In this document: positions 1-29,565 of the stretch, in pieces | Layout of the letters: each line of letters begins with the position of its first letter | How positions within the stretch are numbered: position 1 is the stretch's first letter | DNA from: a virus | UHGV virus genome: UHGV-0175179 | Strand: one strand, 5' to 3' | Length of the DNA stretch: 29,565 bases | Translations under genes and position numbers: made by a program | Notes under the pieces: model-generated | Database searches by the model: none | Seen by the model: only the letters and a program-made list of their open reading frames with translations | What the model was told of the DNA's origin: nothing

Positions 1-153
1 CAGACCGGGAACCCCTGACATGGCGTTCCCGTTTTTCTCCCTTTACACCCTTTTTTCACCTTTTCTAAAAACGCCCTTGACCTTCCCCTTGCTGGGAGGT
101 TTTCAAGTAGCGCAGTACCGCAAGGCACTGCGCCAATTCAGTATTTTACAGAC

Positions 154-1176
154 TTAACTAACCCTCAAAACCCCCGCATTGCCTCCAGAGTGTGGACGCA
201 ATGTGGACATTCCACTAAGGGGATTGTAGCTCACTGCATCCAGTAAATAGTCCGGCGCGAAGTGAGCATAGGTCATAGTCTGCGATATGTCGGAATGACC
301 AAGAATTCGTTGTAACGCGATAATATTTCCGCCCTTAATCATGAAGTGCGTGGCGAACGTATGACGTAGCGCGTGCGCGGCTTGCCCATCTGGAAGATTG
401 GGCTTTGCTTCTTTCATACGCAGACGGAAGGTTTTATAGCTCACGCGGAACAGTCTTCCCGATTCCTGATGTTTCACTATTTTTGCAATGTCGTCAGATA
501 TGGGGACCACCCGCCGATCTCCGTTTTTAGTGATCGTAAACATCACCCTGTTACCGACAATGTTTTCCGCTTTAAGCTGGTAGGCTTCGCCCCATCGAGC
601 ACCGGTAGCAAGCAGCAGAACGGCGATGCGGTAGTAATCACCTGAGCACAGGGATAACAGCCGGTTTACTTCCGACTCAGTGAAATACGACATTTCCGTT
701 TTTGGCTCTTTCAGCGCTGAAATTGCTGTTACCGGGTTTTCACCGTGAAACTCATCAATTTCGGCCATAGCTTTAAACACACCACTAAGTGCAAACAGGT
801 CATGATTTATCGTTGAAGCCTTGATCCCTTGCTCCAGCCTATATGCCCGGTAATCAATAAGACATCGCGCATCAATCTGGTAAATCATGGGATCCCCCAT
901 ATCGTGGCAAATGCAGTTAACAGCACTAAGCCTGCGGTTTGCGTAGTTCTTATTCCGTCCGATTAACTGCCACCATAACGCGATAAATTCGCTTAGTTTT
1001 CGCTTATCAGCCGGTCTATTTAAATAATCATGGTTTTGATACTTGGCAATAATGCTGCGCTCAAAAGCGTGCGCATCTGCCTTTCTCTCAAACTTCCGCC
1101 GAATGCGCTTTCCGTCGCGCCCGCGCGGCCTGACATCCACTTCATAGCGACCATCTTCGAGTTTCTTAACGGACAT
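154..1176 (-). CDS. int: Tyrosine integrase, P2 Int-like (track ORF begins at a TTG at 1191; ATG at 1176 preferred)
   Basis: Translation MSVKKLEDGRYEVDVRPRG...HALRHTFATHFMIKGGNIIALQRILGHSDISQTMTYAHFAPDY carries the tyrosine recombinase catalytic box (R..H..R..Y region) and closely resembles P2 Int from memory. GGAGGG lies about 8 nt upstream of the ATG at 1176. Confidence 0.9.
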   Translation of the reverse strand: MSVKKLEDGRYEVDVRPRGRDGKRIRRKFERKADAHAFERSIIAKYQNHDYLNRPADKRKLSEFIALWWQLIGRNKNYANRRLSAVNCICHDMGDPMIYQIDARCLIDYRAYRLEQGIKASTINHDLFALSGVFKAMAEIDEFHGENPVTAISALKEPKTEMSYFTESEVNRLLSLCSGDYYRIAVLLLATGARWGEAYQLKAENIVGNRVMFTITKNGDRRVVPISDDIAKIVKHQESGRLFRVSYKTFRLRMKEAKPNLPDGQAAHALRHTFATHFMIKGGNIIALQRILGHSDISQTMTYAHFAPDYLLDAVSYNPLSGMSTLRPHSGGNAGVLRVS

Positions 1177-1245
1177 AAGAAAACCCTCCAACAGTCAGAT
1201 CACTATCCTGGTAACAAATAGTGAAAATGTAATGTTTATATAAAG

Positions 1246-1545
1246 TTAACCAATCTGTTTCCCGGAGGGGGATGACAGAATTTCGTCCGGCCCATTGTGT
1301 GCGAGAGCCGGTGCTATCTGGCCTCGGCTCGGGTCTGTACGGTCATACATGAACCAATCCTGATACTTGTGAAATCGGGGGTGACCAAAAAGTTTGATCG
1401 CAGCATCTAATGACATTTTTGATTTGCCAAGTTCATAACCATTATACGTTCCGTAATTTACGCCAATTAAATCAGCTACTTCCTTAGATTTAAGACGTTC
1501 GGAATCCCGAATCAATTGAAGTTTTTCACTCTGTGATATTGACAT
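1246..1545 (-). CDS. Immunity repressor, P2 C-like (99 aa, HTH)
   Basis: 99-aa product, the same length as P2 C, with an N-terminal HTH-like segment (KEVADLIGVNYGTYNGYELGK) and a C-terminal GQIAPALAH motif as in P2-family repressors. It is co-oriented with and upstream of int, as in P2. Confidence 0.75.
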   Translation of the reverse strand: MSISQSEKLQLIRDSERLKSKEVADLIGVNYGTYNGYELGKSKMSLDAAIKLFGHPRFHKYQDWFMYDRTDPSRGQIAPALAHNGPDEILSSPSGKQIG

Positions 1546-1670
1546 GATATGTCAGATCTCTCATTGTATACGCGAATAGACACTCACAGGCGACATTGAA
1601 CGCCTATGACACCAGAGACTTTAGAGGGCTAAAGATGCCTCAACAAGCCTCAACATTAGGAGTCTACCAA
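1546..1670. promoter_or_regulatory. Immunity switch region between the repressor and cox-like genes (expected face-to-face Pc/Pe promoters and operators)
   Basis: Position matches the P2/186 face-to-face promoter switch. A tandem 9-bp direct repeat GCCTCAACA occurs twice with 10-bp periodicity at 1636-1654. No clean sigma70 hexamers could be assigned by eye. Confidence 0.4.
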
Positions 1671-2138
1671 ATGAGAGAAATACGAGAAAACGAATTAAAT
1701 GCGAGATCTCAGCATTTACGTCAGTTTCCGTTAGATGGTGCTCGTATCGCACGCATCTGCAAAATGACTGACTCACAAGCTAATGCAATTCGCGATATGA
1801 ACACCGAAGAACTGCAAAAGCAGATTTTTGTTACACCTGTTGAATTTGCCTACCTGACAGGCCGGACTCTTAAGTCAGTTCGCAATCTGATGGATCGTGC
1901 TCAAGTACCAGTCCACCGCGAAGGGATGCCGGGTTCAAAACGTCCTAAGCGTTTCATTATGTTGCAAGAATACTGGGAAGCCGTAGCCCACTGCCGCGCA
2001 CTAATTACCCCAGAAGAAAAGCACTACATTGATCGTCTGATGCGCGACAAGAAAACATATCGCCGCGTAACTGGTAACAATCACCAGACACATAAGCGCA
2101 CCCGACACAATCTTCTTTCTGTTTCACATACAGCTTGA
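1671..2138 (+). CDS. Cox/Apl-like early regulator or excisionase candidate with an N-terminal extension; start uncertain (1596, 1635, 1671 or 1764)
   Basis: First rightward gene after the repressor. The C-terminal half (VEFAYLTGRTLKSVRNLMDRAQVPV) resembles the P2 Cox HTH region. AGGAG at 1658-1662 precedes the ATG at 1671; AGAGGG precedes an alternative ATG at 1635. Confidence 0.5.
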   Translation: MREIRENELNARSQHLRQFPLDGARIARICKMTDSQANAIRDMNTEELQKQIFVTPVEFAYLTGRTLKSVRNLMDRAQVPVHREGMPGSKRPKRFIMLQEYWEAVAHCRALITPEEKHYIDRLMRDKKTYRRVTGNNHQTHKRTRHNLLSVSHTA

Positions 2139-2155
2139 TAGTAGCGAGGCTTATC

Positions 2156-2377
2156 ATGGATTTATCACAATGCCCATCACTCGCCAGCCTGCTCACCCAC
2201 GGCCAGCAGATCACCCACCGTCAGCATCAACGCGGCTGGATTGAAACCCCGGACGGGCGTTTCTTCCAGCCTAAAGCGGCAGATGTTCAATTTGTTAAAA
2301 ACTGCCGTTTACCGTTTATGTCACGCCCGCGTAACAAGCGCCGCTGGTTTTCCCGCTTAATGGGCATCTTCGCGTAG
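2156..2377 (+). CDS. Hypothetical early protein (~74 aa)
   Basis: ATG at 2156 with GAGG 6 nt upstream, co-oriented in the early operon. No recognisable motif. Confidence 0.35.
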   Translation: MDLSQCPSLASLLTHGQQITHRQHQRGWIETPDGRFFQPKAADVQFVKNCRLPFMSRPRNKRRWFSRLMGIFA

Positions 2378-2392
2378 TTCGGGGAGGTGATT

Positions 2393-2782
2393 ATGTTGAT
2401 GGATAAGACAGGACCGCAGCCAGGCCGCCGCCAGTTCTTAGAGCAACGGGCGCGGCTGCAAGCCAGTTTGAACGCCTCACGCGTGAATGACACTGCAACC
2501 CGTTTTAACCGCCTGGATGATGCCTGCAAAAAGGTGATTTTCATCCTGGCAAACGATGCGTCCAGATACATAGCCGGAATGCCGAAACTGAGCGCCAAAC
2601 ATTTGGGTTGCACTTACGAAAATCTAACCGAAAAGGAGCAAACGTGCCTTTTGATGGGCATTAAGCGCCTTACCGAATTTGCAGCATCAATGCCGTGGGA
2701 ATTTGAGGACTACGCCGCGCCACGCGCTGAAATTCAGGCGATACGCGATAAACCACCCACGCCAGATAACGCAGTCAATTAA
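2393..2782 (+). CDS. Hypothetical early protein (~130 aa)
   Basis: ATG at 2393 with GGAGG 5 nt upstream (the track used a GTG at 2387). No recognisable motif. Confidence 0.45.
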   Translation: MLMDKTGPQPGRRQFLEQRARLQASLNASRVNDTATRFNRLDDACKKVIFILANDASRYIAGMPKLSAKHLGCTYENLTEKEQTCLLMGIKRLTEFAASMPWEFEDYAAPRAEIQAIRDKPPTPDNAVN

Positions 2783-2852
2783 CAACTAACTACTCACAAA
2801 AAAGAAACAGGCGCTAACGCGTCGGGCTTCTTGCACCCTGGAGAAAGTAAAA

Positions 2853-3836
2853 ATGATTCGATCTCTCGTTAAATGGCCCGGTGGTAAAGGCCGCGTTATG
2901 CCTGATTTGCTGCCGATTCTGCCGAAAGCCGATTGCCTGGTGGAACCGTTTGTCGGCGGTGCTTCTGTTTTCCTCAATACTGAATATCGCCGTTATATCC
3001 TGGGTGATATAAACCCAGATTTAATTAACCTGTATCGCCAGATAGCCCGCTGGCCTGATGTGGTGATCGACGCTGCTCGCCCGCTGTTTAAAGTGTACGG
3101 TGATAAAGACGGCTATAAGTGGATCCGCGACGATTTCAACGCTCGCGCCCATGACCTTCTTTCATCGCGCAATGTGTTTGAGGACGGACCGGACGCGGGC
3201 AAGATTCTTCGTGCAGCACAGTTTCTTTACCTGAACCGTCACGGATATAACGGCGTAGTGCGCTACAACCAACAGGGCGGATATAACGTTCCCTTTGGTA
3301 GACACAAAACCCCGCCTTACTTCCCGGAAGAACAGATCCGTTTATTCTCTGAAAAAGCTAACGACACGAAAGCTATTTTCGTGTGCTGCGATTTCCAGAG
3401 CACGTTAAAAATCACGATTGGTAGTGACGCGGTTATCTACTGCGATCCGCCATACCTGCCAACAAGCGAAACCGCTAATTTCACCCAATACCACACCGCC
3501 CCGTTTGGGATTAAAGAGCATCGCCAGTTAGCTGCCGCCCTGCTGGATATTAACCGCCTTACTGGTTCGCCGGTGATCCTGTCCAACAGCGACACCCCTG
3601 CTACCCGCGAGATTTATCACACTTTCAACTTCCAGGAAATCAGCGTTAACCGTTCTGTCAGCGCGAACGCCATTACCAGAGGGGTCGCCAGTGAAGTGAT
3701 TGGCGTCCTGAAAGTGTGCAGCGGCTGCGGTCGTGCCGATGGTGGCCGTTGTCCTGACTGCGGCCCGGTAATGGGTGACGCGACCTACAACGAAATGCTG
3801 GCATCGGCTGCGGCCAATGGCGTGGAGGCTTTTTAA
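2853..3836 (+). CDS. dam: DNA adenine methyltransferase, Dam family, with a C-terminal Cys4 zinc-ribbon extension
   Basis: KWPGGK and LVEPFVGGASVFLNTEYRRYILGDINPDLINLY are near-identical in pattern to E. coli Dam (KWAGGK, LVEPFVGAGSVFLNTDF..YILADINSDLISLY). DPPY catalytic motif present (IYCDPPYLPT). The C-terminal ~45 aa add CSGCGRADGGRCPDCG. GGAGA RBS 8 nt upstream. Confidence 0.9.
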   Translation: MIRSLVKWPGGKGRVMPDLLPILPKADCLVEPFVGGASVFLNTEYRRYILGDINPDLINLYRQIARWPDVVIDAARPLFKVYGDKDGYKWIRDDFNARAHDLLSSRNVFEDGPDAGKILRAAQFLYLNRHGYNGVVRYNQQGGYNVPFGRHKTPPYFPEEQIRLFSEKANDTKAIFVCCDFQSTLKITIGSDAVIYCDPPYLPTSETANFTQYHTAPFGIKEHRQLAAALLDINRLTGSPVILSNSDTPATREIYHTFNFQEISVNRSVSANAITRGVASEVIGVLKVCSGCGRADGGRCPDCGPVMGDATYNEMLASAAANGVEAF

Positions 3837-4036
3837 TGGCAACCCGTATCGATGCAACTCAATCCGAATTTACCCGCGGTGCGCTGGCTGCGCTTAACGA
3901 AGCTAAAACCATTGCGCTTGCCCATGCGACGTTAGCGGGCGTTCTGGCTGGGCCTGACGTGGCTAATACATTGCTGATTTCTTTCAATACGTTATTAGAC
4001 CCGCTAATCGAAAAGCATTCACAACGGGAGGGTTAA
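3836..4036 (+). CDS. Hypothetical small protein (66 aa), translationally coupled between the two methyltransferase genes
   Basis: ATG overlaps the dam stop (TAATG). Ala/Leu-rich, no motif recognised. Confidence 0.4.
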   Translation: MATRIDATQSEFTRGALAALNEAKTIALAHATLAGVLAGPDVANTLLISFNTLLDPLIEKHSQREG

Positions 4037-4038
4037 TC

Positions 4039-5049
4039 GTGGGTGCTTTGGCTTACTACAACGAAATCGATCCATATGCAGCACAGTGGCTGCGCAACCT
4101 CATTGATGCCGGGCATATTGCGCCAGGCATTGTTGATACCCGTTCAATTGAGGATGTAACCCCCAATGACCTTAAAGGCTTTACTCAATGTCACTTCTTT
4201 GCCGGGATCGGTGTGTGGTCATATGCCCTGCGTCTTGTGGGCTGGCCGGACGACAAACCGATCTGGACTGGATCCTGCCCATGCCAGCCTTTCAGCCCGG
4301 CAGGCAAAGCAACTGGGTTTGATGACGAGCGGCACTTATGGCCCGCCTTTCATTGGCTCATTGCTCAGTGCCGCCCTGTCGTTGTCGCTGGCGAGCAATC
4401 TGGAAGCGCTAACGCGAACGTCTGGCTCGACCTTGTACAAACTGACATGGAAAGCCTGGGCTATGCCTTCGGGGCGGTCGCGTTTCCGTCTGCGAGCGTC
4501 GGTGCGCCACACATCCGGGACAGAGCTTACTGGGTGGCCGACACCAACGGCGAGCGCATGGAAACACCCTGGAAATCAGGGGAGGCAGGGAGGCTTGAAT
4601 TTGCAAACGGCCACAGCATTAGCTGGGTGGCCGACACCAACAACACAGAGCAACAACCAAATCTCAGGAGTTGGAGCGGCTGCAGATCACCCGAAGCGCG
4701 GGACAACTTTGGGCGGGGCTGCTCAGCTGTCGGGGTGGCCGACACCAGCTTCAAGGGACGGCAAGGGGGGGTATCAGGGCGGGAGGATGCGCAACGGGAA
4801 GCTGTCGACGGACACGCTGGATGTGACGGCGCAAATTGCGGGACCGGTCCGGTTAACGGTTTCTGGCGATCTGCTGACTGGCTGTATTGCCGGGATGGAA
4901 ACTGGAGGCCAGTTAAACCCGGACTTAAGCCGCTGGTTGATGGGGTTACCGGACGAGTGGGAAAAATCCGCGCCTACGGAAACGCTATCAACGTTGAAGC
5001 TGCAACAGCGTTCATAAAGGCTTATATGATGGGGGCGTCAAATGTCTGA
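4039..5049 (+). CDS. DNA cytosine-5 methyltransferase, phage orphan Dcm-like (GTG start); reading frame integrity uncertain
   Basis: Motif I-like FAGIGVW, motif IV PCQPFSPAG, motif VIII-like APHIRDRAYWVA and motif X-like RAYGNAINVEAATAFIKAY in this frame. GGGAGG 7 nt upstream of the GTG. The stop overlaps the gpA start. Confidence 0.8.
   Translation: MGALAYYNEIDPYAAQWLRNLIDAGHIAPGIVDTRSIEDVTPNDLKGFTQCHFFAGIGVWSYALRLVGWPDDKPIWTGSCPCQPFSPAGKATGFDDERHLWPAFHWLIAQCRPVVVAGEQSGSANANVWLDLVQTDMESLGYAFGAVAFPSASVGAPHIRDRAYWVADTNGERMETPWKSGEAGRLEFANGHSISWVADTNNTEQQPNLRSWSGCRSPEARDNFGRGCSAVGVADTSFKGRQGGVSGREDAQREAVDGHAGCDGANCGTGPVNGFWRSADWLYCRDGNWRPVKPGLKPLVDGVTGRVGKIRAYGNAINVEAATAFIKAYMMGASNV
4531..4749 (+). 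repeat. Three direct copies of a ~15-bp motif GGGTGGCCGACACCA inside the Dcm-like gene
   Basis: Copies at 4531-4548, 4623-4641 and 4732-4749, read directly from the sequence. They encode WVADTN / WVADTN / GVADTS in the gene frame and GWPTP three times in the overlapping frame. Confidence 0.8.
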
Positions 5050-7660
5050 CACCGCCTTTGCATGGCCCTGGAACGCGCCGCGCCAAGCTGTTGGCCTGTA
5101 CACCTACGAACCGAAAAAGATCGCCCCGCTTGCCGGGGCGGTGGCGCATCATCCTGCCGTAAAAAAACACATCGATCACATCTTCAAACGCGCCGGTTAC
5201 AACCCCGACGACGTTCGAGACCGTGACGCGCTGATCCAGTCGCTGGACAGGTACGAACCGTGCGGCCTGCCACTGGCCGCCCAACAAAATATCATCCGGC
5301 AGGAAAGTGCAGCCGCCAAAGCTGCGGCGGCTGCCTGGGCCAATACGCCGGAAGGTGTCGAAGCGCGTTTGTTGTCTGAGCCGTTCTTCATCCGCGAAGT
5401 CTGGCGCAAAAAAATTGAATGGTTACGGGCCAACCGTGAAACCAGACACACCAATGATTTTCTTATGGGGACCGTGAAAAAATCATTGCTGCGTCTCGAT
5501 GTTGTGCGCACAAGGCAAGGTGTTTCGCCTGATATCACCGGCGAACTGGCCGCGTACTGGTTCGGGCGCTGGCAACGACTGGCTGATTTCACAAAGCGGG
5601 AAGCACTAAGCGCCGCTAATGAGATCGCCAGCCGCATGACTGAAATGCTGGGGACGGAATGCGAAGCCCTGGGACGGAATGTTTCCGACATGAACGTCGA
5701 AGAACTGGACTGGCTTTATTGCCACATGGGCCGCGAAATGCTGGCGCTTCGTATTGTGCCGCCTGCATGGTATGCGCCGTGGGAACGCGAGCGCATATGC
5801 ACGGCCATTTTGCGTATGGCTTCGCCTGACTGGTGGGGGCGCAAAATCTGGCGCCTGCGTTGTGACTGGCGCGAAAACCAGCTGCGTGCTGTTGGCGCGG
5901 TAAATAAAAAAGCGCATCCGTATATTAGCGCATCAAGCCTGATGGAATGGCAGGAACAGCGACGTAAAAACCGTAATTTCTTCAAAAGTCATGAACTGGT
6001 AGACGAAGACGGCAACGTTTCGTCGCTTGAGGACATGATTAACAAATCCACGTCTAACCCTGCAATTCGTCGTCATGAGCTTATGGCCCGTATGGCTGGT
6101 GTGGAGCTTGTCGCCCAGAGCCGTGGCGATGTTGGCATCTTCCTGACCATCACTTGCCCGTCGAAATATCACGGCAATATTGCGTCCGGCCACCATAACG
6201 CAAAATGGAACTACGACACGGTTGCACAGGCGCAACGCTATTTATGCCGCGTATGGAACCGGGCAACCGCCAAACTGAAACGCGAAGATTTGCGCCCTTA
6301 TGGCTTCCGCGTCGCCGAGCCGCATCACGATGGGACGCCACACTGGCACGCGTTGTTATTTATGCCAAAAGAGCAAGTCAAAGCCACGGTTGCGATACTT
6401 CGCGCCTACTTCATTGCGGAAGACCGCGACGAGCTGGGCCGCAACACCGGTGCTCGCTTCAAGTCCAAAAAAATGGACCCACGGAAAGGGTCAGCAACGG
6501 CATACATCGCCAAATACATTTCGAAGAATATCGACGGTCACGCGCTGGCCGGTGAACTGGACGACGAAAGCGGCAAGCCGCTGAATGAAACAGCCAAATA
6601 TGCAATGGCCTGGGCGTCACTTCACCGCATCCGCCAGTTTCAGCCCATCGGACAGCCGCCCATATCGGTTTACCGCGAGCTGCGCAAACTGAGCAATCAG
6701 ATCACGACCCGCCAGAAAATTGACAATACCTTCAAGCGCGGTGCGCCGTTGCTTGTGGATCCTGCAATGGATGCGGTTTGCGCCGCTGCCGATGTCGGGT
6801 GCTTTGCTACCTACATCATCCGCCAGGGTGGTGTTTTGATCCCGCGTGAAAACTATGTCGTCCGTCTGGCCTATCAGCCAGCTGATGAAATGAATGCTTA
6901 TTGTGAGATCCCCGAAAAGGTTTTCGGGGTCTGGTCGCCGCGTCTGGGTGATGCCTCCCGTATTTGCACCCGTCTGGTTAAGTGGAAAATCCGCGCCAAA
7001 TCCAAAGCTACCACCGAGGCCAAAAACGGCCCCGGTTTGGGGGGTGACCTTTTGCCGTCGCCAACCGGCGACGCTTGGAGTTCTGTCAATAACTCTACGG
7101 AAGCCGAAAAAATCACCGATTTTTCGCCTGATGTGGAGGGGATGACAGAAGAATCAGAAGAGGAAATCGTCGATTTTGAAAACATGGACCAACCGACGCG
7201 GCGCAAATTGATGCGGCGACTACGTGAAACACCATTCAAAAGGCAGCAAAACGGATCACCTTATGAGCCAGGCAGCGAATTAGATGTCGCCTGGCGTTCT
7301 GCCGTGGAAAAAACCGAGGCCAGATCGGCGGCAGAAAAGGCCAGACGGGGGGCGCTTGCTCCTGCGGTTGCCAGCCTGCTAGCAGATGCGGCGTTGTATT
7401 CGGTTGAGATTTCAGAGATTCAGGCCGTTTCGCTGTTAATGGGGAGTTGTCTGGAAATTGGCGGCAAAGTTTATCGGGCCAGTGCTGACGGCCAGTTGAT
7501 AACGCGTCAATTACCCGACGAGTCACGGACGGTGAATAAATTATGGGAACGTCTGCGGGATAACCACGGCATAGATGCCACGCGCCTGCGGTTCGATCCT
7601 GCGGGTGAATACGCAAAGATGTTAACGAAAGCAATTAATTGCGCTGACAAAAAGGGGTGA
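5042..7660 (+). CDS. A: Replication initiation endonuclease, P2 gpA family (HUH rolling-circle initiator)
   Basis: HUH motif HWHALLF and active-site tyrosine motif SATAYIAKYISKNIDG, typical of P2 A-type initiators. 872 aa. Position after the early genes matches P2. Confidence 0.9.
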   Translation: MSDTAFAWPWNAPRQAVGLYTYEPKKIAPLAGAVAHHPAVKKHIDHIFKRAGYNPDDVRDRDALIQSLDRYEPCGLPLAAQQNIIRQESAAAKAAAAAWANTPEGVEARLLSEPFFIREVWRKKIEWLRANRETRHTNDFLMGTVKKSLLRLDVVRTRQGVSPDITGELAAYWFGRWQRLADFTKREALSAANEIASRMTEMLGTECEALGRNVSDMNVEELDWLYCHMGREMLALRIVPPAWYAPWERERICTAILRMASPDWWGRKIWRLRCDWRENQLRAVGAVNKKAHPYISASSLMEWQEQRRKNRNFFKSHELVDEDGNVSSLEDMINKSTSNPAIRRHELMARMAGVELVAQSRGDVGIFLTITCPSKYHGNIASGHHNAKWNYDTVAQAQRYLCRVWNRATAKLKREDLRPYGFRVAEPHHDGTPHWHALLFMPKEQVKATVAILRAYFIAEDRDELGRNTGARFKSKKMDPRKGSATAYIAKYISKNIDGHALAGELDDESGKPLNETAKYAMAWASLHRIRQFQPIGQPPISVYRELRKLSNQITTRQKIDNTFKRGAPLLVDPAMDAVCAAADVGCFATYIIRQGGVLIPRENYVVRLAYQPADEMNAYCEIPEKVFGVWSPRLGDASRICTRLVKWKIRAKSKATTEAKNGPGLGGDLLPSPTGDAWSSVNNSTEAEKITDFSPDVEGMTEESEEEIVDFENMDQPTRRKLMRRLRETPFKRQQNGSPYEPGSELDVAWRSAVEKTEARSAAEKARRGALAPAVASLLADAALYSVEISEIQAVSLLMGSCLEIGGKVYRASADGQLITRQLPDESRTVNKLWERLRDNHGIDATRLRFDPAGEYAKMLTKAINCADKKG

Positions 7661-7662
7661 GC

Positions 7663-7878
7663 ATGAAAATTATTATTGGACATAAGAAGCAAAATAATCA
7701 GTTAGATGTAGTTGTAAGTGCCTGGTGTTGGGAAATAGAGCAACTCAATAAGCTGACAAAAGAAGTGATCCGGGTGTTTTTTGTGGAGGGGGAAGCAACG
7801 TGCGTGCCGTCGTCATTTCTTCTGCGTCGTAAATACAAGGTAAGCGGGCCGGAAAGTTCTAAATCTTCCACCAGATAA
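7663..7878 (+). CDS. Hypothetical small protein (71 aa) in an AT-rich islet
   Basis: ATG at 7663 with AGGGG 5 nt upstream. Markedly lower G+C than the flanking phage genes (by eye). Followed by a terminator-like hairpin. Confidence 0.35.
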   Translation: MKIIIGHKKQNNQLDVVVSAWCWEIEQLNKLTKEVIRVFFVEGEATCVPSSFLLRRKYKVSGPESSKSSTR

Positions 7879-7892
7879 AACAGTCAATCGCG

Positions 7893-7925
7893 AAAACCTG
7901 CGTTACTTGTTGCGCGGGTTTTCAC
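7893..7925 (+). terminator. Putative intrinsic terminator of the early operon
   Basis: Stem CCTGCG (7897-7902) pairs with CGCGGG (7913-7918) around a 10-nt loop, followed by TTTT (7919-7922). Sits 15 nt after the stop of the 7663 ORF. Confidence 0.35.
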
Positions 7926-7989
7926 GATTCTGCGGGTGCGGGCGGCAAAGAGTCCGCATGTTTTGATTCTAAAAGTGAGATAAGAAAAA

Positions 7990-8205
7990 ATGAAAGCGAG
8001 TTATATCAGTTACTTTGAAGGTTACGATGCAATTGGCCGAATGATTTTTAATGGCAATGGTTCATGTTCGGTTGAATACGACGAGACTGAGGGAATCGAT
8101 CCTGAAGGGTTGCAGGTCGCGCATTGTGAGCATCTTTTAAAGGTGGCCCAGGCCAAAAATACCAGTGTCGTGAGAGTCACGATTAATAACATGATGAAAC
8201 TGTAA
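7990..8205 (+). CDS. Hypothetical small protein (71 aa) in an AT-rich islet
   Basis: ORF with ATG at 7990 and a weak RBS. Low G+C. Convergent with the ogr-like gene and separated from it by a hairpin terminator. Confidence 0.3.
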   Translation: MKASYISYFEGYDAIGRMIFNGNGSCSVEYDETEGIDPEGLQVAHCEHLLKVAQAKNTSVVRVTINNMMKL

Positions 8206-8221
8206 TTGTTATCAATTCCAA

Positions 8222-8253
8222 TAGTTAAAAAGCCCGCTTTATGCGGGCTTCGT
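8222..8253 (-). terminator. Rho-independent terminator, mainly for the leftward P-Q-ogr transcript (bidirectional hairpin)
   Basis: AGCCCGC / GCGGGCT stem with a 5-nt loop (8231-8249). On the minus strand it is followed by TTTTT; on the plus strand by a weaker T-rich tail. Confidence 0.5.
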
Positions 8254-8580
8254 TTATGCTGTCTGGCCGTTGAGCAGGTCCAGCGCGAATTGACGTTCTT
8301 CCGGCTTGAGCCGGTCAATCAGGAATTTAACCAGCTTGTTACCGGTCAGCCCGCTGGGGCTGAGAGTATGTGAAAACTGGGCGTTAAAAACAAAGGTATG
8401 GCCGCATTCAACTTCCGTGCAGGCGCAGTACAAATCAGCCAGTTTTTTGTCTTTCCAGTCAGATTTACGAATGATGGCCGGTGAGCCGCATTCAGGACAT
8501 TTAATTTTAAAAACTCGCATGTTCACCATCCCGCACGCCATTGCTAACAATGGGGATGATTTTAACTTAATTGCGCTCAT
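8254..8580 (-). CDS. ogr: Ogr/Delta-family zinc-finger late transcription activator (possible shorter form starting at 8520)
   Basis: CPECG...LYCACTEVECGHTFVF matches the Ogr/Delta C4 zinc-finger pattern (P2 Ogr CPLC...YHQCQNVNCSATFIT). The ATG at 8580 overlaps the portal stop (ATGA); an internal ATG at 8520 would give an Ogr-sized 89-aa product. Confidence 0.75.
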   Translation of the reverse strand: MSAIKLKSSPLLAMACGMVNMRVFKIKCPECGSPAIIRKSDWKDKKLADLYCACTEVECGHTFVFNAQFSHTLSPSGLTGNKLVKFLIDRLKPEERQFALDLLNGQTA

Positions 8581-9638
8581 TTTTCGCCCTTTTCGGCGGT
8601 GATTGCCGGGATATCCACGTCAAAAACCAGGTGCAAGTGTGCGGGGATCTCCGGGTCATTGTTGACGCCGTTCATTAGCTTGCGCTGCAACGGGATAACT
8701 TCATCCTTGCGATAGGTTGTGCGGGCGGTTTCAGGGTTGCCCATTACCGCGCCGTTGGTCGGGATGATACCCGCCAGGCCAGCGGGAAAACGGTGGGCGG
8801 TAAAGATATCCTGTGCGGTGATCCCTTTGATGTTGGCGAATTCATCCTTTGCGCTGACTTCGCCCACTGGCATGATTTTAACCCCTTCCGGGTCGCCCTT
8901 CGGGATGTTGATAAACATATTGCGGAAGTTACCCAGCCCTTTGGACTGGGCGATCTTCTCTTTGATTTCGTTTTCCATTTCCAGCGTGAGATTGGGATCG
9001 CTGGTATAGAGAATAAAGCCCATGTGCGCCCCGTTATTGTAGTAACGGCGGCGGAAAATGGTTGCCTCACTGTTGAGTAACACCGAATGGATGCCGCCGA
9101 TATAGTCAGGCAGGCCATATACCTGCTGGCGCGGGTCGTACATTTTAAAGAAAACGATGTCTTCCGGGTCATAGATAAGCGCTGGCCCTTCCTGCAGAAC
9201 AGCAAACGAGCCGTCTTTCCGGCAGCGCAGATACAGCGACGGCAGCGGCAGCAGGTCGATCACTTCCCCGAATACGTTACGAATTTTCAGGATAGCGACG
9301 TCACCAAACAGCAGGTAATCAAAGACAGCCTGTTCGACCTGGTCAGGCGTCAGGCCGCCGCCAATATAGCCACCGGCCACCATATTGCGCCGCGCATACA
9401 GCACCCCACCATGCTGGCCGTTAAGGTTCGGCAACTGGGCCAGCGCCAGGCGATCAATCGGGAGTCGCCAGTGGTCATATTCATTGTCATACCAGATATT
9501 GTGATAATCCGTGCCGGTCGTCAGGATGGGTTCGGGTTCGCCAAATGTGATCACGCTTCCGCGCCCTGGCGTGAAGGTTTCAACCTTGCTGCCGGTCATG
9601 GACCTGAATTTTTTATTATTACGCTGTTTCTTTGTCAT
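8577..9638 (-). CDS. Q: Portal protein, P2 gpQ-like
   Basis: 353 aa. Lies immediately downstream of the large terminase gene on the same strand with an ATGA overlap, as in P2 (P then Q). Size and sequence character match gpQ. Confidence 0.8.
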   Translation of the reverse strand: MTKKQRNNKKFRSMTGSKVETFTPGRGSVITFGEPEPILTTGTDYHNIWYDNEYDHWRLPIDRLALAQLPNLNGQHGGVLYARRNMVAGGYIGGGLTPDQVEQAVFDYLLFGDVAILKIRNVFGEVIDLLPLPSLYLRCRKDGSFAVLQEGPALIYDPEDIVFFKMYDPRQQVYGLPDYIGGIHSVLLNSEATIFRRRYYNNGAHMGFILYTSDPNLTLEMENEIKEKIAQSKGLGNFRNMFINIPKGDPEGVKIMPVGEVSAKDEFANIKGITAQDIFTAHRFPAGLAGIIPTNGAVMGNPETARTTYRKDEVIPLQRKLMNGVNNDPEIPAHLHLVFDVDIPAITAEKGEK

Positions 9639-11446
9639 GCTGCTTTCCCAAAGTACCAGCCCGATGGGCGGTCATATTCGTGATCGATAGGTTCGTTAAT
9701 TACGGCGTGCGAAATGGCGAAGAAAACATCTGCATGGCCGGTCGCATCAGAGCGTTCGGCAACAAACGTCAGCGCGTTGCCGCTGTTGGTTGTCGTGCGC
9801 CGGATAGCCATAAAGCTGGCCGGAATTTCGACACGCTCCTTGTTCGTTTCGTCTACGGCGTCTTTTGCCCATTCGATGCGCTTACGCTCGACAACGTCGA
9901 TCATCTTCATTACCAGACGGTTTTTGCTTTCGACGCTGTAAAGAATCGGTGTGGCTTCGCGTGGAGCAAACTTGCTGACCAGGTCATAAACGCCTTTACC
10001 AATGCCGGTTGTATCGATCCCGATGTAAGTGATGTTAAAGCGGCGCATAAGCTGCTTTATCTGGTCAGCCTGCCAGCTAAAGTTAAAGCCCTGCCATTGC
10101 CAGACGGCCAGCACGCGGAAGCGCTCGCCGTCCTCTATGGGGGGCGCGATTAACACAAAGGTGGAGTTGTCGCCGGATCGCGATGGGTCAAAGCCTGCCC
10201 ATACTTCGCGATTGCCGAAGGGTCGTGCAGCGGTTAGATCAAAGTCGCCCCATGTGGCTCGGTCCACTTCGCAGCCGACAAGCGCGGAGAACTTGAAAAC
10301 CGCGTCCTTACTGTCAACAAACTGGCACATGTAGAGCATGGCAAACGCGGTCGGGCTGTATTTGTTGCGCAGCCGTTCAATATCGACAAGCGCCCCGAGG
10401 CCGCCTTCGATAGCGTCTTCCATCGTGATGATGTAGCGCCAGATCTGGTCCGGGCAAAGAATGCCATGGCGCATTTCGCTTTCTTTCGGAAACGCCACAC
10501 CTTTGCGTTTCGGGTCGTCCCCGCGCCAGGCTTCGCCAGTCCAGACCGGGTAAGCCTGGTGCGTTTTCGCGCTGGGCGTCGAAAAGTAGGTCGTGCGGTA
10601 TTTGTTATGCGTTGCCATTGCGCTGGCAACTTCATGCAGGCGCGTGAATTTCGGGATCCAGAAAACCTCATCACCATACAGGTGGCCGTTAAAGCCCTGC
10701 GCGGTGCTGGCGTTCGTGGACAAAAAGCGCAGTATTGCGCCGTTGCTGAGGCGGATATTTTTACCCGTCAGCGTCACGCCGAAATGGTTCTGAGCGATCT
10801 GGACGATGTATTCACGGAAGATTTCAGACTGGGAGCGGCTTGCAGAGAAAAAGACCTGGTTATCACCGGTAATGACAGCATCTTCGAATGCCTCCCAGGC
10901 GAAATAATAGGTCATGCCTACCTGTCGGCTTTTCAGAATGAAACGCCAGTCTTCGCCTTTATGTTCGCGGCAGTGCAGCTGGTACTCGAAGAGATGTTCC
11001 CGCGCCCAGGTGTCGAGCATTTCCGCTGTAATACCGGAAACGTCGTTTTTCTTATACCGGCGCTTTCTTTCCCCAGGTTCCCCGCCTGCGCTGCTGAGGC
11101 AGTACCCTTCATCATCATAAGCCGCTTTCTGGGCCTGAATTTCTGCCAGCTTTTCGGCGTGCTTGTTGCGCTGCGCCATGAGTTTTACATGGTGAGCAAT
11201 CAGATCGCGCAGTTCTTCCAGTTCCAGCGCTGTTTTTTTCTCGCGGCGGGAGAGCTGGTCGATACGGCGGGCGATGACATTTTCCACCGATTCAACAGGC
11301 AGCAGTGATGCCCACTTCCCGACGTCAGCCCAGTGGTAAATTGTACGCGGTGGAATATTCAGTTCCTGCGCAATATCTTTCGGCGTCCAGCTTTTTATAT
11401 AAAGCGTGCGGGCCGCTTCTTTTAATTCATCGGAATATTTAGCCAT
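9635..11446 (-). CDS. P: Terminase large (ATPase) subunit, P2 gpP-like
   Basis: 603 aa. Walker A-like segment (LKSRQVGMTYYFAWEA region) and nuclease-domain character. Divergently arranged against the scaffold gene, as P2 P/O. Confidence 0.85.
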   Translation of the reverse strand: MAKYSDELKEAARTLYIKSWTPKDIAQELNIPPRTIYHWADVGKWASLLPVESVENVIARRIDQLSRREKKTALELEELRDLIAHHVKLMAQRNKHAEKLAEIQAQKAAYDDEGYCLSSAGGEPGERKRRYKKNDVSGITAEMLDTWAREHLFEYQLHCREHKGEDWRFILKSRQVGMTYYFAWEAFEDAVITGDNQVFFSASRSQSEIFREYIVQIAQNHFGVTLTGKNIRLSNGAILRFLSTNASTAQGFNGHLYGDEVFWIPKFTRLHEVASAMATHNKYRTTYFSTPSAKTHQAYPVWTGEAWRGDDPKRKGVAFPKESEMRHGILCPDQIWRYIITMEDAIEGGLGALVDIERLRNKYSPTAFAMLYMCQFVDSKDAVFKFSALVGCEVDRATWGDFDLTAARPFGNREVWAGFDPSRSGDNSTFVLIAPPIEDGERFRVLAVWQWQGFNFSWQADQIKQLMRRFNITYIGIDTTGIGKGVYDLVSKFAPREATPILYSVESKNRLVMKMIDVVERKRIEWAKDAVDETNKERVEIPASFMAIRRTTTNSGNALTFVAERSDATGHADVFFAISHAVINEPIDHEYDRPSGWYFGKAA

Positions 11447-11623
11447 GCGGCTATTATGGCGGGATTATTTTGCATAATTGATAATTAAATATCGGTAAAA
11501 AGTGGCTATGTATTTATAACCGAATGCATAAGAAATAAAGCGGTCGCGCTGTTTTAACCAATTCGCAATACTGACCACCACGAACGAATCATTGTTATTT
11601 AATTTCATTATTAAAGGTCAGTT
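11447..11623. promoter_or_regulatory. Divergent late promoter region between terminase (P) and scaffold (O) genes
   Basis: 177-bp AT-rich intergenic region between divergent late operons, as PP/PO in P2. Contains repeated TGCATAA motifs and a TTATG-N14-CATAA dyad. Confidence 0.4.
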
Positions 11624-12673
11624 ATGCCGCAACCTAATTTACGAACGGACTGGATTTGTATTGCCACGTCCGGTAAGGCAGTGGACGGTCGCACTATTGA
11701 GCCGCAATGGTTGATCGATGCGGCAGAAACATACACCCGCAAAACCTACACCGCCATGATTTGGCCGCATCACCCACAATACGACATTGGAGAACGTGCC
11801 TTTACTTACAATCTGGGGGAAGTGGACGCGCTCAAAGTAGAGACTGAAGGTGATGTCACTAAACTTTATGCCCAGCTTATTCCGAATGAATTTTTATTAG
11901 ATGCCAATCGTATGGGGCAAAAGCTTTTCACATCTGCGGAATTTGTTTCTGATTTTGGGGGGAGTGGTCGTGAATATCTTTTCGGGCTGGCTGTGACAGA
12001 TATTCCCGCGAGTCTTGGAACAGAAAAAATTAAATTCGTATTGGCTGGAGAAGAAAAGGACGCCGAACGCGGAAACCTTGAAACATTCAGCCTGGGTGAT
12101 TTGCATAAAGATAAGCCGGGGTTTTGGACGCGCTTATTTACTGCCGGTAAAAATTTTACACCAACACCAGAGCCAAACACTGATAAGCCCTCTGAGGGCG
12201 ACGGAGAAAAAATGGAAGAGTTAAAAGCCCTCATCCAGCAATTACTGGATTTAGTAAAAAGCGGTAAAGACGCTGCAACGGGTGACGCTGACACGGTCGA
12301 TACACCGGAACAGGCCGCCGACGAAGTGGCCGTCATTGCTGACGAAATCGCAGACGCTGCCGCCGAAGTGGCAGATCTGGCGGAGGAAGTTGCAGAGAAC
12401 CCGGAAGACGAAGTCAAAGCGGAAGAATTCAGCGTCGCCAAAGCCAACCTGGCAAAAGCGATGAAAAAATTCAGCGCAGCCCCGGCACGTCGTCAGCGTA
12501 CCCGCAGCCGCCGCCGTGAGCTTTCCGCAGGGCGTCAGGCCGGTAACCCGCTGAACGGCCTGTCCGAACAACTGACCACCGTCATGACCAAGTTGTCAGC
12601 GATGGAAAGTAACGGAACGCGTCGTCCTGGTAATGCGCCAGCGGGCGACAAAAAACCGCGTGAATTAGTTTAA
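11624..12673 (+). CDS. O: Capsid scaffolding protein, P2 gpO-like
   Basis: First gene of the rightward head operon, directly before the major capsid gene. Acidic Ala/Glu-rich helical C-terminal half typical of scaffolds. Confidence 0.7.
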   Translation: MPQPNLRTDWICIATSGKAVDGRTIEPQWLIDAAETYTRKTYTAMIWPHHPQYDIGERAFTYNLGEVDALKVETEGDVTKLYAQLIPNEFLLDANRMGQKLFTSAEFVSDFGGSGREYLFGLAVTDIPASLGTEKIKFVLAGEEKDAERGNLETFSLGDLHKDKPGFWTRLFTAGKNFTPTPEPNTDKPSEGDGEKMEELKALIQQLLDLVKSGKDAATGDADTVDTPEQAADEVAVIADEIADAAAEVADLAEEVAENPEDEVKAEEFSVAKANLAKAMKKFSAAPARRQRTRSRRRELSAGRQAGNPLNGLSEQLTTVMTKLSAMESNGTRRPGNAPAGDKKPRELV

Positions 12674-12696
12674 GCGCCTGTTTTAAGGAAAATAAA

Positions 12697-13728
12697 ATGC
12701 ATCATACGCAACAACTATCAGCCCGCGCCGAGGGAATGCTGCAAAGTTTTACCGCAGCCCTGGCTAAATCTTATGGCGTGCGCGACACCTCAAAGATGTT
12801 TGCTATCACGCCACCGAAAGAAACCTTGCTGCGTCAGGCGCTGCTGGAGTCTTCCGAATTCCTGCGCCTGGTGAATGTGAAAGATGTCCAGCAGACCACC
12901 GGCCAGGTTATCAGTACCGGCAAGCCGGGTATTTATACCGGGCGTAAGAAAGGCGGCCGTTTTTCCCGTTCCCTGGGCGTCAGCGGTAATGCTTACGCTC
13001 TCGCGGAAACGGATTCCGGTTCCTTCCTGGACTATGACACGCTGACCAACTGGGCAAACTCCGGCAGTGAAGATGAATTCTTCCAGCTGATTCAGGCATT
13101 CAGCAATGAGCAATTTGCGCTGGATATGCTGCGCGTGGCGTTTAACGGCGTGAGTGTTGCCGAGACTACCGACCCGGAAAACAACCCAAATGGCGAAGAC
13201 GTTAACATCGGCTGGCACCAGATCGTCAAAACGCGTACGCCAGGCCAAATCATCACCGATAAGGTCACGCTGGGCGGTGCAGGCGCAGATTATGTGTCGC
13301 TGGATGCGGCAGTCACTGACCTGCTGCATACCTGCATTCTGGAGCATTACCGCAATGACCCGAACCTCTGCGTTCTGATTTCCGGTGACCTGATTGGGAT
13401 GGACGCCACAACCATGATGAATATGGTTGACCGTCCAACTGAAAAAGTCGCGGCGCAGCTGATGAACCGTCAGATTGCTGGCAAGCAGGTGTACACCCCG
13501 CCATTTATGCCGGAAGGTCGCCTCATCATTACCACCCTGAGCAACCTGCATATTTATACGCAGTCGGGAACCCGTAAGCGTAAAGCCGACTGGAGCGACG
13601 ACCGCAAGCAGTTTGAAAACAACTATCTGCGCATGGAAGGTTACGCCGTCGAGCATGACGAGCTGTATGCAGCGTTCGACAAGATCACCCTTGCAGCCGA
13701 TCCGGTAGCACCGGAGGGAGGCGCGTAA
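12697..13728 (+). CDS. N: Major capsid protein, P2 gpN-like
   Basis: 343 aa. Segments AFNGVSVAETTDPENNP and GADYVSLDAAVTDL resemble P2 gpN (AGFNGVKRAETSDRSSNP, GGDYASLDALVMDA) from memory. Position between scaffold and small terminase. Confidence 0.85.
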   Translation: MHHTQQLSARAEGMLQSFTAALAKSYGVRDTSKMFAITPPKETLLRQALLESSEFLRLVNVKDVQQTTGQVISTGKPGIYTGRKKGGRFSRSLGVSGNAYALAETDSGSFLDYDTLTNWANSGSEDEFFQLIQAFSNEQFALDMLRVAFNGVSVAETTDPENNPNGEDVNIGWHQIVKTRTPGQIITDKVTLGGAGADYVSLDAAVTDLLHTCILEHYRNDPNLCVLISGDLIGMDATTMMNMVDRPTEKVAAQLMNRQIAGKQVYTPPFMPEGRLIITTLSNLHIYTQSGTRKRKADWSDDRKQFENNYLRMEGYAVEHDELYAAFDKITLAADPVAPEGGA

Positions 13729-13730
13729 AA

Positions 13731-14435
13731 ATGGCTATGACCCTGTGTCAACGACACCGAGCACGCGTGAAAGCCGCAAAGGCGCTGGATAACCGCGAAG
13801 CCCTGACCGCGTCGCCGGTCAGCTTCCACCTGCAAAAGCTGGAGCTGGAAAAAGATGTCGCAATGCTTCGCAGCGTACAGCGCACGGAAGACCGCATCGA
13901 ACTGAAGCGCGATGTTCTTCTGCCGCGCTGGATGCCGACCGTTGAAGCATACCTCGCCGGTGATGCCCGCTTTGCCAATCCGGCCCTGGTTTACTGCGTG
14001 ATCTGGTTGTTCGATACGGGGGAAATGGGCAAGGCGCTGGACTGGGCTGACGTGGCTATCAGTGAGAGCCAGGCCACGCCGGAGAACTTCAAAAGCAACC
14101 TGCCCGCCTTTGTGGCCGATACGGTGCTGGAGTGGGCGATCATGCAGGCGGAAGCCGGTCACAGCATCGAACCCTATTTCAGCCGCACGTTTGAAAACAT
14201 CCGCGAAAAGTGGCGTTTGCACGAAGACATTAACGCGAAGTGGTTCAAGTTCGCCGGTCTTTATCTGCTGCGCGACGAGAAGGGGCAGCCGCGTGCCACT
14301 GCCGTGGATGATGTGAACACGCTGGAGCAGGCCGACGCCCTTTTGGCCCAGGCGGCGGCGTACAACAAAAACGCCGGAGTTAAGACCATGCGCGAAAAAA
14401 TCCGCGCCCGGATTAACGGCCTGACCCAGCTTTAA
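13731..14435 (+). CDS. M: Terminase small (endonuclease) subunit, P2 gpM-like
   Basis: 234 aa, directly after the capsid gene as in P2 (N then M). Confidence 0.7.
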   Translation: MAMTLCQRHRARVKAAKALDNREALTASPVSFHLQKLELEKDVAMLRSVQRTEDRIELKRDVLLPRWMPTVEAYLAGDARFANPALVYCVIWLFDTGEMGKALDWADVAISESQATPENFKSNLPAFVADTVLEWAIMQAEAGHSIEPYFSRTFENIREKWRLHEDINAKWFKFAGLYLLRDEKGQPRATAVDDVNTLEQADALLAQAAAYNKNAGVKTMREKIRARINGLTQL

Positions 14436-14537
14436 CGACTCCCGCAAGCCGGGACGGGCGCGGGGGAGGCATCAACCATGCGGTTGTTGGCCGTGGAACC
14501 CGTTAGCCCGTTTCTATTGCAAAACCGAGGTGTGTCA

Positions 14538-15011
14538 ATGAGTGGCCCAAGTTTCAGTATCAGCGGTAAGCCAGTGACGGTGACGCCAACAGCGATCACC
14601 AACGGCGTTGCGTTCTGGCCCGATCTCGATCTGGCCGAGTTTCAGAAGGTGCGCACGTTGCCCGCTGATCTGCCGCCAGAAACCGCTGGCGTGGCCCTGC
14701 TGGCCGCCATTGCGGAGGTAAACGACGCGCTGGCCGACGTGGTGACGTACTGGAACGCGAAAGCCTGCGAGCGGGCCGCAGATGTACCGGGTGCAAAGAT
14801 GGGCGATGAAACCCAGTTAACAGCCCAGTACAAAAAAGCGGTCTACGCCCGCGCAAAGGCCGATTTGCTGGGGGAGTTTGCCACCATCGGGCGACGTGAA
14901 TCGCATCCGGGGCAGGAAAGCCAGGACACCCGCGCCAGCCTGCTGGCCGAGGCGGCCAACGTGATGCGAAACATGCTGCGACAACCACGCGTGGGGGTGC
15001 ATCTGATATGA
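14538..15011 (+). CDS. L: Head completion/stabilisation protein, P2 gpL-like (track ORF starts at 14478; ATG at 14538 with GAGG RBS preferred)
   Basis: ~157 aa following M, as in P2. GAGG 8 nt upstream of the ATG at 14538. Confidence 0.6.
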   Translation: MSGPSFSISGKPVTVTPTAITNGVAFWPDLDLAEFQKVRTLPADLPPETAGVALLAAIAEVNDALADVVTYWNAKACERAADVPGAKMGDETQLTAQYKKAVYARAKADLLGEFATIGRRESHPGQESQDTRASLLAEAANVMRNMLRQPRVGVHLI

Positions 15012-15484
15012 GCCAGCTTGAAAGCCTGACGGCGTTTATTACGGCAAATCTGCCACCTGATGCCATGCAGATGTTTTCCAGTTCAATGGAGGATTGCGAG
15101 CTGGTACGCAACGCCAAAGCGCTGGGGAACAACCAGCGCCGGATCGGGGTGCTGACTTATACCGCCCGTTTGTCGTGGGATGACTTCCCCTACCGCAAAT
15201 ATTCGCCGGGGCTGATTTATGCCCTGGTGCTGGCCTGGGTGGATGAGTTCGCCAACGAGCTGCGCGACGAGCTGAAGTTAGCCGATCCCACCGTGGACCC
15301 GGAGTTCGACGACGAAGGGTCATGCATTCTGGATGTGGTTGTCCCGCTGGTTGATCCGCTGGTCCTGCGTGAAGTGGAAAAAGGGCCGATCCCCTTCAAA
15401 GGTAAGAAATGGGACATCGTAAACCCCGAAATCTGGGAGGCGTCGCAACTGGAATTTATTGTCCAGCGTGGTGACGCGTCGTGA
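15008..15484 (+). CDS. Putative tail completion protein (gpR-like)
   Basis: 158 aa, start overlaps the L stop. Segment ALVLAWVDEFANEL resembles the gpR family from memory. Assignment by synteny and weak similarity only. Confidence 0.4.
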   Translation: MSQLESLTAFITANLPPDAMQMFSSSMEDCELVRNAKALGNNQRRIGVLTYTARLSWDDFPYRKYSPGLIYALVLAWVDEFANELRDELKLADPTVDPEFDDEGSCILDVVVPLVDPLVLREVEKGPIPFKGKKWDIVNPEIWEASQLEFIVQRGDAS

Positions 15485-16176
15485 TCCGTGGGGAGCTGAA
15501 CCAGCAACAGCTAAAGCAGATGCGGGAAACGCTGGCAAAAGCTGACCTTCCCCCGCGTAAGCGCCAGCGCCTTTTATGGCGTATTGCAAAGCTGGGCATT
15601 GTCACAGCGGCAAAACGTCACCAGCGCCAGCAGGCGGCCCCGGACGGTACGCCGTGGGAGCCGCGCAAGCGTGGCAAAGGGAAGATGTTAAAAGGGCTGC
15701 CCAAACTACTGGCCGTGCGTGAAATGCCGGAGATTCAGGGGGTAAGAATTTACCTCAAGGGCGGGAACTACCGGAACGGGACGAAGCCCATTGCGGCGGG
15801 TCTGGTCGGTGCGGTCCAGCAGGATGGCGCACGGATCCAGATGAAAGCCAGTAACGCCCCGCGCAAGCCGCAGGCTGACAAGCCCGCGCTACCGAGACAG
15901 GCCAAGCGCCTGCGGGCGCTGGGCTACAAAACCCGCAAGGGCAAGCGCTGGGTTAAACCGTCCAGCAGGCAAATCATGGAAACCATGAGCATGGCCCAGG
16001 CGGGATTACTGATTCGAAAACTGAAAGGCACACCCTCAAAACGCACATGGACCATTGATATTCCTGGGCGCGTTTTTCTGGGGGTGAGCAACGACGAATT
16101 TAACCAAATTATTGCGCGGCAAATGCAGGCAATCGGCTTCGGCTGGGACGTCAACGCGCAGCAAATCAGGGGGTAA
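15481..16176 (+). CDS. Virion morphogenesis / tail completion protein (P2 gpS / Mu G family) with a Lys/Arg-rich insertion
   Basis: C-terminal IPGRVFLGVSNDEFNQII matches the conserved gpS-family motif. GTG start overlaps the upstream stop. 231 aa, longer than typical members. Confidence 0.55.
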   Translation: MIRGELNQQQLKQMRETLAKADLPPRKRQRLLWRIAKLGIVTAAKRHQRQQAAPDGTPWEPRKRGKGKMLKGLPKLLAVREMPEIQGVRIYLKGGNYRNGTKPIAAGLVGAVQQDGARIQMKASNAPRKPQADKPALPRQAKRLRALGYKTRKGKRWVKPSSRQIMETMSMAQAGLLIRKLKGTPSKRTWTIDIPGRVFLGVSNDEFNQIIARQMQAIGFGWDVNAQQIRG

Positions 16177-16178
16177 AA

Positions 16179-17321
16179 ATGACCTGGCCGAATGTCAACG
16201 TCAGTCAGAAAAACCGCTTCAACGGCACAACGAACGACGTCGAGCGCGTCATCCTCTTTGTGGGTTACGGCGACACTAACATCGGGAAAACCCAGTCGCT
16301 GAATACCGACAGCGATCTGGATAAAGCCCTGGGCGACAAAGACAGCCTGTTAAAAAGCATTGTGGCCGCTGCGGCCAATAACGCCGGTCAGAACTGGTTT
16401 GCTTATGTGCACGTACTGGGGCAACCGGACACGGAAGCCGAGGGCTATAAACCAGACGAGGACTGGATGAACGCGGTCAAACAGGCCCAGAGCGTGGCAT
16501 CCGTGGAAGGGATCCTTCTGGCTTTTGATACCACCGACGCGGCCACCATTAACCGCGCAACGGAAATGCGCGTCACCTTACAGGCCAGTTTTGGGCGTTT
16601 TATCTGGTTTGCCCTTGCTGTGGGCGGGCCGGAAAAGGACGAAGCGTGGAGCGACTATGTGACGCGCCTGGCAACACTCCAGGACGGTATTGCATCGCCT
16701 GGGGTACAACTGGTCCCGCGTCTGTGGGGTAACGAACCCGGCGTCCTGGTCGGTCGCTTGTGTAACCGTTCGGTGACGGTGGCAGACAGCCCCGCCCGCG
16801 TTGCAACCGGCGCAGTCACCGCGCTGGGTCGCGACGGCCTGCCGGTCGACGGGACGGGGGTCGAAATTGATCTGGCCGTGTTGCAGTCTTTGCAGGCAAA
16901 CCGCTACAGCGTGCCGATGTGGTATCACGATTTTGACGGCATCTACTGGGCTGACGGTCGCACCCTGGACGTTGAAGGCGGTGATTATCAGGTGATTGAA
17001 AACGTGCGCGTGGTTGATAAAGCCTCCCGCCGCGTCCGTCTGCGTGCAATCCCCAAAATTGCCGATCGTTCACTGAACAGCACACCGGGCAGCATCGCCG
17101 CGCATGAAACCTATTTCGGCAAGCCGCTGCGCGAAATGGCGATTGCAACCCAGATCAATGGCGTCGAATTTCCGGGCGAAGTGAAACCACCAAAGGACGG
17201 CGATATCACCATCACCTGGACCAGTAACGAAGCGGTACAGATTTACCTTGTGGTTCGACCGTATGAGAGCGCGAAAGAAATCGGCGTCAGCATCGAACTG
17301 GACACCTCACTGGAGAGCTAA
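16179..17321 (+). CDS. Putative tail sheath protein (not P2 FI-like in sequence)
   Basis: 380-aa protein immediately upstream of a ~150-aa tube-like protein and the chaperone/tape-measure pair. Assignment by synteny and size. Confidence 0.5.
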   Translation: MTWPNVNVSQKNRFNGTTNDVERVILFVGYGDTNIGKTQSLNTDSDLDKALGDKDSLLKSIVAAAANNAGQNWFAYVHVLGQPDTEAEGYKPDEDWMNAVKQAQSVASVEGILLAFDTTDAATINRATEMRVTLQASFGRFIWFALAVGGPEKDEAWSDYVTRLATLQDGIASPGVQLVPRLWGNEPGVLVGRLCNRSVTVADSPARVATGAVTALGRDGLPVDGTGVEIDLAVLQSLQANRYSVPMWYHDFDGIYWADGRTLDVEGGDYQVIENVRVVDKASRRVRLRAIPKIADRSLNSTPGSIAAHETYFGKPLREMAIATQINGVEFPGEVKPPKDGDITITWTSNEAVQIYLVVRPYESAKEIGVSIELDTSLES

Positions 17322-17324
17322 TCA

Positions 17325-17780
17325 ATGAATGAACGTATTAGCGGTGGATCATTCGATGTGAACTACGACGGCATCATGATTCACGTCGAAAACGCCACCG
17401 TCACCATTACGGACAACAGCGCGGTAGCACAAACCCGCGGCGTCCCGAACGGCCACACGAAAGGGTCAGTTTCGGCGGATGTGGAAGTCGAAGTCGATTC
17501 CCAGAACTTTAAAAAGTTTACCGCCGTGGCCCGTTCGGCAGGTTCCTGGCGAGCCATTCCGGCAAAGGACTTTTTGTTCTACGCCAACGCCGGGGACGAC
17601 GAAGAAAAAATCGAGGTGTTTGGCTGCGTTCCGACGCTGTCTGACATCGTCAACATCAACCCCAACGAGGCCAGCAAAACCACGAAGAAAATTAAATTCA
17701 TGGTGACAAGCCCGGACTTTGTCGCGATTGACGGCGTGCCGTACCTGTCAGCCCGTGACACTCGCGATCTTAAAGGCTGA
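17325..17780 (+). CDS. Putative tail tube protein
   Basis: 151 aa, beta-rich, directly after the sheath candidate. Confidence 0.5.
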   Translation: MNERISGGSFDVNYDGIMIHVENATVTITDNSAVAQTRGVPNGHTKGSVSADVEVEVDSQNFKKFTAVARSAGSWRAIPAKDFLFYANAGDDEEKIEVFGCVPTLSDIVNINPNEASKTTKKIKFMVTSPDFVAIDGVPYLSARDTRDLKG

Positions 17781-17784
17781 CACG

Positions 17785-18096
17785 ATGATGAACGGAGAAA
17801 CGTCACTGCTTGAAAAGCTGTTGCTTATCGGGGCCGTGATCGGTCTGGGGCAACTGATGGTCAGCAATGAGCGAATCACAACCCGTCTGCTGGTCGGGCG
17901 GATGATTCTGGGATCTGCGGTCGCACCGCTGGCCGCAATCCCGCTACTGAAATTCCCCGATATGCCGGAACTGGTCGTCATTGGGCTGGCCTGCGCCCTG
18001 GGCATTCTGGGAAGCGCGTTTATTGAGGCCGGGTTAAAGCGCTGCCTGGATATGTATATCAAGCGATGGGGGAGCAAGCGCAATGAAACTGAGTGA
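17785..18096 (+). CDS. Holin (small membrane protein with three predicted TM segments)
   Basis: ~103 aa with three hydrophobic stretches (LLLIGAVIGLGQLMV, LLVGRMILGSAVAPLAAIPLL, LVVIGLACALGILGSAFIEAGL) and a charged C-terminus. Immediately upstream of the endolysin. Confidence 0.6.
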   Translation: MMNGETSLLEKLLLIGAVIGLGQLMVSNERITTRLLVGRMILGSAVAPLAAIPLLKFPDMPELVVIGLACALGILGSAFIEAGLKRCLDMYIKRWGSKRNETE

Positions 18097-18421
18097 AAAA
18101 CAGCAACTTTTCACGGTGATGATCGCCAACCTGATTCATTTTGCCGAAGAAAAGGGTTATCGCCTGACGTTTGGCGAAGCGTACCGCACGCCGGAACAGG
18201 CCGCGCTTAACGCAAAAAATGGGAGCGGCATTACTAACAGCCTGCATACCCAGCGCCTGGCGGTGGATTTTAACCTGTTTGTTAACGGCGAATACCAGAC
18301 CGACAGTGCCGCATATCGCCCCCTGGGCGAATACTGGGAATCTATCGGCGGATCGTGGGGTGGCCGTTTCAGTAAGCCGGACGGGAACCATTTCAGTCTT
18401 GAGCATAACGGGGTTCGCTGA
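18083..18421 (+). CDS. Endolysin, peptidase M15-type (L-alanyl-D-glutamate / VanY-like zinc peptidase fold)
   Basis: SLHTQRLAVD fits the SxHxxGxAxD zinc-binding motif and DGNHFSLEH supplies the distal His. 112 aa. Flanked by holin and spanin genes. Confidence 0.7.
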   Translation: MKLSEKQQLFTVMIANLIHFAEEKGYRLTFGEAYRTPEQAALNAKNGSGITNSLHTQRLAVDFNLFVNGEYQTDSAAYRPLGEYWESIGGSWGGRFSKPDGNHFSLEHNGVR

Positions 18422-18804
18422 TGCGTAATTTGCTGGGTCTTTTGCTGATTCTGGTCGCTGCGATGTCAGCGGGCTGGCAGGCGCATGACTGGCACGACGC
18501 AAAGCTGAAACTCGCTGCCAGTGAAGCGGCAGAACAAACGCGCCAGATTGTCGTTGATATGACGCAACAGTCTGGCGCCGCGCTGGAAGCAAAACTCGCG
18601 GAGCTGAGGGCCAATGAAATTCACACGGAACGGGTTATCCGCACGGAAACCATTAAGCCGGTTTTTAGCAACGTTTGCGCTTCTGATGATTACGTCCGGT
18701 TGTTCAACGAAAGTGCAGATCAAGCCGAACGAAAATTATCAGGAAAACCAGCTGACACTTTGCCCGGTCACGCTGCCACGTCTGGCCGGACCGACCGGAA
18801 ATGA
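18421..18804 (+). CDS. i-spanin (Rz / LysB-like)
   Basis: N-terminal TM segment (LLGLLLILVAAMSAGW) followed by a charged helical region (AKLKLAASEAAEQTRQ...LEAKLAELRANE). Start overlaps the endolysin stop. Confidence 0.65.
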   Translation: MRNLLGLLLILVAAMSAGWQAHDWHDAKLKLAASEAAEQTRQIVVDMTQQSGAALEAKLAELRANEIHTERVIRTETIKPVFSNVCASDDYVRLFNESADQAERKLSGKPADTLPGHAATSGRTDRK

Positions 18805-18910
18805 CTTTGACGCGGCGCTGAAAGCCTACCGGCTGATGTATACCGACTGCGCCGCCCGACATAACGCCCTGGTGGGCAACATTCGACAACGTAAGGAATT
18901 TGCACAATGA
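18614..18910 (+). CDS. o-spanin (Rz1 / LysC-like outer-membrane lipoprotein), overlapping the i-spanin gene in another frame
   Basis: Signal peptide with lipobox LLMITSGC. Starts inside the i-spanin gene and extends beyond it. Stop overlaps the next gene's ATG. Confidence 0.65.
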   Translation: MKFTRNGLSARKPLSRFLATFALLMITSGCSTKVQIKPNENYQENQLTLCPVTLPRLAGPTGNDFDAALKAYRLMYTDCAARHNALVGNIRQRKEFAQ

Positions 18911-19176
18911 GTAAACCGAAAAAAATCGCCATGACCGTGGCGGGCGTAAATCTGAGCTTTGAGCCGAATAAAACCGCGTTTAACAACCTGCTTAACGAAA
19001 TGACCATGACCAATAAGGTTGCCCCTATGGTGACGTATCTGGGCCGCATTGTTGATGCCGAGTGTAAAGAGTCGCTCAACAAGCTGATGGAAGATTATCC
19101 GGGTTGCGAAATGCAGATCGTCGAGAAAGTTAACGAGATTTACTCCCCCAAACTTGAGATCGAAGTAAAAAACTGA
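18907..19176 (+). CDS. Tail assembly chaperone (P2 gpE / lambda gpG analogue), short form
   Basis: 89-aa ORF immediately upstream of the tape measure gene. Ends with slippery heptamer A_AAA_AAC in the zero-frame register. Confidence 0.6.
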   Translation: MSKPKKIAMTVAGVNLSFEPNKTAFNNLLNEMTMTNKVAPMVTYLGRIVDAECKESLNKLMEDYPGCEMQIVEKVNEIYSPKLEIEVKN

Positions 19177-19364
19177 CGGCGCGGGTAGCGGCCATTCGCA
19201 CAAATGCGCTTGAGCAATACCTTGCCCTGCGCCGCTACTACCTCCCGCACGAAGCCGACGACGAAGAAAGCATCGCCCGCGCCCTGTGGCTGGACGAATA
19301 TTTCGCCCAGACCCGCGCCAGCAAGACGGCGGAAGGGATAGCCATCGCATTTAACGGAAACTGA
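18907..19364 (+). CDS. Tail assembly chaperone frameshift-extended form (gpE+E' / gpGT analogue) via -1 programmed frameshift
   Basis: The -1 frame is open from 19173 to a TGA at 19362-19364 with no internal ATG. It fills exactly the otherwise empty 190 bp before the tape measure start at 19366. Confidence 0.55.
19167..19173 (+). other. Programmed -1 ribosomal frameshift slippery site A_AAA_AAC
   Basis: Heptamer AAAAAAC in the X_XXY_YYZ register relative to the chaperone frame, 1 nt before the zero-frame stop. Confidence 0.55.
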
Positions 19365-19365
19365 T

Positions 19366-21480
19366 ATGAGCCACCTGGATTTTACCCTGAGCCTGATCGA
19401 TAAGCTGACGCGGCCATTAAAGACGGCCCAGTCTTCGTTGTCCGGCTTTGCTGAAAAATCGCAGGCGTCTTTTACAAAAATCGGGATCGGTGCGGCGGCT
19501 GTCTGGGGGGTGGCACAGTCCATCGCGGGCGTGGTGGGTCCGGCGTATGAGATGAACGCCGCACTTGCAGAAGTGGGTTCCAAAGGCGTGGCAGAGGACG
19601 CGCTGAAGCGTCTGTCCGGTGAAGCCATGCGATTCAGTATGCGCTACGGCAAAGGGGCCGTTGATGTGGTCCGGTCAAGCTATGCGATGAAAGGCGCAAT
19701 GGCGGGCCTGTCCGATATGGACCTGCCCCGCGTCACCATCGCGGCCAATACCCTGGCCGCAGGCGTCAAGGCCAGCGGCGAAGAGGCAGGCGAATACATC
19801 GGCGCGATGGCGTCACGCTTCAACGCGGAGTTGTCCAGTCTGGGCCATGTACGTTTTGCCGAAGAGCTGGCAGGGAAAACGGCGTACATGGTGCAAAACT
19901 TCGGCGTGAAAATGCAGACCATGCAGGAGCTTATCGAGGGGACGAAAAGCGCCGGTGCTGACTTTGGCGTCAGCCTGGATGAACAGTTCGCCGTCCTGGG
20001 TACGCTTTCGCGCACGCTGGGTACTGAGGCCAGCGGGATCTACGAGCAGTTTTTACGCAGCGCCCCGGCTGCCGCTGAAAAGCTGGGTATGAGCTTTGTC
20101 GATGCCACCGGAAAAATGCTGCCGATGGGTGACATTCTGCAAAAACTTCAGAGCAAATACGGGCAGAGCATTGAAGGAAACGTCAAGGCACAACAGGCGC
20201 TGGACGCCGCGTTCGGTGGTGGTGCTGACGTTATCAAAAAGCTGTACGGTCAGCAGGATAAATTAAACCGCAGCATCACCGAACTGGGCAGAAATGACGG
20301 GATGAAACGCGCCCAGGAAATGGCCGAACGAATGGCCGAGCCGTGGGAACGTATCAAAGCGACATTCTTTGCCATTCGCGCGGCGATTGGTAACACGCTG
20401 ATCCCTATCCTGTCGCCGCTGATGAACCGTATTGCCGACGTGGGGACAAAATTTGCCCGCTGGCTGGATATGTTCCCGAATATTGCCCGCTGGCTGGGTT
20501 ACATCACCCTGGGCGTGTTGTCATTCGGGCTGGCCGGGGCGGCGGTCAATATCGTGATGGGGGTCTTTGGCTTCACCATGACGGGGCTGGCCGCAATCGC
20601 TAAGGTACTGGGCGGCGCATGGAAACTCCTGTTATGGACGCTCAACCTGTTGCGTCCGTCCCTGCTGACGACGCGCATCGGTCTGGCTGCATTGTGGATC
20701 CAGTCAAAATTACTGGCGCTGTGGACGGGCGTCTGCCGCATCGCGCTTGCTGCATGGAATATCGCGTTAAAGGCCGGGGCCATTGCCATGCGGGTTTACG
20801 GCGCGGCGACCATGTTTGCCGGGGCTGCAATGCAATTCCTGATGAGTCCGATCACCCTGATTATTGCCGCGCTGGCACTTCTGGCCGTGGGGGTCTGGTA
20901 CGTCGTCACCCATTGGGAAGAACTGGCGGCAGCGGTCATGAATACGGCGGCTTTTGACTGGGTGATGTCGGTCGCGGAACAGGTGGGCCAGGTGTTTGCG
21001 CAGGTCTGGCAGTCCATCACTGACGGCTGGGCCGTGGTGGTTGATTTCTTTGCCGGTCTTTCCCCGCTTGCCACCTTTGAAGGGTTCGCACAAACCATCG
21101 GCGGGGTATTCAGCAAACTTTTTGACGTCCTCAAAAATACCTTTGCGTCTACCTATAACTGGATTGTGGAGAAGTTAAACAAGATCCCCGGCGTCAACAT
21201 CGACCTGAAAACCGTTTCGCCACCGGCAGCGGCTGCCGTTCCGGCAAACGCGGTCATTCCTGACAGTGCTGCAGGTTCGTCGAAGCTGAACAGCCCGTCA
21301 GTGCTGACGGGGAACCGAATTAATGCAGACATCCCACGCGGCGGCCTGATGAGTCAGGTTAAAACCGACAGCAAAACCGCCGTTGATAACCGTAAATCGT
21401 GGGGCGATACCTACATCAACGCCCCCAATGGAATCACCCCGGCCCAGTTGGCTGAATGGCAGGAGCTTAACGCAGGATGA
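19366..21480 (+). CDS. Tail tape measure protein
   Basis: 704 aa, Ala/Gly-rich with hydrophobic segments in the C-terminal half. Follows the frameshifted chaperone pair. Confidence 0.85.
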   Translation: MSHLDFTLSLIDKLTRPLKTAQSSLSGFAEKSQASFTKIGIGAAAVWGVAQSIAGVVGPAYEMNAALAEVGSKGVAEDALKRLSGEAMRFSMRYGKGAVDVVRSSYAMKGAMAGLSDMDLPRVTIAANTLAAGVKASGEEAGEYIGAMASRFNAELSSLGHVRFAEELAGKTAYMVQNFGVKMQTMQELIEGTKSAGADFGVSLDEQFAVLGTLSRTLGTEASGIYEQFLRSAPAAAEKLGMSFVDATGKMLPMGDILQKLQSKYGQSIEGNVKAQQALDAAFGGGADVIKKLYGQQDKLNRSITELGRNDGMKRAQEMAERMAEPWERIKATFFAIRAAIGNTLIPILSPLMNRIADVGTKFARWLDMFPNIARWLGYITLGVLSFGLAGAAVNIVMGVFGFTMTGLAAIAKVLGGAWKLLLWTLNLLRPSLLTTRIGLAALWIQSKLLALWTGVCRIALAAWNIALKAGAIAMRVYGAATMFAGAAMQFLMSPITLIIAALALLAVGVWYVVTHWEELAAAVMNTAAFDWVMSVAEQVGQVFAQVWQSITDGWAVVVDFFAGLSPLATFEGFAQTIGGVFSKLFDVLKNTFASTYNWIVEKLNKIPGVNIDLKTVSPPAAAAVPANAVIPDSAAGSSKLNSPSVLTGNRINADIPRGGLMSQVKTDSKTAVDNRKSWGDTYINAPNGITPAQLAEWQELNAG

Positions 21481-21812
21481 GTACCGAACCGTTATACATC
21501 GACCTTTTGATCACTGACGGTGATTTCACGCTGGACAGCGGCAACGAGCCGCGCCGTTGCGATAACCGCGACAGCATCACCCAGGACATTATTCACAGCA
21601 TTCTGGAAAGCGGTATCACCACCCGCCTGATCGGTGAACGCAGCCCGACAATGCGCGGTGACGTGCTGACGCAACTGTCCTTATTGGTGGAAAGCGACGA
21701 ACGTCTGGTCCCAGGAACCATAGTGATCACCGAAGAAACCCTTTCGCGGTTGTATGTCACGGCGGAAACCTACGATTTCGGCCCTGTCGGTACAGAGGTT
21801 AACTATGACTGA
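21477..21812 (+). CDS. Putative small baseplate protein (111 aa)
   Basis: ATG overlaps the tape measure stop (ATGA). Lies between tape measure and the baseplate J-like gene. No clear match to P2 gpW. Confidence 0.35.
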   Translation: MSTEPLYIDLLITDGDFTLDSGNEPRRCDNRDSITQDIIHSILESGITTRLIGERSPTMRGDVLTQLSLLVESDERLVPGTIVITEETLSRLYVTAETYDFGPVGTEVNYD

Positions 21813-22989
21813 GAAACCCGACGTTGATTTTGAAAAGGTACTGAATGACAGCGGGATGCCCGCGACAGAGGCCGAGATTACAGCGGCATTTAAAGCCACC
21901 GTGCAGGCGGAAGGATTTGTCACAAACACGTCGAGGATGTCACCTTTCTGGCGGCTGATTTCGAAGATTGTCACCACGCCGGTGTTATGGCTGCGTGCGG
22001 CGCTGATCGATGTGGTTCTGCGCAACATGTTTGTTGCGACGGCCACCGGTCCCATGTTGCGCCTGTTGGCCTGGGCAGTTCATATCGTGCCTAAAGCGGC
22101 CAGTGCTGCCGATGGCGTGCTTCGGTTCTATAAGCTGAATGCGGCGGATGCGGTCGTTGTGCCTGCCGGAACACTGGTGCAAACGGAGCGCATTAACGGC
22201 GTGGTTTATGTACTGGCCGTGAATGAAGACGTGACACTGCCTGCCGGGGTTGAAAGTGGCCTTGTTCCCGTTACAGCGACTGGCACCGGCAGCGGCTACA
22301 ACCTTGCGCCGGGCTATTACCGGATCTTACCCGTTGAAGTGGCCGGGATCGCCAGCGTGGTTAATGAGGACGAATGGCTGATTACGCCGGGGGCGAATGA
22401 AGAAAGCGACGACGAGCTACGCGACCGCACCCGCAACCAGTTTAATCTGGTGGGGAATTACCACTCTGACGCTATCTACCGGAGCATGATTGCCAGCGTT
22501 CTGGGGCTGAGCGTTGATCGCATTTACTTTTTGCACGATGCCCCACGAGGGCCGGGTACGGCAAATGCTTACCTGTTACTGGATACCGGCGAAGCATCGC
22601 AACCCTTTATTGATGCGGTTAACGATTATGTGAATACCCAGGGCCACCACGGACACGGTGACGATCTGCAGTGTTATGCCATGCCAGAAACCAGCCACAC
22701 CCTGGCGGTGACGGTCTACGTCAAAAGCGTGGAAAACATGGAAGCGGAAGATCTGAGCAGGTTAAAAACCGGTATTACCGACCTGATTCGTTGCGCATTT
22801 CGCGAGAACGCCAATTACGACGTAAAAAAGACGCAACCCTATTCGCGCTATTCCTTTTCGAATCTGGGCCGCGAGATCCACAAGACTTTTCCGGTTGTCG
22901 ATTCCCTGCATTTTTCGCTGACGGATATCGTCAGCGAACTGTCGGTCCCGCGCCTGTCAGGGTTAACGGTGGAGATTGAGAATGACTGA
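21805..22989 (+). CDS. Baseplate J-like protein (gpJ / gp47 family); ATG at 21805 rather than the track start 21754
   Basis: NEESDDELRDRTRNQF resembles the conserved ESDxxLRxR segment of baseplate J proteins. GAGG RBS 7 nt before the ATG at 21805, which overlaps the upstream stop. Confidence 0.65.
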   Translation: MTEKPDVDFEKVLNDSGMPATEAEITAAFKATVQAEGFVTNTSRMSPFWRLISKIVTTPVLWLRAALIDVVLRNMFVATATGPMLRLLAWAVHIVPKAASAADGVLRFYKLNAADAVVVPAGTLVQTERINGVVYVLAVNEDVTLPAGVESGLVPVTATGTGSGYNLAPGYYRILPVEVAGIASVVNEDEWLITPGANEESDDELRDRTRNQFNLVGNYHSDAIYRSMIASVLGLSVDRIYFLHDAPRGPGTANAYLLLDTGEASQPFIDAVNDYVNTQGHHGHGDDLQCYAMPETSHTLAVTVYVKSVENMEAEDLSRLKTGITDLIRCAFRENANYDVKKTQPYSRYSFSNLGREIHKTFPVVDSLHFSLTDIVSELSVPRLSGLTVEIEND

Positions 22990-23575
22990 GTTTTTGAAGT
23001 CGCTTGCCGGTCTTAAATTACCGTCGTGGATGAATAAAGGCGACCCTGCCAGGCTGCTGCGTGCCTGCGTAAAATTCTGGTCGCAGGTGTACGGGTGGAT
23101 CACCTGGCCGTTAAAACAGTTTGACCCGCTGGTCTGCCCCGAGCCGTTGTTAAATCTGATTGCCTGGGAACGTGATATTACCCGGTTTAAGGGTGAGCCA
23201 ATCGACATTTTCCGTAAACGGGTGAACTACGCATTTATTAATGCTCAGCAGGCCGGAGAAGTGGCGGGATTTGTCGCCATTTTTGAGCGGCTGGGGATTG
23301 GTTACGTTGAATTACTGGAGCGGCAGGATGGGCTTGACTGGGACGTAATTGTCGTTCGCGTGACAGATCGCCAGATAGCAAGCAACAGTGATCTCCTGCT
23401 GGAAATTATTCGTAAATACGGGCGCACCTGCCGACGTTACCGCTTTGAGGTAATCAATGCCGTGCCACTGAATATCAATATTGGCTGGTATCAGGGGGAA
23501 TATATTTGCTGGCCCGCCACCCTGGGTGATGTGAATAACCAGTCAGAAGCAACATATAGCGCAAGTTTGAAGTAG
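22982..23575 (+). CDS. Putative baseplate / tail protein (gpI-like position)
   Basis: ~198 aa. ATG at 22982 overlaps the J stop, with GGAG 7 nt upstream. Assignment by synteny (J then I then fibre). Confidence 0.45.
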   Translation: MTEFLKSLAGLKLPSWMNKGDPARLLRACVKFWSQVYGWITWPLKQFDPLVCPEPLLNLIAWERDITRFKGEPIDIFRKRVNYAFINAQQAGEVAGFVAIFERLGIGYVELLERQDGLDWDVIVVRVTDRQIASNSDLLLEIIRKYGRTCRRYRFEVINAVPLNINIGWYQGEYICWPATLGDVNNQSEATYSASLK

Positions 23576-23586
23576 AGGAAAGACCT

Positions 23587-25134
23587 ATGTCACAGGCCGT
23601 TATTACAAAAGTATTTTCAGAATGGAAAGCCCGGCAGGCAATTGATAATCAGCCCGTCACGCTGGATGAATTTATTTTCGCTTATATTCCGGGGCTGGAT
23701 ACTGATAAGCCGATTGATAATACCGAGACAATACCCACAGCGGATAAAATTGTTGATCGCCTGCCGGTAAGTAAAACCGGCGTTGTGAATGAAAATTCTG
23801 TCGTTTATTCCGTCACTCTGGGTGCGGATGTGGGCGATTATGATTTCAACTGGATCGGACTGGCAAATAAAGCCACCGGTACACTGGCGATGATTATTCA
23901 CGCCCCGACCCAGCGCAAAATCAAAAATACGAACGGCCAGCAGGGAAACGTGCTGGTTCGTTCCATGCTGATGGAATACAGCGGAGCCAGGGAAGCAACA
24001 GAAATTACCACCCCGGCAGAGACATGGCAGATTGATTTTACTGCCCGCCTGGCGGCAATGGATGAGCGCCAGCGCCGCGAAAATATCGATCTGTATGGCG
24101 CAGCGGCATTTTTTGATTCGGGTTACCTGGTCGCAAAGTCCGGCAATCAGTTTTTTGTCACAAAGGGGGCGGGATACGTTGCCGGGTTGCGTGCTGAGCT
24201 GCCCGCAGACCTGAACATCACCGCATCCGCCAGGCCAACAAAGGTCTGGCTTGATGTCTGCTGGACAGGGACGTTAACGAGTGAATGGGCAGTACAGAGC
24301 AACATTACCGTTGCGGCAGATCTTGCCGATTATGTGCTGGGCGGAGTGCAGCATTATGTCTTTGCACTCGCCAGTATTGATGCCGCTGGCAATATCACAG
24401 ATTTACGCCCGAAAGGCACGCTGAATGACCAGGCGGCCAGCGATGCGCTAAAAAAGCATGAGCAATCCAGAAATCATCCTGATGCATCAACCAGCGAAAA
24501 AGGTTTTGTACAGTTAAGCAGTGCAACGGACAGCGATTCCGAAAAACTGGCCGCAACGCCCGCAGCGGTTAAGCAGGTTAACGAGAACGCCAATAAAAGA
24601 CAGCTGGCGAACCCCCTGTTAACTGCGCTTGCCGATCTTGTCACGAAAAAGGACATGTTTCCGTGGTTTACCGGGAAAAATACGGTTGCCATGAGCGCTT
24701 TGACAGAGTTTGCGCGTGAATTGCTAAGTAAAGGGGATGTGGCATCCGTTCTCAGGCATCTGACGCTGGGAGATGCTGCAACAAAAGATGTTGGTGTCAT
24801 GCCAGGACAGGTATTACCCGCCGCCGCTTTTACCGCGCATCTGTCTGGCTCGGGAATGTGTAAGTTTCCTGTGCAGGCAACATCCGGGGCGGTTATTAAT
24901 CTGATTTTTATGTGGGGTGTCACCAGTACCCCGCCAGGATCGTCAGGTGGTTACAATTTCCACACGGCATTTCCTTATGCCTGCCTGATGGCGATGGGGT
25001 GTCGCGGGGCAGATGGTACGAATGCCAGCATGAACGTCAGGGCGCATAACAACACAACAATGATTATTCAGAACTGGGCGCCAGTGGGTTCCGGTTACTG
25101 GGAAGAATGCATCTGGTTTGCAATTGGTTACTGA
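23587..25134 (+). CDS. Tail fibre protein
   Basis: 515 aa. Contains the conserved fibre motif HPDASTSEKGFVQLSSATDSDSEKLAATPAAVKQV. Followed by a tail fibre assembly gene. G+C lower than the surrounding tail genes. Confidence 0.8.
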   Translation: MSQAVITKVFSEWKARQAIDNQPVTLDEFIFAYIPGLDTDKPIDNTETIPTADKIVDRLPVSKTGVVNENSVVYSVTLGADVGDYDFNWIGLANKATGTLAMIIHAPTQRKIKNTNGQQGNVLVRSMLMEYSGAREATEITTPAETWQIDFTARLAAMDERQRRENIDLYGAAAFFDSGYLVAKSGNQFFVTKGAGYVAGLRAELPADLNITASARPTKVWLDVCWTGTLTSEWAVQSNITVAADLADYVLGGVQHYVFALASIDAAGNITDLRPKGTLNDQAASDALKKHEQSRNHPDASTSEKGFVQLSSATDSDSEKLAATPAAVKQVNENANKRQLANPLLTALADLVTKKDMFPWFTGKNTVAMSALTEFARELLSKGDVASVLRHLTLGDAATKDVGVMPGQVLPAAAFTAHLSGSGMCKFPVQATSGAVINLIFMWGVTSTPPGSSGGYNFHTAFPYACLMAMGCRGADGTNASMNVRAHNNTTMIIQNWAPVGSGYWEECIWFAIGY

Positions 25135-25138
25135 GGTG

Positions 25139-25582
25139 ATGATGAGTGATAAATATCGTTTTTCCGGAAATATTTTTTATCCATATTCCAGTAAAGCTGA
25201 TTTTGATGCTGCCGGAACCTGGCCGAAATCCGGCGTGGATGTAGATTTGAATACTTATCTGACTTTTATTCAGCCGCCTCCATATGGAAAGCTGCTTGGT
25301 ACAGATAAAACAGGCGCACCATGCTGGATTGATATTCCGCCATTAACGCGCGAACAACTGATTACCCAGGCTAAATATGAGAAAAGTCGCCGTCTGGACG
25401 AAATTAATACATTTATCAATGACAGGCAGTGGCCGGGTAAAGCAGTGCTGGGTCGTCTTACTGACGACGAAAAAGAACTGTATGGCAAAGCCCTGGATTA
25501 CCTTGATGAGCTTAGCGCTTTAGATCCGCAGGATATACCAGACAACTGGCCGGAATTTGAAGGTTTTAACAATGTGGCGTAA
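25139..25582 (+). CDS. Tail fibre assembly protein (Tfa / gpG-like)
   Basis: C-terminal signature DRQWPGKA...EKELYGKALDYLDELSALDPQDIPDNWPE typical of Tfa chaperones. Low G+C. Start at tandem ATGs 25139/25142. Confidence 0.75.
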   Translation: MMSDKYRFSGNIFYPYSSKADFDAAGTWPKSGVDVDLNTYLTFIQPPPYGKLLGTDKTGAPCWIDIPPLTREQLITQAKYEKSRRLDEINTFINDRQWPGKAVLGRLTDDEKELYGKALDYLDELSALDPQDIPDNWPEFEGFNNVA

Positions 25583-26300
25583 TTCAGTTATTAAAATTGC
25601 CGATGATATGTCGGCTTTATCCTGCTCAGTTATTCCGGCGCATCCCTGGGTTTACGGTCTGGGACAGAACACCGATTCAGGCGGTTATCTCAGTCCGGCC
25701 AATGCGCTGGGATACCTTGCTAAAAAGCTGTTATCCGGTGGCGGTAGCGGTAGCGGTGATGTCATCGTCATGATGGTGGCGGAAAATACCCACGACGCTT
25801 TTATGCAGGGACTGAATAAACTGTCCACCGTATTTCCGGCCCCGGTATTTACGCAGGTAAGCCGTATGGCCGCAGCCGCCGCAGAACTCAGCACGGTAAA
25901 AATGCAGTTGCCGGTTAAAGCCGATGTATTGCCAGCCAGTACGCCGTTATCAGTCTCAACCAACCGGCTGGCGCTGAATGCCCAGCGTGTTGCCGCCGCG
26001 CAGCTGGCCGCCGCAGTCAGTACCACCACAACAGATCTAAAAAACCAGGTGACGGGATTTATTCAGGAGCGGGCCGGTTTGCTGGCCTCACTCAGCCAGG
26101 GACTGGATGAACTGAAAGCCGCCAGCGCGAATATTTTTTCATTCAGCTACAGCGGGAATTATGCCGTTGCCGCCGCTGAATTACTGAAAGGCATCCCGCA
26201 AACAACGGCAGTGCATACCGCCGCGATGATGTTTATCGGGGATTCGTTATCTGACTTAGGGAAGATGCTACATGAGCCAGACCGCACTACTCGCGCTTGA
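25572..26300 (+). CDS. Hypothetical protein (242 aa); tail-associated or cargo
   Basis: ATG at 25572 with GAAGG RBS, overlapping the Tfa stop. Gly/Ser linker GGGSGSG and an Ala-rich helical C-terminal half. No motif recognised. Confidence 0.4.
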   Translation: MWRNSVIKIADDMSALSCSVIPAHPWVYGLGQNTDSGGYLSPANALGYLAKKLLSGGGSGSGDVIVMMVAENTHDAFMQGLNKLSTVFPAPVFTQVSRMAAAAAELSTVKMQLPVKADVLPASTPLSVSTNRLALNAQRVAAAQLAAAVSTTTTDLKNQVTGFIQERAGLLASLSQGLDELKAASANIFSFSYSGNYAVAAAELLKGIPQTTAVHTAAMMFIGDSLSDLGKMLHEPDRTTRA

Positions 26301-26814
26301 TGGTGAAGGGATCGCCATGCAGAACATGCTGGTTTCACCTTCCATGCAGTTTCAGGAGAAAGACCAGTCGGGCCAGACATCGAGCACGGCCAATGCTGAA
26401 CAGGGTATCAAGGCCAAAGAGCTGCGCGTGTCGGGTCTGGTGACATTCGACGACGAAGCCGTCTTACAGCGGCTTTTCCAGCTGGCATCCGCGACCGAAG
26501 CCAGCGGCGCACTGAAAAAGTACCGCGTAGCCAATGCGACGGCGACGGCTATCAACCTTCGTGAAGCCACGTTTACCGGTCAGATTGATGCCGTACCGCA
26601 GGAGGATCGCCTTGCCTGGCAGGTAAGTTTCACCCTGCGTGAAAAAGGCAGCGTCCCGGAAAAACGACAGGCCCGAAAAGGCAACGCGACGGCCAGCACC
26701 AAGCAAACAGGGGTAAAGGGCGCGGGTCCGGCTGCCGGTGCTGATGAGCCAGCCGACAAAATGAGCTGGTTTGAAGAAAAGGTCTTAAAGCCGGTCAACG
26801 ATGCGCTGGGGTAA
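26272..26814 (+). CDS. Hypothetical protein (180 aa); tail-associated or cargo
   Basis: Overlaps the upstream ORF by 29 nt. No motif recognised. Confidence 0.4.
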   Translation: MSQTALLALDGEGIAMQNMLVSPSMQFQEKDQSGQTSSTANAEQGIKAKELRVSGLVTFDDEAVLQRLFQLASATEASGALKKYRVANATATAINLREATFTGQIDAVPQEDRLAWQVSFTLREKGSVPEKRQARKGNATASTKQTGVKGAGPAAGADEPADKMSWFEEKVLKPVNDALG

Positions 26815-26821
26815 TTAAACG

Positions 26822-28546
26822 ATGAAACCAATTAAACGCCTGTACCTTTCCTCTGATCCGGTCCATCTGATTGACTGCAATATCGTGCTGGAGCTGAACG
26901 CGTGCGGTCGGGGGTTTATTACGGCAGGGACAGAGACAGATTACACCGGCAAGATGGTGCGGATCGATGTTGGCTATGATGGTCTGGTCCTGCGCTGGTT
27001 TACCGGGTACGTTGAACGGTCACAGCCTGCTGATAATGGAACATGCCGGTTATTCGTGCGTGAGCTGGTTGGCATCTTTGACAAATTGTGGCCGTGTTCT
27101 TTCCAGCATCCAACGCTGCGCCAGATTACTGACTGGATAAGTGAGCAAAGCGGGCTTACCGTCACAACGCCGGTCGGCGCTGCTTATGCAGATAAACCGA
27201 TCCCCCACTTTACGCATAGCGGCACGGGCTATCAGCTTCTTGCCAGTCTGGGCCGTGCATTTTCAGTGACGGATTATCTTTGGTATCAGCTGCCGGACGG
27301 GGATGTCTTCGTCGGCGCTGCGGAGCACAGTCTTTTTGCGGGTAAACCAGTGGAGATCCCGCACGAATTTAGCCAGGAATCGGCAGGCGGAAATTCAATG
27401 GTTGTGCCAATGATTCAGAGCCTGCGACCGGGTGCGGAAGTGAACGGCCAGCGGCTGAACCAGGTTCGGCTAAATAACGACGACATGGCAATCACATGGC
27501 AGCCCCGCAACAAAGCCAACGGCCAGCCATTGCAAAAATCACCGATTCAGCGGCAGATTGAAAACGCATTCCCGGAGCTGGCAAGCGGCCTGCATCTTCC
27601 AAAGTTCGCCAGGGTGGAAGCACCAAGCGAGGATGTTTCCGGGGGGAATATTGCCGATCCATTCCGCCCGCGCTACGCCGTGGATCTCCAGCTGCTTGAC
27701 GAAGACGGCAAGCCAGCCGCAAATACGCCGGTTTATTCTGCCGTTCCGCTACCTGTGCCAATGGCGGGCAGCGAGTCGGGAATGTTCCAGTTTCCGCCCC
27801 CTGGCACGCTGGTTGAAATTGGGTTCACTGAGGGGCGGCAGGATAAGCCCTTTGTGCGCCAGATTATGGCGGAGGGTCATAACCTGCCAGCGGTTAAACC
27901 CGGCGAGCAGTTGCAGCAACAGCGCGATGGTGTATCGCAGCGCGTGACGGTTGCCGGAGACTGGGAACGCCAGACGGACCAGACAATCCGCGAAAACTCC
28001 ATGATGCGCGAAGTCACCACCGACGAAGAGATCCGCAAAGTGGTTGTCCGTGAAACTACGGTCCAGGCAACGGATAAAACAACCGTGCTTGGCACGGCCA
28101 CACTTCTGGCCGGGGCGGTGGTCCATATCAGCGAGGGTGATTACAGTATCGGCACATCCGGCAACCTGACAGTAACCTGCAGCAAGGACAATTCCGTCAG
28201 TGTTGGCCGGAACGTAAAACGGGACGTCGCGGGCGATGTTACAGACGACGTGAAAGGGAATGTTACGTCAAACGTCAGCGGCGCACTGACTGAAAAAATC
28301 AGCGGCATCCGCCGAAGTGTGGCCCAGGCGCAACAGCTGATTGCCCCGGTGGTAAAACTGGGAAGCGAAGAGATTAACGTCCTGACACTACTCACCGACA
28401 CCCTGGACGTGGTGAGGGAGCTGGCAGAGACTGCCGCGTCACATACTCACCCCAATACAGGGGCCAGCGGGCAGGCTGCACAGTTCACCGCAACGGCCAC
28501 TAAAACCGGCACATTAAAAAGCAAATACGGTCCCCTGATAGCCTGA
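26822..28546 (+). CDS. Baseplate central spike protein (gpV / gp5-like OB fold with C-terminal beta-helix)
   Basis: FPPPGTLVEIGFTEGRQDKPFV matches the gpV/gp5 OB-fold signature. C-terminal repeats (GDVTDDVKGNVTSNVSG) and HTHPNTG resemble spike beta-helix and apex His motifs. Confidence 0.6.
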   Translation: MKPIKRLYLSSDPVHLIDCNIVLELNACGRGFITAGTETDYTGKMVRIDVGYDGLVLRWFTGYVERSQPADNGTCRLFVRELVGIFDKLWPCSFQHPTLRQITDWISEQSGLTVTTPVGAAYADKPIPHFTHSGTGYQLLASLGRAFSVTDYLWYQLPDGDVFVGAAEHSLFAGKPVEIPHEFSQESAGGNSMVVPMIQSLRPGAEVNGQRLNQVRLNNDDMAITWQPRNKANGQPLQKSPIQRQIENAFPELASGLHLPKFARVEAPSEDVSGGNIADPFRPRYAVDLQLLDEDGKPAANTPVYSAVPLPVPMAGSESGMFQFPPPGTLVEIGFTEGRQDKPFVRQIMAEGHNLPAVKPGEQLQQQRDGVSQRVTVAGDWERQTDQTIRENSMMREVTTDEEIRKVVVRETTVQATDKTTVLGTATLLAGAVVHISEGDYSIGTSGNLTVTCSKDNSVSVGRNVKRDVAGDVTDDVKGNVTSNVSGALTEKISGIRRSVAQAQQLIAPVVKLGSEEINVLTLLTDTLDVVRELAETAASHTHPNTGASGQAAQFTATATKTGTLKSKYGPLIA

Positions 28547-28750
28547 CAAAAAGCGGTATAATCGCACACCTCACCAGACACCACAGAACGCGCCACAGCA
28601 GGCGCAAGCATTAAAGGTCGCCACCGTGCGGCCTTTCTTTCGTTCGTTCAACAGCGGCCCACAGCGTAAGCGACAGCTGGCAGACGGAAGCGGATCCAGG
28701 ACGGAAACGGCGCTACACCGCACCCGCCTGCGCAGTTTGGATCATAAAAA

Positions 28751-29041
28751 TTTTGCAAAAGAAATTTTGTGCAAAGCACCCCGCCAGCCTGCGCCGCTGC
28801 TGGGCTTTTGAATCCTGCGGGTGTTTGCACGCTGCGCAAAGATTTGCAGCACTTTGCAAAAGTCACCGCGCCGCCAGTTGCTAACCGACTGGATAACATG
28901 ATGTTTTTAAAAGGATCGTTTTAGATTCCGTCACGATCAAATGTGGTCGGCGGTAGTCTGGAAAGTTTCTTTGAAAAATGCGTGAAGCCTTGCGCGGCAA
29001 GGCTTTGGGGGAAAATGAGGCTGCTATAGTTTTTGCAAAAT
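28751..29041. repeat. Cluster of TTTGCA(A) / TGCAAA(G) repeats and dyads in the 3' non-coding region
   Basis: TTTTGCAAAAG (28751), TTTGTGCAAAG (28767), TTTGCACGCTGCGCAAAG dyad (28824-28841), TTTGCAGCACTTTGCAAAAG (28843-28862), TTTTTGCAAAAT (29030). A perfect palindrome GCCTTGC-GCG-GCAAGGC at 28987-29003. Confidence 0.5.
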
Positions 29042-29055
29042 AATGCGAGGAAGGA

Positions 29056-29565
29056 TCAATCGGGCAAGCGCCCTTTTGTCACTTCATAATCAACCATTTT
29101 GTTTGTTTTTGTGTCAAGGGTGCATGAATACGTCATGTTAACTTTGGCGTTAAACCCATTCGTAAATTTCAGTTTGTCACCCACGTAAACAATCTGGTTT
29201 TGTTCCGGTTTATTGATGTACCGACTAAAGATATTTTCAAATGCACCGTTGGTCCATTCGAAATCATACTTTGAAGTTTTCTCAATCGGGCTTTTGCAGG
29301 CTACCAAAGCATCAACCAAATGGGCTTCAAAAATACACTGCCCATCATTCTTATCACACACCTTTACTTTTGGCTCATCTTTGGCCGTTGCCTCTTCATC
29401 ACCGCTGAAATACCAGTAACCAATTGCCCCAAGGATTAAAAGAAAAACAAAACCACCCATTGCATCTTTGGCGCTAAAGCCAGGATCCTTTACTCCACAA
29501 TGAGGGCAAGTCTTAGCCTTTGCTGATACCTCTTTTTTGCACTCTTTACATTTTGTCATTGCCAT
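29056..29565 (-). CDS. Zinc-ribbon membrane protein (N-terminal CxxC...CxxC, one TM segment, periplasmic domain); reaches the window edge
   Basis: MAMTKCKECKKEVSAKAKTCPHCG zinc ribbon, then hydrophobic GGFVFLLILGAIGYWYF. Low G+C relative to the prophage. Likely host gene or prophage-edge cargo. Confidence 0.5.
   Translation of the reverse strand: MAMTKCKECKKEVSAKAKTCPHCGVKDPGFSAKDAMGGFVFLLILGAIGYWYFSGDEEATAKDEPKVKVCDKNDGQCIFEAHLVDALVACKSPIEKTSKYDFEWTNGAFENIFSRYINKPEQNQIVYVGDKLKFTNGFNAKVNMTYSCTLDTKTNKMVDYEVTKGRLPD

Follow-up and report, generated by a model that had tools for sequence, protein, structure and literature searches.

Genomic context of the phage Dam gene

The stretch of DNA analysed here (the window, 29,565 nucleotides of the virus genome UHGV-0175179) approximates a complete P2-like phage genome, that of a Salmonella phage of the family Peduoviridae and the genus Irrigatiovirus. 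Its early region encodes, in this order, an integrase, a repressor, cox, two small genes, a Dam-family DNA adenine methyltransferase, a 66-aa ORF, a C5-cytosine methyltransferase and the gpA replication endonuclease. The Dam gene occupies positions 2853..3836 of the plus strand (327 codons followed by TAA), was delineated from the list of open reading frames and the PF02086 and TIGR00571 models, and shares 97.7% nucleotide identity with the annotated Dam genes of Salmonella phages SI7, SW5 and SW3.

The encoded protein ends with Phe327 (3831-3833), followed by the TAA stop, and therefore has a free carboxylate at this residue. The ATG of the 66-aa ORF (3836..4036, plus strand) overlaps the Dam stop in the sequence TAATG. 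This small ORF returned no family match in Pfam or PHROG and, because it is a separate ORF starting at the Dam stop, the end of the Dam product is a genuine gene boundary.

A Dam core with an internal insertion

The catalytic core spans residues 3-287 (2859..3713, plus strand), which a phmmer search against the PDB aligned with residues 5-269 of the 278-residue E. coli Dam. The PF02086 model (D12 N6-adenine methyltransferase) matches residues 8-268 with an E-value of 4e-58 (197 bits for a cut-off of 22), and the TIGR00571 “dam” subfamily model is passed with 256 bits for a cut-off of 114.85. The AdoMet-binding FxGxG motif (EPFVGGA, residues 31-37) and the catalytic DPPY motif (residues 198-201) are both invariant in 71 homologues. 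Residues K9, Y119, N120, R124 and P134 of E. coli Dam, which we take to be its GATC-contact residues in the 2g1p structure, align with K7, Y132, N133, R137 and P147 of the phage enzyme, all invariant or nearly so within the clade, while the position of E. coli L122 is occupied by a valine. The likeness of the core to E. coli Dam, put forward in the preliminary description on the basis of motif content, holds for FxGxG, DPPY and these five aligned contact positions.

An AlphaFold2 (AF2) model of the full-length protein, built with the 71 homologues as input, reached a pLDDT of 83.7, and Foldseek superposed it on E. coli Dam (4rtj) with an E-value of 3e-27, a TM-score normalized on the target of 0.92 and an rmsd of 2.5 Å. 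The genome contains 126 GATC sites for 95 ± 9 expected, and hence does not avoid this sequence. Together, the motifs, the aligned GATC-contact residues, the modelled fold and the absence of GATC avoidance indicate that the core is that of an ordinary Dam, for which GATC specificity is probable. The NCBIfam equivalog model of the host enzyme (NF008152) scored 258 bits, below its cut-off of 441, which places the phage protein in a prophage clade rather than with the host chromosomal enzyme. One insertion relative to E. coli Dam lies within the core, at approximately residues 97-116 (3141..3200, plus strand). This clade-specific segment was left unaligned by phmmer, is variable among homologues and has a pLDDT of 54 at residues 101-110.

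A 40-residue tail with four cysteines

Beyond the core alignment, and in the same frame, the protein continues with a C-terminal tail of residues 288-327, VCSGCGRADGGRCPDCGPVMGDATYNEMLASAAANGVEAF, encoded at 3714..3833 of the plus strand. The last core strand before the tail is EVIGVL (residues 281-286), and the cysteine knuckle begins only three residues past it. The string CSGCGRADGGRCPDCGPV, quoted in the preliminary description as a Cys4 tail appended to a Dam-family enzyme, is indeed present, and its four cysteines are Cys289 (nt 3717-3719), Cys292 (3726-3728), Cys300 (3750-3752) and Cys303 (3759-3761). They form the knuckle pair CxxCG-x6-CPDC (3717..3761, plus strand), which is conserved in the two alignments described below (A1 and A2). 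Downstream, the conserved segment GDATYNEM (residues 308-315; 3774..3797, plus strand) holds the start of a helix predicted at residues 309-321 in both AF2 runs, and the chain ends with the tip VEAF-COOH (3822..3833, plus strand), tails ending in Phe being common among long-tailed homologues.

The tail fits the signature C-x2-C-G-x2-G-G-G-x-C-P-D-C-G-[PA]-x-x-G-x-x-T-Y at every position except D296, where the first glycine of the GGG run, found in almost all other carriers, is replaced by Asp. It lies in one open frame of 327 codons with no internal stop and cannot be a separate small ORF; as initially stated, it is foreign to the canonical enzyme, being absent from E. coli Dam, T4 Dam and DpnM. 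The estimate that the product exceeds E. coli Dam by about 50 residues agrees with the total lengths (327 versus 278), but some 20 of these residues belong to the internal insertion and not to the tail; the net C-terminal excess is approximately 31 residues, with 40 residues after the core in the phage enzyme versus nine in E. coli Dam.

Tails and cores of Dam homologues have separate histories

Among the best 120 homologues, which come from P2-like prophages of many Enterobacterales genera and are annotated plainly as Dam, 111 have tails of at least 25 residues and approximately 87 display the pattern CxxC-x5-9-CxxC, these proteins being related by descent so that the counts are not independent. 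The extension had been supposed not to be shared among Dam homologues. This is true with respect to the host chromosomal Dam, given the NF008152 score, but within the P2-like prophage Dam clade the extension is the rule. Tail-less Dam orthologues of 277-283 aa also occur, and the module is dispensable for the Dam fold. A split-gene origin was considered and rejected, the tail-less Dam of an Erwinia P2-like prophage having no zinc-module ORF downstream. Certain short proteins, P0133 and P0163 among them, seem to have arisen from Dam genes by deletion.

The closest cores (94% identical, P0004-P0009) bear a different Cys-rich tail with 10 cysteines, and the tails of many orthologues have extra cysteines, up to 7-10, which could reflect a different metal chemistry. 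Other Dam cores carry tail variants ending in ...WESEENPIPL or ...HERFVDEDAF. Conversely, a Dam whose core is only ~42% identical has the same tail (27 identities over 36 positions), attached via an extra 10-residue linker. Since tails differ on like cores and recur on distant ones, tails and cores have had separate histories, and the junction at which tails are swapped is just past the EVIGVL strand. The gene of the Dam with the ~42% identical core is directly followed by gpA.

The tail is under purifying selection

In the alignment of 71 homologues (A1), the four cysteines as well as P301, D302 and G304 show no or almost no variation. A second alignment, of the module itself (A2), gives the consensus [LE]-K-V-C-x-G-C-G-R-x-G-G-G-x-C-P-D-C-G-P-V-M-G-D-A-T-Y-x-E-M, in which C, C, C, P, D, C, G, G and T are invariant and Y nearly so. 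G308, T311 and Y312 vary little or not at all among the Dam, RecE-family and small-protein carriers (see below), and such conservation past the metal ligands is what a binding surface would show.

Compared with its counterpart in phage SW5, the Dam gene has 25 nucleotide differences, 13 of which fall inside the last 40 codons; divergence of the tail thus exceeds that of the core about eightfold, which shows that the tail has been exchanged by recombination. Eight of these 13 changes are synonymous, and among the codons they affect are those of Pro305, Tyr312, Phe327 and three of the four cysteines. A comparison of 31 different nucleotide versions of the module (28 codons), from Dam and exonuclease carriers alike, gave a dN/dS of approximately 0.14 (mean dN 0.099, mean dS 0.727). 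The synonymous changes and this low ratio establish that the tail is translated and constrained, and the module is under purifying selection. Its net charge is -2 in the phage Dam and averages -3.2 across homologous tails.

The module occurs in RecE-family and small phage proteins

Searched alone against phage genomes, the tail matched the interior of exodeoxyribonuclease VIII (RecE) proteins with 55-71% identity, and a 45-aa tail query, run exhaustively against 1.84 billion representative proteins, retrieved relatives with E-values down to 7.6e-10. Three kinds of carriers emerged from this second search: Dam proteins; RecE-family proteins of 683-991 aa, in which the module lies mid-chain at approximately residues 490-560; and proteins of 65-190 aa, in which it is C-terminal. 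Approximately 13 of the 33 matches were long Cys/Gly-rich repeat proteins devoid of CPDCG and were treated as unrelated. A word-index protein search (with a 47-aa tail and later with a profile of the module) yielded short proteins and fragments only and was not used as a census. One of the small carriers has Kil, GemA and Mor as neighbours in an early region of Mu-like type.

The nuclease domain of the RecE-family carriers is either DUF3799/PDDEXK or an Rv2179c-like DEDD 3'-5' exonuclease, and the module forms an island between Q/N/E-rich and acidic/His-rich low-complexity linkers. In RecE of E. coli K-12, it covers approximately residues 515-546, with cysteines at positions 517, 520, 528 and 531, directly upstream of the nuclease domain (residues 564-866). 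A 2023 structural review describes the N-terminal part of RecE upstream of the nuclease as “of unknown function” and does not mention the module (PMC11611040).

Family models agree with this relationship. Positions 526-556 of NF007259 (exonuclease VIII) match the Dam tail with an E-value of 4e-6, and the exonuclease model PHROG 20376 does so with 4.8e-10. Over the whole protein, NF007259 scores only 25 bits for a cut-off of 1269, the module alone being common to both. Its identity is kept at ~70% across otherwise unrelated proteins.

At least 516 loci in IMG/VR encode the module, and a DNA match to it was found in 914 of 5426 complete E. coli genomes. When each of 185,579 species was represented by one genome, 27 loci were detected, nearly all in Enterobacterales, with additional cases in Plesiomonas and Oceanisphaera. 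The module is essentially absent from plasmids (22 of 72,556 records), and the idea that it belongs to plasmid leading regions was rejected on this ground. We conclude that it is a portable module common to P2-like Dam, RecE/exonuclease VIII and small phage proteins.

Fold and presumed metal binding

The preliminary description had called the tail a zinc ribbon. The two CxxC knuckles (C289-x2-C292 and C300-x2-C303) are there, but a ribbon fold goes further than the data: only seven residues separate the knuckles, and zinc-ribbon Pfam models, considered up to an E-value of 10, gave sub-threshold matches only, the best being Zn_Ribbon_TF with 13.7 bits for a cut-off of 29. Pfam as a whole contained no family covering the module. 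A profile search of the PDB returned nothing significant; its best match, 9qtr_i, a 68-aa “conserved protein”, had an E-value of 0.003 and covered the knuckle only.

In structure prediction, proposed as a check, the helix at residues 309-321 was the only regular element of the tail. Confidence for the tail was modest, with pLDDT values of 78, 59, 70 and 66 in the full protein and 61.5 for the tail alone, and the knuckles (pLDDT 56-78) were modelled as isolated bridges without hairpins. “Cys4 knuckle plus helix” is a safer label than zinc ribbon. From its CxxC pairs, the module is presumably metal-binding, with zinc as the presumed metal, although iron would be possible for CxxCG knuckles. The moderate pLDDT of the tail would be compatible with a fold that depends on metal or is induced by binding, and also with a contact to the Dam core.

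A predicted protein-docking module and its alternatives

We propose, with a confidence that falls a little short of even chances, that the tail is an autonomous metal-binding module which acts as a protein-docking handle towards a partner common to its carriers. A small autonomous module would have been grafted onto the last β-strand of an ordinary Dam, and would consist of a Cys4 (presumably zinc) knuckle, the short GDATYxEM helix, which is conserved, and a hydrophobic tip at the C-terminus. Temperate phages of Enterobacterales would attach it to different early-expressed DNA enzymes, the carriers being P2-like Dam, RecE/exonuclease VIII with a PDDEXK or a DEDD nuclease, and several small proteins. 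The module, itself probably neither DNA-binding nor catalytic, would bring the attached enzyme to the common partner, for which a host factor of replication or recombination is the probable candidate. Our inference extends to metal binding, to docking and to the kind of partner involved. Docking to a protein is favoured because the module is portable, is found at chain ends or within disordered linkers, conserves residues other than its metal ligands, and is swapped between cores without co-variation. A host replication or recombination factor is the probable partner because no replication proteins are common to P2-like, Rac/lambdoid and Mu-like phages, and the near-restriction of the module to Enterobacterales, together with its rarity on plasmids, is in keeping with a partner conserved among these hosts.

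Several other explanations were weighed against the docking proposal. The eightfold excess of divergence from SW5 and the many alternative tails might suggest a tail without function, left behind by mosaic recombination at the gene end, but four invariant cysteines whose codons change synonymously, a dN/dS of ~0.14 and ~70% identity across unrelated proteins leave this explanation with a very slim chance, and we regard the recombination-scar reading as effectively refuted by the signature of selection. The preliminary description envisaged that a zinc ribbon could add DNA or protein binding. Its first option, a DNA-binding ribbon conferring affinity, processivity or a preference for sequence or structure on Dam and RecE, draws on the facts that every large carrier is a DNA enzyme, that nucleic-acid binding by small Cys4 ribbons is widespread among proteins, and that the knuckle is joined directly to the last core strand. 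We nevertheless hold it to be quite improbable: the net acidic charge of the tail, which would be more negative still with four thiolates and a Zn2+ ion, disfavours DNA binding, the conserved residues are Gly, Pro, Asp, Thr and Tyr and not Arg or Lys, the module sits within acidic low-complexity linkers in RecE-family proteins, and no DNA-binding zinc-ribbon family rose above threshold in the Pfam and PDB profile searches. Protein binding is thus more likely than DNA binding for this module. Alternatively, the tail could act within or between Dam copies, as an autoinhibitory plug, in dimerization, in stability, or as a degron at the lytic/lysogenic switch. The short link to the core and the higher pLDDT of the knuckle in the full protein (78) than alone (56-66) are in line with an intramolecular role, and the degron variant with the fact that hydrophobic C-terminal ends can be protease tags. 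We consider this improbable as well, since the occurrence of the same module on unrelated scaffolds, where it also ends tiny proteins, and the exchange of tails between cores without co-variation argue against a contact specific to the Dam core.

The extreme C-terminus deserves separate consideration. The SSB C-terminal motif is DDDIPF (PMC5872125), and the tip of the Dam tail might mimic that of host SSB (DFDDDIPF), plugging into SSB-tip pockets or an SSB-like site; Dam would then be tethered to forks or ssDNA platforms, resulting in quick methylation of new phage DNA. Across the 111 long-tailed homologues, 58 end in Phe, 15 in Leu and eight in Trp (52% for Phe, 73% together), the last eight residues contain on average ~1.9 acidic and 0.26 basic residues, and the consensus of the 44 distinct Phe-ending decapeptides, G-A-F-D-D-x-E-[AP]-F, fits the F(-7), D(-6), D(-5), P(-2) and F(-1) of SSB, another class of tails terminating with WESEENPIPL. 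The phage Dam itself, however, ends with AAANGVEAF and keeps E-A-F only: with N322, G323, V324, E325 and A326 preceding the final Phe, it departs from the SSB-like pattern (acidic residues at -4 to -6, Pro at -2, an aromatic residue at -7) and lacks Phe -7, the Asp run and Pro -2. An acidic tail with a hydrophobic end would fit clamp-binding-like or degron motifs equally. A clamp-binding motif (QL[SD]LF-like) was considered and set aside, the xLEAF ends and the YQEMF segment being only loosely alike and devoid of Gln. In addition, RecE-family and small-protein carriers lack such a tip, so that SSB mimicry cannot account for the Cys4 module itself; the tip is specific to the Dam lineage and outside the shared module. 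On balance, SSB mimicry is unlikely to be the explanation of the tail.

Returning to the docking proposal, its broader form is more speculative and, to us, rather doubtful: the Cys4-GDATYxEM element would be an undescribed phage docking domain that directs unrelated early enzymes to one Enterobacterales hub, would be complemented by an SSB-tip mimic on Dam, and would explain part of the N-terminal region of RecE. The enzymes recruited would be Dam, RecE, the DEDD exonuclease and small effectors of P2-like, Rac/lambdoid and Mu-like phages, and candidate hubs would include the SSB interactome or replisome, RecBCD and the Dam/SeqA/MutH machinery. In the Dam lineage, the module and the SSB-tip mimic would together provide replication-coupled methylation of phage DNA.

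Significance and comparison with known systems

Pfam, NCBIfam domain names, the PDB and the literature searched contained no description of the module, which NCBIfam and PHROGs know only as part of exonuclease models. The proteins carrying it are already public as plain “Dam family methyltransferase”, and a conserved module of ~30 residues is missed by this annotation. The module links three kinds of temperate phages and is also present in E. coli K-12 RecE, the workhorse of recombineering. It lies in the first ~560 residues of that protein, which are still described without a defined function. If it is a docking handle, identification of the partner would reveal how phages direct a methylase and recombination nucleases to a single site in the cell, and the equivalents of Cys517 and Cys520 would offer a simple mutational handle on the function of full-length RecE; if it is only a structural knuckle, our findings would amount to a minor refinement of annotation. 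Most of the interest comes from the link to the unexplained N-terminal region of RecE and from a docking hypothesis that is testable.

With respect to characterized methyltransferases, the phage enzyme has the same domain, motif order, fold and GATC-contact residues as E. coli Dam (2g1p, 4rtj), T4 Dam and DpnM, which are D12-class, alpha-group enzymes, but the solved Dam enzymes end at most ~9 residues past the last core strand, whereas the phage protein adds its 40-residue tail and its 20-residue insertion. RecE/exonuclease VIII of Rac-type prophages (NF007259, including K-12 RecE) has the same module, with ~60-70% identity to the Dam tail; there it is internal, before the PDDEXK/DEDD nuclease, and outside the module the protein bears no relationship to Dam.

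As for the tip, many Dam homologue tails resemble that of SSB (AFDDxE[AP]F-COOH or ...EENPIPL), but the NGVEAF end of the phage protein is a weak match, and the phage tail is borne by a methylase while SSB is an ssDNA-binding protein. Other acidic tails ending in Phe are those of T7 gp2.5 and gp4. Minimal Cys4 protein-interaction fingers of the NZF and RanBP2 types, and rubredoxin-type knuckles with their CxxCG motifs, likewise have two CxxC(G) pairs, a short loop and ~30 residues, and serve as add-on modules; the phage module has no significant sequence match to them, and its GGG loop and GDATYxEM helix are its own. Eukaryotic DNMT1, which is targeted in a replication-coupled manner via a PCNA-binding motif, provides an analogy without homology, that of a methylase equipped with a short appended docking element.

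The core/tail junction of the Dam methyltransferase

We compared the tail of the 327-residue Dam methyltransferase (2853-3836, plus strand; core residues 3-287, tail 288-327) with that of phage SW5 by aligning positions 3714-3836 of the window with positions 4031-4153 of the SW5 record. Nucleotide divergence in the last 40 codons is about 8-fold above that of the preceding part of the gene. The ORF downstream of Dam differs as well (201 nt in the window vs 228 nt in SW5), so that a mosaic recombination boundary lies at the junction between core and tail. At codon 296 (3738-3740), Asp is found here and Gly in SW5; this position opens the GGG loop, and its Gly is kept in more than 90% of the homologs.

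Alternative cysteine-rich tails were found on near-identical Dam cores in the homologs P0004-P0009, P0025/26 and P0010/17/43. Alternative tails include one with 10 cysteines ending in ...CEPSDNPETW, one reading ...GIVEGCPAGGCGHC...HERFVDEDAF and one ending in ...YWESEENPIPL, while some are devoid of cysteine and contain the motif [FW]xG[FVL]D[PL]A (...LFMGFDPAVSGADYSVVSYGK). Judging from these sequences, the 3' end of the Dam gene is a hot spot of module exchange.

The preliminary description had assigned the excess length of Dam over the E. coli enzyme to the tail; part of this excess lies instead within the core, in an inserted stretch of about 20 residues (3141-3200, plus strand) that is specific to the clade and missing from E. 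coli Dam. The sequence of this insertion differs between homologs, and it is modeled with low confidence.

GATC content of the genome

GATC is mildly over-represented over the whole window, with 126 sites vs 95 ± 9 in dinucleotide-preserving shuffles, none of the 100 shuffles reaching the observed count.

An ORF nested in the C5-cytosine methyltransferase gene

The gene of the 336-residue C5-cytosine methyltransferase (4039-5049, plus strand) encloses, in its +1 frame, an ORF of 283 codons (4166-5017, plus strand), the product of which contains GWPTP repeats and the C-terminal sequence LNPDLSRWLMGLPDEW. This nested ORF is kept in the +1 frame in 214 phage records, including phages of Burkholderia, Xanthomonas, Rhodobacter and Vibrio, and has PHROGs of its own; the annotation of phage K1ind3 includes its counterpart as a nested 'Mte8-like' CDS. 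Alignment with BcepC6B extends over both frames (54% and 46% identity), and over codons 150-230 the third-position wobble signature is that of the +1 frame (.68/.66/.37). These sequence features suggest either a true overprinted gene that has been conserved or a two-frame enzyme.

Relatives of the Cys4 module and enzymes with and without it

Among solved structures, the best match to the profile of the four-cysteine (Cys4) module is a weak one (E 0.003) to chain i of PDB 9qtr, a 68-residue 'conserved protein', in which the matching stretch CEACGRESDTKYCNDCGKVM covers only the knuckle. The product of ydaE (6839-7009 of the E. coli K-12 Rac prophage record), annotated as a 'zinc-binding protein' and encoded two genes upstream of recE, is unrelated in sequence to the module.

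In a P2-like prophage of Erwinia tracheiphila, a Dam devoid of tail (3001-3843 of the prophage record) lies directly downstream of a stand-alone Rv2179c-like DEDD 3'-5' exonuclease (2432-3004). In lambdoid prophages, the Rv2179c-like DEDD exonuclease domain is fused behind the N-terminal region of RecE and the Cys4 module. The same enzymes thus exist both with and without the module.

Follow-up and report, generated by a model that had tools for sequence, protein, structure and literature searches.

A second conserved reading frame nested in the cytosine methyltransferase gene of a P2-like prophage

In a P2-like prophage, the 'Dcm' gene annotated as a DNA cytosine methyltransferase is dual-coding: inside the annotated frame (alpha) lies a second conserved frame (beta), which an earlier note on this DNA had overlooked, and both frames are open, conserved and selected. 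The window analysed is the 29,565-nucleotide virus genome UHGV-0175179, which is closest to Salmonella phage SI7. We infer that beta is translated separately and assembles with alpha, and consider it probable that the two chains, encoded by one stretch of DNA, form a heteromeric C5-methylase in which beta would recognise the target and which would have an anti-restriction role. Coordinates of the features are collected in Table 1.

Table 1. Features of the methyltransferase block and of the overlapping frames (positions in the window)
Feature	Position	Strand	Characteristics
Dam-family N6-adenine DNA methyltransferase, 327 aa	2853..3836	+	PF02086, TIGR00571, phrog_56
Conserved small protein, 66 aa	3836..4036	+	start overlaps Dam stop (TAATG)
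Alpha, 'DNA cytosine methyltransferase' frame, 336 aa	4039..5049	+	GTG start; GGGAGGG 6 nt upstream
Beta start region	4154..4168	+	ATG-TAA 'start-stop' 4154-4159; ATG 4166; GAGG 4150-4153
Beta, ORF nested in alpha at +1, 283 aa	4166..5017	+	open frame; phrog_1008, phrog_31772; purifying selection
Beta leader	4166..4263	+	open; no protein-level selection on the beta frame
First doubly constrained segment	4264..4533	+	alpha motifs IV-VIII; beta N-domain SLSARQAK, GSTLYKLTWK, LRAS.RHTS
Three 'WPTP' modules of beta	4535..4850	+	T1 ~4535-4627; T4 4628-4735; T0 from 4736
Second doubly constrained segment	4849..5014	+	beta C-domain, motif-IX-like QLNPDLSRWLMGLPDEW 4910-4960; alpha C-domain, YGNAI
gpA replication initiator (nicking endonuclease)	5042..7660	+	PF05840, E = 4.3e-106; SI7 annotation 'replication endonuclease'

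The methyltransferase block upstream of gpA

The order Dam, 66-aa ORF, C5-methylase-like gene and gpA was confirmed, with the ORFs and overlaps as the earlier note gave them: TAATG at 3834-3838 (Dam/66-aa ORF) and ATGTCTGA at 5042-5049, an 8-nt overlap between the end of alpha and the start of gpA. The 66-aa ORF and Dcm do not overlap but are separated by 2 nt (TAA tc GTG). The description of the block as two orphan methylases of different chemistry (N6-adenine and C5-cytosine) in one tight operon directly 5' of gpA was borne out, and the label 'orphan' is fair because no restriction endonuclease gene adjoins the block. Co-transcription, which had also been suggested, fits the lack of any convincing + strand terminator within 2853-7660; the first good ones on that strand lie at 7936-7959 and 8230-8250.

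Annotated records of Salmonella phages SI7, SW5 and SW3 (Peduoviridae, Irrigatiovirus) and of an E. coli prophage list these early-region genes in this order, and the Salmonella phages share 92% nucleotide identity with the window over 84% of 2700-5200. The Dam/small ORF/Dcm arrangement is real, conserved and already on record, and is ordinary for P2-like prophages. In SI7 the nested beta ORF is likewise open and unannotated, but its module content differs (T12-type first module). The repressor and cox-like genes precede the block, a position that suggests the early lytic operon, and P2 biology implies that the block would presumably be repressed in the lysogen. It had been proposed that failure to detect a phage-dependent methylation motif in the lysogen would refute a protective role; this is unsuitable for genes in such a position, since a lysogen without a motif is what repression would produce.

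Dam has a catalytic domain (approximately residues 1-285) followed by a Cys-rich tail (CSGC...CPDC), and contains DPPY. Residues 8-268 match positions 1-252 of 253 of PF02086 (E = 4.3e-58), and a TIGR00571 score of 256 bits (cut-off 115) places the protein in the Dam/D12-class family. The score against the E. coli Dam equivalog NF008152 is 258 bits, under the cut-off of 441, and by these profile scores the phage Dam is a family member and not the host orthologue. Family membership makes GATC its presumed target; the window shows no GATC depletion (126 sites vs 134 expected).

The 66-aa protein had been suggested to modulate one or both methylases. Homologues (20 clusters, 63-94% identity) occur in Citrobacter, Salmonella, Erwinia and Pantoea (Enterobacterales), with differences concentrated at codon position 3, which marks a real gene under purifying selection. 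This conservation, together with translational coupling to Dam in every context seen, speaks for a modulator. No sign of such a role was found, however, and the suggestion seems unlikely: domain searches of Pfam, NCBIfam and PHROG gave zero matches, and in a phage operon of mosaic make-up the neighbourhood of two genes says little about function. In the contexts seen, the homologues always lie directly 3' of Dam, with Dcm present or not, as in an Erwinia dacicola prophage with Dam, a 72-aa ORF and gpA and no Dcm; the ORF travels with Dam, not with Dcm. The slot between Dam and Dcm is filled by unrelated small ORFs in SI7 (75 aa) and E. coli 40EC.

Two frames in the cytosine methyltransferase gene

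In alpha, a catalytic large domain is followed by a neutral linker and then by a C-terminal helix. It matches phrog_363 (E = 1.9e-88), M.HhaI (hhalign probability 98%, motifs I and IV-VIII) and PF00145 (E = 1.8e-12), the last through residues 75-179 only (profile positions 64-173 of 324). PCQ lies at 4279-4287, GEQ at 4390-4398 and RDR at 4516-4524. In the AF2 model, pLDDT is 83-94 over residues 1-173, drops to 22-32 over 174-283 and is 67-90 over 306-336, and its best Foldseek matches are M.HhaI and M.HaeIII (probability 1.0). Alpha therefore has what is expected of a PF00145-type enzyme, namely catalytic motifs I and IV (PCQ) to VIII and an M.HhaI-like fold, but does not have what is expected of a single-chain one, namely a selected, folded TRD and motif IX between motifs VIII and X. 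The ~105 residues in its middle (about 166-270) evolve neutrally and are predicted to be disordered.

In the RefSeq/PGAP and SI7 records examined, beta is absent and only alpha is annotated. The beta frame is nevertheless open in all 83 of the related loci first examined (alpha identity 51-67%), as a +1 ORF of 235-351 codons, with 6-26 stops in the third frame. Synonymous shuffles of alpha attain the observed +1 ORF length in 0/300 trials at most loci, although the shuffled +1 ORFs are themselves long (80-250 codons on average) and 5-20% of shuffles do attain it at the loci richest in G+C. Beta alone led to 80 genome loci (gamma-, beta- and alpha-proteobacteria, Desulfovibrionales and others), and in 76 of them it lies inside an intact alpha at the same offset. 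Beta matches 10,620 protein clusters (E <= 1e-3), and a plasmid search with it returned only phage-like 'DNA cytosine methyltransferase' genes. It matched no Pfam family, and searches against solved structures (phmmer, profile) gave chance matches only. Taken alone, beta is modelled poorly by AF2 (mean pLDDT 48, only the 4264-4533 part reaching 67-78), which fits a chain that folds on its partner and equally a shallow alignment. In the literature on nested ORFs in cytosine methyltransferase genes, no description of this one was found; 'Mte8-like protein' is a mere annotation label.

Selection on the two frames was estimated as omega from 30 disjoint pairs with bootstrapping. Over 4039-4263, omega_beta is 0.80 (CI 0.65-1.01) and alpha position 3 entropy is high (1.2-1.45), and only alpha is selected before the overlap. 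In the first doubly constrained segment, omega_alpha is 0.27 and omega_beta 0.49 (CI 0.40-0.58), and alpha-synonymous sites change only half as fast (0.20 vs 0.42). Over 4534-4848 only beta is selected: omega_beta is 0.58 (CI 0.46-0.70) and omega_alpha 1.03 (CI 0.94-1.13), and in this variable region changes that are nonsynonymous in alpha and synonymous in beta are 1.7 times as frequent as those that alter both. Through the neutral stretch, alpha is nonetheless stop-free in 63/63 genes, vs 1.9 stops expected from beta-synonymous shuffles. Constraint on both frames returns over 4849-5014 (omega_alpha 0.28, omega_beta 0.39), where alpha position 3 entropy falls to 0.43-0.69 before rising to 1.48 past the beta stop; the drop in synonymous-site entropy coincides exactly with the overlap.

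In 73 of 77 non-redundant relatives a beta-frame ATG is kept, placed at one of a small set of recurring sites, of which alpha codons 32, 38 and 42 are the main ones, and where the codon-38 ATG is followed by TAA or TGA, a new ATG appears at codon 42 in compensation. At the upstream 'DERS' site, 41 of 76 sequences use AGG-AGY or CGG-AGY (GGAG), and AGG is used at 32% there vs 8% elsewhere in alpha; in the window itself the SD for ATG 4166 is weak (GAGG, 12 nt upstream). These features suggest that beta is started independently at an internal ATG.

Expression of beta solely by programmed frameshifting, from the alpha N-terminus by +1 into the modules and motif IX and back to motif X, would reproduce with its order alpha(I-VIII), beta(modules, IX), alpha(X) the single-chain layout of Mycobacterium phage ShiLan gp70 (see below). 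Two fusions seem to point the same way, an alpha-N::beta-C in-frame fusion by a single indel in genome L097 and a beta-to-alpha-C fusion in the database protein P0133, but both look like indel variants because related strains keep an intact alpha (P0315). Such a route would need two shifts, and no slippery heptamer or homopolymer is conserved in 77 aligned sequences (maxima of 12% and 16% at any position). It would also leave needless the openness and selection of beta over 4264-4533, the openness of alpha over 4534-4848 and the conserved beta ATG, and the PDEW-to-GNA spacing after the shift would be only ~5 residues. We regard frameshifting as improbable, and independent initiation of beta is preferred.

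WPTP modules of beta and comparison with known methylases

The central part of beta is a tandem array of 'WPTP' modules. In 271 beta proteins we counted 958 modules, with 1-8 per protein and a median length of 33 aa; greedy clustering sorted them into 232 types and 163 architectures, types being reused in different contexts. Single-linkage clustering was replaced, as it merged nearly all modules via their shared WPTP and LAG flanks.

A beta profile matches the single-chain methylase gp70 of phage ShiLan (E = 1e-7), colinearly and in the same order over the LPTP/WPTP modules and the motif-IX-like '...EWMMGWP.GW' segment, and within this alignment 'RLAPAFSEWMMGWPAGW' of gp70 is paired with beta residues 249-265. 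Homology is also seen in catalytic motifs IV-VIII (E = 7e-17). By this profile evidence, the beta modules share homology with the variable region of a single-chain methylase; unlike the genes studied here, gp70 has everything in one frame and in classical motif order, with its LPTP modules and motif-IX-like segment in frame between motif VIII and GNGV. ShiLan also has a 138-aa +1 ORF over motifs V-VIII with two further LPTP modules.

Neither motif IX in beta nor motif X in alpha reaches significance against M.HhaI or PF00145; both names were given by pattern, by position and from the alignment to gp70. Motif X (RAYGNAI plus helix), with YGNAI at 4975-4989 in the alpha C-domain, is assigned by pattern, by the confidently modelled C-terminal helix and by a weak colinear match to the GNGV of gp70 (E = 0.059). 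For beta, the sole local hhalign match to M.HhaI is motif IX (E = 0.38), and Pfam, phmmer and BLASTP searches detected nothing of it; motifs IX and X of gp70 are likewise not significant against M.HhaI and the PDB (BLASTP, phmmer). Artificial alpha/beta/alpha chimeras, beta and the beta C-terminus were also scanned against Pfam, and the PF00145 match was never extended. A further nested example is found in Paenibacillus phage Rani, whose gp51 ('g50 internal gene', also nested at +1) matches beta (E = 9e-15) and whose gp50 matches alpha (E = 6e-25).

The homology to gp70 bears on whether beta might be a separately translated, overprinted protein unrelated to methylation, for example anti-defence or regulatory, with alpha an enzyme complete in itself and of low or relaxed specificity. 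Overprinted accessory proteins are a frequent product of long same-strand overlaps in viruses (review PMC8227390), and no relatives of the beta N-domain were detected outside the family. The modules and C-terminus, however, have homologues in the variable region of a bona fide C5-methylase and therefore are not de novo sequence, alpha has no selected or foldable region where its TRD should be, and the experimentally studied nested case, M.EcoHK31I, needs both chains for methylation. Such a role for beta is improbable, and a methylase subunit remains the preferred reading.

M.EcoHK31I (Lee, Kam & Shaw 1995, NAR 23:103; Fung et al. 2006) consists, as far as the accounts in PMC2836561 and PMC3404938 go, of two polypeptides, with beta encoded wholly inside alpha in another frame. 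Its beta carries motif IX and can start at alternative internal ATGs, the beta N-terminus mediates association, and activity needs both chains. The prophage gene resembles it in layout and by description, with beta entirely inside alpha on the same strand at +1 and a large chain with motifs I-VIII and X (here X by pattern). It differs in being an orphan phage gene and not part of an R-M system, and in the length of beta (176 aa in M.EcoHK31I; 283 aa here and 235-450 aa in relatives). The TRD of M.EcoHK31I is predicted to lie in alpha (PMC3404938), whereas here the TRD-like modules are in beta and the alpha variable region is neutral and predicted to be disordered. Avoidance of the EcoHK31I site, YGGCCR, was considered and set aside: only its palindromic forms are depleted, like other G+C-rich palindromes, indicating general palindrome avoidance, and TGGCCG and CGGCCA are enriched.

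The C5-methylases of Bacillus temperate phages (SPR, phi3T, rho11s; Trautner et al. 1996), as summarised in PMC12707154, carry tandem short target-recognising modules between motifs VIII and IX, and these multispecific enzymes are thought there to protect against many R-M systems. The likeness is one of architecture, several short tandem modules in the variable region (1-8 of ~33 aa here), but the Bacillus enzymes are single polypeptides in one frame, and the array here lies in a second frame and a second chain. M.AquI (Karreman & de Waard 1990) is also a C5-methylase of two polypeptides; by the account in PMC3404938 it is split in the variable region, with motifs I-VIII in alpha and IX-X in beta. 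Its split is end to end with beta not nested, whereas here motif X returns to alpha.

A proposed two-chain methylase and its implications

In the proposed mechanism, one transcript would carry Dam, the small ORF and the cytosine methylase and run on into gpA. Alpha would provide the large domain for AdoMet binding and catalysis, with motif I, PCQ and the motifs as far as VIII, and also the motif-X helix, its two ends being joined by the ~105-residue linker, in which openness would matter and sequence would not. The beta N-terminal domain, overprinted on alpha motifs IV-VIII, probably binds alpha, and the tandem ~33-aa WPTP modules, as target-recognition modules, together with the motif-IX-like C-terminus would make up the 'small domain' of a classical C5-methylase. 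The two chains would assemble into an active enzyme, as in M.EcoHK31I, and methylate replicating phage DNA, so that host restriction would be blunted.

That the gene is instead an ordinary single-polypeptide orphan Dcm, with the +1 ORF a non-coding by-product of G+C-rich codon usage and alpha conservation, is very improbable: the long ORFs of the shuffles, annotation of alpha alone, and the missing Pfam family and poor model of beta would allow it, but it is opposed by a beta frame open in every locus, intact alpha in the independently found loci, relaxed alpha with an excess of beta-synonymous changes in the variable region, synonymous-site suppression limited to the overlap, modules homologous to in-frame modules of a single-chain methylase, and a beta start codon maintained with compensation. 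For the two-chain methylase, the self-protection or anti-restriction role proposed in the earlier note holds up as a standard and plausible one for phage orphan methylases (PMC12707154), though it is drawn here from general knowledge only, and Dam-family phage enzymes may also serve packaging or regulation (PMC12707154).

We tentatively suggest, as a possibility short of a probable one, that the dual-frame gene belongs to a very large, essentially unannotated class of phage and prophage cytosine methylases, consisting of a catalytic subunit and a shuffled multi-module recognition subunit in two frames, each WPTP module having its own target, so that the methylase would be heteromeric and multispecific. 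On this reading, the TRD of M.EcoHK31I-type enzymes would be in beta and not in alpha, and the alpha 'variable region' would be a stop-free read-through spacer. In each of thousands of phage and prophage 'DNA cytosine methyltransferase' genes, a second protein of 235-450 aa would lie hidden, and specificity predictions that take the alpha variable region as the TRD would be reading neutral sequence. The same-strand overlap of ~850 nt, conserved from Proteobacteria to Firmicutes phages, has a region-by-region selection map of alpha only, both, beta only, both and alpha only; with one frame kept open yet sequence-neutral, it would be a natural test case for two proteins sharing DNA. For the phage, a shuffled module array on a separate subunit would be a compact means of changing or broadening protective methylation.

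The alpha/beta gene and its coding evidence

The gene annotated as Dcm codes for two products, alpha and beta, after the manner of M.EcoHK31I: the annotated C5-methylase frame (alpha) encloses a second ORF (beta) in its +1 frame. Inside alpha this frame stays open between 4160 and 5017 and has an ATG at 4166, and the third frame contains about 17 stops. The beta ORF is open likewise in Salmonella phage SI7 and in E. coli 40EC. All 80 viral loci retrieved via the alpha frame (51-67% amino-acid identity) have it too, always at +1 and with 235-351 codons, a length rarely or never reached in synonymous shuffles of alpha. Its product matches >4,600 database proteins without a Pfam domain, and 10,620 clusters (50% identity) at E <= 1e-3, 7,511 of them at E <= 1e-10. 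In a reverse search from beta, 76/80 bacterial-genome loci had an intact alpha ORF enclosing beta with its offset unchanged, the exceptions being truncated alpha (2), an indel fusion (1) and a contig-end cut (1).

Features of the prophage from the integrase to the 108-aa ORF
Feature	Coordinates	Strand	Matches and remarks
Integrase	154-1191	minus	
HTH repressor	1246-1545	minus	
80-aa ORF, early operon	2135-2377	plus	phrog_816 'cell division inhibitor', E = 1.4e-26; Fil-like family, present in relatives too
131-aa ORF directly 5' of Dam	2387-2782	plus	phrog_7428 (unknown function) end to end, E = 7.8e-81
Dam	2853-3836	plus	PF02086, E = 4.3e-58; TIGR00571, 256 bits (cut-off 115)
Cys-rich tail of Dam (CSGCGRADGGRCPDCG...)	3709-3833	plus	Dam residues 286-327
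66-aa ORF	3836-4036	plus	
alpha (C5-methylase frame)	4039-5049	plus	336 aa, GTG start
beta (nested ORF)	4166-5017	plus	283 aa
gpA (replication gene)	5042-7660	plus	PF05840, E = 4.3e-106
108-aa ORF	8254-8580	minus	CPEC...C.C....C pattern

Selection acts differently on the two frames along the gene. Entropy at the alpha third codon position, computed on 77 non-redundant genes, is 1.2-1.45 up to 4260, 0.7-1.0 over 4264-4530 and 0.43-0.69 over 4849-4980, and is back to 1.48 on the 3' side of the beta stop; at places within 4534-4850 it is the alpha first (beta third) position that varies most. Differences in 30 disjoint sequence pairs were sorted by their effect in each frame and bootstrapped, giving omega_alpha 0.13 and omega_beta 0.80 (CI 0.65-1.01) for 4039-4263, 0.27 and 0.49 (CI 0.40-0.58) for 4264-4533, 1.03 (CI 0.94-1.13) and 0.58 (CI 0.46-0.70) for 4534-4848, and 0.28 and 0.39 (CI 0.27-0.51) for 4849-5014. 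Both frames therefore code for protein, and beta is very probably a genuine gene. The sequence of the middle third counts only for beta. Alpha is nevertheless stop-free there in 63/63 genes, against 1.9 stops expected from beta-synonymous codon shuffles; it must be read through this third, its encoded sequence there being free to vary.

Frame fusions were also observed. In Klebsiella michiganensis DSM 25444 (locus L097, 2239-3489), a single indel in the first module makes beta (modules and C-domain) continue in frame from alpha (motifs I-VIII), leaving the alpha C-domain in a third frame; the database protein P0133 is the converse fusion of beta to the alpha C-domain. Sequencing errors, pseudogene formation or natural fusion could each account for them. 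Another beta homologue, P0181 (445 aa), is extended at its C-terminus by ~160 aa, and this extension has a Cys/His pattern, CAHCG...HHRDED...CRKHH, that is HNH-like.

Organization of the two products

Members of the beta family consist of a variable leader, a conserved N-domain (SLSARQAK, GSTLYKLTWK, LRAS.RRTS), 1-8 tandem modules of ~33 aa that each start with WPTP, and a C-domain ending in GGQLNPxxSRWLMGLPxEW and a basic tail. Among 271 beta proteins there are 232 module types in 163 architectures, and many types recur at different positions, beside different neighbours; the window carries three modules, of types T1-T4-T0. Modelled on its own, beta gives a poor AF2 prediction.

Sequences retain an ATG in the beta frame at one of a small set of recurring sites, most often alpha codon 32, 38 or 42. 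The Arg of the 'DERS' site, which precedes the codon-38 ATG by 8-9 nt, is encoded by AGG in 32% of sequences vs 8% elsewhere in alpha, and GGAG is present there in 41/76 sequences; the Shine-Dalgarno sequence for beta in the window is weak. A search along the gene for a conserved slippery heptamer or homopolymer found none. Taken with the recurring ATG and the GGAG enrichment, this makes independent initiation of beta the simplest reading. Where the codon-38 ATG is directly followed by TAA or TGA, a new ATG lies 9 nt downstream, as in the window, where the beta-frame ATG-TAA 'start-stop' occupies 4154-4159 and the pattern extends to 4168; relatives show it from other codons (ATG-TGA ... ATG). 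The start-stop may be a re-initiation device, or mere compensation for a lost start.

The alpha core matches M.HhaI and M.HaeIII, aligning to M.HhaI motifs I and IV-VIII with 98% probability. AF2 pLDDT is 83-94 for residues 1-173, 22-32 for residues 174-283 and 67-90 for residues 306-336, and in an alignment of 42 homologues both ends are near-invariant and the middle is low-complexity and indel-rich. Compared with classical C5-methylases, the alpha N-terminus (residues 1-75, 4039-4260, over which AF2 is confident) seems permuted: 'YYNEIDPYAAQ', which is motif-II-like and locally matches M.HhaI residues 37-47 weakly (E = 0.35), comes before the motif-I-like 'FFAGIG', and the interval from motif I to motif IV is 35 residues longer in M.HhaI. 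Motif order is classical in Paenibacillus phage Rani gp50 and Mycobacterium phage ShiLan gp70.

The early operon and its neighbours

The window is a P2-like (Peduoviridae) prophage, in which a plus-strand operon (Fil-like ORF, conserved unknown ORF, Dam, 66-aa ORF, C5-methylase gene, gpA) lies opposite the integrase and repressor. The Dam / 66-aa / Dcm / gpA block described in the earlier note was confirmed, with overlaps at the Dam/66-aa junction (TAATG, 3834-3838) and the alpha/gpA junction (ATGTCTGA, 5042-5049); a 2-nt gap separates the 66-aa ORF from the C5-methylase GTG, which has a good Shine-Dalgarno sequence, and a search for plus-strand terminators inside the Dam-to-gpA block found none convincing. 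The arrangement is real, ordinary and already on record: the nearest records, Salmonella phages SI7, SW5 and SW3 (92% identity), are likewise annotated as Dam, then a hypothetical protein, then DNA cytosine methyltransferase, then replication endonuclease, and the layout recurs, with different small ORFs, in one E. coli prophage. The 131-aa ORF is kept in SI7 and E. coli prophages. An anti-restriction role, putatively assigned to the block, is plausible.

Dam is a full-length D12-class enzyme. Its tail matches a short stretch of exodeoxyribonuclease VIII/RecE (NF007259 positions 526-556) and the exonuclease families phrog_20376 and phrog_2082; it is absent from Erwinia Dam, and 40EC Dam has a different Cys-rich tail. 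The 95.8% identity of E. coli prophages to the window ends at ~3703, where the tail starts, which suggests a mosaic joint.

Family searches with the 66-aa ORF gave no match, and its homologues form 20 clusters in Enterobacterales with a conserved core at residues 11-60. Differences concentrate at third codon positions (37 vs 19 + 17, 25 vs 11 + 9 and 34 vs 14 + 12 at the other two), so it is a real gene. It goes with Dam rather than Dcm: a homologue lies between Dam and Dcm in Pantoea and between Dam and gpA, without Dcm, in Erwinia dacicola, and in SI7 and E. coli 40EC the Dam-to-Dcm slot is filled by unrelated ORFs. The suggestion that the 66-aa protein is a modulator found no support.

Judged by eye, the 108-aa ORF looks like the Ogr/Delta late-gene activators of P2-like phages, a putative assignment; it is flanked by gpA and the portal-side late genes.

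Across the window (1-29565), G+C-rich palindromic hexamers are strongly avoided. The ten most under-represented hexamers (of 1,484) are all palindromes, including TGGCCA (0 observed vs 22 expected), CGGCCG (1 vs 21), GCCGGC (0 vs 17), GCGCGC (0 vs 15), CCGCGG (2 vs 16) and GGCGCC (3 vs 16); TGGCCG and CGGCCA, neither of them a palindrome, are over-represented. GATC is not depleted in the window (126 vs 134).

Relation to single-chain and two-chain methylases

ShiLan gp70 is a single-chain C5-methylase with motifs I-VIII (PF00145, E = 4e-42; phmmer to M.HhaI, 5e-19). On the 3' side of motif VIII it encodes, in one frame, three LLPTP.A.DG.GG modules, then RLAPAFSEWMMGWPAGW, then RIIGNGVVPQQA. 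The beta profile aligns (E = 1e-7, probability 94%) with gp70 residues 202-350, a stretch that takes in the modules and the W..MGWP..W segment, and the alpha profile with motifs IV-VIII (E = 7e-17) and, weakly but colinearly, with the GNGV helix. Beta therefore corresponds to the variable region and motif-IX position of a normal enzyme, and alpha to all else. The 'motif IX' and 'motif X' labels come from pattern and position; direct comparisons for these motifs with M.HhaI or PF00145 were not significant. The gp70 gene itself holds a 138-aa +1 ORF over motifs V-VIII (locus L170, 1547-1963), which ends with two further LLPTP/MLPTP modules and bears a weak likeness to the beta N-domain (E = 0.035). 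This ORF may be either a remnant of the nested arrangement or a step on the way to it.

The same nested pair is present in Rani, where gp51 lies at +1 and is annotated 'g50 internal gene' (beta vs gp51, E = 9e-15; alpha vs gp50, E = 6e-25); the nested architecture therefore spans phages of Proteobacteria and Firmicutes. In M.EcoHK31I, alpha carries motifs I-VIII, X and the predicted TRD, beta carries motif IX, both chains are required, and association is driven by the beta N-terminus (PMC2836561, PMC3404938). The present gene, compared by description rather than sequence, shares this nested two-frame architecture but differs in carrying the putative recognition modules in beta. The evidence points to beta as the site of target recognition, and the two chains probably make up a single enzyme in which beta is the recognition subunit. 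In the multispecific methylases of Bacillus phages, several recognition domains are strung along a single polypeptide (PMC12707154), and the WPTP array resembles this design, possibly moved to a separate subunit; that the modules give multispecificity is a tentative proposal.

In the literature searched, no description of the nested frame in phage methylases was found. The nested ORF is occasionally annotated, as a 'putative Mte8-like protein' in K1ind2 and as one of two nested 'DNA methyltransferase' CDS in Xanthomonas PhiXhv-18, and in PHROGs the two frames are filed under different families, each labelled 'DNA methyltransferase'. The alpha/beta gene belongs to a very large family that is largely missed by current annotation.

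Follow-up and report, generated by a model that had tools for sequence, protein, structure and literature searches.

A phage locus that probably encodes a two-polypeptide cytosine-5 DNA methyltransferase in fully nested same-strand reading frames

Introduction

How can the motifs of a single DNA methyltransferase come to lie in two overlapping reading frames of the same DNA? This question is raised by positions 4039-5049 of the virus genome UHGV-0175179, which we studied as one stretch of 29,565 nucleotides (the window). The original prediction, made by a model from the sequence alone, described a Dcm-like gene in which the motifs of cytosine-5 DNA methyltransferases (C5-MTases) were split over two frames. 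It offered compensating indels, a slip site, a homopolymer sequencing error or coincidence as explanations. We found that the motifs are indeed divided, with motifs I-VIII and X in frame 0 and a motif IX-like segment in the +1 frame, but none of the four explanations held. Our data suggest that the locus is probably a two-polypeptide cytosine-5 DNA methyltransferase made from two fully nested frames of the same strand. Long overlaps between two genes of one strand are seldom seen in bacteria and phages, and their existence is disputed.

Results

Layout of the two frames

We refer to the product of frame 0 as alpha and that of the +1 frame as beta. Translation bore out the predicted features: motifs I, IV, VIII-like and X-like are present in the frame beginning at 4039, an ORF of 283 codons containing the motif IX-like segment is present in the +1 frame, and the run of five A lies where it was reported. 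Beta amounts to 84% of the length of alpha (283/336 codons) and the overlap is about 850 nt. The features of the locus are as follows.

4039..5049, plus strand: alpha ORF, frame 0, GTG start, 336 aa; predicted catalytic large domain, unconserved read-through linker and motif X
4166..5017, plus strand: beta ORF, +1 frame, ATG start, 283 aa, nested wholly within alpha; proposed target-recognition and motif IX subunit
4198-4218, plus strand: alpha motif I, FAGIGVW, frame 0
4279-4296, plus strand: alpha motif IV, PCQPFS, frame 0
4390-4398, plus strand: alpha motif VI-like GEQ, frame 0
4504-4539, plus strand: alpha motif VIII, APHIRDRAYWVA, frame 0
4954-5025, plus strand: alpha motif X segment, RVGKIRAYGNAINVEAATAFIKAY, frame 0
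4904-4960, plus strand: beta motif IX-like segment, GGQLNPDLSRWLMGLPDEW, with core LNPDLSRWLMGLPDEW, +1 frame
4532..4860, plus strand: beta GWPTP modules, +1 frame, copies starting at 4532, 4625 and 4733; frame 0 of the same DNA is the alpha linker
4555-4863, plus strand: alpha linker, residues 173-275, the frame-0 reading of the DNA of the beta GWPTP modules
4276..4545, plus strand: first dual-coded stretch, alpha motifs IV-VIII over the conserved beta N-terminal region
4364-4501, plus strand: conserved beta N-terminal region, LSLASNLEAL...GSTLYKLTWKAWAMPSGRSRFRLRAS, within the first dual-coded stretch
4852..4950, plus strand: second dual-coded stretch, alpha VNGFWRSADWLYCRDGNWRPVKPG (4852-4923) over beta GPVRLTVSGDLLTG...GGQLNP
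4962-4966, plus strand: run of five A (AAAAA) flagged by the original prediction; not conserved
4150..4168, plus strand: putative beta translation start, GAGG (4150-4153), 12-nt spacer and ATG at 4166

The three GWPTP copies had not been part of the original prediction. Other peptides read in the +1 frame include GGYQGGR and LSTDTLDVTAQIAGPVR. The C-terminus of beta reads ...EWEKSAPTETLSTLKLQQRS and has no GNxV motif; motif X is read in frame 0. The neighbouring genes are an orphan Dam methylase and a replication gene.

Alpha resembles the large domain of C5-MTases

Alpha matched Pfam family PF00145 with 47.8 bits (cut-off 22) over residues 75-179, and hhalign aligned it to residues 4-172 of M.HhaI with a probability of 98%. 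Its AF2 model was confident at residues 1-172 and at residues 319-334, the latter a predicted helix with pLDDT ~89, and the best Foldseek matches of this model were M.HhaI and M.HaeIII (E ~2e-7 for these two) and DNMT2. We found the C5-MTase motifs FAGIGVW, PCQPFS, GEQ, HIRDR and YGNAI, with motif VI reading GEQ and not ENV. The motif residues are invariant across homologues and align to the motifs of M.HhaI, and in the motif X region R306, G308, R311, G314, N315 and A316 are invariant. By its PF00145 match, its fold and its motifs I, IV, VI, VIII and X, alpha is predicted to be a C5 cytosine DNA methyltransferase chain.

The linker between the two halves has a different character. Residues 173-275 are unconserved and predicted to be disordered (AF2 pLDDT ~25), and the linker looks like a passenger. 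Between motifs VIII and X the alpha frame contained no conserved or ordered target-recognition region and no motif IX, the IX-like segment being found only in the +1 frame. The original prediction held that gap-free, end-to-end alignment of homologues with the 4039 frame would speak against a split. Homologues do span that frame, but their middle part is unconserved and gapped.

Both frames are kept open and are under selection

In 164 of 165 homologues, drawn from many genera, neither frame was interrupted; the sample combines 85 homologues picked via alpha (85/85 open) and 80 species genomes picked via beta (79/80). The third frame was open for only about 50 codons and has about 16 stops. 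When frame 0 was shuffled synonymously, preserving the alpha protein and its codon usage, stops appeared in the +1 frame in all 200 shuffles (4.8-5.0 stops expected). Synonymous shuffling of the +1 frame likewise never left frame 0 stop-free (0/200; 6.6-7.8 stops expected).

We then considered which codon phase varies most among homologues, that is, where the wobble position lies. The wobble phase is that of frame 0 at 4051-4275, of both frames at 4276-4545, of the +1 frame at 4546-4860, of both frames at 4861-4905 and of the +1 frame at 4906-4950, and it returns to frame 0 at 4951-5049. This pattern of switches was replicated in an independent sample. Where beta is conserved, the four-fold synonymous sites of alpha are under strong constraint. 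Their entropy was 1.6 at 4051-4275, 1.02 at 4276-4365 and 0.54 at 4366-4545 (p=7e-6; replicate 1.64, 0.83 and 0.49). In the second dual-coded stretch it was 0.46 versus 1.33-1.6 elsewhere (p=2e-5; replicate 0.42).

Conservation of the two proteins follows the same segments. Throughout the first dual-coded stretch (4276-4545) beta is as conserved as alpha, in the second (4852-4950) both translations are conserved (0.75-0.92), and conservation within beta peaks at the motif IX-like segment (0.91). Over 4532-4860 frame 0 is poorly conserved, with a majority residue of 0.17-0.37, yet it is never interrupted in homologues. Both frames are thus under purifying selection, in an interleaved pattern of single and dual constraint. 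Coincidence as the origin of the second frame is excluded by three results together: the outcome of shuffling, the switches of codon phase and the constrained synonymous sites.

These results also bear on a reading in which frame 0 alone is functional and the +1 ORF arises, without being translated, from constraint on the amino acids or codons of alpha, or from constraint at the DNA or RNA level. Most current RefSeq and GenBank records show a gene in frame 0 alone, and the G+C content of the locus, 58% over 4039-5049, lengthens chance ORFs; G+C by codon position in the window gave no informative signal. However, the shuffles lead one to expect about five +1 stops where 164 of 165 loci have none, the third frame of the same DNA has its ~16 stops, and the wobble phase is that of the +1 frame at 4546-4860 and 4906-4950. 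The covariation of an internal Shine-Dalgarno sequence with an ATG, and the homology of beta to an in-frame recognition and motif IX region, both described below, argue in the same direction. We regard this reading as highly improbable.

The run of five A is peculiar to the window

The original prediction had pointed to the run at 4962-4966 as a possible slip site. At this position the longest A run reached 5 in 1 of 85 homologues, namely the window, and was 1-2 in 65 of 85; none of the other 84 homologues has so long a run. The frame junction in most homologues reads GAGTGGGACGACTGCGC and offers no slippery sequence. A slip site at the A run is not supported, and the locus does not fit a programmed ribosomal frameshift gene of the kind marked by a conserved slippery sequence (five A in 1/85).

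In a more general form of this idea, programmed frameshifting would occur twice, by +1 past motif VIII and by -1 past motif IX, the second time in or close to the A run. The resulting polypeptide would be a conventional single-chain enzyme with the order I-VIII, target-recognition domain (TRD), IX and X. The order of the parts in the DNA does match that of a single-chain enzyme, and the five A could in principle permit a P-site -1 slip from AAA to AAA. Against this, only the window has the run, and a slippery sequence is missing from most homologues. At 4852-4923, which such a model reads in the +1 frame only, frame 0 is conserved. Upstream of any possible shift site there are also about 120 codons over which the +1 frame is free of stops and conserved. 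Frame 0 is moreover open over 4546-4860 in every homologue, which the model does not need, and the covarying internal Shine-Dalgarno sequence and ATG point to independent initiation. We consider double frameshifting very unlikely.

The remaining two explanations, compensating indels and a homopolymer sequencing error, are excluded by the identical two-frame layout in 164 of 165 homologues from many genera. On such a reading the pattern would be an artefact of this sequence in a formerly single-frame gene, a pseudogene. In its favour, the gene does contain homopolymers, five A at 4962 and seven G at 4765, and one homologue (L097) has a frame-altering change from G8 to G7. However, the layout is shared by phages and prophages of Enterobacterales, Pseudomonas, Burkholderiales, Rhizobiales, Desulfovibrionaceae and others, and a near-identical protein (P0271) comes from an independent assembly. 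The probability that the second frame is such an artefact is negligible.

A candidate internal start for beta

The Shine-Dalgarno-like GAGG of the window is a weak one, separated by 12 nt from the ATG at 4166, and an ATG-TAA start-stop pair occupies 4154-4159. In 50 of 85 homologues, the Arg-Ser codons take the form (A/C)GG AGY, which places GGAG 8 nt before a +1-frame ATG in the E-D-V codons, and an open ATG lies 8 nt downstream in all of the homologues with GGAG (50/50). The E-D-V ATG is missing or followed by a stop in 26 homologues, the window included; GGAG was found in none of them (0/26), and the ATG in the N-D codons, at 4166 in the window, was taken as the start instead. The covariation was replicated in 78 genomes, of which 44 have both GGAG and ATG, while GGAG was present in 0 of the 16 that lack a usable ATG. 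This covariation of Shine-Dalgarno sequence and ATG points to independent initiation of beta. The first ~37 codons of beta show no amino-acid constraint, so the start at 4166 is putative.

The C-terminal half of beta aligns with the recognition and motif IX part of a single-chain relative

The original prediction would have been weakened by an alternate-frame peptide with no significant matches; thousands were found. The beta peptide had more than 4,630 matches among 90%-identity clusters and 10,620 among 50%-identity cluster representatives, and it matches phrog_1008 and phrog_31772. Homologues carry about 2 to 5 WPTP modules, and SI7 has one fewer than the window; we used the module count alone, as clustering was too coarse to define module families. 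Beta had no family match in Pfam or NCBIfam and no match in PADLOC, its profile retrieved nothing from PDB sequences at E<=10, and an exact look-up did not find the window's beta sequence on record. In hhalign its best local match to M.HhaI was motif IX (273-291), which was not significant. The AF2 model of beta alone had a pLDDT of 31, and beta is not predicted to fold by itself.

We also joined the parts artificially. An alpha/beta/alpha chimera matched PF00145 in a Pfam scan no further than motifs IV-VIII, and its match to PDB sequences was confined to the same motifs. A search of the phage collection with a synthetic IX+X consensus returned only the IX half for this proteobacterial family, with no record reading IX and then X in one frame. 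Following up this search led to gp6 of Mycobacterium phage prophiFSAT01-1 (BK061308.1, 450 aa), which has motifs I-VIII, PTP modules, LNPRFSEWMMGWPQDW and GNGVVPQQ all in one frame.

The order of parts in gp6 is the same as at the alpha/beta locus: motifs I-VIII, repeated (L/F/W)PTP modules, LNPxxSxWxMGxPxxW (IX) and GNxVxP (X). In gp6 they occupy one frame and one polypeptide, whereas the locus studied here uses two frames. A chimera of the alpha N-terminus and the beta C-terminus aligned colinearly with gp6 (E=9e-5 and 5e-5), the beta profile matched the gp6 motif IX region (E=2.8e-5), and the GWPTP modules of beta align with the in-frame PTP modules of gp6. In contrast, gp6 lacks both the N-terminal GSTLYKLTWK...LRAS region of beta and the FWxxADWLxCRDGKWRPV segment of alpha. 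On these alignments, the C-terminal half of beta is homologous to the TRD-IX part of a single-chain enzyme, and the two are colinear.

It could be argued that beta is translated but acts independently as an overprinted protein, perhaps in regulation or anti-defence, and that alpha alone is the methylase. Beta belongs to no Pfam family, is not predicted to fold alone, and has a conserved N-terminal region without a counterpart in single-chain methylases, all of which suit such a protein. But this reading leaves alpha with no conserved or ordered target-recognition region or motif IX in its own frame, and it does not explain why the C-terminal half of beta is colinear with a TRD-IX part. Nor was beta found without alpha at any of the 165 loci. 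We judge an independent role for beta unlikely.

Discussion

We propose that the locus probably encodes a two-polypeptide C5-MTase. Alpha would contribute the large domain that binds AdoMet and carries out catalysis. Its N-terminal part holds motifs I-VIII and its C-terminal part motif X, the two joined by about 100 residues that are the frame-0 reading of the beta coding sequence, kept stop-free and otherwise unconserved. Beta would initiate at its own internal ribosome-binding site and provide the parts missing from alpha, the variable WPTP target-recognition modules and motif IX. Its conserved N-terminal segment, overprinted on alpha motifs VI-VIII, may anchor beta to alpha. The two chains would then assemble into an active enzyme that methylates phage and host DNA. 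That both proteins are made, associate and are both needed for activity is what we infer, with indirect support from purifying selection on the two frames and from the internal Shine-Dalgarno sequence with its ATG. The neighbouring orphan Dam methylase fits an anti-restriction or epigenetic role.

Counted at 50% identity, the family runs to more than 10,000 clusters and is very large. Among its members are N15 gene 58, epsilon15, K1G-type phages and P2-like prophages as well as phages of Pseudomonas, Burkholderia, Rhodobacter and Xanthomonas, and alpha is annotated as the sole gene at the locus in SI7, SEN5, ESSI2_ev129 and CP052639. We lean slightly towards a wider view, in which this is a large, old phage "orphan Dcm" family whose ~850 nt of same-strand dual coding would be among the longest conserved in prokaryotic viruses. 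The alpha loop would be a passive "hitch-hiker" of about 100 residues, constrained only against stops, and beta a specificity subunit that can detach, in which gain, loss and shuffling of WPTP modules would change the targets or increase their number.

If this is true, thousands of database entries named "DNA cytosine methyltransferase" describe half the enzyme, and codon-optimised or alpha-only clones lose beta. Such a loss on cloning could account for constructs that are inactive, and for the absence of known specificities in a phage methylase this common. With a modular recognition subunit that detaches, a phage would also be able to vary its methylation specificity against restriction systems economically. 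The comparative evidence for overlap is unusually clear here, with interleaved segments of constraint, a linker selected only for openness, and a single-frame relative, gp6, which shows the likely ancestral state.

Comparison with known systems

The multispecific C5-MTases of the Bacillus phages SPR, phi3T and rho11s are single polypeptides in which a tandem array of variable recognition modules separates motif VIII from motif IX. The family described here likewise has repeated modules, about 2-5 per homologue, although the assignment of one target to each WPTP module is only an analogy.

A natural heterodimeric C5-MTase is M.AquI (CYCGRG), which is split within the variable region (PMC3404938). 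Its beta chain carries the distal variable region with motifs IX and X and its beta gene follows the alpha gene, whereas our locus has a nested beta gene and keeps motif X with alpha. The locus does not fit an M.AquI-type split, since GNxV is absent from beta and motif X is read in frame 0.

A literature search that lacked most subscription journals and REBASE found no earlier description of nested phage C5-MTase genes, and "Mte8-like" appeared as an annotation label with no functional description in the literature. M.EcoHK31I (YGGCCR; Lee, Kam & Shaw 1995) is a two-polypeptide C5-MTase whose beta gene lies inside the alpha gene in a different frame; activity needs both chains and the N-terminal part of beta mediates their association (PMC2836561, PMC3404938). 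Judged by its published description, our locus is alike in having a second ORF that the first encloses completely, with the strand shared and the frame different (164/165 loci), and in having motif IX in beta, as suggested by the significant match to gp6 (E=2.8e-5) and not by that to M.HhaI. It differs in other respects. The predicted target-recognition domain of M.EcoHK31I is in alpha, whereas our locus has its variable WPTP modules in beta, and the variable region of alpha is an unconserved, disordered read-through. M.EcoHK31I is part of a restriction-modification system, whereas here we find an orphan phage gene beside Dam and a replication gene. The best explanation of the locus is thus a nested two-polypeptide C5-MTase of the kind known from M.EcoHK31I, set apart by an overlap of about 850 nt and by target-recognition modules carried in beta.

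Reading frames of the "Dcm" locus

The window is a phage or prophage of the P2 family (Peduoviridae), and Salmonella phage SI7 shows ~93% identity to it across 87% of its first 25 kb. Its early region carries the following genes.

2853-3836, Dam methylase
3836-4036, 66-codon ORF
4039-5049, "Dcm" gene, the locus of the finding reported here
5042-7660, P2 GpA-type replication gene

The upstream 66-codon ORF ends at 4036 with the GTG of the "Dcm" gene 2 nt further on (4034-4041), and GpA starts at an ATG (5042) that overlaps the last "Dcm" codons (ATGTCTGA; 5042-5049). Such tight packing is suggestive of translational coupling within the early operon. PF02086 matches only residues 8-268 of the 327-aa Dam-type N6-adenine methylase; the C-terminal ~60 residues, outside the match, include CSGCGRADGGRCPDCG and resemble a zinc-ribbon extension.

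The original prediction was that cytosine-5 DNA methyltransferase (C5-MTase) motifs are divided between two overlapping frames of the "Dcm" gene, and all of its features were found in the window at the positions it named. Frame 0, whose 336-aa product we call alpha, encodes motif I (FAGIGVW), motif IV (PCQPFS), a VI-like GEQ, motif VIII (APHIRDRAYWVA) and motif X (RVGKIRAYGNAI). The nested +1 ORF (4166-5017, 283 codons), whose predicted product we call beta, reads GGQLNPDLSRWLMGLPDEW at 4904-4960. It also encodes three copies of GWPTP (4532, 4625 and 4733), absent from that prediction. The division of motifs was thus correctly recognized. None of the mechanisms offered for it (indels, a slip site, a homopolymer error or coincidence) proved right. 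The AAAAA at 4962-4966, the proposed slip site, is present as A5 in only 1 of 85 sequences and is therefore not conserved as one.

Both frames are open across homologues

We compared 85 homologues picked via the frame-0 protein (50-83% identity) and an independent sample of 80 species genomes picked via the +1 protein, which is therefore unbiased as to frame 0. The latter includes Enterobacterales, Pseudomonas, Burkholderiales, Rhizobiales, Desulfovibrionaceae and others. At 164 of 165 loci frame 0 is open for ~300-400 codons and the +1 frame for ~250-370, while the third frame contains ~16 stops, with an open stretch of only ~50 codons. Synonymous shuffling of frame 0 gave an expectation of 4.8 stops in the +1 frame, and shuffling of the +1 frame an expectation of 7.8 in frame 0. 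With the window sequence, each of the 200 shuffles in both tests put at least one stop into the other frame.

The sole exception, in Klebsiella michiganensis DSM 25444, is a G8-to-G7 homopolymer change (L097:1923-1929, compared with G8 at L004:2050-2057, L017:2041-2048 and L092:1923-1930). It lies inside the first WPTP module, joins the alpha N-terminal domain in frame with the C-terminal half of beta, and moves motif X to the third frame. Misassembly, a pseudogene or a slipped-strand switch could each account for it. The window has its own G7 homopolymer at 4765-4771 (GGCAAGGGGGGGTAT), in the GKGGYQGG segment of beta and also in the alpha linker, where a one-base change would disrupt both frames. 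In ~20 of the 85 homologues, 48 nt are inserted between window positions 4950 and 4951, separating the segments that code for motifs IX and X. Neither frame is interrupted there; the +1 reading is LPHAWDESSPGWQEWQAAT and the frame-0 reading GRLKGYGNAINA.

Codon-phase constraint

Nucleotide entropy was calculated per column, split by codon phase, and the result was replicated on the independent genome sample.

Entropy pattern by codon phase
4051-4275: classic frame-0 pattern (third position 1.2-1.5, others 0.2-0.6)
4276-4545: variation damped in both phases
4546-4860: +1 position 3 varies most; frame 0 poorly conserved
4861-4905: variation damped in both phases
4906-4950 (LNPxxSRWLMGLP): +1 pattern; frame-0 third positions near-frozen (0.28)
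4951-5049: frame-0 pattern again

As a second measure we used the entropy of synonymous third positions, restricted to conserved four-fold codons of alpha.

Four-fold-site entropy (first sample; independent sample)
4051-4275: 1.6; 1.64
4276-4365: 1.02; 0.83
4366-4545: 0.54; 0.49
4861-4950: 0.46; 0.42
4951-5046: 1.33; 1.33

Mann-Whitney tests on the first sample gave p=7e-6 and p=2e-5. On these codon-level comparisons, the constraint on four-fold sites marks a second layer of coding, and the same measure shows translation of frame 0 on either side of the middle region.

Predicted products of the two frames

Alpha matches PF00145 and aligns with motifs I-VIII of M.HhaI (hhalign 98%). AF2 was confident for residues 1-172 and the C-terminal helix 319-334, with pLDDT ~25 for residues 173-275, and Foldseek returned M.HhaI, M.HaeIII and DNMT2, matched over the large domain. 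Alpha is therefore a catalytic large domain plus motif X, bridged by a loop that is predicted to be disordered and, in the alignments, is unconserved and always open.

Beta had no match in Pfam, NCBIfam or PDB sequences, and no predicted fold when modeled alone (pLDDT 31). Its family is huge, with >4,630 90%-identity clusters and 10,620 50%-identity representatives (E<=1e-3). PHROGs holds separate families for each frame (phrog_1008 and phrog_31772 for beta, phrog_363 for alpha), all labelled DNA methyltransferase. The conserved N-terminal segment of beta (4364-4501) is predicted to form a helix and a hairpin, and nothing corresponds to it in the single-chain phage methylase gp6 described below. 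Across 164 homologues, beta has between ~2 and 5 W-x-T-P modules. SI7, otherwise 93% identical, carries one less than the window (4546-4860). Difference is thus concentrated locally in the middle of the methylase, and the two phages could have different target specificities.

In every homologue the +1 frame opens within a few codons of the same place, and database matches to beta align from their own residue ~5-15. Alpha has a conserved R-S-I-E-D-V, whose Arg-Ser codons are (A/C)GG AGY in 50 of 85 homologues, placing (AA)GGAG exactly 8 nt 5' of a +1-frame ATG made by the D-V codons. GGAG occurs in none of the 26 homologues, the window included, in which this ATG is missing or directly stopped; there the next ATG, from N-D codons (4166 in the window) and with GAGG 12 nt upstream, would serve as the start. 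In the independent sample GGAG accompanied an open ATG there in 44 of 44 cases and was found in 0 of 16 others. In the window's subgroup (4154-4168) the ATG in the E-D-V codons is directly followed by TAA, and in the window a usable ATG lies 6 nt past this start-stop, which might bear on how beta translation begins.

A two-polypeptide model

A double-frameshift model, with one chain read through both frames, fails: homologues share no slippery site, frame 0 shows conservation at 4852-4923, the +1 frame is both open and conserved far 5' of any possible shift, and nothing in the model calls for the frame-0 linker to remain open, as it does. The simplest model covering all the observations is a two-polypeptide enzyme, which we consider likely on comparative and structural-predictive support. 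Alpha would be read straight through the middle region, so that its linker must remain open yet is free to vary in sequence. Beta would be translated from its own start, and the two chains would assemble into the active enzyme. The N-terminal segment of beta may anchor it to alpha; in parallel, the N-terminal residues of M.EcoHK31I beta are required for association (PMC2836561).

Comparison with known systems

The 450-aa methylase gp6 of Mycobacterium phage prophiFSAT01-1 has all parts in one frame, in the order motifs I-VIII, four (L/F/M)PTP modules, LNPRFSEWMMGWPQDW and GNGVVPQQ. A chimera of the alpha N-terminus, the beta modules and motif IX, and the alpha C-terminus was colinear with gp6 in two segments (E=9e-5 and 5e-5), and the beta profile matched gp6 motif IX (E=2.8e-5). 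In M.HhaI the best local match of beta was also motif IX, below significance. From these comparisons, beta therefore carries the parts missing from alpha.

The family distribution includes N15 gene 58, epsilon15 and K1G-type phages, and phages of Rhodobacter, Xanthomonas, Burkholderia and Pseudomonas. For the closest phages (SI7, SEN5, ESSI2_ev129 and a Klebsiella phage-plasmid) GenBank/RefSeq annotate frame 0 only. A few records annotate the nested ORF too:

K1G, L165:1008-1832, "putative C-specific methylase"; L165:1096-1788 (ORF30), "putative Mte8-like protein"
K1ind2, L166:906-1835 and 994-1791 (gp33), both "DNA methyltransferase" in RefSeq

A description of this arrangement as a two-subunit enzyme was not found in the literature searched, which did not extend to REBASE or subscription journals. 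Natural heterodimeric C5-MTases are reported exceptions, M.AquI and M.EcoHK31I being named (PMC3404938). M.EcoHK31I has motifs I-VIII and X in alpha and motif IX in beta (PMC2836561, PMC3404938), with the same nested-frame layout as the family described here. The window locus is probably a nested two-polypeptide C5-MTase of a variant type. Its proposed recognition modules are in beta, whereas the predicted target-recognition domain of M.EcoHK31I is in alpha. In further contrast to M.EcoHK31I, the overlap spans 84% of alpha, which retains an apparently non-functional read-through loop, and the family is a very widespread orphan phage methylase.

Follow-up and report, generated by a model that had tools for sequence, protein, structure and literature searches.

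Why does a prophage gene annotated as a C5 cytosine methyltransferase carry three copies of one 15-nucleotide sequence, and which protein do these copies serve? To answer this we searched the window, that is, the whole 29,565-nucleotide stretch of viral DNA that was analysed, and found exactly three copies of GGGTGGCCGACACCA, at 4532-4546, 4625-4639 and 4733-4747, with exact copies on the + strand only and start-to-start spacings of 93 and 108 nt. These are the three repeats, with the same spacing, of the preliminary description, whose coordinates comprise the copies plus 1-3 flanking bases, and they do fall where it had placed them, in the variable region of the methyltransferase. Copies 1 and 2 have 19 nt in common (CTGGGTGGCCGACACCAAC). 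A simple calculation puts the chance expectation at about 5e-5 exact 15-mer matches over 29.6 kb and both strands, and in a looser test allowing up to three mismatches, shuffles gave a mean of 0.96 matches each. Simple-sequence contingency (phase-variable) repeats were ruled out, as copies 93/108 nt apart are not tandem. The indels, moreover, comprise entire cassettes and have lengths divisible by 3.

The repeats read differently in the two frames that cross them. In the annotated frame, that of a 336-aa ORF with a GTG start (4039..5049, + strand; hereafter alpha), they spell YWVADT, SWVADT and GVADT. In the +1 frame all three copies are in register, GGG-TGG-CCG-ACA-CCA or G-W-P-T-P, within an unannotated ORF of 283 codons that the ORF list places wholly inside alpha (4166..5017, + strand; hereafter beta). 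Repeat 1 forms the head of a first beta cassette, A, and in alpha covers W165-T169 at the end of motif VIII, with W165 and A167 invariant in alignment A2; repeats 2 and 3 form the heads of cassettes B and C. The WVADT-like peptides previously noted are therefore literally present in the annotated frame, but the unit under selection is GWPTP, in the +1 frame. Judged from the reading frames and their conservation, we conclude that the repeats are in-register G-W-P-T-P codons of beta, a predicted second protein-coding gene inside the prophage gene alpha.

Across 157 related loci, the longest open stretch of the +1 frame averaged 299 codons, compared to 134 in codon shuffles, and that of the third frame was like chance (67 observed versus 78 in shuffles). 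About 150 related loci, ranging from enterobacteria to Acidobacteria and Planctomycetes, have both frames open. When the synonymous codons of alpha were shuffled with its protein fixed, about 2.2 stops were expected in the +1 frame before the first WPTP, compared to 0 in 150 loci; when those of beta were shuffled with its protein fixed, 3.35 alpha-frame stops per gene were expected in the cassette region, compared to 0 in 102 unique genes. Stops in the third frame of that region numbered 4.8, against 4.35 expected.

The phase of substitutions, determined among relatives picked by DNA similarity, divides the gene into an alpha-only part (4039-4278), a dual part (4279-4518), a beta-only part (4519-4878) and a second dual part (4879-4998), and the switch of selection from alpha to beta coincides exactly with the repeats. 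The first dual-coding stretch (4279..4518, + strand), which holds alpha motifs IV-VIII and, in beta, ASLSARQAK...GSTLYKLTWKAWAMPSGRSRFRLRASVRHTS, shows variation suppressed at all three codon positions, with a beta phase at 4399-4458. The first ~38 beta codons form an open frame, yet one without amino-acid constraint. Counted by alpha codon positions, substitutions in the repeat region fall mostly at position 1 (0.3-0.55) and least at position 3 (0.05-0.25), and therefore point to selection on the +1 frame; at beta codon positions 1/2/3, diversity is 0.32/0.22/0.61 in cassette A, 0.22/0.12/0.58 in cassette B and 0.17/0.06/0.43 in cassette C. Beta lies wholly inside alpha in another frame with both frames conserved, a nested pair; the shuffle controls exclude chance and the substitution phase switches frame.

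These data bear directly on the simplest reading of the locus, namely that the methyltransferase is a single chain and that the repeats encode a WVADT-like peptide of its target-recognition region in the annotated frame only. We consider it extremely improbable, even though this frame is open throughout, literally contains the peptides and is the only one annotated in databases, where alpha homologues bear the name 'DNA cytosine methyltransferase'. Substitutions in the region follow the beta phase, with an amino-acid divergence of 0.5-0.7 for alpha versus 0.16-0.36 for beta, the +1 frame is open in the ~150 loci, alpha is predicted to lack order there (see below), and the cassette heads, 204 of about 330 of which read GWPTP in beta, are degenerate in the alpha frame (WVANA, GLAHP, GLADA, RMANT and others).

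Alpha itself was found to hold motifs I, IV, VI and VIII of a C5 methyltransferase in one polypeptide. Read from the translation, with an HMMER alignment to M.HhaI, the catalytic motifs occupy 4195..4524 on the + strand: motif I FFAGIG at 4195-4212, motif IV PCQ (PCQPFS) at 4279-4287, motif VI GEQ at 4390-4398 and motif VIII PHIRDR at 4507-4524. Alpha matches Pfam PF00145 at aa 75-179 only (47.8 bits, cut-off 22) and phrog_363 with an E of 2e-88, and its profile aligns by HMMER to M.HhaI 72-173. A fold comparison aligned its AF2 model with the catalytic domains of HhaI, HaeIII and DNMT2 over ~170-195 columns, and solved C5 methyltransferases match alpha in the catalytic domain only. The gene encodes an orphan enzyme in a P2-like prophage, where a Dam gene and replication gene A adjoin it.

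Most of aa 1-170 of alpha was modelled with a pLDDT of ~80-94, the low-confidence loops being 84-92 and 152-159. The spacer that follows (aa 171-283; 4549..4887, + strand) is open and not conserved, with a pLDDT below 30 and no secondary structure, a prediction that goes against the frame in which the preliminary description had read the repeat region. Past the spacer lie a conserved segment, VNGFW..ADW..CRDGKWRP, and then motif X with the C-terminal helix (4978..5040, + strand): YGNAI is present (GNA at 4978-4986), with G314, N315 and A316 invariant, and is followed by a helix at aa 319-334 predicted with confidence (pLDDT ~88). This structure fits a split enzyme, because 1-170 and 319-334 are confident and 171-283 is predicted to be disordered. 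Alpha lacks an ordered target-recognition domain and a motif IX between VIII and X, because residues 171-283 are predicted to be disordered and show no alpha-frame selection and the Pfam match ends at 179.

The nested frame, beta, matches phrog_1008 (E 6e-33) and phrog_31772 (E 1e-41), and scans of Pfam and NCBIfam assigned it to no family. It has 3053 homologues and forms 9600 clusters at 50% identity, and peptides predicted from its frame include GTTLGGAAQLSGWPTPASR and LSTDTLDVTAQIAGPVR. The position of the first ATG in the +1 ORF is conserved: in 141 of 150 loci it falls within a 36-nt interval, 116-152 nt ahead of the CQPFS codon, and a Shine-Dalgarno-like GGAG or AGGAG often precedes it by 8 nt. 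In the window the ATG at this common position runs directly into TAA (ATG-TAA, 4154-4159, preceded by GAGG at 4150-4153), and the next ATG is at 4166-4168; 4150..4168 on the + strand is the likely region of beta initiation. In phages K1ind3, K1H and PhiXhv-18, both ORFs were called by independent annotators.

Downstream of its cassettes, beta contains a constant core of 42 aa (4841..4966, + strand) that is nearly invariant among 130 diverse representatives and whose C-terminal end, 4910-4960, resembles motif IX. Aligned by hhalign to M.HhaI, the core gave a sole alignment, to HhaI 273-294 (KLHPRECARVMGYPDSY), which is motif IX, with an E of 0.21 that is not significant; by this pattern, beta may carry motif IX. 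Profiles of the whole of beta (A1) and of the constant core (A3) returned only chance hits among solved structures, and AlphaFold of beta alone was unusable (pLDDT 31.7), giving no fold for the cassettes. A hand-made chimera of alpha (1-167), the beta cassettes with motif IX, and alpha motif X did not lengthen the PF00145 match and was set aside.

Beta might then be a real protein with a function unrelated to methylation, such as DNA binding or anti-defence, alpha being a complete enzyme. No significant match ties beta to a methyltransferase profile or structure, it was not modelled as a folded domain, some beta proteins bear an HNH-like insert, and the conserved alpha segment ahead of motif X could be a minimal small domain. 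We nevertheless regard this reading as unlikely, since alpha is devoid of motif IX and of an ordered region between VIII and X, the motif IX-like end of beta stands at the canonical place, alpha and beta are never separate in ~170 loci, and M.EcoHK31I offers a precedent (PMC2836561). No single-chain or separate alpha/beta arrangement was found among these ~170 loci, and distant phages (Rhodobacter, Vibrio, Kagunavirus) show the same nested layout. The long beta proteins P0200 and P0247, considered as candidates for such an arrangement, were rejected: their length reflects an HNH-like insert, and they too overlap alpha.

A further alternative joins the two frames into one polypeptide by two programmed frameshifts, +1 past motif VIII and -1 past motif IX. 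Such a double frameshift would restore the canonical order I-VIII, target-recognition domain, IX, X. The motifs do follow the canonical linear order across both frames, and no single-chain relative bearing GWPTP cassettes turned up, but several features make this very unlikely. The +1 frame is open for ~350-400 nt upstream of the supposed shift site and has a conserved ATG, alpha is open through the whole cassette region, though not protein-selected there, and in locus L168 a stop closes the upstream +1 frame, which then restarts at an ATG. Of 129 genes, only 8 have an X_XXY_YYZ heptamer in the stretch from motif IX to the beta stop, and the window holds no Rfam element. A programmed ribosomal frameshift gene was rejected as a class, there being no conserved slippery heptamer and the frames being open far past the junctions.

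With beta as the frame that selection follows at the repeats, we examined the cassettes that the repeats head. All three lie on the + strand: cassette A (4532..4624) encodes 31 aa (GWPTPTASAWKHPGNQGRQGGLNLQTATALA, module type 0, with 137 occurrences in our catalogue), cassette B (4625..4732) 36 aa (GWPTPTTQSNNQISGVGAAADHPKRGTTLGGAAQLS, module type 5) and cassette C (4733..4840) 36 aa (GWPTPASRDGKGGYQGGRMRNGKLSTDTLDVTAQIA, module type 2, the commonest type and mostly the last in its array). The catalogue, drawn from 418 unique beta proteins, comprises 1171 cassettes of ~232 types in 232 architectures, all with a common head, G-W-P-T-P-x-A-x-D, and a hydrophobic tail. Cassette spacing is mostly 26-47 aa, with peaks at 31-32, 36 and 39 aa. 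Identical 15-mers were rejected as a trait of the family, as synonymous sites of the heads vary across it; three or more identical heads were seen in 1 of 18 genes, that of the window only.

Cassette number and type differ between alleles. The preliminary description had proposed comparing copy number among homologues, taking an invariant number as evidence against recombinational expansion or contraction, but GWPTP heads were found to range from 0 to 8 per beta protein. Its suggestion of expansion and contraction gains support from contig L164, which is otherwise ~99% identical to the window but lacks cassette B, precisely the 108 bp that separate repeats 2 and 3; this clean loss of one cassette indicates that the repeats are sites of recombination or slippage that change cassette number. 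Another allele, L004, has a mosaic structure in which the first cassette differs, and cassette order is shuffled among alleles.

By analogy with known enzymes, the cassettes are most likely target-recognition units, and possibly each confers one specificity, as in multispecific Bacillus phage enzymes. They could instead be repeats of one structural unit that build a single DNA-binding surface of variable length, not separate specificities. The head and tail common to all cassettes, and the existence of arrays with one or zero cassettes, would agree with this, and we give it a real, if minor, chance of being right. The variable parts, however, fall into the ~232 unrelated types, with unequal lengths and shuffled order, and therefore interchangeable specificity cassettes look likelier than a regular structural repeat.

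Taken as a whole, the evidence leads us to favor, as a likely account, a nested beta with GWPTP-headed cassettes that forms a two-polypeptide methyltransferase together with alpha, beta probably being the recognition subunit. The large catalytic domain with motifs I-VIII would come from alpha, as would the motif X helix; the alpha spacer would join these two parts and need only stay open. Beta, starting at an internal ATG near alpha codon 40, would provide the small domain, made of variable cassettes and a constant core with the motif IX-like end. We infer from known two-subunit enzymes that alpha and beta complement each other as subunits, and they would assemble into an active enzyme as in M.EcoHK31I. 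The conserved heads could act as short homologies for the loss, gain and exchange of cassettes, a turnover that would change the set of host restriction systems evaded by the phage. We extend this account more tentatively, at somewhat less than an even chance, to the whole phage and prophage family (9600 or more beta clusters at 50% identity, in Proteobacteria, Acidobacteria and Planctomycetes), whose members would all be obligate two-polypeptide enzymes with a combinatorial beta array (as many as eight or nine interchangeable cassettes per protein, of more than 200 types), one target per cassette, acting as a recombination-driven, multispecific anti-restriction system that escapes standard annotation.

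Two-polypeptide C5 methyltransferases are treated as rare in reviews, which name M.AquI and M.EcoHK31I only (PMC3404938), and the literature on overlapping or alternative-frame phage methyltransferases yielded no description of the present family. If the nested layout holds family-wide, thousands of genes annotated as 'DNA cytosine methyltransferase' would be half-enzymes, and the half that determines specificity would lack annotation. If this is true, few same-strand overlaps in bacterial viruses would be longer or more widely conserved, and the cleanly separable single-frame and dual-frame segments would make this one a natural test bed for overlapping-gene evolution. Shuffling of more than 200 cassette types at a conserved 15-nt head would account for the way in which temperate phages adjust their self-methylation as host restriction systems change, and the cassettes could provide parts for programmable split methyltransferases.

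M.EaeI and M.EcoHK31I are both two-polypeptide C5 methyltransferases, and the latter, compared here by its published description, is the closest precedent, beta being nested in another frame in both systems. The beta gene of M.EcoHK31I lies within alpha in another frame, motifs I-VIII and X are on alpha and motif IX on beta, and both polypeptides are required; N-terminal residues of its beta are dispensable and internal methionines are usable as starts (PMC2836561, PMC3404938). The subunits are of similar size, as judged from the plasmid names M38 and C23 (PMC2836561). The two systems differ in target recognition, which is assigned to alpha in M.EcoHK31I but would lie on the variable cassettes of beta in the window, whose alpha spacer is unselected and predicted to be disordered; this difference counts against the account favored here. 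Moreover, M.EcoHK31I is part of a restriction-modification pair, whereas the window enzyme is a prophage orphan from a very large family of thousands of clusters.

The target-recognising units of Bacillus phage enzymes are ~40 aa long. Those of SPR, phi3T, rho11s and H2 occur as tandem target-recognition domains for several recognition sequences (PMC8936443). The window enzyme is likewise phage-encoded, with tandem units in the variable region (0-8 cassettes among relatives, one cleanly absent from L164), a likeness in anatomy only; each Bacillus enzyme is one polypeptide read in one frame, whereas here the cassettes are in the +1 frame, on a predicted separate polypeptide, and the catalytic motifs in frame 0. 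M.AquI is split in the variable region into two polypeptides, carrying I-VIII and IX-X (PMC3404938); like it, the window enzyme would be a two-polypeptide C5 methyltransferase, but compared by motif division it keeps motif X on alpha, and its beta is nested in another frame. Finally, the ~850-nt same-strand overlap, with its alternating single-frame and dual-frame constraint, recalls viral overprinting, but unlike overprinting, which yields a new accessory protein, the two products here are probably parts of one enzyme.

The preliminary description of this locus had noted three direct repeats, reading them as a recurring WVADT-like peptide in the variable region of the annotated methyltransferase. 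The repeats themselves were confirmed: the window contains three exact copies of GGGTGGCCGACACCA, far above chance, on the + strand only (4532-4546, 4625-4639 and 4733-4747), with start-to-start spacings of 93 and 108 nt and with 19 nt in common between copies 1 and 2. When read in the +1 frame, however, each 15-mer comprises exactly five codons, GGG-TGG-CCG-ACA-CCA, which encode G-W-P-T-P. As detailed below, a hidden overlapping gene contains three cassettes whose conserved heads are formed by the repeats, which are not a WVADT repeat of the annotated protein.

The annotated gene holding the repeats, here called alpha, is a C5 cytosine methyltransferase ORF of 336 aa (4039-5049, + strand) that matches phrog_363 (E 2e-88) and, over aa 75-179 only, Pfam PF00145. 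It is preceded by a Dam-type (D12 class) adenine methyltransferase (2853-3836), with a small ORF (3836-4036) lying between the two, and followed by a P2-type replication gene A (5042-7660). Salmonella phage SI7 (Peduoviridae) shows an identical gene order. Our locus is an early or replication operon of a P2-like prophage. Spacing between the genes is tight (3833-4041, 5042-5049): the small ORF begins where the Dam gene stops, its own stop is followed 3 nt later by the alpha start, and alpha and gene A overlap by 8 nt at the alpha stop and the gene A start (5042), an arrangement that suggests translational coupling along the operon. As a side observation, the Dam-type enzyme (2853-3836) carries a C-terminal extension with CSGCGRADGGRCPDCG, whose CxxC...CxxC pattern suggests a zinc ribbon.

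The alpha frame contains motifs I, IV, VI, VIII and X (YGNAI), and motif IX was absent when the annotated-frame translation was read through. AlphaFold predicted residues 1-170 and a C-terminal helix (319-334) confidently, with residues 171-283 at pLDDT <30 and devoid of secondary structure, and both this model and the sequence profile matched M.HhaI, M.HaeIII and DNMT2 in the catalytic domain only. At the alpha N-terminus (4039-4290), YYNEIDPYAAQWL...DVTPNDL, which resembles motifs II and III, comes before motifs I (FFAGIG) and IV (PCQ), an N-terminal order of motifs that appears atypical of C5 methyltransferases; HMMER aligned alpha 38-67 to M.HhaI 3-32.

The +1 frame harbors a 283-codon ORF, beta (4166-5017, + strand), that lies wholly within alpha. 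We compared 160 related loci from enterobacteria, Pseudomonas, Burkholderiales, alpha-proteobacteria, Acidobacteria, Planctomycetes and viral contigs, and with few exceptions the alpha frame stays open over ~300-400 codons, with GNA[IV] towards its end, and the +1 frame over ~230-380 codons, with W-x-T-P heads and W[LM]MG.P, beginning 60-130 nt past the alpha start and ending 5-95 nt ahead of the alpha stop; the third frame is short. The longest +1 ORF averaged 299 codons as against 134 in codon shuffles, while that of the third frame was close to chance (67 versus 78). With the alpha protein fixed and synonymous codons shuffled, the stretch from the beta start to the first head was expected to contain ~2.2 +1-frame stops, and none was found in 150 loci. 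Conversely, with the beta protein fixed, 3.35 alpha-frame stops were expected in the cassette region and none occurred in 102 unique genes, as compared with 4.8 third-frame stops observed and 4.35 expected.

Codon-phase scoring of differences from the window, in relatives picked solely by DNA similarity, established which frame is selected where. Across 4039-4278 differences fall mostly at alpha position 3 (0.42-0.61 vs 0.02-0.19 at the other positions), and selection is on alpha only. Across 4279-4518 they are low at all three positions, with 4399-4458 in beta phase, and low again across 4879-4998; both stretches are dual-coding. Between them, at 4519-4878, which includes the repeats, differences fall mostly at beta position 3 (0.3-0.55) and least at beta position 2, equivalent to alpha position 3 (0.05-0.25), and selection is on beta only. 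A cassette-by-cassette phase analysis agreed with this regional result, and therefore the WVADT peptide is not what selection sees. An alternative, in which two frameshifts would join the alpha and beta frames into a single chain, is unlikely: such a chain would not need either frame to stay open past the junctions, a -1 slippery heptamer follows motif IX in only 8 of 129 genes, and Rfam gave no match in the window.

Among PHROG families, beta matched phrog_1008 (E 6e-33) and phrog_31772 (E 1e-41), both of which bear the label DNA methyltransferase; it matched no family in Pfam or NCBIfam scans. Its 3053 homologues in a set of 5.8 billion proteins, and its 9600 clusters at 50% identity, likewise contained no Pfam domain. 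The core 3' of the cassettes is nearly invariant, and the C-terminal end resembles methyltransferase motif IX at the level of pattern only (hhalign to M.HhaI placed the core on motif IX without significance, E 0.21). Beta profiles matched no solved structure, an alpha/beta chimera gave no better PF00145 match, and AlphaFold returned no usable model of beta alone (pLDDT 31.7).

The +1 ORF has its first ATG 116-152 nt 5' of the CQPFS codon, within a 36-nt window, in 141 of 150 loci, often with GGAG or AGGAG 8 nt 5' of this ATG. In our sequence the commonest beta ATG (4154), whose equivalent is the first beta-ORF ATG in 60 other loci, is directly followed by TAA, and this ATG-TAA (4154-4159) could be a start-stop element or merely a displaced start; it ends 6 nt before the next ATG, at 4166, which has GAGG 12 nt upstream. 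P0256, a predicted protein of 421 aa in the protein-representative library, begins with ~50 N-terminal alpha residues (MPAYYNEIDPYAAQWLRNL...) and continues into an unrelated stretch and then into a normal beta; frameshifting or rearrangement of the allele, or else a gene-calling artefact, is the probable cause. In the beta homologues P0247 and P0200 (loci L168 3001-4449 and L169 3001-4644), an HNH-like insert of ~170-190 aa precedes the LGSTLYKLTWK segment. The overlapping alpha frame, which is here between motif VI (GEQVA) and motif VIII, has no stop anywhere in the insert. In L168, a stop closes the upstream +1 frame and beta restarts at an ATG past alpha motif IV.

We delimited 1171 cassettes across 418 unique beta proteins. 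Repeat number, which the preliminary description had proposed comparing among homologues, indeed varies, with 0-8 cassettes per protein (mode 3), a head consensus of G-W-P-T-P-x-A-x-D and head-to-head spacing peaks at 31-32, 36 and 39 aa. The variable parts form ~232 clusters at 45% identity, and there are 232 different architectures, with a given cassette type found at different array positions; that of the window is type 0, type 5, type 2. The suggestion that the repeats are sites of copy-number change is supported by a Logan assembly contig (L164) that shares ~99% identity with the window over the gene and is missing precisely 4625-4732, 108 bp that run from the first base of repeat 2 up to the base before repeat 3. 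The allele of Citrobacter sp. FP75 (L004, 1501-2442) is a mosaic with an unrelated first cassette; its identity to the window is 92% over 4039-4531 and 86-93% over 4733-5049. Across the family, GWPTP differs at synonymous sites, and at least three identical heads occur in the window alone (1 of 18 genes). That the three heads match exactly in nucleotide sequence is a trait of this allele and suggests that recombination or gene conversion acted recently at its heads.

The best-supported reading is a nested methyltransferase in which alpha and beta would form the two subunits, beta would carry exchangeable recognition cassettes, and the repeats at the cassette heads would serve as points of exchange; we infer beta translation, its association with alpha and any sequence specificity. 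Both nested ORFs are annotated in GenBank for phages K1ind3 (L165 1020-1949; 'putative C-specific methylase' and 'putative Mte8-like protein'), K1H (L166 1101-1925) and PhiXhv-18 (L167 1020-2012), the latter two with two 'DNA methyltransferase' CDS each; the records state no functional link between the ORFs, and a literature search found no paper interpreting them. C5 methyltransferases are treated as monomeric in reviews, with M.AquI and M.EcoHK31I the only exceptions listed (PMC3404938). In M.EcoHK31I, beta lies within alpha in another frame, alpha holds motifs I-VIII together with X, plus the presumed recognition domain, beta holds motif IX, and both polypeptides are needed, and the first ~41 beta residues are dispensable (PMC2836561, PMC3404938). 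Bacillus phage methyltransferases bear recognition domains in tandem, conferring several specificities (PMC8936443). Our locus shares its nested layout and motif split with the former (beta motif IX at pattern level only) and its tandem-cassette anatomy with the latter, and differs in that beta bears the cassettes and that the family to which it belongs, an orphan one of phage enzymes, is very large.

Follow-up and report, generated by a model that had tools for sequence, protein, structure and literature searches.

The interval between genes A and Q of P2-like phages is a hotspot for which 1,650 gene arrangements have been described (Rousset et al., 2022, PMC9122126). The order in P2 itself is A, orf91, tin, old, cos, Q. 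New anti-phage systems have demonstrably come from the gpA-to-portal interval of P2-like prophages, where small genes without annotation are candidates for defence or counter-defence. The closest sequenced phages to the locus described here are the Salmonella phages SI7, SW3 and SW5 (Peduoviridae, Irrigatiovirus), whose flanks share 93% nucleotide identity with it, and which are 95% identical in gpA (for SW5, the replication endonuclease) and 99% identical in the ogr-like and portal genes. Their gpA is followed by the same structured element as at our locus, and the cargo slot behind it holds a 66-aa ORF (ORF1b, 29% identity to ORF1) and a 230-aa D12-class adenine methylase. Both ORF1a and ORF2, the two small genes of the present locus, are absent from these phages, in which the islet itself is replaced. 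The type of hotspot is therefore already known; new here are two protein families without prior description and a conserved RNA-type element. No mention of these genes was found in the literature on phage AAM22 (see below) or on Irrigatiovirus.

The stretch of DNA analyzed (29,565 nt, hereafter the window) is a P2-family, Irrigatiovirus-like prophage of Citrobacter with the gene order integrase, early operon, gpA, convergent ogr-like gene, portal, terminase and late genes, and the genomic anatomy of the region of interest is secure (Table 1). The initial annotation had described two ORFs of about 71 aa with lower G+C than their surroundings, located where P2 has tin and old, and each bounded by a hairpin terminator. 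Both ORFs are intact and lie between the replication gene and the portal gene, at the P2-type hotspot position, and the islet (7661-8253) has a G+C content of 0.430, compared with 0.536 for the whole window and 0.551 for gpA, which puts it at the 1.8th percentile of the 593-nt windows of the same stretch. The hairpins were borne out as well, with one nuance: ORF2 is followed by a terminator-like G+C-rich hairpin that lies between the convergent ORF2 and ogr-like genes and is common to both, whereas ORF1 is followed not by a plain terminator but by a structured element of about 85 nt. Proteins identical to ORF1 and ORF2 are recorded in Citrobacter braakii and Citrobacter sp. under adjacent accession numbers, and a megablast search with the islet as query found no match among 5,426 complete E. 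coli genomes.

Table 1. Features of the gpA-to-portal region of the prophage (positions in the window)
Feature	Position	Strand	Remarks
gpA replication endonuclease	5042-7660	+	Pfam Phage_GPA, E 4.3e-106; last large gene of the early operon
ORF1 (ORF1a), 71 aa	7663-7878	+	ATG 7663 to TAA 7878
Structured non-coding element	7886-7969	+	hairpin 1, G-rich box, hairpin 2, T-run
Hairpin 1	7886-7929	+	19 pairs, ten with compensatory changes
G-rich box	7926-7956	+	GATTCTGCGGGKGCGGGCGGCAAAGAGYCCG; 31 nt, almost invariant; takes in hairpin 2
Hairpin 2, terminator-like	7936-7959	+	followed by GTTTTGATT
T-run	7960-7969	+	directly 3' of hairpin 2
ORF2, 71 aa	7990-8205	+	ATG 7990 to TAA 8205
Terminator-like G+C-rich hairpin	8230-8250		8 pairs, 6 of them G-C; loop of 5; T-rich tail
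ogr-like late activator, Ogr/Delta zinc finger	8254-8580	-	Pfam Ogr_Delta, E 2.6e-17; phrog_603, transcriptional regulator
Portal gene	8577-9638	-	overlapped by the ogr-like gene

The resemblance to P2 is one of map position and not of gene content. Old of P2 is a 586-aa ATPase-nuclease unrelated to ORF1 or ORF2, and profile comparison of the ORF1 family with Orf91 and of the ORF2 family with Tin gave an hhalign probability of 0.1%. Furthermore, old and tin of P2 are oriented in the opposite direction and have their own promoter, whereas ORF1 and ORF2 share the direction of gpA and lack a detectable promoter. The right border also differs from P2, in which ogr is found at the distal end of the late genes; in the present lineage the ogr-like gene stands between the slot and the portal gene, directly upstream of the latter, and forms the right border of the cargo.

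Cargo at this position had been expected to vary across P2-like prophages, and comparison of the A-to-Q interval among relatives agreed with this expectation: gpA, ogr and portal genes were 80-100% identical, whereas the genes in the slot were quite different, even among near-identical prophages, and included recognised defence systems. The cargo of relatives whose ogr and portal genes match those of the window at 84-100% identity comprised, besides the genes of SW5 given above, an NsnA/PD-T4-2-like pair (E 1.7e-66), the KAP-NTPase PDC-S20 (E 6.7e-70), PARIS AriA/AriB, PDC-M68B and, in a Salmonella prophage (locus L005), HicA/HicB. In both E. coli genomes inspected (2 of 19 matching complete genomes) the slot was occupied by a gene for a 925-aa hypothetical protein. 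This protein (L069 1962-4739, L070 1944-4721) is unannotated and is a candidate single-gene defence cargo in its own right. Neither ORF1 nor ORF2 is a core gene at this position, as each is missing from many relatives.

Between gpA and the portal gene, conservation outside coding sequence is confined to the structured element that follows ORF1. This element is kept in 39 fetched loci in addition to the window (for example L001 3683-3770 and L069 about 1590-1670). Its structure is paired in 96% of alignment cells, compared with 35-44% in controls in which partner columns were slid, and the predicted RNA fold has an energy of -42 kcal/mol (z = -3.8). The frequent G-U pairs are compatible with the + strand only. 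Homology between loci ends right after the G-rich box, where the cargo begins, and the element thus marks the left border of a swappable gpA-to-portal slot. The T-run behind hairpin 2 is usual where a small ORF (ORF2 or ORF1b) comes next and is missing where a methylase or HicAB does. Searches of the element against Rfam returned no family, only sub-threshold noise, and no complement of the G-rich box was found elsewhere in the window.

As the only conserved non-coding DNA in this interval, the element was considered as a cos site, and this candidate was rejected on four counts. It is missing from L016-L022 despite the same ogr-portal module (84-99% identity), it is also found beside divergent portal genes (30-32% identity), its G-U pairs suit one strand only, and the best match of the 19-mer cohesive end of P2 in the window was 13 of 19, a score within the range of 13-16 that shuffled sequences reach. 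The most economical reading is that the element forms the structured 3' end of the early transcript, as a terminator or attenuator, and it might act in cis as a new regulatory RNA or be the source of a small RNA derived from that 3' end. If it is regulatory, the element would control how much transcription passes from the replication operon into the slot cargo, and it may explain how swapped cargo gets expressed; in the present lineage it is also a handy landmark of the slot. One hybrid prophage is instructive with respect to the left border (L051, IMG/VR 2526164670_000016, 5210-9360, reversed so that the element is on the + strand). Here a full gpA of another lineage (34% identity) is followed by a remnant comprising the last ~190 codons of an Irrigatiovirus-type gpA (84% identity); next come the element, a gene for a KAP-NTPase as cargo, and ogr and portal genes of the Irrigatiovirus lineage. 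The arrangement resembles a scar left by recombination at the left edge of the hotspot.

ORF1 begins 2 nt past the gpA stop codon with an AAGGGG ribosome-binding site ahead of it, and encodes a basic protein (pI 9.6) whose AlphaFold model (pLDDT 82.8) has a beta-beta-alpha-beta-beta fold and a disordered basic tail. A profile search recovered only 15 clusters in 5.8 billion, which shows that the family is very narrow and lineage-restricted; the six close clusters share 68-96% identity in a gap-free family alignment. The W-x-W motif of the family is invariant, and its tail is rich in R/K. More divergent homologues, with 28-29% ungapped identity, are the 66-aa hypothetical protein of SW5 and a 65-aa ORF of an Enterobacter prophage, and the residues W21, W23, G43, L54, R55 and G62 are invariant in this alignment. 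Two allelic forms can be distinguished by position: ORF1a lies between the gpA stop and the element, and ORF1b just downstream of the element. They never occur in the same locus among the fetched element-bearing loci. ORF1a is thus upstream of the swap junction and outside the swapped slot, yet it is itself present or absent; about half of the sampled Irrigatiovirus-like prophages have a member of the family, and neither form is present in roughly half of the loci, which identifies ORF1 as an accessory rather than a core gene.

ORF2 is the sole gene in the swappable slot of this prophage, and its protein is mildly acidic (pI 5.1) with a confidently modelled beta-beta-alpha-beta fold (AlphaFold pLDDT 93.8). 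An exhaustive profile search of 1.84 billion proteins yielded 34 representatives at 50% identity, nearly all of them stand-alone proteins of 66-72 aa with the motifs Y-I-x-Y-Y-E-G, N-G-N and R-V-V-I-K-N-x-x-K-L; the eighteen close clusters (54-90% identity) again align without gaps. Pairwise dN/dS was 0.08-0.35 for ORF2 and 0.18-0.40 for ORF1, with synonymous divergence often saturated in both. Together with the confident predicted folds, these ratios establish both ORFs as real genes, conserved as coding sequence.

The genomic contexts of ORF2 extend well beyond the present lineage. In several P2-like lineages with a gpA 34-37% identical to that of the window, ORF2 follows directly after gpA with a gap of 15-24 nt, and in other P2-like phages a single base separates its start from the stop of the gene for a 228-aa methylase; within P2-like phages its strand is always that of gpA. 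A methylase of the same family adjoins ORF2, in either order, in 10 of 13 P2-like loci from IMG/VR, although these loci may share ancestry, and the pairing recurs in L067. This family is a divergent D12-class, Dam-like adenine methylase. In several P2-like hotspots, a further recurrent neighbour of ORF2-family genes is a DUF4760 protein of about 167 aa on the opposite strand (L013 5262-5765, L045/L083, L067 2014-2517). Relatives with 35-44% identity occur in Pantoea phage AAM22, Acinetobacter phage LAPP1 and Pseudomonas phage 15b. AAM22 is a myovirus with its own DNA polymerase, helicase and primase and no annotated integrase. Its gp05 (vB_PagM_AAM22) and the LAPP1 protein AXX01_00062 are full-length homologues (44%), and the two genes are arranged alike, each as the last in a run of small overlapping ORFs (early-gene or 'moron' cassettes) beside a MuF-like head gene. 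These phages are of another type than the prophage studied here (~49 kb, with their own replication genes), and their cassette is located between the MuF-like gene and the prohead protease rather than after a replication gene.

Although adjacent in this prophage, ORF1 and ORF2 do not travel together. Among the fetched element-bearing loci all four combinations of presence and absence were found. ORF1a, always starting right after gpA, was present in seven of them, with ORF2 as the gene downstream in three, a methylase in three and HicAB in one. It occurs without ORF2 in L002-L005, and ORF2 occurs without ORF1a in eight element-bearing loci (L006, L007, L038, L045, L049 and L059-L061) and in every context outside Irrigatiovirus. 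ORF1a and ORF2 were found as a pair in L062/L063 and in genomes of Citrobacter braakii, and beyond these only in the window. Distant homology between the two proteins was considered and rejected (hhalign probability 0.1%). The islet is therefore not one module but two unrelated single-gene accessory cassettes, one on each side of the structured element.

Neither protein could be assigned to a described family. As the initial annotation had noted, no motif was recognisable in either ORF: Pfam, NCBIfam and PHROGs gave no family match, the PADLOC defence models gave no family at E values up to 1, and the PDB gave neither a sequence nor a fold match. Profile and structure-based searches of both products thus led to no known family or fold, and the suggested defence module found no counterpart among the described defence proteins covered by these databases. 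Nor was there any resemblance, in sequence or fold, to a solved structure among the known anti-defence proteins (Ocr, Ard, Acr, Tad, Gad and similar).

Given these distributions, our preferred reading, which we hold tentatively, is that the islet contains two independent accessory genes at the tail of the early operon, most likely acting in the lytic cycle and possibly in counter-defence. Timing and function are here inferred from sequence comparison. ORF1 would probably be made together with gpA, given that it starts 2 bases past the gpA stop with its own ribosome-binding site. For ORF2, a simple consensus scan found no sigma-70-like site between 7879 and 7989, and its start lies ~20 nt behind the terminator-like hairpin and T-run; its expression is thus probably weak and dependent on read-through from the early operon. 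The proposed expression from the early transcript suggests that both are most likely lytic-cycle proteins. Their small size, single-domain folds and lack of catalytic motifs point to proteins that most likely bind another protein or a nucleic acid. For ORF2 our best guess is host modulation or counter-defence, which draws on the recurrent link to an orphan Dam-like methylase and on the occurrence of the family in a phage without annotated integrase. Against this best guess, ORF2 is only mildly acidic and has no likeness to known anti-defence proteins, and a relative of it in L064-L066 belongs to a late operon (see below). As separate genes with different distributions, ORF1 and ORF2 should be studied one at a time during lytic growth and for effects on restriction-type defences, and not as a toxin-antitoxin or defence operon.

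A reading in which ORF2, and perhaps ORF1, provides a new single-gene anti-phage or superinfection-exclusion function from the prophage, in the manner of P2 tin and old, is unlikely but deserves a serious hearing. ORF2 occupies the slot in which relatives have PARIS, HicAB, NsnA-like and KAP-NTPase systems, the G+C content of the islet is low, and hotspot genes of unknown function are reported to be often defensive (PMC9122126; preprint 10.64898/2026.02.27.708500). The latter work reported phage protection by 6 of 8 tested P4 satellite loci with only genes of unknown function and predicted 15-32% of unknown P2 proteins to be antiviral, findings which keep a defence role plausible. Other evidence runs counter to it. 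Besides the lack of a PADLOC, Pfam or NCBIfam match, ORF2 has no detectable promoter and sits behind a terminator-like hairpin, other lineages have it co-oriented and tightly packed behind gpA or a methylase, a homologue is found in a myovirus without annotated integrase and in blocks of small genes, and a 71-aa single domain has no evident sensor-plus-effector architecture. The presence of the family in a phage without annotated integrase, and its usual location in an early operon, argue for a lytic-cycle role over prophage exclusion, and ORF2 is less likely to be a defence gene expressed from the prophage.

A broader and more speculative proposal goes beyond our preferred reading, and we consider it improbable as a whole: ORF2 and the ORF1a/ORF1b alleles would be new families of small early counter-defence proteins acting alongside Dam-like methylases, and the element a new regulatory RNA. 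If the counter-defence part were true, the 'defence' hotspot of P2 would also hold offensive cargo.

Quite unlikely, in our judgement, is a role in the core biology of the phage, with ORF1 as an auxiliary factor of gpA rolling-circle replication (for example a nucleic-acid-binding protein) and ORF2 in head assembly or packaging. ORF1a does always abut gpA, and its family is basic with the W-x-W motif and R/K-rich tail described above, but in loci with ORF1b the element stands between this gene and gpA. ORF2 relatives lie by portal or MuF-type genes in unrelated groups, namely P2-like phages, AAM22 and LAPP1, and the prophages L064-L066, although their vicinity to head genes in P2-like phages may just reflect the location of the hotspot. 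About half of the close prophages have no form of ORF1 and many have no ORF2, and this absence from many closely related prophages indicates that neither gene is needed for replication or assembly. In L064-L066 the ORF2 relative lies inside a late head-gene operon, between MuF-like and scaffold genes, so that expression timing is not uniform across the family and a capsid-related role is possible. The ORF2-family genes beside MuF-like genes are located at 4001-4204 in L064-L066, at 4001-4219 in AAM22 (L030) and at 4001-4210 in LAPP1 (L031). In one of the two non-P2 groups the gene is co-directional and begins 2 bases past the end of the MuF-like gene, and in the other it is convergent and overlapping. 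This adjacency may be a coincidence or a hint of a capsid-linked role.

The toxin-antitoxin-like module proposed in the initial annotation can be set aside as highly improbable. Two neighbouring small ORFs on the same strand, one basic and one acidic, would suit such a system, and they are found side by side again in L062/L063 and in genomes of Citrobacter braakii. HicA/HicB, a type II toxin-antitoxin system, likewise consists of two small neighbouring genes in a prophage hotspot and even uses the same slot in L005; there, however, this genuine pair replaces ORF2 alone and not both genes. ORF1 and ORF2 differ from HicA/HicB in that they show no obligate co-occurrence, each being found without the other in many loci, are not organised as an operon pair and have no counterpart among toxin or antitoxin families, and the 111 nt between them hold the conserved hairpin and terminator-like element. 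Independent assortment, unrelated families and a structured terminator-like element in between thus led us to reject a toxin-antitoxin-like pair. The shortness, A+T-richness and lack of a family match of the two ORFs might suggest frames that arose by chance or are in decay within A+T-rich spacer DNA; this reading is refuted by purifying selection at saturated synonymous divergence, by length and motifs conserved ungapped to ~35% identity from Citrobacter to Acinetobacter and Pseudomonas phages, and by the high-confidence folds.

The early operon upstream of gpA contains two DNA methylase genes of its own on the + strand (2853-3836 and 4039-5049), and this phage is thus heavily invested in DNA modification even without a methylase in the slot. 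One of the two encodes a C5-cytosine methylase (Pfam E 1.8e-12), and the other, an ORF of 327 aa, corresponds to a gene for a D12-class adenine methylase in L002. We also considered an SOS-controlled antirepressor cassette of the phage 186 tum type, which lies at this map position, and rejected it because the LexA box CTGT-N8-ACAG occurs nowhere in the window. A LexA-box-like dyad of the same form was observed in two relatives, after the element and upstream of an orphan methylase of 230-239 aa (L002 ~5300-5320, L004 ~730-750), which suggests that the methylase cargo of these two loci may be under SOS control.

Follow-up and report, generated by a model that had tools for sequence, protein, structure and literature searches.

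A post-portal Ogr/Delta-type zinc-finger gene in an SI7-like P2-like prophage: start codon, predicted promoter and a candidate late operator

In phage P2, the late activator Ogr acts through the α subunit of RNA polymerase, and read-through from the F operon into ogr gives positive feedback. P2 Ogr (72 aa), 186 B, PSP3 Pag and P4 Delta are small proteins with a finger near the N-terminus that fall into one Pfam family and have the same Cys spacing. The zinc ligands of these Ogr/Delta late activators are arranged as C-X2-C-X22-C-X4-C, and the late promoters of P2-type phages carry a TGT-N12-ACA dyad near −55 (PMC3931495). According to the P2 record, ogr occupies 24036–24254, between D and attP; its promoter, right after the D stop, consists of a −35 that begins TTG (TTGTTT), a 17-nt spacer and the −10 TAAAAT, which lies 34 nt before the ogr ATG, and one terminator is given “for ogr transcript and F operon”. 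In that record, the Q terminator and cos occupy the slot that follows the portal gene Q.

Other P2-like phages carry the gene elsewhere. The ogr homologue of K139 is flanked by the genes for the portal protein and for the replication endonuclease; Smhb1 has its homologue in the same position (PMC8537503, 2021). In the Burkholderia phages KS5 and KL3, ogr is found in the early region, among small leftward genes beside the repressor; these too are P2-like phages whose Ogr/Delta activator is placed unlike that of P2, but next to the repressor rather than after the portal gene (PMC3091744). Since P2, the phages with a post-portal gene and KS5/KL3 all differ in this respect, the position of ogr varies across the Peduoviridae.

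The DNA analyzed here, referred to below as the window, is a stretch of 29,565 nt from virus genome UHGV-0175179. By sequence similarity it is an Irrigatiovirus SI7-like P2-like prophage: positions 1–25000 matched Salmonella phage SI7 (Peduoviridae, Irrigatiovirus) with 93% identity over 87% of the 25-kb query, with further matches to SW3 and SW5. Domains of P2-like gpA, gpQ, gpP, gpO and a P2-type capsid protein define a P2-type head module together with an A-type replication gene. The leftward late operon is led by the gpP-like terminase large subunit (9635–11446, minus strand; PF03237, PF17289, PF06056), followed by the gpQ-like portal gene (8577–9638, minus strand; PF04860) and an Ogr-like gene, toward which replication gene A (PF05840) is transcribed from the opposite side. 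Direct reading and a stem scan located an intrinsic terminator at 8227–8250 on the minus strand, with an 8-bp GC-rich stem, a 5-nt loop and a T run. This strong terminator is predicted to end the P-Q operon as well as the ogr transcript and to be bidirectional, facing the convergent ORF at 7990–8205.

Several features of this neighborhood deserve mention. Between replication gene A and the ogr terminator lies a variable slot (7661–8253) that matches by position the old/tin accessory-gene slot of P2; it holds the 71-aa ORF at 7990–8205 (plus strand), which has no match in Pfam, NCBIfam or PHROG, and the equivalent slot in SW3 contains a DNA methylase and a hypothetical gene. Two DNA methyltransferase genes, of the D12-class N6-adenine and C5-cytosine types, are found in the early operon just ahead of gene A, at 2853–3836 and 4039–5049 (both plus strand). 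A G-rich stretch, GCGGGTGCGGGCGGCAAAGAG, at about 7925–7960 bears a loose likeness to the P2 cos core GGCGAGGCGGGGAAAGCAC (approximately 11 of 19 positions by eye) and shows no megablast-level conservation in SW3.

The Ogr-like ORF spans 8254–8580 on the minus strand and comprises 108 codons (108 aa), ending in the TAA at 8256–8254. The portal gene ends GGC GAA AAA TGA and the ORF starts ATG AGC GCA on the same strand, so that the portal TGA and the ORF's ATG overlap by 4 nt in the ATGA at 8580–8577. These coordinates, the overlap and an inner ATG at 8520 were all read correctly in the preliminary description of the sequence, whose assignment of the protein to the Ogr/Delta family is borne out as well. 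The Pfam profile Ogr_Delta (PF04606) matches with 62.9 bits (E = 2.6e-17; curated cut-off 26.3 bits), residues 27–73 covering profile positions 1–47 of 47, and the Cys residues 28, 31, 54 and 59 of the 108-aa ORF reproduce the zinc-ligand spacing exactly (CPEC-x22-C-TEVE-C). That description had also named, as what would overturn the assignment, an alignment at odds with the family; in an alignment with the K139, HP2, phiO18P, ESSI-2 and P2 proteins, P2 Ogr included, the four Cys are invariant. No other ORF in the window has Ogr-type Cys spacing, and no second ogr-like gene occurs at the prophage end of the window, the position that the gene has in P2.

Within the family, the protein is no equivalog of P2 Ogr by sequence. 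The corresponding NCBIfam model (NF007241 / PRK09678) scores 19.8 bits, below its cut-off of 116; identity to P2 Ogr is 25%, and the P2 protein lacks about 35 aa that form an extra C-terminal region here. It matches instead PHROG 603 “transcriptional regulator” (E = 6.6e-42), and on sequence criteria it belongs to the K139 Orf13 or HP1-type subfamily of Ogr-like proteins, which also includes those of HP1/HP2, phiO18P, ESSI-2, SI7/SW3/SW5 and YenM_324. Identity is 47–58% to the K139, phiO18P and ESSI-2 proteins and 99% to that of SI7, and the window protein shares with the K139 Orf13 relatives the motifs CGHTFV and SHTLSPS and a helix-like C-terminal tail. No solved structure was found for any relative of the protein.

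The gene order of this branch is also shared. Terminase, portal, Ogr-like gene and convergent replication genes follow one another in SW3/SI7, ESSI-2, K139, HP2, phiO18P, Pseudomonas phi3, Pasteurella Pmp6 and Yersinia YenM_324, a count over seven named genera plus the Pasteurella phage. Among 159 related loci, chosen by similarity and thus a biased sample, a portal homologue and the finger lie on the same strand in 154, and in 151 the distance from the end of the portal gene to the first Cys codon is 58–102 nt. K139 differs in detail, as a small orf14 separates the portal gene from orf13. By these sequence comparisons, the K139/HP1/ESSI-2/SI7 branch of the Peduoviridae has post-portal placement as its standard layout, one that is common and has been described before. 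The contrast drawn in the preliminary description between this locus and P2 is correct, as P2 ogr sits next to attP, follows the F-E-T-U-D operon and is absent from the post-portal slot, while the window gene follows the P-Q operon and neighbors the replication module. The description of the gene as “fused” in position to the portal gene overstates the arrangement, as a conserved promoter-like −10 separates the portal stop from the finger, and the comparison of placement across P2-like genomes shows the post-portal position to recur so widely that it is the norm of the branch and no peculiarity. In the records of HP2 (3501–3755 of our locus L077), Pseudomonas phi3 (2501–2734 of L158) and Pasteurella Pmp6 (2501–2785 of L159), the Ogr-like ORF after the portal gene carries no annotation.

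The gene and its layout are in fact already annotated and described, and there is little new biology in either. The SW3 and SI7 records annotate the same 108-aa ORF as a “transcriptional regulator” directly after the portal gene, the long form with the upstream start thus being the one given in GenBank phage records. Identical protein appears in public databases under four starts, giving 108, 95, 91 and 88 aa: the 108-aa form on at least 1000 contigs, the 91-aa form, with the RefSeq name “ogr/Delta-like zinc finger family protein”, likewise on at least 1000, the 95-aa form on 8 and the 88-aa form on 5. What can be added concerns the expression of the gene, its start codon and its DNA target.

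We propose the following model, which we consider reasonably probable as a whole: the gene encodes an 88-aa late-gene activator expressed from a weak promoter of its own, directed to a dyad in the late control region and fed back by read-through. The leftward transcript would initiate near 8552 at a weak sigma-70-type promoter made up of GCGAAA (8587–8582), a 17-nt spacer that contains the portal stop, and TAAAAT (8564–8559). Translation would begin at the ATG at 8520 by means of the Shine-Dalgarno sequence GGGATGGTGA. By analogy with P2 Ogr, the 88-aa protein would then bind the dyad at 11492–11523 and activate the divergent late promoters, and the leftward late transcripts, running from P through Q into the gene and stopping at the terminator at 8250–8227, would generate positive feedback. 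The 20 in-frame codons upstream of 8520 would serve mainly as promoter and leader and add no conserved protein extension. What the comparisons show directly is membership of the family, synteny, patterns of substitution and conserved motifs; the binding site, the promoter with its transcript start and the activation itself are inferred.

The case for a separate promoter comes from per-site conservation. The candidate −10, TAAAAT (8559–8564, minus strand), is near-invariant in 56 close relatives and precedes the ATG at 8520 by 38 nt; the weak −35-like GCGAAA (8582–8587, minus strand), 17 nt upstream of it, is embedded in the last portal codons. Conserved blocks comprise AAGGGCGAAAAATGA at 8591–8577, TTAAAAT at 8565–8559, GCGTGCGGG at 8538–8530 and the ATG at 8520, and the most variable part of the region is that between the first two, a variable stretch flanked by conserved blocks as a −35/spacer/−10 arrangement predicts. 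In the last four codons of the portal gene, the synonymous sites show 0, 0, 2 and 0 changes, against approximately 7.6 per third position elsewhere. A −10-like hexamer is present 32–44 nt ahead of the finger-proximal ATG in 14 of 14 lineages, including those in which the intervening sequence is unrelated or not open; it reads TAAAAT in 11 of these, TATGAT in K139, TAAGAT in phiO18P and TATAAT in HP2, and hexamers resembling G[CT]GA[AT]A are found at equal spacing from it in distant lineages. Since a conserved −10 separates the finger from the portal stop, a transcript of the gene's own is probable. A generic promoter scan made no call at this site, which scored below threshold; 8 of 12 consensus positions match, the same number as in the ogr promoter of P2.

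These observations point to a weak promoter straddling the portal stop, with a predicted transcript start near 8552. The −10 is the same hexamer as in the P2 ogr promoter, at 38 nt from the ATG compared with 34 nt in P2, and in both phages the gene stands at the 3' end of a late operon with which it has a common terminator. By analogy, the regulatory design would therefore be that of P2, in which a weak promoter of the gene's own is supplemented by late-operon transcripts that read through to a common terminator. What sets it apart from P2 is the operon that it is tied to, P-Q in place of F-E-T-U-D, and its compression, as the portal stop falls within the promoter spacer. A putative promoter, P13, is annotated for K139 orf13; compared with K139, the putative promoter of the window contains the portal stop and is overlapped by an in-frame ATG.

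A perfect palindrome, CCATTG-N4-CAATGG, occurs at 8538–8553, inside the extension, where the ogr transcript is predicted to begin. It was considered as a repressor operator and as a conserved leader hairpin, and both were rejected: the window, including the repressor/cox intergenic region, holds no second copy, and the palindrome is not kept in relatives and yields no alifold consensus structure. In K139, HP2 and phiO18P, a shared motif, TGTAYAAAAANMCA (a TGT-N8-ACA dyad), is located just upstream of the −10 of the ogr homologue (L002 2942–2955, L077 3462–3475, L078 3429–3442). This motif, absent from all enterobacterial loci compared, may be where a regulator of the ogr promoter acts in the three phages.

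The likely target of the activator was sought in the 177-nt region between the divergent terminase and scaffold genes (P/O region, 11447–11623). TGT-N12-ACA matches the window 7 times, with 5.6 matches expected by chance, and none of these lies in the P/O intergenic region, so that the operator of P2-type phages was not found in the late control region of the window. Phylogenetic footprinting over 24 relatives identified another dyad there, TCGG-N24-CCGA at 11492–11523, which occurs nowhere else in the window as an exact copy and which nearly every close relative shares. HP2 has TTCGGATAT...ATATCCGAA with the same N24 spacing, within a repeat that its record marks as likely late promoters. K139 and phiO18P have TTCGGAT..ATCCGAA with N14 spacing, an arrangement found also in ESSI-2 and in Hafnia, Providencia, Buttiauxella and Citrobacter relatives, and the N14 and N24 spacings are one helical turn apart. 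The TCGG/CCGA dyad thus accompanies the gene order in the P/O control region of the K139 Orf13 group and is absent from the P/O region of P2 itself.

Because the dyad and the protein subfamily occur together, the dyad is the best candidate operator for this branch, and the copy at 11492–11523 is a candidate binding site of the Ogr-like protein; with TGT-N12-ACA missing from the P/O region, it is conservation alone that points to this DNA target. The use of the dyad as a subfamily trait is a feature proposed here and no established criterion. A search for a second operator copy upstream of ogr or in the tail region gave no convincing N24 or N14 dyad, and a near-match at 25893 is coding sequence. 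Since the ogr-like gene has no such copy ahead of it, control of its own promoter through the dyad is improbable. If confirmed as an operator, the dyad would provide a simple marker of late promoters in HP1/K139-type prophages and illustrate how, inside a single zinc-finger family, activator and operator can change in concert.

The P/O region has a further conserved element next to the terminase gene. A CATAAT hexamer is found 6 nt upstream of the terminase ATG (window 11446–11458, minus strand), which has no Shine-Dalgarno match (+1.3 kcal/mol). The arrangement CATAAT(A/T)..ATG recurs in Rahnella, Hafnia, Photorhabdus, ESSI-2 and Citrobacter relatives, and the P2 record gives one and the same coordinate for the start site of the V operon and the V start codon. 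The position of CATAAT next to an ATG that lacks a Shine-Dalgarno sequence suggests that the terminase mRNA is leaderless.

Besides the ATG at 8580, the Ogr-like frame contains in-frame ATGs at 8541 (codon 14), 8529 (codon 18) and 8520–8518 (codon 21), all on the minus strand. Comparative evidence makes 8520 most likely the main start, which gives an 88-aa C4 zinc-finger protein (MRVFKIKCPEC...) encoded by 8254–8520 on the minus strand; the preliminary description had left the choice between this codon and the ATGA-overlapping one at 8580, and it is the latter that loses ground. Members of the family are small proteins of about 70–90 aa with the finger near the N-terminus, a form that the 88-aa reading fits (the first Cys being residue 8) and the 108-aa ORF does not. 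For 56 unique close relatives, substitutions were reconstructed on a neighbor-joining tree. The counts of changes at codon positions 1/2/3 were 161/96/765 in the last 100 portal codons and 108/52/597 in the Ogr core (codons 21–100), as opposed to 50/38/45 in extension codons 2–20, which show no third-position excess (Fisher p = 7e-24 for extension versus core). Third positions of the extension change about threefold more slowly than adjacent synonymous sites (2.4 versus 7.5 changes per site), and rates at its first and second positions are about doubled. Slow third positions combined with fast first and second ones indicate that the 20-codon in-frame extension, MSAIKLKSSPLLAMACGMVN (8521–8580, minus strand), is constrained as nucleotide sequence and not as protein. 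In the ESSI-2 clade, an independent lineage with a different extension, the corresponding counts are 6/7/6 for the extension against 40/13/114 (p = 0.004).

The start codons themselves were also compared. Codon 21 is ATG in 55 of the 56 close relatives and GTG in the remaining one, and the finger-proximal ATG is kept in all distant lineages, including those without an open extension. Codon 14 encodes M, L or I and codon 18 M, V or G among these relatives, and the upstream ATGA is replaced by GTGA or TTGA in relatives L131–L135; in phiO18P and the Providencia relatives, no in-frame start precedes the finger-proximal one. K139 does have an in-frame ATG upstream, but its record starts the gene at the finger-proximal ATG. 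The Shine-Dalgarno region for 8520, GGGATGGTGA (8523–8532, minus strand), forms with the 16S tail a duplex of −7.8 kcal/mol, the best of the four starts and in the top 1% of the window background; the values are −4.4 for 8580, −2.2 for 8529, where the spacing is zero, and +1.3 kcal/mol for 8541. In all lineages a G-rich Shine-Dalgarno sequence precedes the finger-proximal ATG by 8–9 nt. On this comparative evidence, the extension is probably promoter and 5' UTR rather than coding sequence, and its translation on read-through mRNA is possible.

Other readings of the upstream codons differ in how they fare against these data. We are doubtful about, but would tentatively entertain, a compound proposal, namely that the K139/HP1-type branch reads a TTCGG(A/T)-type dyad of 14 or 24 nt spacing instead of the P2 operator and that the gene is expressed in two modes, as an 88-aa protein from the promoter at the portal stop and as a 108-aa isoform made through the ATGA on late read-through mRNA. 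It is unlikely that the 108-aa ORF is the real product, made by portal ribosomes that reinitiate at the ATGA, with no promoter of its own and hence with activator produced only together with the late P-Q operon. The 8580 ATG does have a Shine-Dalgarno sequence, AAGGG at 6-nt spacing, similar to those of the portal and scaffold genes, and both elements are kept even at synonymous portal sites: the third positions G8589 and A8580 of the portal codons that form them are invariant, which the −35 hexamer does not account for. The 108-aa form is, moreover, the annotated CDS of SW3 and SI7 and is seen on at least 1000 contigs, and no stop interrupts the extension in any of the 63 close relatives or in the ESSI-2, Yersinia and Buttiauxella lineages; most lineages combine an open frame with an upstream start. 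This openness was, however, rejected as a sign of translation, as only 1.3 stop-creating changes are expected in the extension and chance alone would give none with a probability of P(0) = 0.26. P2 likewise has an in-frame ATG 12 codons upstream of the annotated ogr start at 24036, overlapping the −10 hexamer, so that an open in-frame leader is no evidence of translation. Production of only the 108-aa form is further opposed by the extension's non-coding substitution pattern in two clades and by the GTG/TTG or missing upstream starts noted above, and an activator made solely from a promoter that needs that activator would have no way to start.

A rather more improbable alternative is that both forms are made, the 88-aa protein early from its own promoter and a 108-aa isoform, possibly of altered activity, by portal coupling on late read-through transcripts. 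Plausible Shine-Dalgarno sequences at both starts agree with this, the conserved blocks fit a promoter and an SD/ATG simultaneously, and codons 6–20 have a low second-position rate (34/13/40) that fits some protein-level constraint; codons 2–5, by contrast, change most at position 2 (16/25/5), there is no sign of selection on the amino acids of the extension, and its sequence differs between lineages and is not conserved. A start at codon 18 (ATG 8529, 91 aa), which RefSeq/PGAP uses in E. coli and Salmonella in a CDS that begins 48 nt past the portal end, and which has the widely distributed 91-aa form and its family name in its favor, is very improbable, because codon 18 is GTT, GTA, GGC or GGT, and no possible start, in 15 of the 56 unique relatives and its Shine-Dalgarno sequence has zero spacing and forms only the weak duplex given above. 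The 88-aa reading is thus the one that comparative evidence favors, although it is the least used of the four public starts, and the practical value of the present analysis lies in this point of annotation.

Altered versions of the locus were also encountered. In one relative (L063 / L122, IMGVR_UViG_3300034161_000028), a deletion has joined the portal ORF and the ogr extension into a single open frame of 463 codons, and a 269-aa E. coli “phage portal protein, partial” falls into the same 90% cluster as the Ogr-like protein (P0014). If such portal-ogr fused elements are functional, their activator must come from the internal ATG. Another contig (L073 / L136, IMGVR_UViG_3300031110_000610) carries a second, degenerate copy of the gene with no portal gene upstream, in which CPEC is changed to RPEC, altering the first zinc ligand, and the C-terminus is truncated; this copy is probably a pseudogene.

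Follow-up and report, generated by a model that had tools for sequence, protein, structure and literature searches.

A predicted holin, endolysin and overlapped spanin cassette in the tube/chaperone slot of virus genome UHGV-0175179

Virus genome UHGV-0175179 was analysed as a single window of 29,565 nucleotides, which contains a full phage gene set: integrase, repressor-like regulator, replication protein, portal, terminase, capsid, tail, fibres and baseplate. Reading the ORFs from the window sequence, we identified a lysis cassette of four tightly packed genes on the + strand at 17785-18910, flanked on both sides by genes for tail proteins. The features of the locus are as follows.

17325-17780, + strand, tail tube gene (PF10772 Phage_HP1_Orf24, E = 3.4e-52; PHROG 1182, E = 1.9e-71)
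17785-18096, + strand, holin gene, 103 aa (PF04550, E = 9.2e-21; PHROG 175 'holin', E = 2.6e-34)
18083-18421, + strand, endolysin gene, 112 aa (PF13539 Peptidase_M15_4, E = 5e-10)
18421-18804, + strand, i-spanin gene, 127 aa (PHROG 1152 'Rz-like spanin', E = 2.1e-38)
18614-18910, + strand, o-spanin gene, 98 aa precursor (PHROG 2425, function unknown, E = 7.4e-29)
18680-18703, + strand, codons for LLMITSGC, o-spanin residues 23-30 (direct sequence reading)
18907-19176, + strand, tail assembly chaperone gene (PF10963 Phage_TAC_10, E = 7.9e-30)

By phmmer, the tail tube protein matches the tube proteins of HP1 (3.2e-50) and K139 (8e-49), and the tail assembly chaperone matches HP1 orf26 (4.1e-16). 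The tube stop and the holin start are 4 nt apart. The holin and endolysin genes overlap by 14 nt, the endolysin and i-spanin genes by 1 nt and the o-spanin and chaperone genes by 4 nt, the ATG of the chaperone overlapping the o-spanin stop (ATGA). The arrangement is well outside chance expectation: all 40 related IMG/VR loci share this gene order. These gene calls, family memberships and overlaps are direct observations, and they bear out the first-pass annotation, which had assigned this interval to a holin, an M15-type endolysin, an i-spanin and an o-spanin, with the tail tube gene on one side and the tail chaperone gene on the other. Family and PHROG matches, topology and conservation agree on all four identities, and the PF10772 and PF10963 matches identify the flanking genes. 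The cassette is real and is an ordinary phage lysis set.

The closest named relatives are the Salmonella phages SI7, SW3 and SW5 (Peduoviridae, Irrigatiovirus), with 96.8% nucleotide identity over 16179-21480, and prophages in 18 complete E. coli genomes, with 95.9% identity over 17325-19176; the gene order is identical in both groups. A literature search on SI7, SW3 and SW5 found no relevant paper. Yersinia phage vB_YenM_324 (OM095401) and Escherichia phage ESSI2_ev015, which belong to other genera (about 50% tube identity), carry the same four protein families in the same slot. The vB_YenM_324 proteins, labelled holin, metallopeptidase, I-spanin and O-spanin in its record, match those of the window at 2.9e-17, 2.7e-61, 3.3e-28 and 9.7e-24, respectively (phmmer).

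The position of the cassette had been put down to a module shuffle by comparison with P2. The description of P2 was accurate: its gene order is L-X-Y-K-lysA-lysB-lysC-R-S, with the lysis genes outside the FI-FII-E-T tail module, whereas the cassette of the window lies inside the tail module. The order tube, holin, endolysin, i-spanin, o-spanin, chaperone, tape-measure is that of HP1-type Peduoviridae, and lysis genes occupy the tube/chaperone slot in HP1, K139, VPUSM 8, PV94, F108, phiO18P and Pseudomonas phi3 as well as in ESSI2_ev015 and vB_YenM_324. Phages with this slot infect Haemophilus, Pasteurella, Vibrio, Aeromonas, Pseudomonas, Escherichia/Cronobacter, Yersinia and Salmonella (tube identity 42-58%), and the only exception among the sampled phages with an HP1_Orf24 tube is Pseudoalteromonas ACA2. 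This tube type is present in 75 phage records. The synteny comparison thus upheld the difference from P2 but not the idea that the placement is unusual, since HP1 and K139 use the same slot.

A recent shuffle that brought the cassette into the tail operon, whether in this phage itself or in its immediate ancestors, is very unlikely. It can draw on the location of Y-K-lysA-lysB-lysC between X and R in P2, and on a holin of the P2 Y type rather than the HP1 type, which implies that the contents of the slot were exchanged at some point. Against it, all sampled HP1_Orf24-tube phages but ACA2, and all 40 IMG/VR relatives, use the same slot, so the position is old and lineage-wide. On this synteny the tube/chaperone placement is the usual HP1/K139-type layout, with no event assignable to this phage and no new rearrangement.

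Several details of the compared cassettes were recorded along with their position. In Haemophilus phage HP1 (hol-lys-orf25) and Vibrio phage K139 (orf27-orf30) the lysis genes precede the chaperone and tape-measure genes and the spanin pair is overlapped; in K139-type phages the holin is preceded by a gene for a DksA-like zinc-finger protein. In phiO18P a methyltransferase is inserted in the slot. Phage Midge was considered as a relative in layout and set aside, as it is a true P2-type phage with its lysis genes upstream of the sheath gene. The apparent fusion of o-spanin and chaperone in K139 orf30 probably stems from an error in the K139 record, as its close relative VPUSM 8 has a separate o-spanin of 100 aa.

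The holin scores 74.5 bits against PF04550 (Pfam cutoff 25) and matches P2 gpY at 2.3e-16 by phmmer; gpY, which the P2 record describes as essential for lysis, matches the same Pfam family at 2.6e-42. Hydropathy peaks at residues 12-26, 41-55 and 63-77 match the three peaks of P2 Y, and the C-terminal 19 residues, with 6 K/R and 3 D/E, form a basic tail. The protein is a predicted three-TMD, class I-like holin of the P2 gpY family, the TMD count being taken from hydropathy. Its reading frame opens with ATGATG (Met-Met). We considered a dual-start antiholin of the lambda S107 type and rejected it: Met-Met occurs in the closest relatives, more distant ones begin with Met-Pro, Met-Gln or the like and lack a second Met, and the two possible holin products do not differ in charge. 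No antiholin was found. P2 has the timing protein LysA, which is absent here.

The endolysin scores 40.3 bits against PF13539 (Pfam cutoff 25). Matches to L-Ala-D-Glu endopeptidases among PDB sequences required a family profile (alignment A6), which found 8q2g (7.1e-11), Ply500 2vo9 (3.9e-10), ChiX 5opz (4.2e-7) and T5 2mxz (1.3e-6); the single sequence gave only E = 0.2, to T5 EndoT5. Together with the Pfam match, these hits to solved M15C enzymes support the M15-type identity that had been proposed. In A6 the residues H55, D62, D100 and H103 do not vary, and they line up with the SRH...AVD and DG/DYxHF motifs found in the solved enzymes. We take them to be the His-Asp-His zinc ligands and the catalytic Asp, with the roles assigned after T5 EndoT5. 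The motifs S-x-H-x(6)-D and D-x-x-H are shared with 8Q2G, Listeria phage Ply500 2VO9, Serratia ChiX 5OPZ and EndoT5 2MXZ, and at 112 aa the endolysin is shorter than the catalytic units of all the solved M15C enzymes (129-179 aa). A single-sequence AF2 model (pLDDT 73.6) had ChiX as its top Foldseek match, a weak one (E = 0.045, TM 0.41), followed by VanY. A hydropathy search of the endolysin found no hydrophobic segment, and thus neither a signal nor a SAR segment. The product is a predicted soluble cytoplasmic M15C (LAS-type) zinc peptidase, and its predicted specificity is most likely that of an L-alanyl-D-glutamate endopeptidase. The P2 endolysin K is unrelated to it.

The cassettes in the same slot of HP1 and K139 have unrelated components, a two-peak PF16080 holin and a GH24 lysozyme with a hydrophobic N-terminal segment (residues 4-23 in HP1 and 6-26 in K139), and both phages apparently lyse by a pinholin and a SAR-endolysin. 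That the cassette of the window works in the same way is highly improbable: its holin, with three TMD-like peaks, is a member of the P2 gpY family rather than of PF16080, and the N-terminal region of its endolysin reaches a maximal 15-residue hydropathy of 1.17, compared with 2.2-2.3 in the HP1 and K139 lysozymes.

The i-spanin has one hydrophobic segment by hydropathy, at residues 1-21 (peak 2.48, TMD about 4-20), and none elsewhere. Membrane topology had been named as the point on which the holin and spanin calls would stand or fall, and TMD-like peaks are present in both the holin and the i-spanin. After the N-terminal TMD the periplasmic domain is long and helical, and the C-terminal tail is disordered; the single-sequence AF2 model, of modest confidence (pLDDT 71, pTM 0.30), places helices at 2-86 and 89-107. 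Cys86 is invariant (alignment A4). Compared with a profile of P2 LysB, HP1 orf25 and K139 orf29, the protein shows no detectable similarity (hhalign probability 0.7%). The PHROG 1152 match and the lone TMD support the i-spanin identity, and the protein is a predicted type II inner-membrane protein with a single N-terminal TMD, as defined for overlapped two-component spanins (Summer 2007; Kongari et al. 2018, PMC6139136).

As first described, the start of the o-spanin falls within the i-spanin gene in another frame, and the gene ends past it. Relative to the i-spanin its frame is +1; the two genes share 191 nt, and the last 106 nt of the o-spanin gene lie downstream of the i-spanin end. Overlaps in relatives are 179-197 nt, and P2 lysB/lysC have the same arrangement, with an o-spanin that begins within the i-spanin gene and continues beyond it. 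The lipobox LLMITSGC is confirmed, and the check for a lipoprotein signal gave a type-II signal that fits a PS51257-like pattern: an n-region with 5 K/R, the h-region FLATFALLMITSG, and then Cys30, the predicted acylation site (codon 18701-18703). The lipobox reads I-T-S-G/C30 and the predicted mature lipoprotein is 69 aa. The -3 residue is Thr, which is outside the strict [LVI] consensus; relatives have T, M or L. The +2 residue is Ser31 (Thr in loci L043-45) and not Asp, which points to sorting to the outer membrane. C50 and C79 are invariant, and together with the invariant i-spanin C86 they fit the disulfide rule for spanins (Kongari et al. 2018, PMC6139136). The two proteins are a predicted two-component spanin of overlapped architecture, and they are predicted to form a complex.

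Could the o-spanin be a chance out-of-frame ORF, with the i-spanin on its own, or some other factor, disrupting the outer membrane? The ORF is unannotated in the SI7 RefSeq record and in the PGAP-annotated E. coli prophages, PHROG 2425 is labelled function unknown, and the protein falls under the curated LysC/Rz1 cutoff of 27 bits (PF23793, 14.3 bits, E = 0.038; NF038368 P2_Rz1, 15.4 bits, E = 0.016). P2 LysC, the HP1 o-spanin (1.7e-7) and K139 orf30 (1.2e-20) all pass the LysC threshold. Its similarity to the LysC family is weak: hhalign gives a probability of 74% (E = 2.8e-5) over 53 columns that include the signal peptide and lipobox, the LysC profile consisting of only 3 sequences. Conservation nevertheless speaks against a chance ORF. 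All 34 unique relatives keep the o-frame open, against 2-11 stops in the remaining two frames, and in all 40 related IMG/VR loci the frame has no stop and keeps both the signal peptide and the lipobox Cys. The Cys is conserved in relatives down to 42% i-spanin identity, where the o-spanin is still 52% identical, and the o-spanin alignment has 34 invariant columns. Upstream of the overlap the most variable codon position is that of the i-frame (0.222), inside the overlap variability is flat, and past the i-spanin stop third-position variability follows the o-frame (0.14 versus 0.074 and 0.051). In addition, the homologue in vB_YenM_324 is annotated as an O-spanin, and gene callers routinely miss overlapped o-spanins (Kongari et al. 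2018, PMC6139136). We give a chance ORF very little credence and retain the o-spanin assignment.

The SI7 RefSeq record already annotates the holin, the endolysin and an 'Rz-like spanin', and in the SI7 and E. coli prophage records the o-spanin is unannotated although the ORF is intact in both; the apparent 102-nt gap before the chaperone gene in these records is filled by the 3' part of the o-spanin gene. The o-spanin of HP1 (L003 8917-9183) is likewise unannotated in its record. In vB_YenM_324 and ESSI2_ev015 the annotated o-spanin starts are too far downstream, so that the signal peptide is lost; the open frame reaches upstream to NMSG/C and SLSA/C lipoboxes, and the real overlaps therefore exceed the annotated ones.

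A scan of the + strand from 16.6 to 23.0 kb for sigma-70 consensus promoters (as distinct from activator-dependent P2-type late promoters) and terminators found no such site, and an Rfam scan of the whole window gave no match. As the four genes overlap or abut each other and the tail genes, and no sigma-70 promoter or terminator specific to them was detected, the lysis genes are probably co-transcribed with the tail proteins on the same late transcript. The tube gene contains a P2-type TGT-N12-ACA activator site (17638-17655), some 145 nt upstream of the holin; such sites number 7 in the window, with 5.6 expected. We rejected it as a separate lysis promoter: it lies in conserved coding sequence and is missing in loci L033, L035, L038 and L043-44. 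Stops break up a long antisense ORF at 18059-18592 on the - strand in 11 of the 33 unique relatives, and it was dismissed as spurious. A further antisense ORF spans 18826-19350 on the - strand. The overlap of the o-spanin stop with the chaperone start might, through tight translational coupling, link the amounts of lysis and tail proteins that are made.

We are highly confident that the cassette belongs to an HP1-type, P2-related (Peduoviridae, Irrigatiovirus-like) temperate phage and serves canonical three-step Gram-negative lysis. By analogy with the characterised lambda, P2 and T5 paradigms, on which the assigned activities, the bond cleaved, the co-transcription and the order of events are modelled, the three-TMD gpY-type holin would build up in the inner membrane and form large holes at a critical concentration. 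The small cytoplasmic M15C zinc peptidase would then cross these holes and cleave the stem peptides of the peptidoglycan, most likely at the L-Ala-D-Glu bond. The i-spanin in the inner membrane and the o-spanin, as an outer-membrane lipoprotein, would already be joined across the periplasm; released once the murein is gone, they would disrupt or fuse the outer membrane. A domesticated set for protein secretion or tailocin release, like Serratia ChiWXYZ, is scarcely credible despite the kinship of the endolysin family to ChiX in the profile and Foldseek comparisons, given the full phage gene set of the window and its near identity to SI7, a phage isolated from irrigation water.

The content of the slot varies, with a gpY-type holin and a soluble M15 peptidase here versus a two-TMD holin and an exported lysozyme in HP1 and K139. 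It is possible, though we think it rather unlikely, that the tube/chaperone slot is a fixed exchange point at which whole lysis strategies are swapped as units; if true, this would merely extend ordinary phage mosaicism. The cassette is a textbook holin-endolysin-spanin set in the position normal for its lineage, and what remains is the gap in o-spanin annotation together with that mosaicism. The finding carries little biological weight, and its practical value lies in annotation. The o-spanin gene is absent from the SI7 RefSeq, PGAP-annotated E. coli prophage and HP1 records, and a new or broadened model would recover the o-spanin of PHROG 2425, which is listed without a function and scores below the LysC/Rz1 cutoffs. 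The M15 peptidase is an unusually small predicted endolysin and could be of interest for enzybiotic work.

The region at 17785-18910 on the + strand of the window contains four ORFs packed without spacers into the tail operon, with the extents, identities and flanking genes that the first-pass annotation had assigned to them. The features of this region are as follows.

16179-17321, tail sheath gene (PHROG 907, E=1.9e-158; DUF2586)
17325-17780, + strand, tail tube gene, upstream neighbour (PF10772 HP1_Orf24, E=3.4e-52)
17785-18096, + strand, holin, 103 aa
18083-18421, + strand, endolysin, 112 aa
18421-18804, + strand, i-spanin, 127 aa
18614-18910, + strand, o-spanin, 98 aa
18907-19176, + strand, tail assembly chaperone gene, downstream neighbour (PF10963, E=7.9e-30)
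19167-19173, + strand, A_AAA_AAC slippery heptamer
19173-19364, + strand, -1 frame extension of the chaperone, which would add 63 codons
19366-21480, tape-measure gene, after the chaperone gene

The tail tube stop lies 4 nt before the holin start, and this gap is followed in order by overlaps of 14, 1 and 4 nt, the o-spanin ending in an ATGA shared with the chaperone start. The proposed holin scores 74.5 bits against PF04550 (cutoff 25), matches PHROG 175, labelled "holin", and has hydrophobic peaks at residues 12-26, 41-55 and 63-77 followed by a basic tail. The P2 holin, gpY, is homologous to it (phmmer 2.3e-16), belongs to the same Pfam family and also has three peaks, and the holin claim stands. 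In the window phage and those nearest to it the gene opens with ATG ATG (Met-Met, 17785-17790); in more distant ones it opens with Met-Pro, Met-Gln or similar, without a second Met. A lambda-type dual-start motif was ruled out, there being no charged residue between both Met codons, and no antiholin was identified for the cassette.

The endolysin, proposed to be of M15 type, exceeds the Pfam threshold for Peptidase_M15_4. The single sequence matched the T5 endolysin at E=0.2 only; a profile built from ten family members and searched against the sequences of solved structures matched the L-alanyl-D-glutamate endopeptidases 8Q2G (7.1e-11), Ply500 (3.9e-10), ChiX (4.2e-7) and T5 EndoT5 (1.3e-6). 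The motifs S-x-H55...D62 and D100-x-x-H103 align to the solved enzymes and are invariant in the family. ChiX was also the best fold match, a weak one (E=0.045), of a single-sequence AlphaFold model (pLDDT 73.6). Hydropathy revealed no hydrophobic N-terminal segment in the endolysin, which should therefore depend on the holin for access to the cell wall.

The 127-aa i-spanin matches PHROG 1152, "Rz-like spanin" (2.1e-38), has a single, N-terminal hydrophobic segment, and is modelled at modest confidence as two long helices and a disordered C-terminal tail. As had been read from the sequence, the o-spanin begins within the i-spanin gene in another frame and runs past it: its ORF, in the +1 frame, shares its first 191 nt with the i-spanin gene and extends 106 nt past the stop. 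At its N-terminus a basic n-region leads into a hydrophobic core and I-T-S-G|C30, with Ser at +2, and the lipobox string LLMITSGC, correctly read, is residues 23-30 (Cys30 codon, 18701-18703). Because its similarity to the P2 LysC/Rz1 family is sub-threshold (Pfam 0.038, NCBIfam 0.016, hhalign 74%), and a search for similarity between the i-spanin and LysB-type i-spanins found none, we file the pair as a putative overlapped two-component spanin rather than with the LysB/LysC family.

With the i-spanin as query, an IMG/VR scan recovered 40 loci that are 42-98% identical to it. Tube, holin, endolysin, i-spanin, o-spanin and chaperone follow one another in this order in 40/40, and every locus has an uninterrupted o-frame that codes for a signal peptide and the lipobox Cys, with T, M or L at -3. 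Among the 34 unique sequences, 0 stops occur in the o-frame and 2-11 in the other two frames. Before the overlap begins, the most variable codon position is that of the i-frame (0.222 vs 0.107, 0.076), and past the i-spanin stop it is that of the o-frame (0.140 vs 0.074, 0.051); variability within the overlap is flat. Cys86 is invariant in the i-spanin, as are Cys50 and Cys79 in the o-spanin, in keeping with the disulfide-linked complexes reported in spanins (PMC6139136). The open frame, the retained lipobox Cys, the codon variability tracking the o-frame and the invariant cysteines lead us to conclude that the o-spanin gene is real.

The first-pass annotation called the placement a module shuffle relative to P2, which it described correctly; the P2 order is L, X, Y, K, lysA, lysB, lysC, R, S. 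The tail region of the window phage is HP1-type, not P2-type (sheath, tube, chaperone, tape measure). HP1 carries hol, lys and orf25 (the i-spanin) with an overlapped o-spanin between its tube and chaperone genes. Lysis genes occupy the same slot in K139, VPUSM 8, PV94, F108, Pseudomonas phi3, ESSI2_ev015, phiO18P (with a methyltransferase inserted between hol and lys) and Yersinia vB_YenM_324, whose record labels a holin, metallopeptidase, I-spanin and O-spanin, all four homologous to those of the window (2.9e-17 to 2.7e-61). Only Pseudoalteromonas ACA2, among the phages compared, has no lysis genes there. Because the slot is filled in this way across HP1-type phages, synteny indicates an old, lineage-wide difference from P2; the position does differ from that in P2, but the shuffle is not particular to the window phage. 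The cassette was also already known: the Irrigatiovirus Salmonella phage SI7 shares 96.8% identity with the window over 16179-21480, prophages of 18 complete E. coli genomes 95.9% over 17325-19176, and their records annotate the holin and M15 endolysin, that of SI7 also an Rz-like spanin. The earlier reading is thus partly supported, its genes being right and its placement not novel.

The contents of the slot vary. The window, vB_YenM_324 and ESSI2 clades have a gpY-type holin with three TMDs and a soluble M15 peptidase, whereas HP1 and K139 have two-peak PF16080 holins; their lysozymes are of GH24 type and, having a hydrophobic N-terminus, look like exported or SAR-type endolysins. The most divergent relatives (L043-45) encode a different M15 peptidase of 129 aa. 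This is ordinary phage mosaicism.

The reading with most support, and a very probable one, is that the cassette works by the canonical three-step lysis pathway. The holin would perforate the inner membrane, the peptidase would leave the cytoplasm through the holes and break down murein stem peptides, and a periplasm-spanning spanin complex would then disrupt the outer membrane. The tight junctions, and a scan that found neither sigma-70-like promoters nor terminators on the + strand near the cassette, suggest co-expression with the tail genes from a late transcript; we infer this only, since the scan is blind to activator-dependent late promoters. A TGT-N12-ACA site in the tube gene was not taken as a sign of a separate lysis promoter, being no more than expected by chance and not universally conserved. 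An exact copy of this motif is absent from 11446-11624, the intergenic region at the head genes. A 108-aa regulator adjoining the portal gene (8254-8580, - strand; PHROG 603) is a candidate late-gene activator; it matches weakly, far under the cutoff (E=8e-4), the PRK09678 model for zinc-finger regulators of the Ogr type.

At its 3' end the chaperone gene reads ...GTA AAA AAC TGA, placing the slippery heptamer just upstream of the stop. Its -1 frame is open over 19158-19364, ending 2 nt short of the tape-measure gene, and the heptamer and extension (LTxRVxAI..N.LEQYL.LRRYYLPH...) are kept in 40/40 related loci, HP1, vB_YenM_324 and ESSI2_ev015. The arrangement resembles the programmed frameshift that is usual in tail chaperone genes, as in P2 E/E+E' and lambda G/GT; in the SI7 record and under PGAP, parts of the extension appear instead as a stand-alone "hypothetical protein" or "DUF6890 family protein".

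Two long antisense ORFs lie opposite the cassette and chaperone gene at 18059-18592 (- strand, 177 aa) and 18826-19350 (- strand, 174 aa); the former is judged spurious, with stops in 11/33 unique relatives. An Rfam search of the whole window gave no match. The window is otherwise a complete HP1-type prophage, with integrase, regulators, replication protein, portal, terminase, capsid, tail, fibres, baseplate and two early-region DNA methyltransferase genes on the + strand (2853-3836 and 4166-5017; PHROG 56, 8.6e-100, and PHROG 31772/1008).

Several records need correction. The tail sheath gene is named "topoisomerase" or "topoisomerase IA" for vB_YenM_324 (L049 1465-2604) and in SI7 GenBank (MK972712), apparently a propagated misannotation. 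Intact o-spanin ORFs with a lipobox are unannotated in the RefSeq records of SI7 (L001 5436-5732) and HP1 (L003 8917-9183, HP1 record 20916-21182; LysC 1.7e-7) and missing from the PGAP annotation of the E. coli 2011C-4251 prophage (L002 3790-4086). The 62-aa "O-spanin" of vB_YenM_324 (L049 3995-4183) and 62-aa "FIG01049434 hypothetical protein" of ESSI2_ev015 (L046 4006-4194) are annotated from starts too far downstream and so have no signal peptide; both frames are open upstream, with ...LLMNMSG|C and a possible GTG start at 3893 in the former and ...CLMSLSA|C and an ATG at 3895 in the latter. K139 orf30 (L004 10799-11377) is one 192-aa ORF in which an o-spanin (LysC 1.2e-20) and the tail chaperone (TAC_10, 3.1e-18) are joined. 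VPUSM 8, closely related to K139, encodes its spanin in a CDS of its own (100 aa), so an error or an indel in the K139 record probably accounts for the fusion. The remaining value of the cassette lies in this corrected o-spanin annotation.

What the first reader, a model, noticed from the sequence alone, without database searches (positions are those of the whole stretch)
19140..19365. Programmed -1 frameshift in the tail chaperone gene (A_AAA_AAC)
The chaperone ORF ends at 19176 and the tape measure starts at 19366. The intervening 190 bp has no gene in the zero frame, but the -1 frame is open from 19173 to 19364 and has no start codon of its own. The slippery heptamer AAAAAAC (19167-19173) is in the correct register. 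This is the conserved G/GT-type or E/E+E'-type frameshift, normally missed by gene callers.
Basis: partly seen in the sequence, partly recalled or inferred. Interest (0 to 1): 0.5.

Follow-up and report, generated by a model that had tools for sequence, protein, structure and literature searches.

The report
Tail chaperone programmed -1 frameshift
An HP1-like (P2-family) prophage almost certainly makes a second, longer tail-assembly chaperone when a few ribosomes slip back one base at AAAAAAC at the very end of the chaperone gene; this is an ordinary, well-known kind of phage recoding, but public annotations of this phage group miss it.

Summary
The chaperone ORF 18907-19176 (89 aa, Pfam Phage_TAC_10) ends with A_AAA_AAC (19167-19173) in register, followed directly by TGA. 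The -1 frame is open 19158-19364, has no ATG/GTG/TTG, and stops 1 nt before the tape-measure ATG (19366).

- The 63-codon extension matches Pfam DUF6890 (E 2e-22).
- Its codon differences among relatives are 60% synonymous in the -1 frame, against 11% and 5% in the other two + frames.
- It is never interrupted in the roughly 130 relatives examined.
- Its conservation runs right up to the heptamer.
- 73 species genomes were retrieved through the extension's own motif. Of the 72 usable, 68 carry A_AAA_AAC or A_AAA_AAA at the junction, and 4 Yersinia carry A_AAG instead. None is fused in frame.

No public annotation I viewed for this group joins the two ORFs; P2's E+E' is joined. A -1 slip gives a 152-aa (17 kDa) G-T-like fusion.

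Ribosomal slippage is favoured over RNA-polymerase slippage, because the Yersinia variant breaks the A run. No experiment was possible. A_AAA_AAC is a weak shifter in E. coli reporters (0.16-0.74%), so the yield is probably low. Verdict: new member of a known kind, modest interest.

The parts
18907..19176 (+). Tail assembly chaperone gene (G-like, zero-frame product of 89 aa, 10.1 kDa), stop TGA included
   Evidence: ORF listing. PF10963 Phage_TAC_10, E 7.9e-30, and phrog_1214. AlphaFold model with pLDDT 81; Foldseek hits 3fgx_A (TM 0.74) and the HK97 tail assembly chaperone 2ob9_B (TM 0.54, prob 0.77).
19158..19176 (+). Overlap stretch: the only place where the zero frame is still being read and the -1 frame is already open
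   Evidence: In relatives this stretch shrinks to 10 nt (tga|AGTAAAAAAC|TAA in ESSI-2 and YenM_324), which pins the shift to the heptamer.
19167..19173 (+). Slippery heptamer A_AAA_AAC in X_XXY_YYZ register (zero-frame codons GTA AAA AAC)
   Evidence: Present in 47/47 close relatives, and as A_AAA_AAC or A_AAA_AAA in 14/14 distant phages. Present in 68 of 72 usable species genomes retrieved through the downstream domain, not through the heptamer.
19174..19176 (+). Zero-frame stop codon directly abutting the heptamer (possible 'shifty stop' context)
   Evidence: The stop is TGA, TAA or TAG in relatives, but directly after the heptamer in all except one lineage, Parashewanella L067. A functional role is inferred, not shown.
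19173..19364 (+). -1 frame extension (T-like domain, 63 codons, LTARV...AFNGN, plus stop TGA 19362-19364); equals Pfam DUF6890
   Evidence: PF21830, E 2.3e-22; phrog_7050, E 4.7e-25. No ATG/GTG/TTG. Codon differences among 36 distinct relatives are 60% synonymous in this frame against 11% and 5% in the others, with 0 stops. No conserved start codon.
19177..19234 (+). Predicted RNA stem-loop starting 3 nt after the heptamer (candidate, unproven stimulator)
   Evidence: strand folding gives -27.3 kcal/mol, z -2.33, with 4/200 shuffles as stable. There is no common consensus structure across the family. Even so, the 60 nt 3' of the heptamer are more structured than background in 20 lineages: mean z -1.87 vs -0.24, Mann-Whitney p 1e-7.
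19366..21480 (+). Tail tape measure protein gene (704 aa), starting 1 nt after the stop of the -1 extension
   Evidence: PF10145 PhageMin_Tail, E 1.9e-18; phrog_28 tape measure, E 2e-86.
16179..17780 (+). Tail sheath (16179-17321) and tail tube (17325-17780) genes upstream, defining the tail module
   Evidence: Sheath: PF10758 and phrog_907. Tube: PF10772 Phage_HP1_Orf24 and phrog_1182.

Best explanation
This is a programmed -1 ribosomal frameshift of the phage tail-assembly-chaperone (lambda G/GT, P2 E/E+E') kind, in an HP1-like member of the Peduoviridae about 97% identical to Salmonella phage SI7.

Proposed mechanism:
- Most ribosomes translate 18907-19173 and terminate at TGA 19174-19176. 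This gives the 89-aa chaperone.
- A small fraction slip back one base on A_AAA_AAC (19167-19173). tRNA-Lys re-pairs from AAA to AAA, and tRNA-Asn from AAC to AAA.
- The slip happens either during translocation or while the adjacent stop codon waits in the A site.
- Those ribosomes then read CUG at 19173 and continue for 63 codons to TGA 19362-19364.
- The product is a 152-aa (17.2 kDa) fusion whose C-terminal part is the DUF6890 domain.

By analogy with lambda gpG/gpGT, both proteins would coat the tape measure protein, and the minor fusion would recruit the tube subunit. Neither would be in the virion.

Shown here: the signals, their register, the coding status and conservation of the -1 frame, and the absence of any other route to express it. 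Inferred: that slippage is ribosomal, its low efficiency, any stimulatory role of the adjacent stop or of the downstream stem-loop, and the assembly function.
For: Anatomy.

Domain identity: the chaperone is PF10963 and the extension is PF21830/phrog_7050. The chaperone model has a TAC-like fold.

Coding in the -1 frame:
- 439 synonymous against 293 non-synonymous codon differences (60% synonymous).
- The other + frames give 11% and 5%.
- The last 63 codons of the chaperone gene give 50% in its own frame.
- There are 0 stops in 36 distinct sequences, against 2-6 and 1-8 in the other frames.

Minus-strand ORFs are excluded: 6% synonymous, and interrupted in relatives.

No independent initiation:
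- The window has no start codon in the frame.
- Starts in relatives scatter over residues 5-58. In six lineages the first one lies after the conserved LRRxYLP...ARAxWL core.
- Residues 1-18 of the extension are conserved up to the heptamer.
- Of 1.84 billion representative proteins, only 12 match the extension. All are 45-61 aa and begin at different points. None is a longer or in-frame fusion.

Conservation of the site:
- 47/47 close relatives.
- 14/14 distant phages, including HP1, F108, K139, phiO18P, PV94, SMHB1 and PY3.
- 68 of 72 usable species genomes retrieved via the extension motif.
- The overlap can be as short as 10 nt.

Ribosomal rather than transcriptional: four Yersinia species have GTA_AAG_GAA_TAA. 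This breaks the A run but creates A_AAG, the most shift-prone tetramer in E. coli (PMC4066793).

Precedent: A_AAA_AAC is the proven natural site of IS1 (PMC4066793). The class is described in PMC5009743, and P2 E/E+E' in PMC3091744.
Against: - No protein, ribosome-profiling or reporter data were available.
- In E. coli reporters A_AAA_AAC is a poor shifter: 0.16% unstimulated, 0.19% and 0.74% with IS911 and IS3 stimulators (PMC4066793, Table S3). That is close to background and below the few percent reported for other tail chaperones (6-7% in PMC3711429).
- No RNA stimulator is conserved across the family. The window's own stem-loop is only moderately unusual (z -1.7 to -2.3).
- No Rfam frameshift element matches.
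- The heptamer as a string is not over-represented in the window.
Confidence: 0.85

Rival explanations
1. Transcriptional slippage. RNA polymerase occasionally adds one A in the A6 run (19167-19172). A subset of mRNAs then encodes the same fusion in one frame, with junction ...VKK-LTARV instead of ...VKN-LTARV.
For: The site is a homopolymer run, A6 here and A7 in the Vibrio-type relatives. Sequence alone cannot separate the two routes. Runs of A are known slippage sites (PMC5009743, PMC4066793).
Against: - From my own knowledge of the published cases, productive slippage by bacterial RNA polymerase generally needs runs of about 8-9 or more.
- A clade of four Yersinia species keeps the two-frame arrangement with GTAAAGGAATAA. 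This has only three consecutive A's but a good ribosomal A_AAG site.
- An A7 run near the 5' end of the same gene (18919-18925) would then be an even stronger, harmful slippage site.
Confidence: 0.08
2. The -1 ORF is an independent small gene (a 'DUF6890 family protein', as in RefSeq). It would be translated from its own, possibly non-canonical, start, or by termination-reinitiation at the CTGA overlap.
For: RefSeq and GenBank annotate short ORFs here in some relatives. Examples are a TTG start at residue 19 in E. coli, a GTG start at residue 5 in SI7, and ATG at residue 16 in some Vibrio phages.
Against: - The window has no ATG/GTG/TTG in the frame.
- Start positions are not conserved. In several lineages they lie after the conserved core.
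- Conservation extends upstream of every annotated start, to the heptamer.
- The codon at the stop overlap is CTG, CTA or ATA in different relatives, so it is not a conserved initiator.
- Database hits begin at many different positions.
Confidence: 0.04
3. There is no recoding. The open -1 frame and heptamer are a chance or decaying remnant, for example of an ancestral fused gene, with no product today.
For: The heptamer string occurs at chance frequency in the window. The measured slipperiness of A_AAA_AAC in E. coli is near background.
Against: - Purifying selection acts on the -1 frame across relatives whose chaperones are only 26-50% identical.
- No stop appears in any of about 130 sequences.
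- The extension length is fixed at 60-64 codons, and the frame ends at or within about 35 nt upstream of the tape measure start in the relatives examined.
- The zero-frame Val/Ile/Leu and Lys third-codon positions inside the heptamer are invariant, while all nine upstream third positions vary (unbiased set).
Confidence: 0.02

Closest known systems
Bacteriophage lambda gpG/gpGT (and the conserved tail-chaperone frameshift of Xu, Hendrix & Duda 2004, as summarised in PMC5009743)
   Same: - Two overlapping ORFs lie directly upstream of the tape measure gene.
[quoted passage not shown]
- The second ORF has no start of its own.
- The arrangement is conserved although the sequences are not.
   Different: - The slippery site is A_AAA_AAC abutting the stop; lambda uses G_GGA_AAG.
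- This is a contractile-tail phage.
- A lysis cassette separates the tube gene from the chaperone gene.
- The protein families differ (Phage_TAC_10 + DUF6890).
- Function and product ratio are untested here.
Bacteriophage P2 E / E+E' (Christie et al. 2002; annotated in NC_001895; PMC3091744)
   Same: - Same virus family (Peduoviridae) and the same gene order: sheath, tube, chaperone, tape measure.
- Very similar sizes: 91 and 142 aa in P2, 89 and 152 aa here.
- A -1 shift on a homopolymeric heptamer.
- No required downstream structure is reported for P2.
   Different: - P2 uses T_TTT_TTG, with the stop 6 codons downstream.
- P2's proteins are PF10109 + PF06528.
- No sequence or profile similarity to the proteins here was detected.
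- P2's fusion is annotated as a joined CDS. None of the 16 HP1-like records viewed has a joined CDS.
IS1 insA-insB' frameshift
   Same: It uses the same heptamer, A_AAA_AAC, in enterobacteria. It works at low efficiency and has no established stimulator (PMC4066793).
   Different: It is a transposase fusion with a regulatory purpose, and the proteins are unrelated. Only the signal type is shared.
Pfam DUF6890 (PF21830) / phrog_7050, 'unknown function'
   Same: The -1 extension is a full-length match: residues 19-62 to the 44-position model, E 2.3e-22.
   Different: - The family is modelled as a stand-alone 44-aa protein.
- Here, and in all relatives examined, it is the C-terminal part of a 60-64 codon frameshift extension.
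- The conserved sequence continues 18 residues upstream of the model, to the slippery site.

Membership tests
Tail assembly chaperone G/GT-type programmed frameshift | Two overlapping ORFs between the major tail (tube) gene and the tape measure gene, the second ending at the tape measure start | tested here: met
   Gene order: tube 17325-17780, lysis cassette 17719-18910, chaperone 18907-19176, extension to 19364, tape measure from 19366. The tube and chaperone genes are not adjacent, because a holin/endolysin/spanin cassette lies between them, as in HP1 and K139.
Tail assembly chaperone G/GT-type programmed frameshift | The upstream ORF is a tail assembly chaperone | tested here: met
   PF10963, E 7.9e-30. 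The predicted fold matches the HK97 tail assembly chaperone 2ob9_B (TM 0.54, prob 0.77) and 3fgx_A (TM 0.74).
Tail assembly chaperone G/GT-type programmed frameshift | The downstream ORF is in the -1 frame, lacks its own initiation signal, and is under protein-coding selection | tested here: met
   No ATG/GTG/TTG. No conserved start in relatives. 60% synonymous differences in the -1 frame against 11% and 5% in the others.
Tail assembly chaperone G/GT-type programmed frameshift | A canonical slippery sequence X_XXY_YYZ, in register, inside the overlap | tested here: met
   A_AAA_AAC at 19167-19173. The overlap is only 10 nt in some relatives.
Tail assembly chaperone G/GT-type programmed frameshift | The arrangement is conserved among relatives despite sequence divergence | tested here: met
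   47/47, 14/14 and 72/72 usable loci keep the two-frame arrangement. 68 of the 72 keep the A-rich heptamer.
Tail assembly chaperone G/GT-type programmed frameshift | A fusion protein is actually made, at a low fixed ratio to the short product, and both are needed for tail assembly but absent from virions | not testable with these tools
   This needs Western blot or mass spectrometry, and genetics. Reporter data for the bare heptamer in E. coli are 0.16-0.74% (PMC4066793).
P2 E/E+E' protein families (PF10109 Phage_TAC_7 + PF06528 Phage_P2_GpE) | Sequence homology of the chaperone and of the frameshift extension to P2 gpE and E' | tested here: not met
   The Pfam families differ. BLASTP E 0.33. 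hhalign probabilities 0.2-0.3%. The resemblance is one of architecture only.
Pfam DUF6890 (PF21830) | A match above the gathering threshold to the family model | tested here: met
   78.9 bits against a cut-off of 23.6, covering model positions 1-44 of 44.
dnaX / IS3-type stimulated -1 frameshift | A conserved downstream stem-loop or pseudoknot, and/or an upstream Shine-Dalgarno-like stimulator | tested here: inconclusive
   - No family-wide consensus structure and no Rfam hit.
- The region 3' of the heptamer is nevertheless more structured than background in 20 lineages.
- Several Vibrio-type phages have strong hairpins 6-8 nt downstream.
- The window has z -1.7 to -2.3.
- An upstream SD was not tested systematically.

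The most novel reading that the evidence does not exclude
The signal may be a distinct 'heptamer plus shifty stop' design. An intrinsically weak heptamer (A_AAA_AAC or A_AAA_AAA) is kept directly against the zero-frame stop codon in nearly every lineage, with any of the three stop codons. Lineage-specific hairpins follow it rather than a conserved structure. Under this reading, slow termination, meaning competition between release factor and the -1 re-paired tRNA, would set the chaperone-to-fusion ratio instead of an RNA stimulator. As a by-product, Pfam DUF6890 would be re-defined as the tube-recruiting 'T' domain of HP1-type tail chaperones.
Probability: 0.25. Interest if true: 0.4.

Novelty: new member of a known kind. 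Interest (0 to 1): 0.25.

Why it matters
For practical annotation:
- The HP1-like Peduoviridae and their many prophages in Escherichia, Salmonella, Enterobacter, Yersinia, Xenorhabdus, Photorhabdus, Aeromonas, Vibrio, Haemophilus and Pasteurella should carry a joined, ribosomal-slippage CDS here.
- The 16 HP1-like records I viewed show either a gap or a truncated 'DUF6890 family protein' or 'hypothetical protein' with an arbitrary start.
- The finding gives a Pfam domain of unknown function a concrete role: the frameshift-encoded C-terminal domain of a tail assembly chaperone.

For the frameshifting field:
- This is a naturally conserved use of a heptamer that is nearly inert in E. coli reporters.
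- The heptamer almost always abuts a stop codon. That makes it a convenient natural test case for context effects, namely the stop codon and variable hairpins.

It does not change what is known about phage tail assembly.

Tried and rejected
1. Search for an already fused protein. The search for homologous proteins with the 152-aa fusion returned only 85-92 aa chaperones. phmmer of the extension against 1.84 billion representatives returned only 12 short fragments. No natural in-frame fusion is available as a 'Rosetta stone'.

2. Family-wide RNA structure. RNAalifold on 44 sequences gave essentially nothing, -0.55 kcal/mol. Rfam gave no match.

3. Homology to P2 E/E'. BLASTP and hhalign were negative. 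A sequence search of the PDB gave only a chance hit.

Only the chaperone part was modelled.

I replaced it with a degenerate DNA pattern for LRRxYLP...ARAxWL.

6. Literature:
- No paper in the searchable library mentions DUF6890.
- None describes the frameshift in HP1-like phages.
- Christie et al. 2002 could not be opened.
- Xu et al. 2004 did not surface in the library searches and was not read, so I cannot say whether its survey already lists HP1.

7. Rejected readings:
- Stop-codon readthrough, because the zero frame closes again after 3 codons.
- A +1 shift, because the +1 frame closes within 12 codons.
- Genes on the minus strand.

Full report
**What is in the sequence**

- The window is an HP1-like member of the Peduoviridae. 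Region 18600-19700 is 97% identical to Salmonella phage SI7 (genus Irrigatiovirus) and 96% identical to prophages in 18 complete E. coli genomes.
- Tail module order:
  - sheath 16179-17321 (PF10758, phrog_907)
  - tube 17325-17780 (PF10772, 'HP1 Orf24')
  - a lysis cassette: holin, M15 endolysin and overlapping spanins, 17719-18910
  - an 89-aa ORF, 18907-19176
  - a 189-nt stretch with no conventional gene
  - the 704-aa tape measure gene from 19366
- The 89-aa protein is a tail assembly chaperone (PF10963 Phage_TAC_10, E 7.9e-30). Its AlphaFold model (pLDDT 81) is a beta-hairpin followed by four helices. In the PDB it best matches 3fgx_A (TM 0.74) and the HK97 tail assembly chaperone 2ob9_B (TM 0.54).

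**Checking the observation**

- The ORF ends ...GAA GTA AAA AAC TGA. The heptamer is at 19167-19173, phased A_AAA_AAC, and the stop is at 19174-19176.
- The -1 frame is open from 19158 to the TGA at 19362-19364 and has no ATG, GTG or TTG. The tape measure ATG follows 1 nt later.
- The zero frame closes again 3 codons after the TGA, so readthrough leads nowhere. The +1 frame closes within 12 codons.
- The heptamer as a bare string is not unusual: 9 copies in the window against 9.5 expected. The case therefore rests on context and comparison.

**Is the -1 frame a real coding sequence?**

- Its 63-aa translation (LTARVAAIRTNALEQYLALRRYYLPHEADDEESIARALWLDEYFAQTRASKTAEGIAIAFNGN) matches Pfam DUF6890 (PF21830, E 2.3e-22) and phrog_7050 (E 4.7e-25). 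Both are listed as of unknown function.
- Among 36 distinct ungapped relatives, 62 of 63 third codon positions vary, against 44 first and 35 second positions.
- Codon differences from the window are 60% synonymous in the -1 frame, against 11% in the zero frame and 5% in the +1 frame. The last 63 codons of the chaperone gene give 50% in its own frame.
- The -1 frame never contains a stop. The other two frames always do.
- Two long minus-strand ORFs overlap the region (18826-19350 and 19140-19628). They show 6% synonymous differences and are interrupted in relatives, so they are spurious.

**Can the domain be expressed without recoding?**

- The window has no start codon in the frame.
- In relatives, possible starts scatter over residues 5, 8, 12, 13, 16, 17, 19, 21, 24, 38 and later. 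In six lineages the first one lies beyond the most conserved core, LRRxYLP...ARAxWL.
- Public records reflect this:
  - RefSeq E. coli calls a 45-aa 'DUF6890 family protein' from a TTG that is CTG in the window.
  - SI7 calls a 59-aa hypothetical protein from a GTG that is GTA in the window.
  - HP1, K139, PV94, SMHB1, PY3 and YenM_324 leave the stretch empty.
- The extension's first 18 residues, upstream of all those starts, are conserved from the enteric phages to HP1, K139 and the marine Vibrio phages. The pattern is [LI]xxR[VA]xxI[ED]xNxLEQ.
- The codon overlapping the stop is CTG, CTA or ATA in different lineages. Termination-reinitiation on a fixed initiator is therefore not available.
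- In 1.84 billion representative proteins, only 12 match the extension. All are 45-61 aa, begin at different positions, and none is part of a longer protein.
- A search with the full fusion found only 85-92 aa chaperones.

**Conservation of the shift site**

- In 47 of 47 close relatives (chaperone identity 100-50%), the gene ends ...A_AAA_AAC followed at once by TGA, TAA or TAG, and the extension is exactly 63 codons.
- tblastn of the fusion against 50,697 phage records hit 67 records, each as two pieces. For the 14 records inspected, the two pieces lie in different reading frames.
- In the 14 divergent phages inspected, the gene ends A_AAA_AAC or A_AAA_AAA plus stop, with a 60-64 codon extension. 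These include HP1, F108, K139, L9-1, phiO18P, A051, PV94, yong1, SMHB1, PY3, two Vibrio cyclitrophicus prophages, ESSI-2 and YenM_324. Their chaperones are 26-51% identical to the window's by alignment.
- The stretch between the upstream -1-frame stop and the zero-frame stop is as short as 10 nt (tga AGTAAAAAAC TAA). That leaves the heptamer as the only possible shift site.
- To avoid selecting on the heptamer, I scanned one genome for each of 185,579 species with a degenerate pattern for the extension's own motif. It found 73 loci. Results:
  - 66 have A_AAA_AAC plus stop.
  - 1 has A_AAA_AAA plus stop.
  - 1 (Parashewanella) has A_AAA_AAA, one more codon, then the stop.
  - 4 Yersinia species have GTA_AAG_GAA_TAA.
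  - 1 is cut off by the end of the fetched stretch and cannot be read.
  - None is fused in frame, and none has a conserved start.

**Ribosome or RNA polymerase?**

- A run of six A's could in principle also give an extra A in the mRNA.
- The Yersinia variant argues against that as the family's mechanism. It breaks the run to three A's but creates A_AAG. That is the most shift-prone tetramer measured in E. coli (PMC4066793).
- An A7 run near the start of the same gene (18919-18925) would be a worse liability under a polymerase-slippage regime.
- I therefore favour ribosomal slippage. This step is an inference.

**How efficient, and what stimulates it?**

- In E. coli reporters, A_AAA_AAC gives 0.16% without a stimulator, 0.19% with the IS911 stimulator and 0.74% with the IS3 pseudoknot.
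- The corresponding values are 0.41, 0.82 and 24.8% for A_AAA_AAA, and 0.29, 4.3 and 39% for A_AAA_AAG (PMC4066793, Table S3).
- The same paper lists IS1 as a proven natural A_AAA_AAC case with no known stimulator.
- The expected yield is therefore low, which suits a chaperone fusion needed in small amounts. For lambda the ratio is about 30:1 (PMC5009743).
- No structure is shared across the family, and Rfam has nothing.
- The 60 nt after the heptamer are nevertheless more structured than other 60-nt windows of the same loci in 20 lineages: mean z -1.87 against -0.24, Mann-Whitney p 1e-7. The lineages are not fully independent.
- Several Vibrio-type phages have strong hairpins starting 6-8 nt downstream, with z between -3 and -4.4.
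- The window's own stem (19177-19234) has -27.3 kcal/mol and z -2.33.
- The near-invariable contact between heptamer and stop codon, with all three stop codons in use, suggests a 'shifty stop' contribution. This is untested.

**Comparison with known systems**

- The architecture is that of lambda G/GT and, more closely, of P2 E/E+E'. P2 is in the same virus family, has 91 and 142 aa products against 89 and 152 aa here, and shifts -1 on T_TTT_TTG. Its record annotates the fusion as a joined CDS (PMC3091744).
- The proteins are not detectably homologous to P2's. The Pfam families differ (PF10109 + PF06528 against PF10963 + PF21830), BLASTP gives E 0.33, and hhalign probabilities are below 1%.
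- This is therefore a member of the functional class, not of the P2 protein families.

**Novelty and verdict**

- The phenomenon is textbook.
- New within what I could search: this chaperone family uses it throughout, no viewed annotation records it, and DUF6890 is its frameshift-encoded domain.
- No paper in the library mentions DUF6890 or the HP1-group frameshift. I could not read Xu et al. 2004, which may already list HP1.
- Verdict: observation confirmed, interpretation supported, new member of a known kind, interest about 0.25.

Noticed in passing
window 18614-18910 (+), overlapping 18421-18804 (+): A 98-aa ORF in another frame overlaps the 3' part of the i-spanin-like gene. It has a lipoprotein-type signal (…LLMITSG|C) and a weak Rz1/LysC Pfam hit (E 0.038), so it looks like an o-spanin. 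The E. coli RefSeq record and phage SI7 do not annotate it. Yersinia phage YenM_324 annotates the equivalent ORF as an O-spanin.
   Followed up: partly
window 17719-18910: A complete lysis cassette (holin PF04550, M15 endolysin PF13539, two spanins) sits inside the tail operon, between the tube gene and the tail chaperone gene. The annotated HP1 and K139 regions likewise show an endolysin and a spanin-like gene directly upstream of the chaperone. The chaperone is therefore not adjacent to the tube gene, unlike in lambda or P2.
   Followed up: partly
L077, L087, L088, L112 (Yersinia massiliensis, Y. pekkanenii, Y. proxima, Yersinia sp. HM-2024): In this clade the heptamer is replaced by GTA_AAG_GAA_TAA. 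The -1 extension is intact and would be entered via the tetramer A_AAG, one codon further upstream (junction ...VK-GITAL...). This is a natural change of slippery site within one gene family.
   Followed up: partly
L067 (Parashewanella MAG): This is the only lineage in which the zero-frame stop does not abut the heptamer: GTA_AAA_AAA_TCA_TAG.
   Followed up: no
L051 858-936, L053 858-936, L054 849-927, L052 840-918, L058 873-951: Strong hairpins of differing sequence (8-13 bp stems, z -3 to -4.4) lie in the 60 nt after the heptamer in Vibrio phages yong1, PV94 and L9-1, Salinivibrio phage SMHB1 and Pasteurella phage F108. In yong1 and SMHB1 the stem starts 6-8 nt after the heptamer. The stems do not share alignment columns, so RNAalifold finds no consensus.
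   Followed up: partly
window 18919-18925: An A7 run (AAA CCG AAA AAA ATC) lies near the 5' end of the chaperone gene, in XXX_ZZZ_N phasing. I did not examine its conservation or any slippage there.
   Followed up: no
L003 1-196; L048 304-882; L051 1-141: Probable annotation slips in public records:
- The sheath homologue of Yersinia phage YenM_324 is labelled 'topoisomerase'.
- K139 orf30 is annotated about 100 codons too long, running back into the spanin region.
- yong1 gp35, next to the lysis genes, is labelled 'DNA-directed RNA polymerase subunit alpha'.
   Followed up: no
window 19173-19361 vs P2 E' (L060 2686-2858): The only stretch that hhalign aligns between the DUF6890 extension and P2 E' is ALRRYYLPHEA against AVIFHWPPSEL. 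Both are aromatic-aromatic-x-P-x-E motifs at a similar distance from the shift site. The alignment is not significant (prob 0.2%), but it could hint at a shared tube-binding motif.
   Followed up: no
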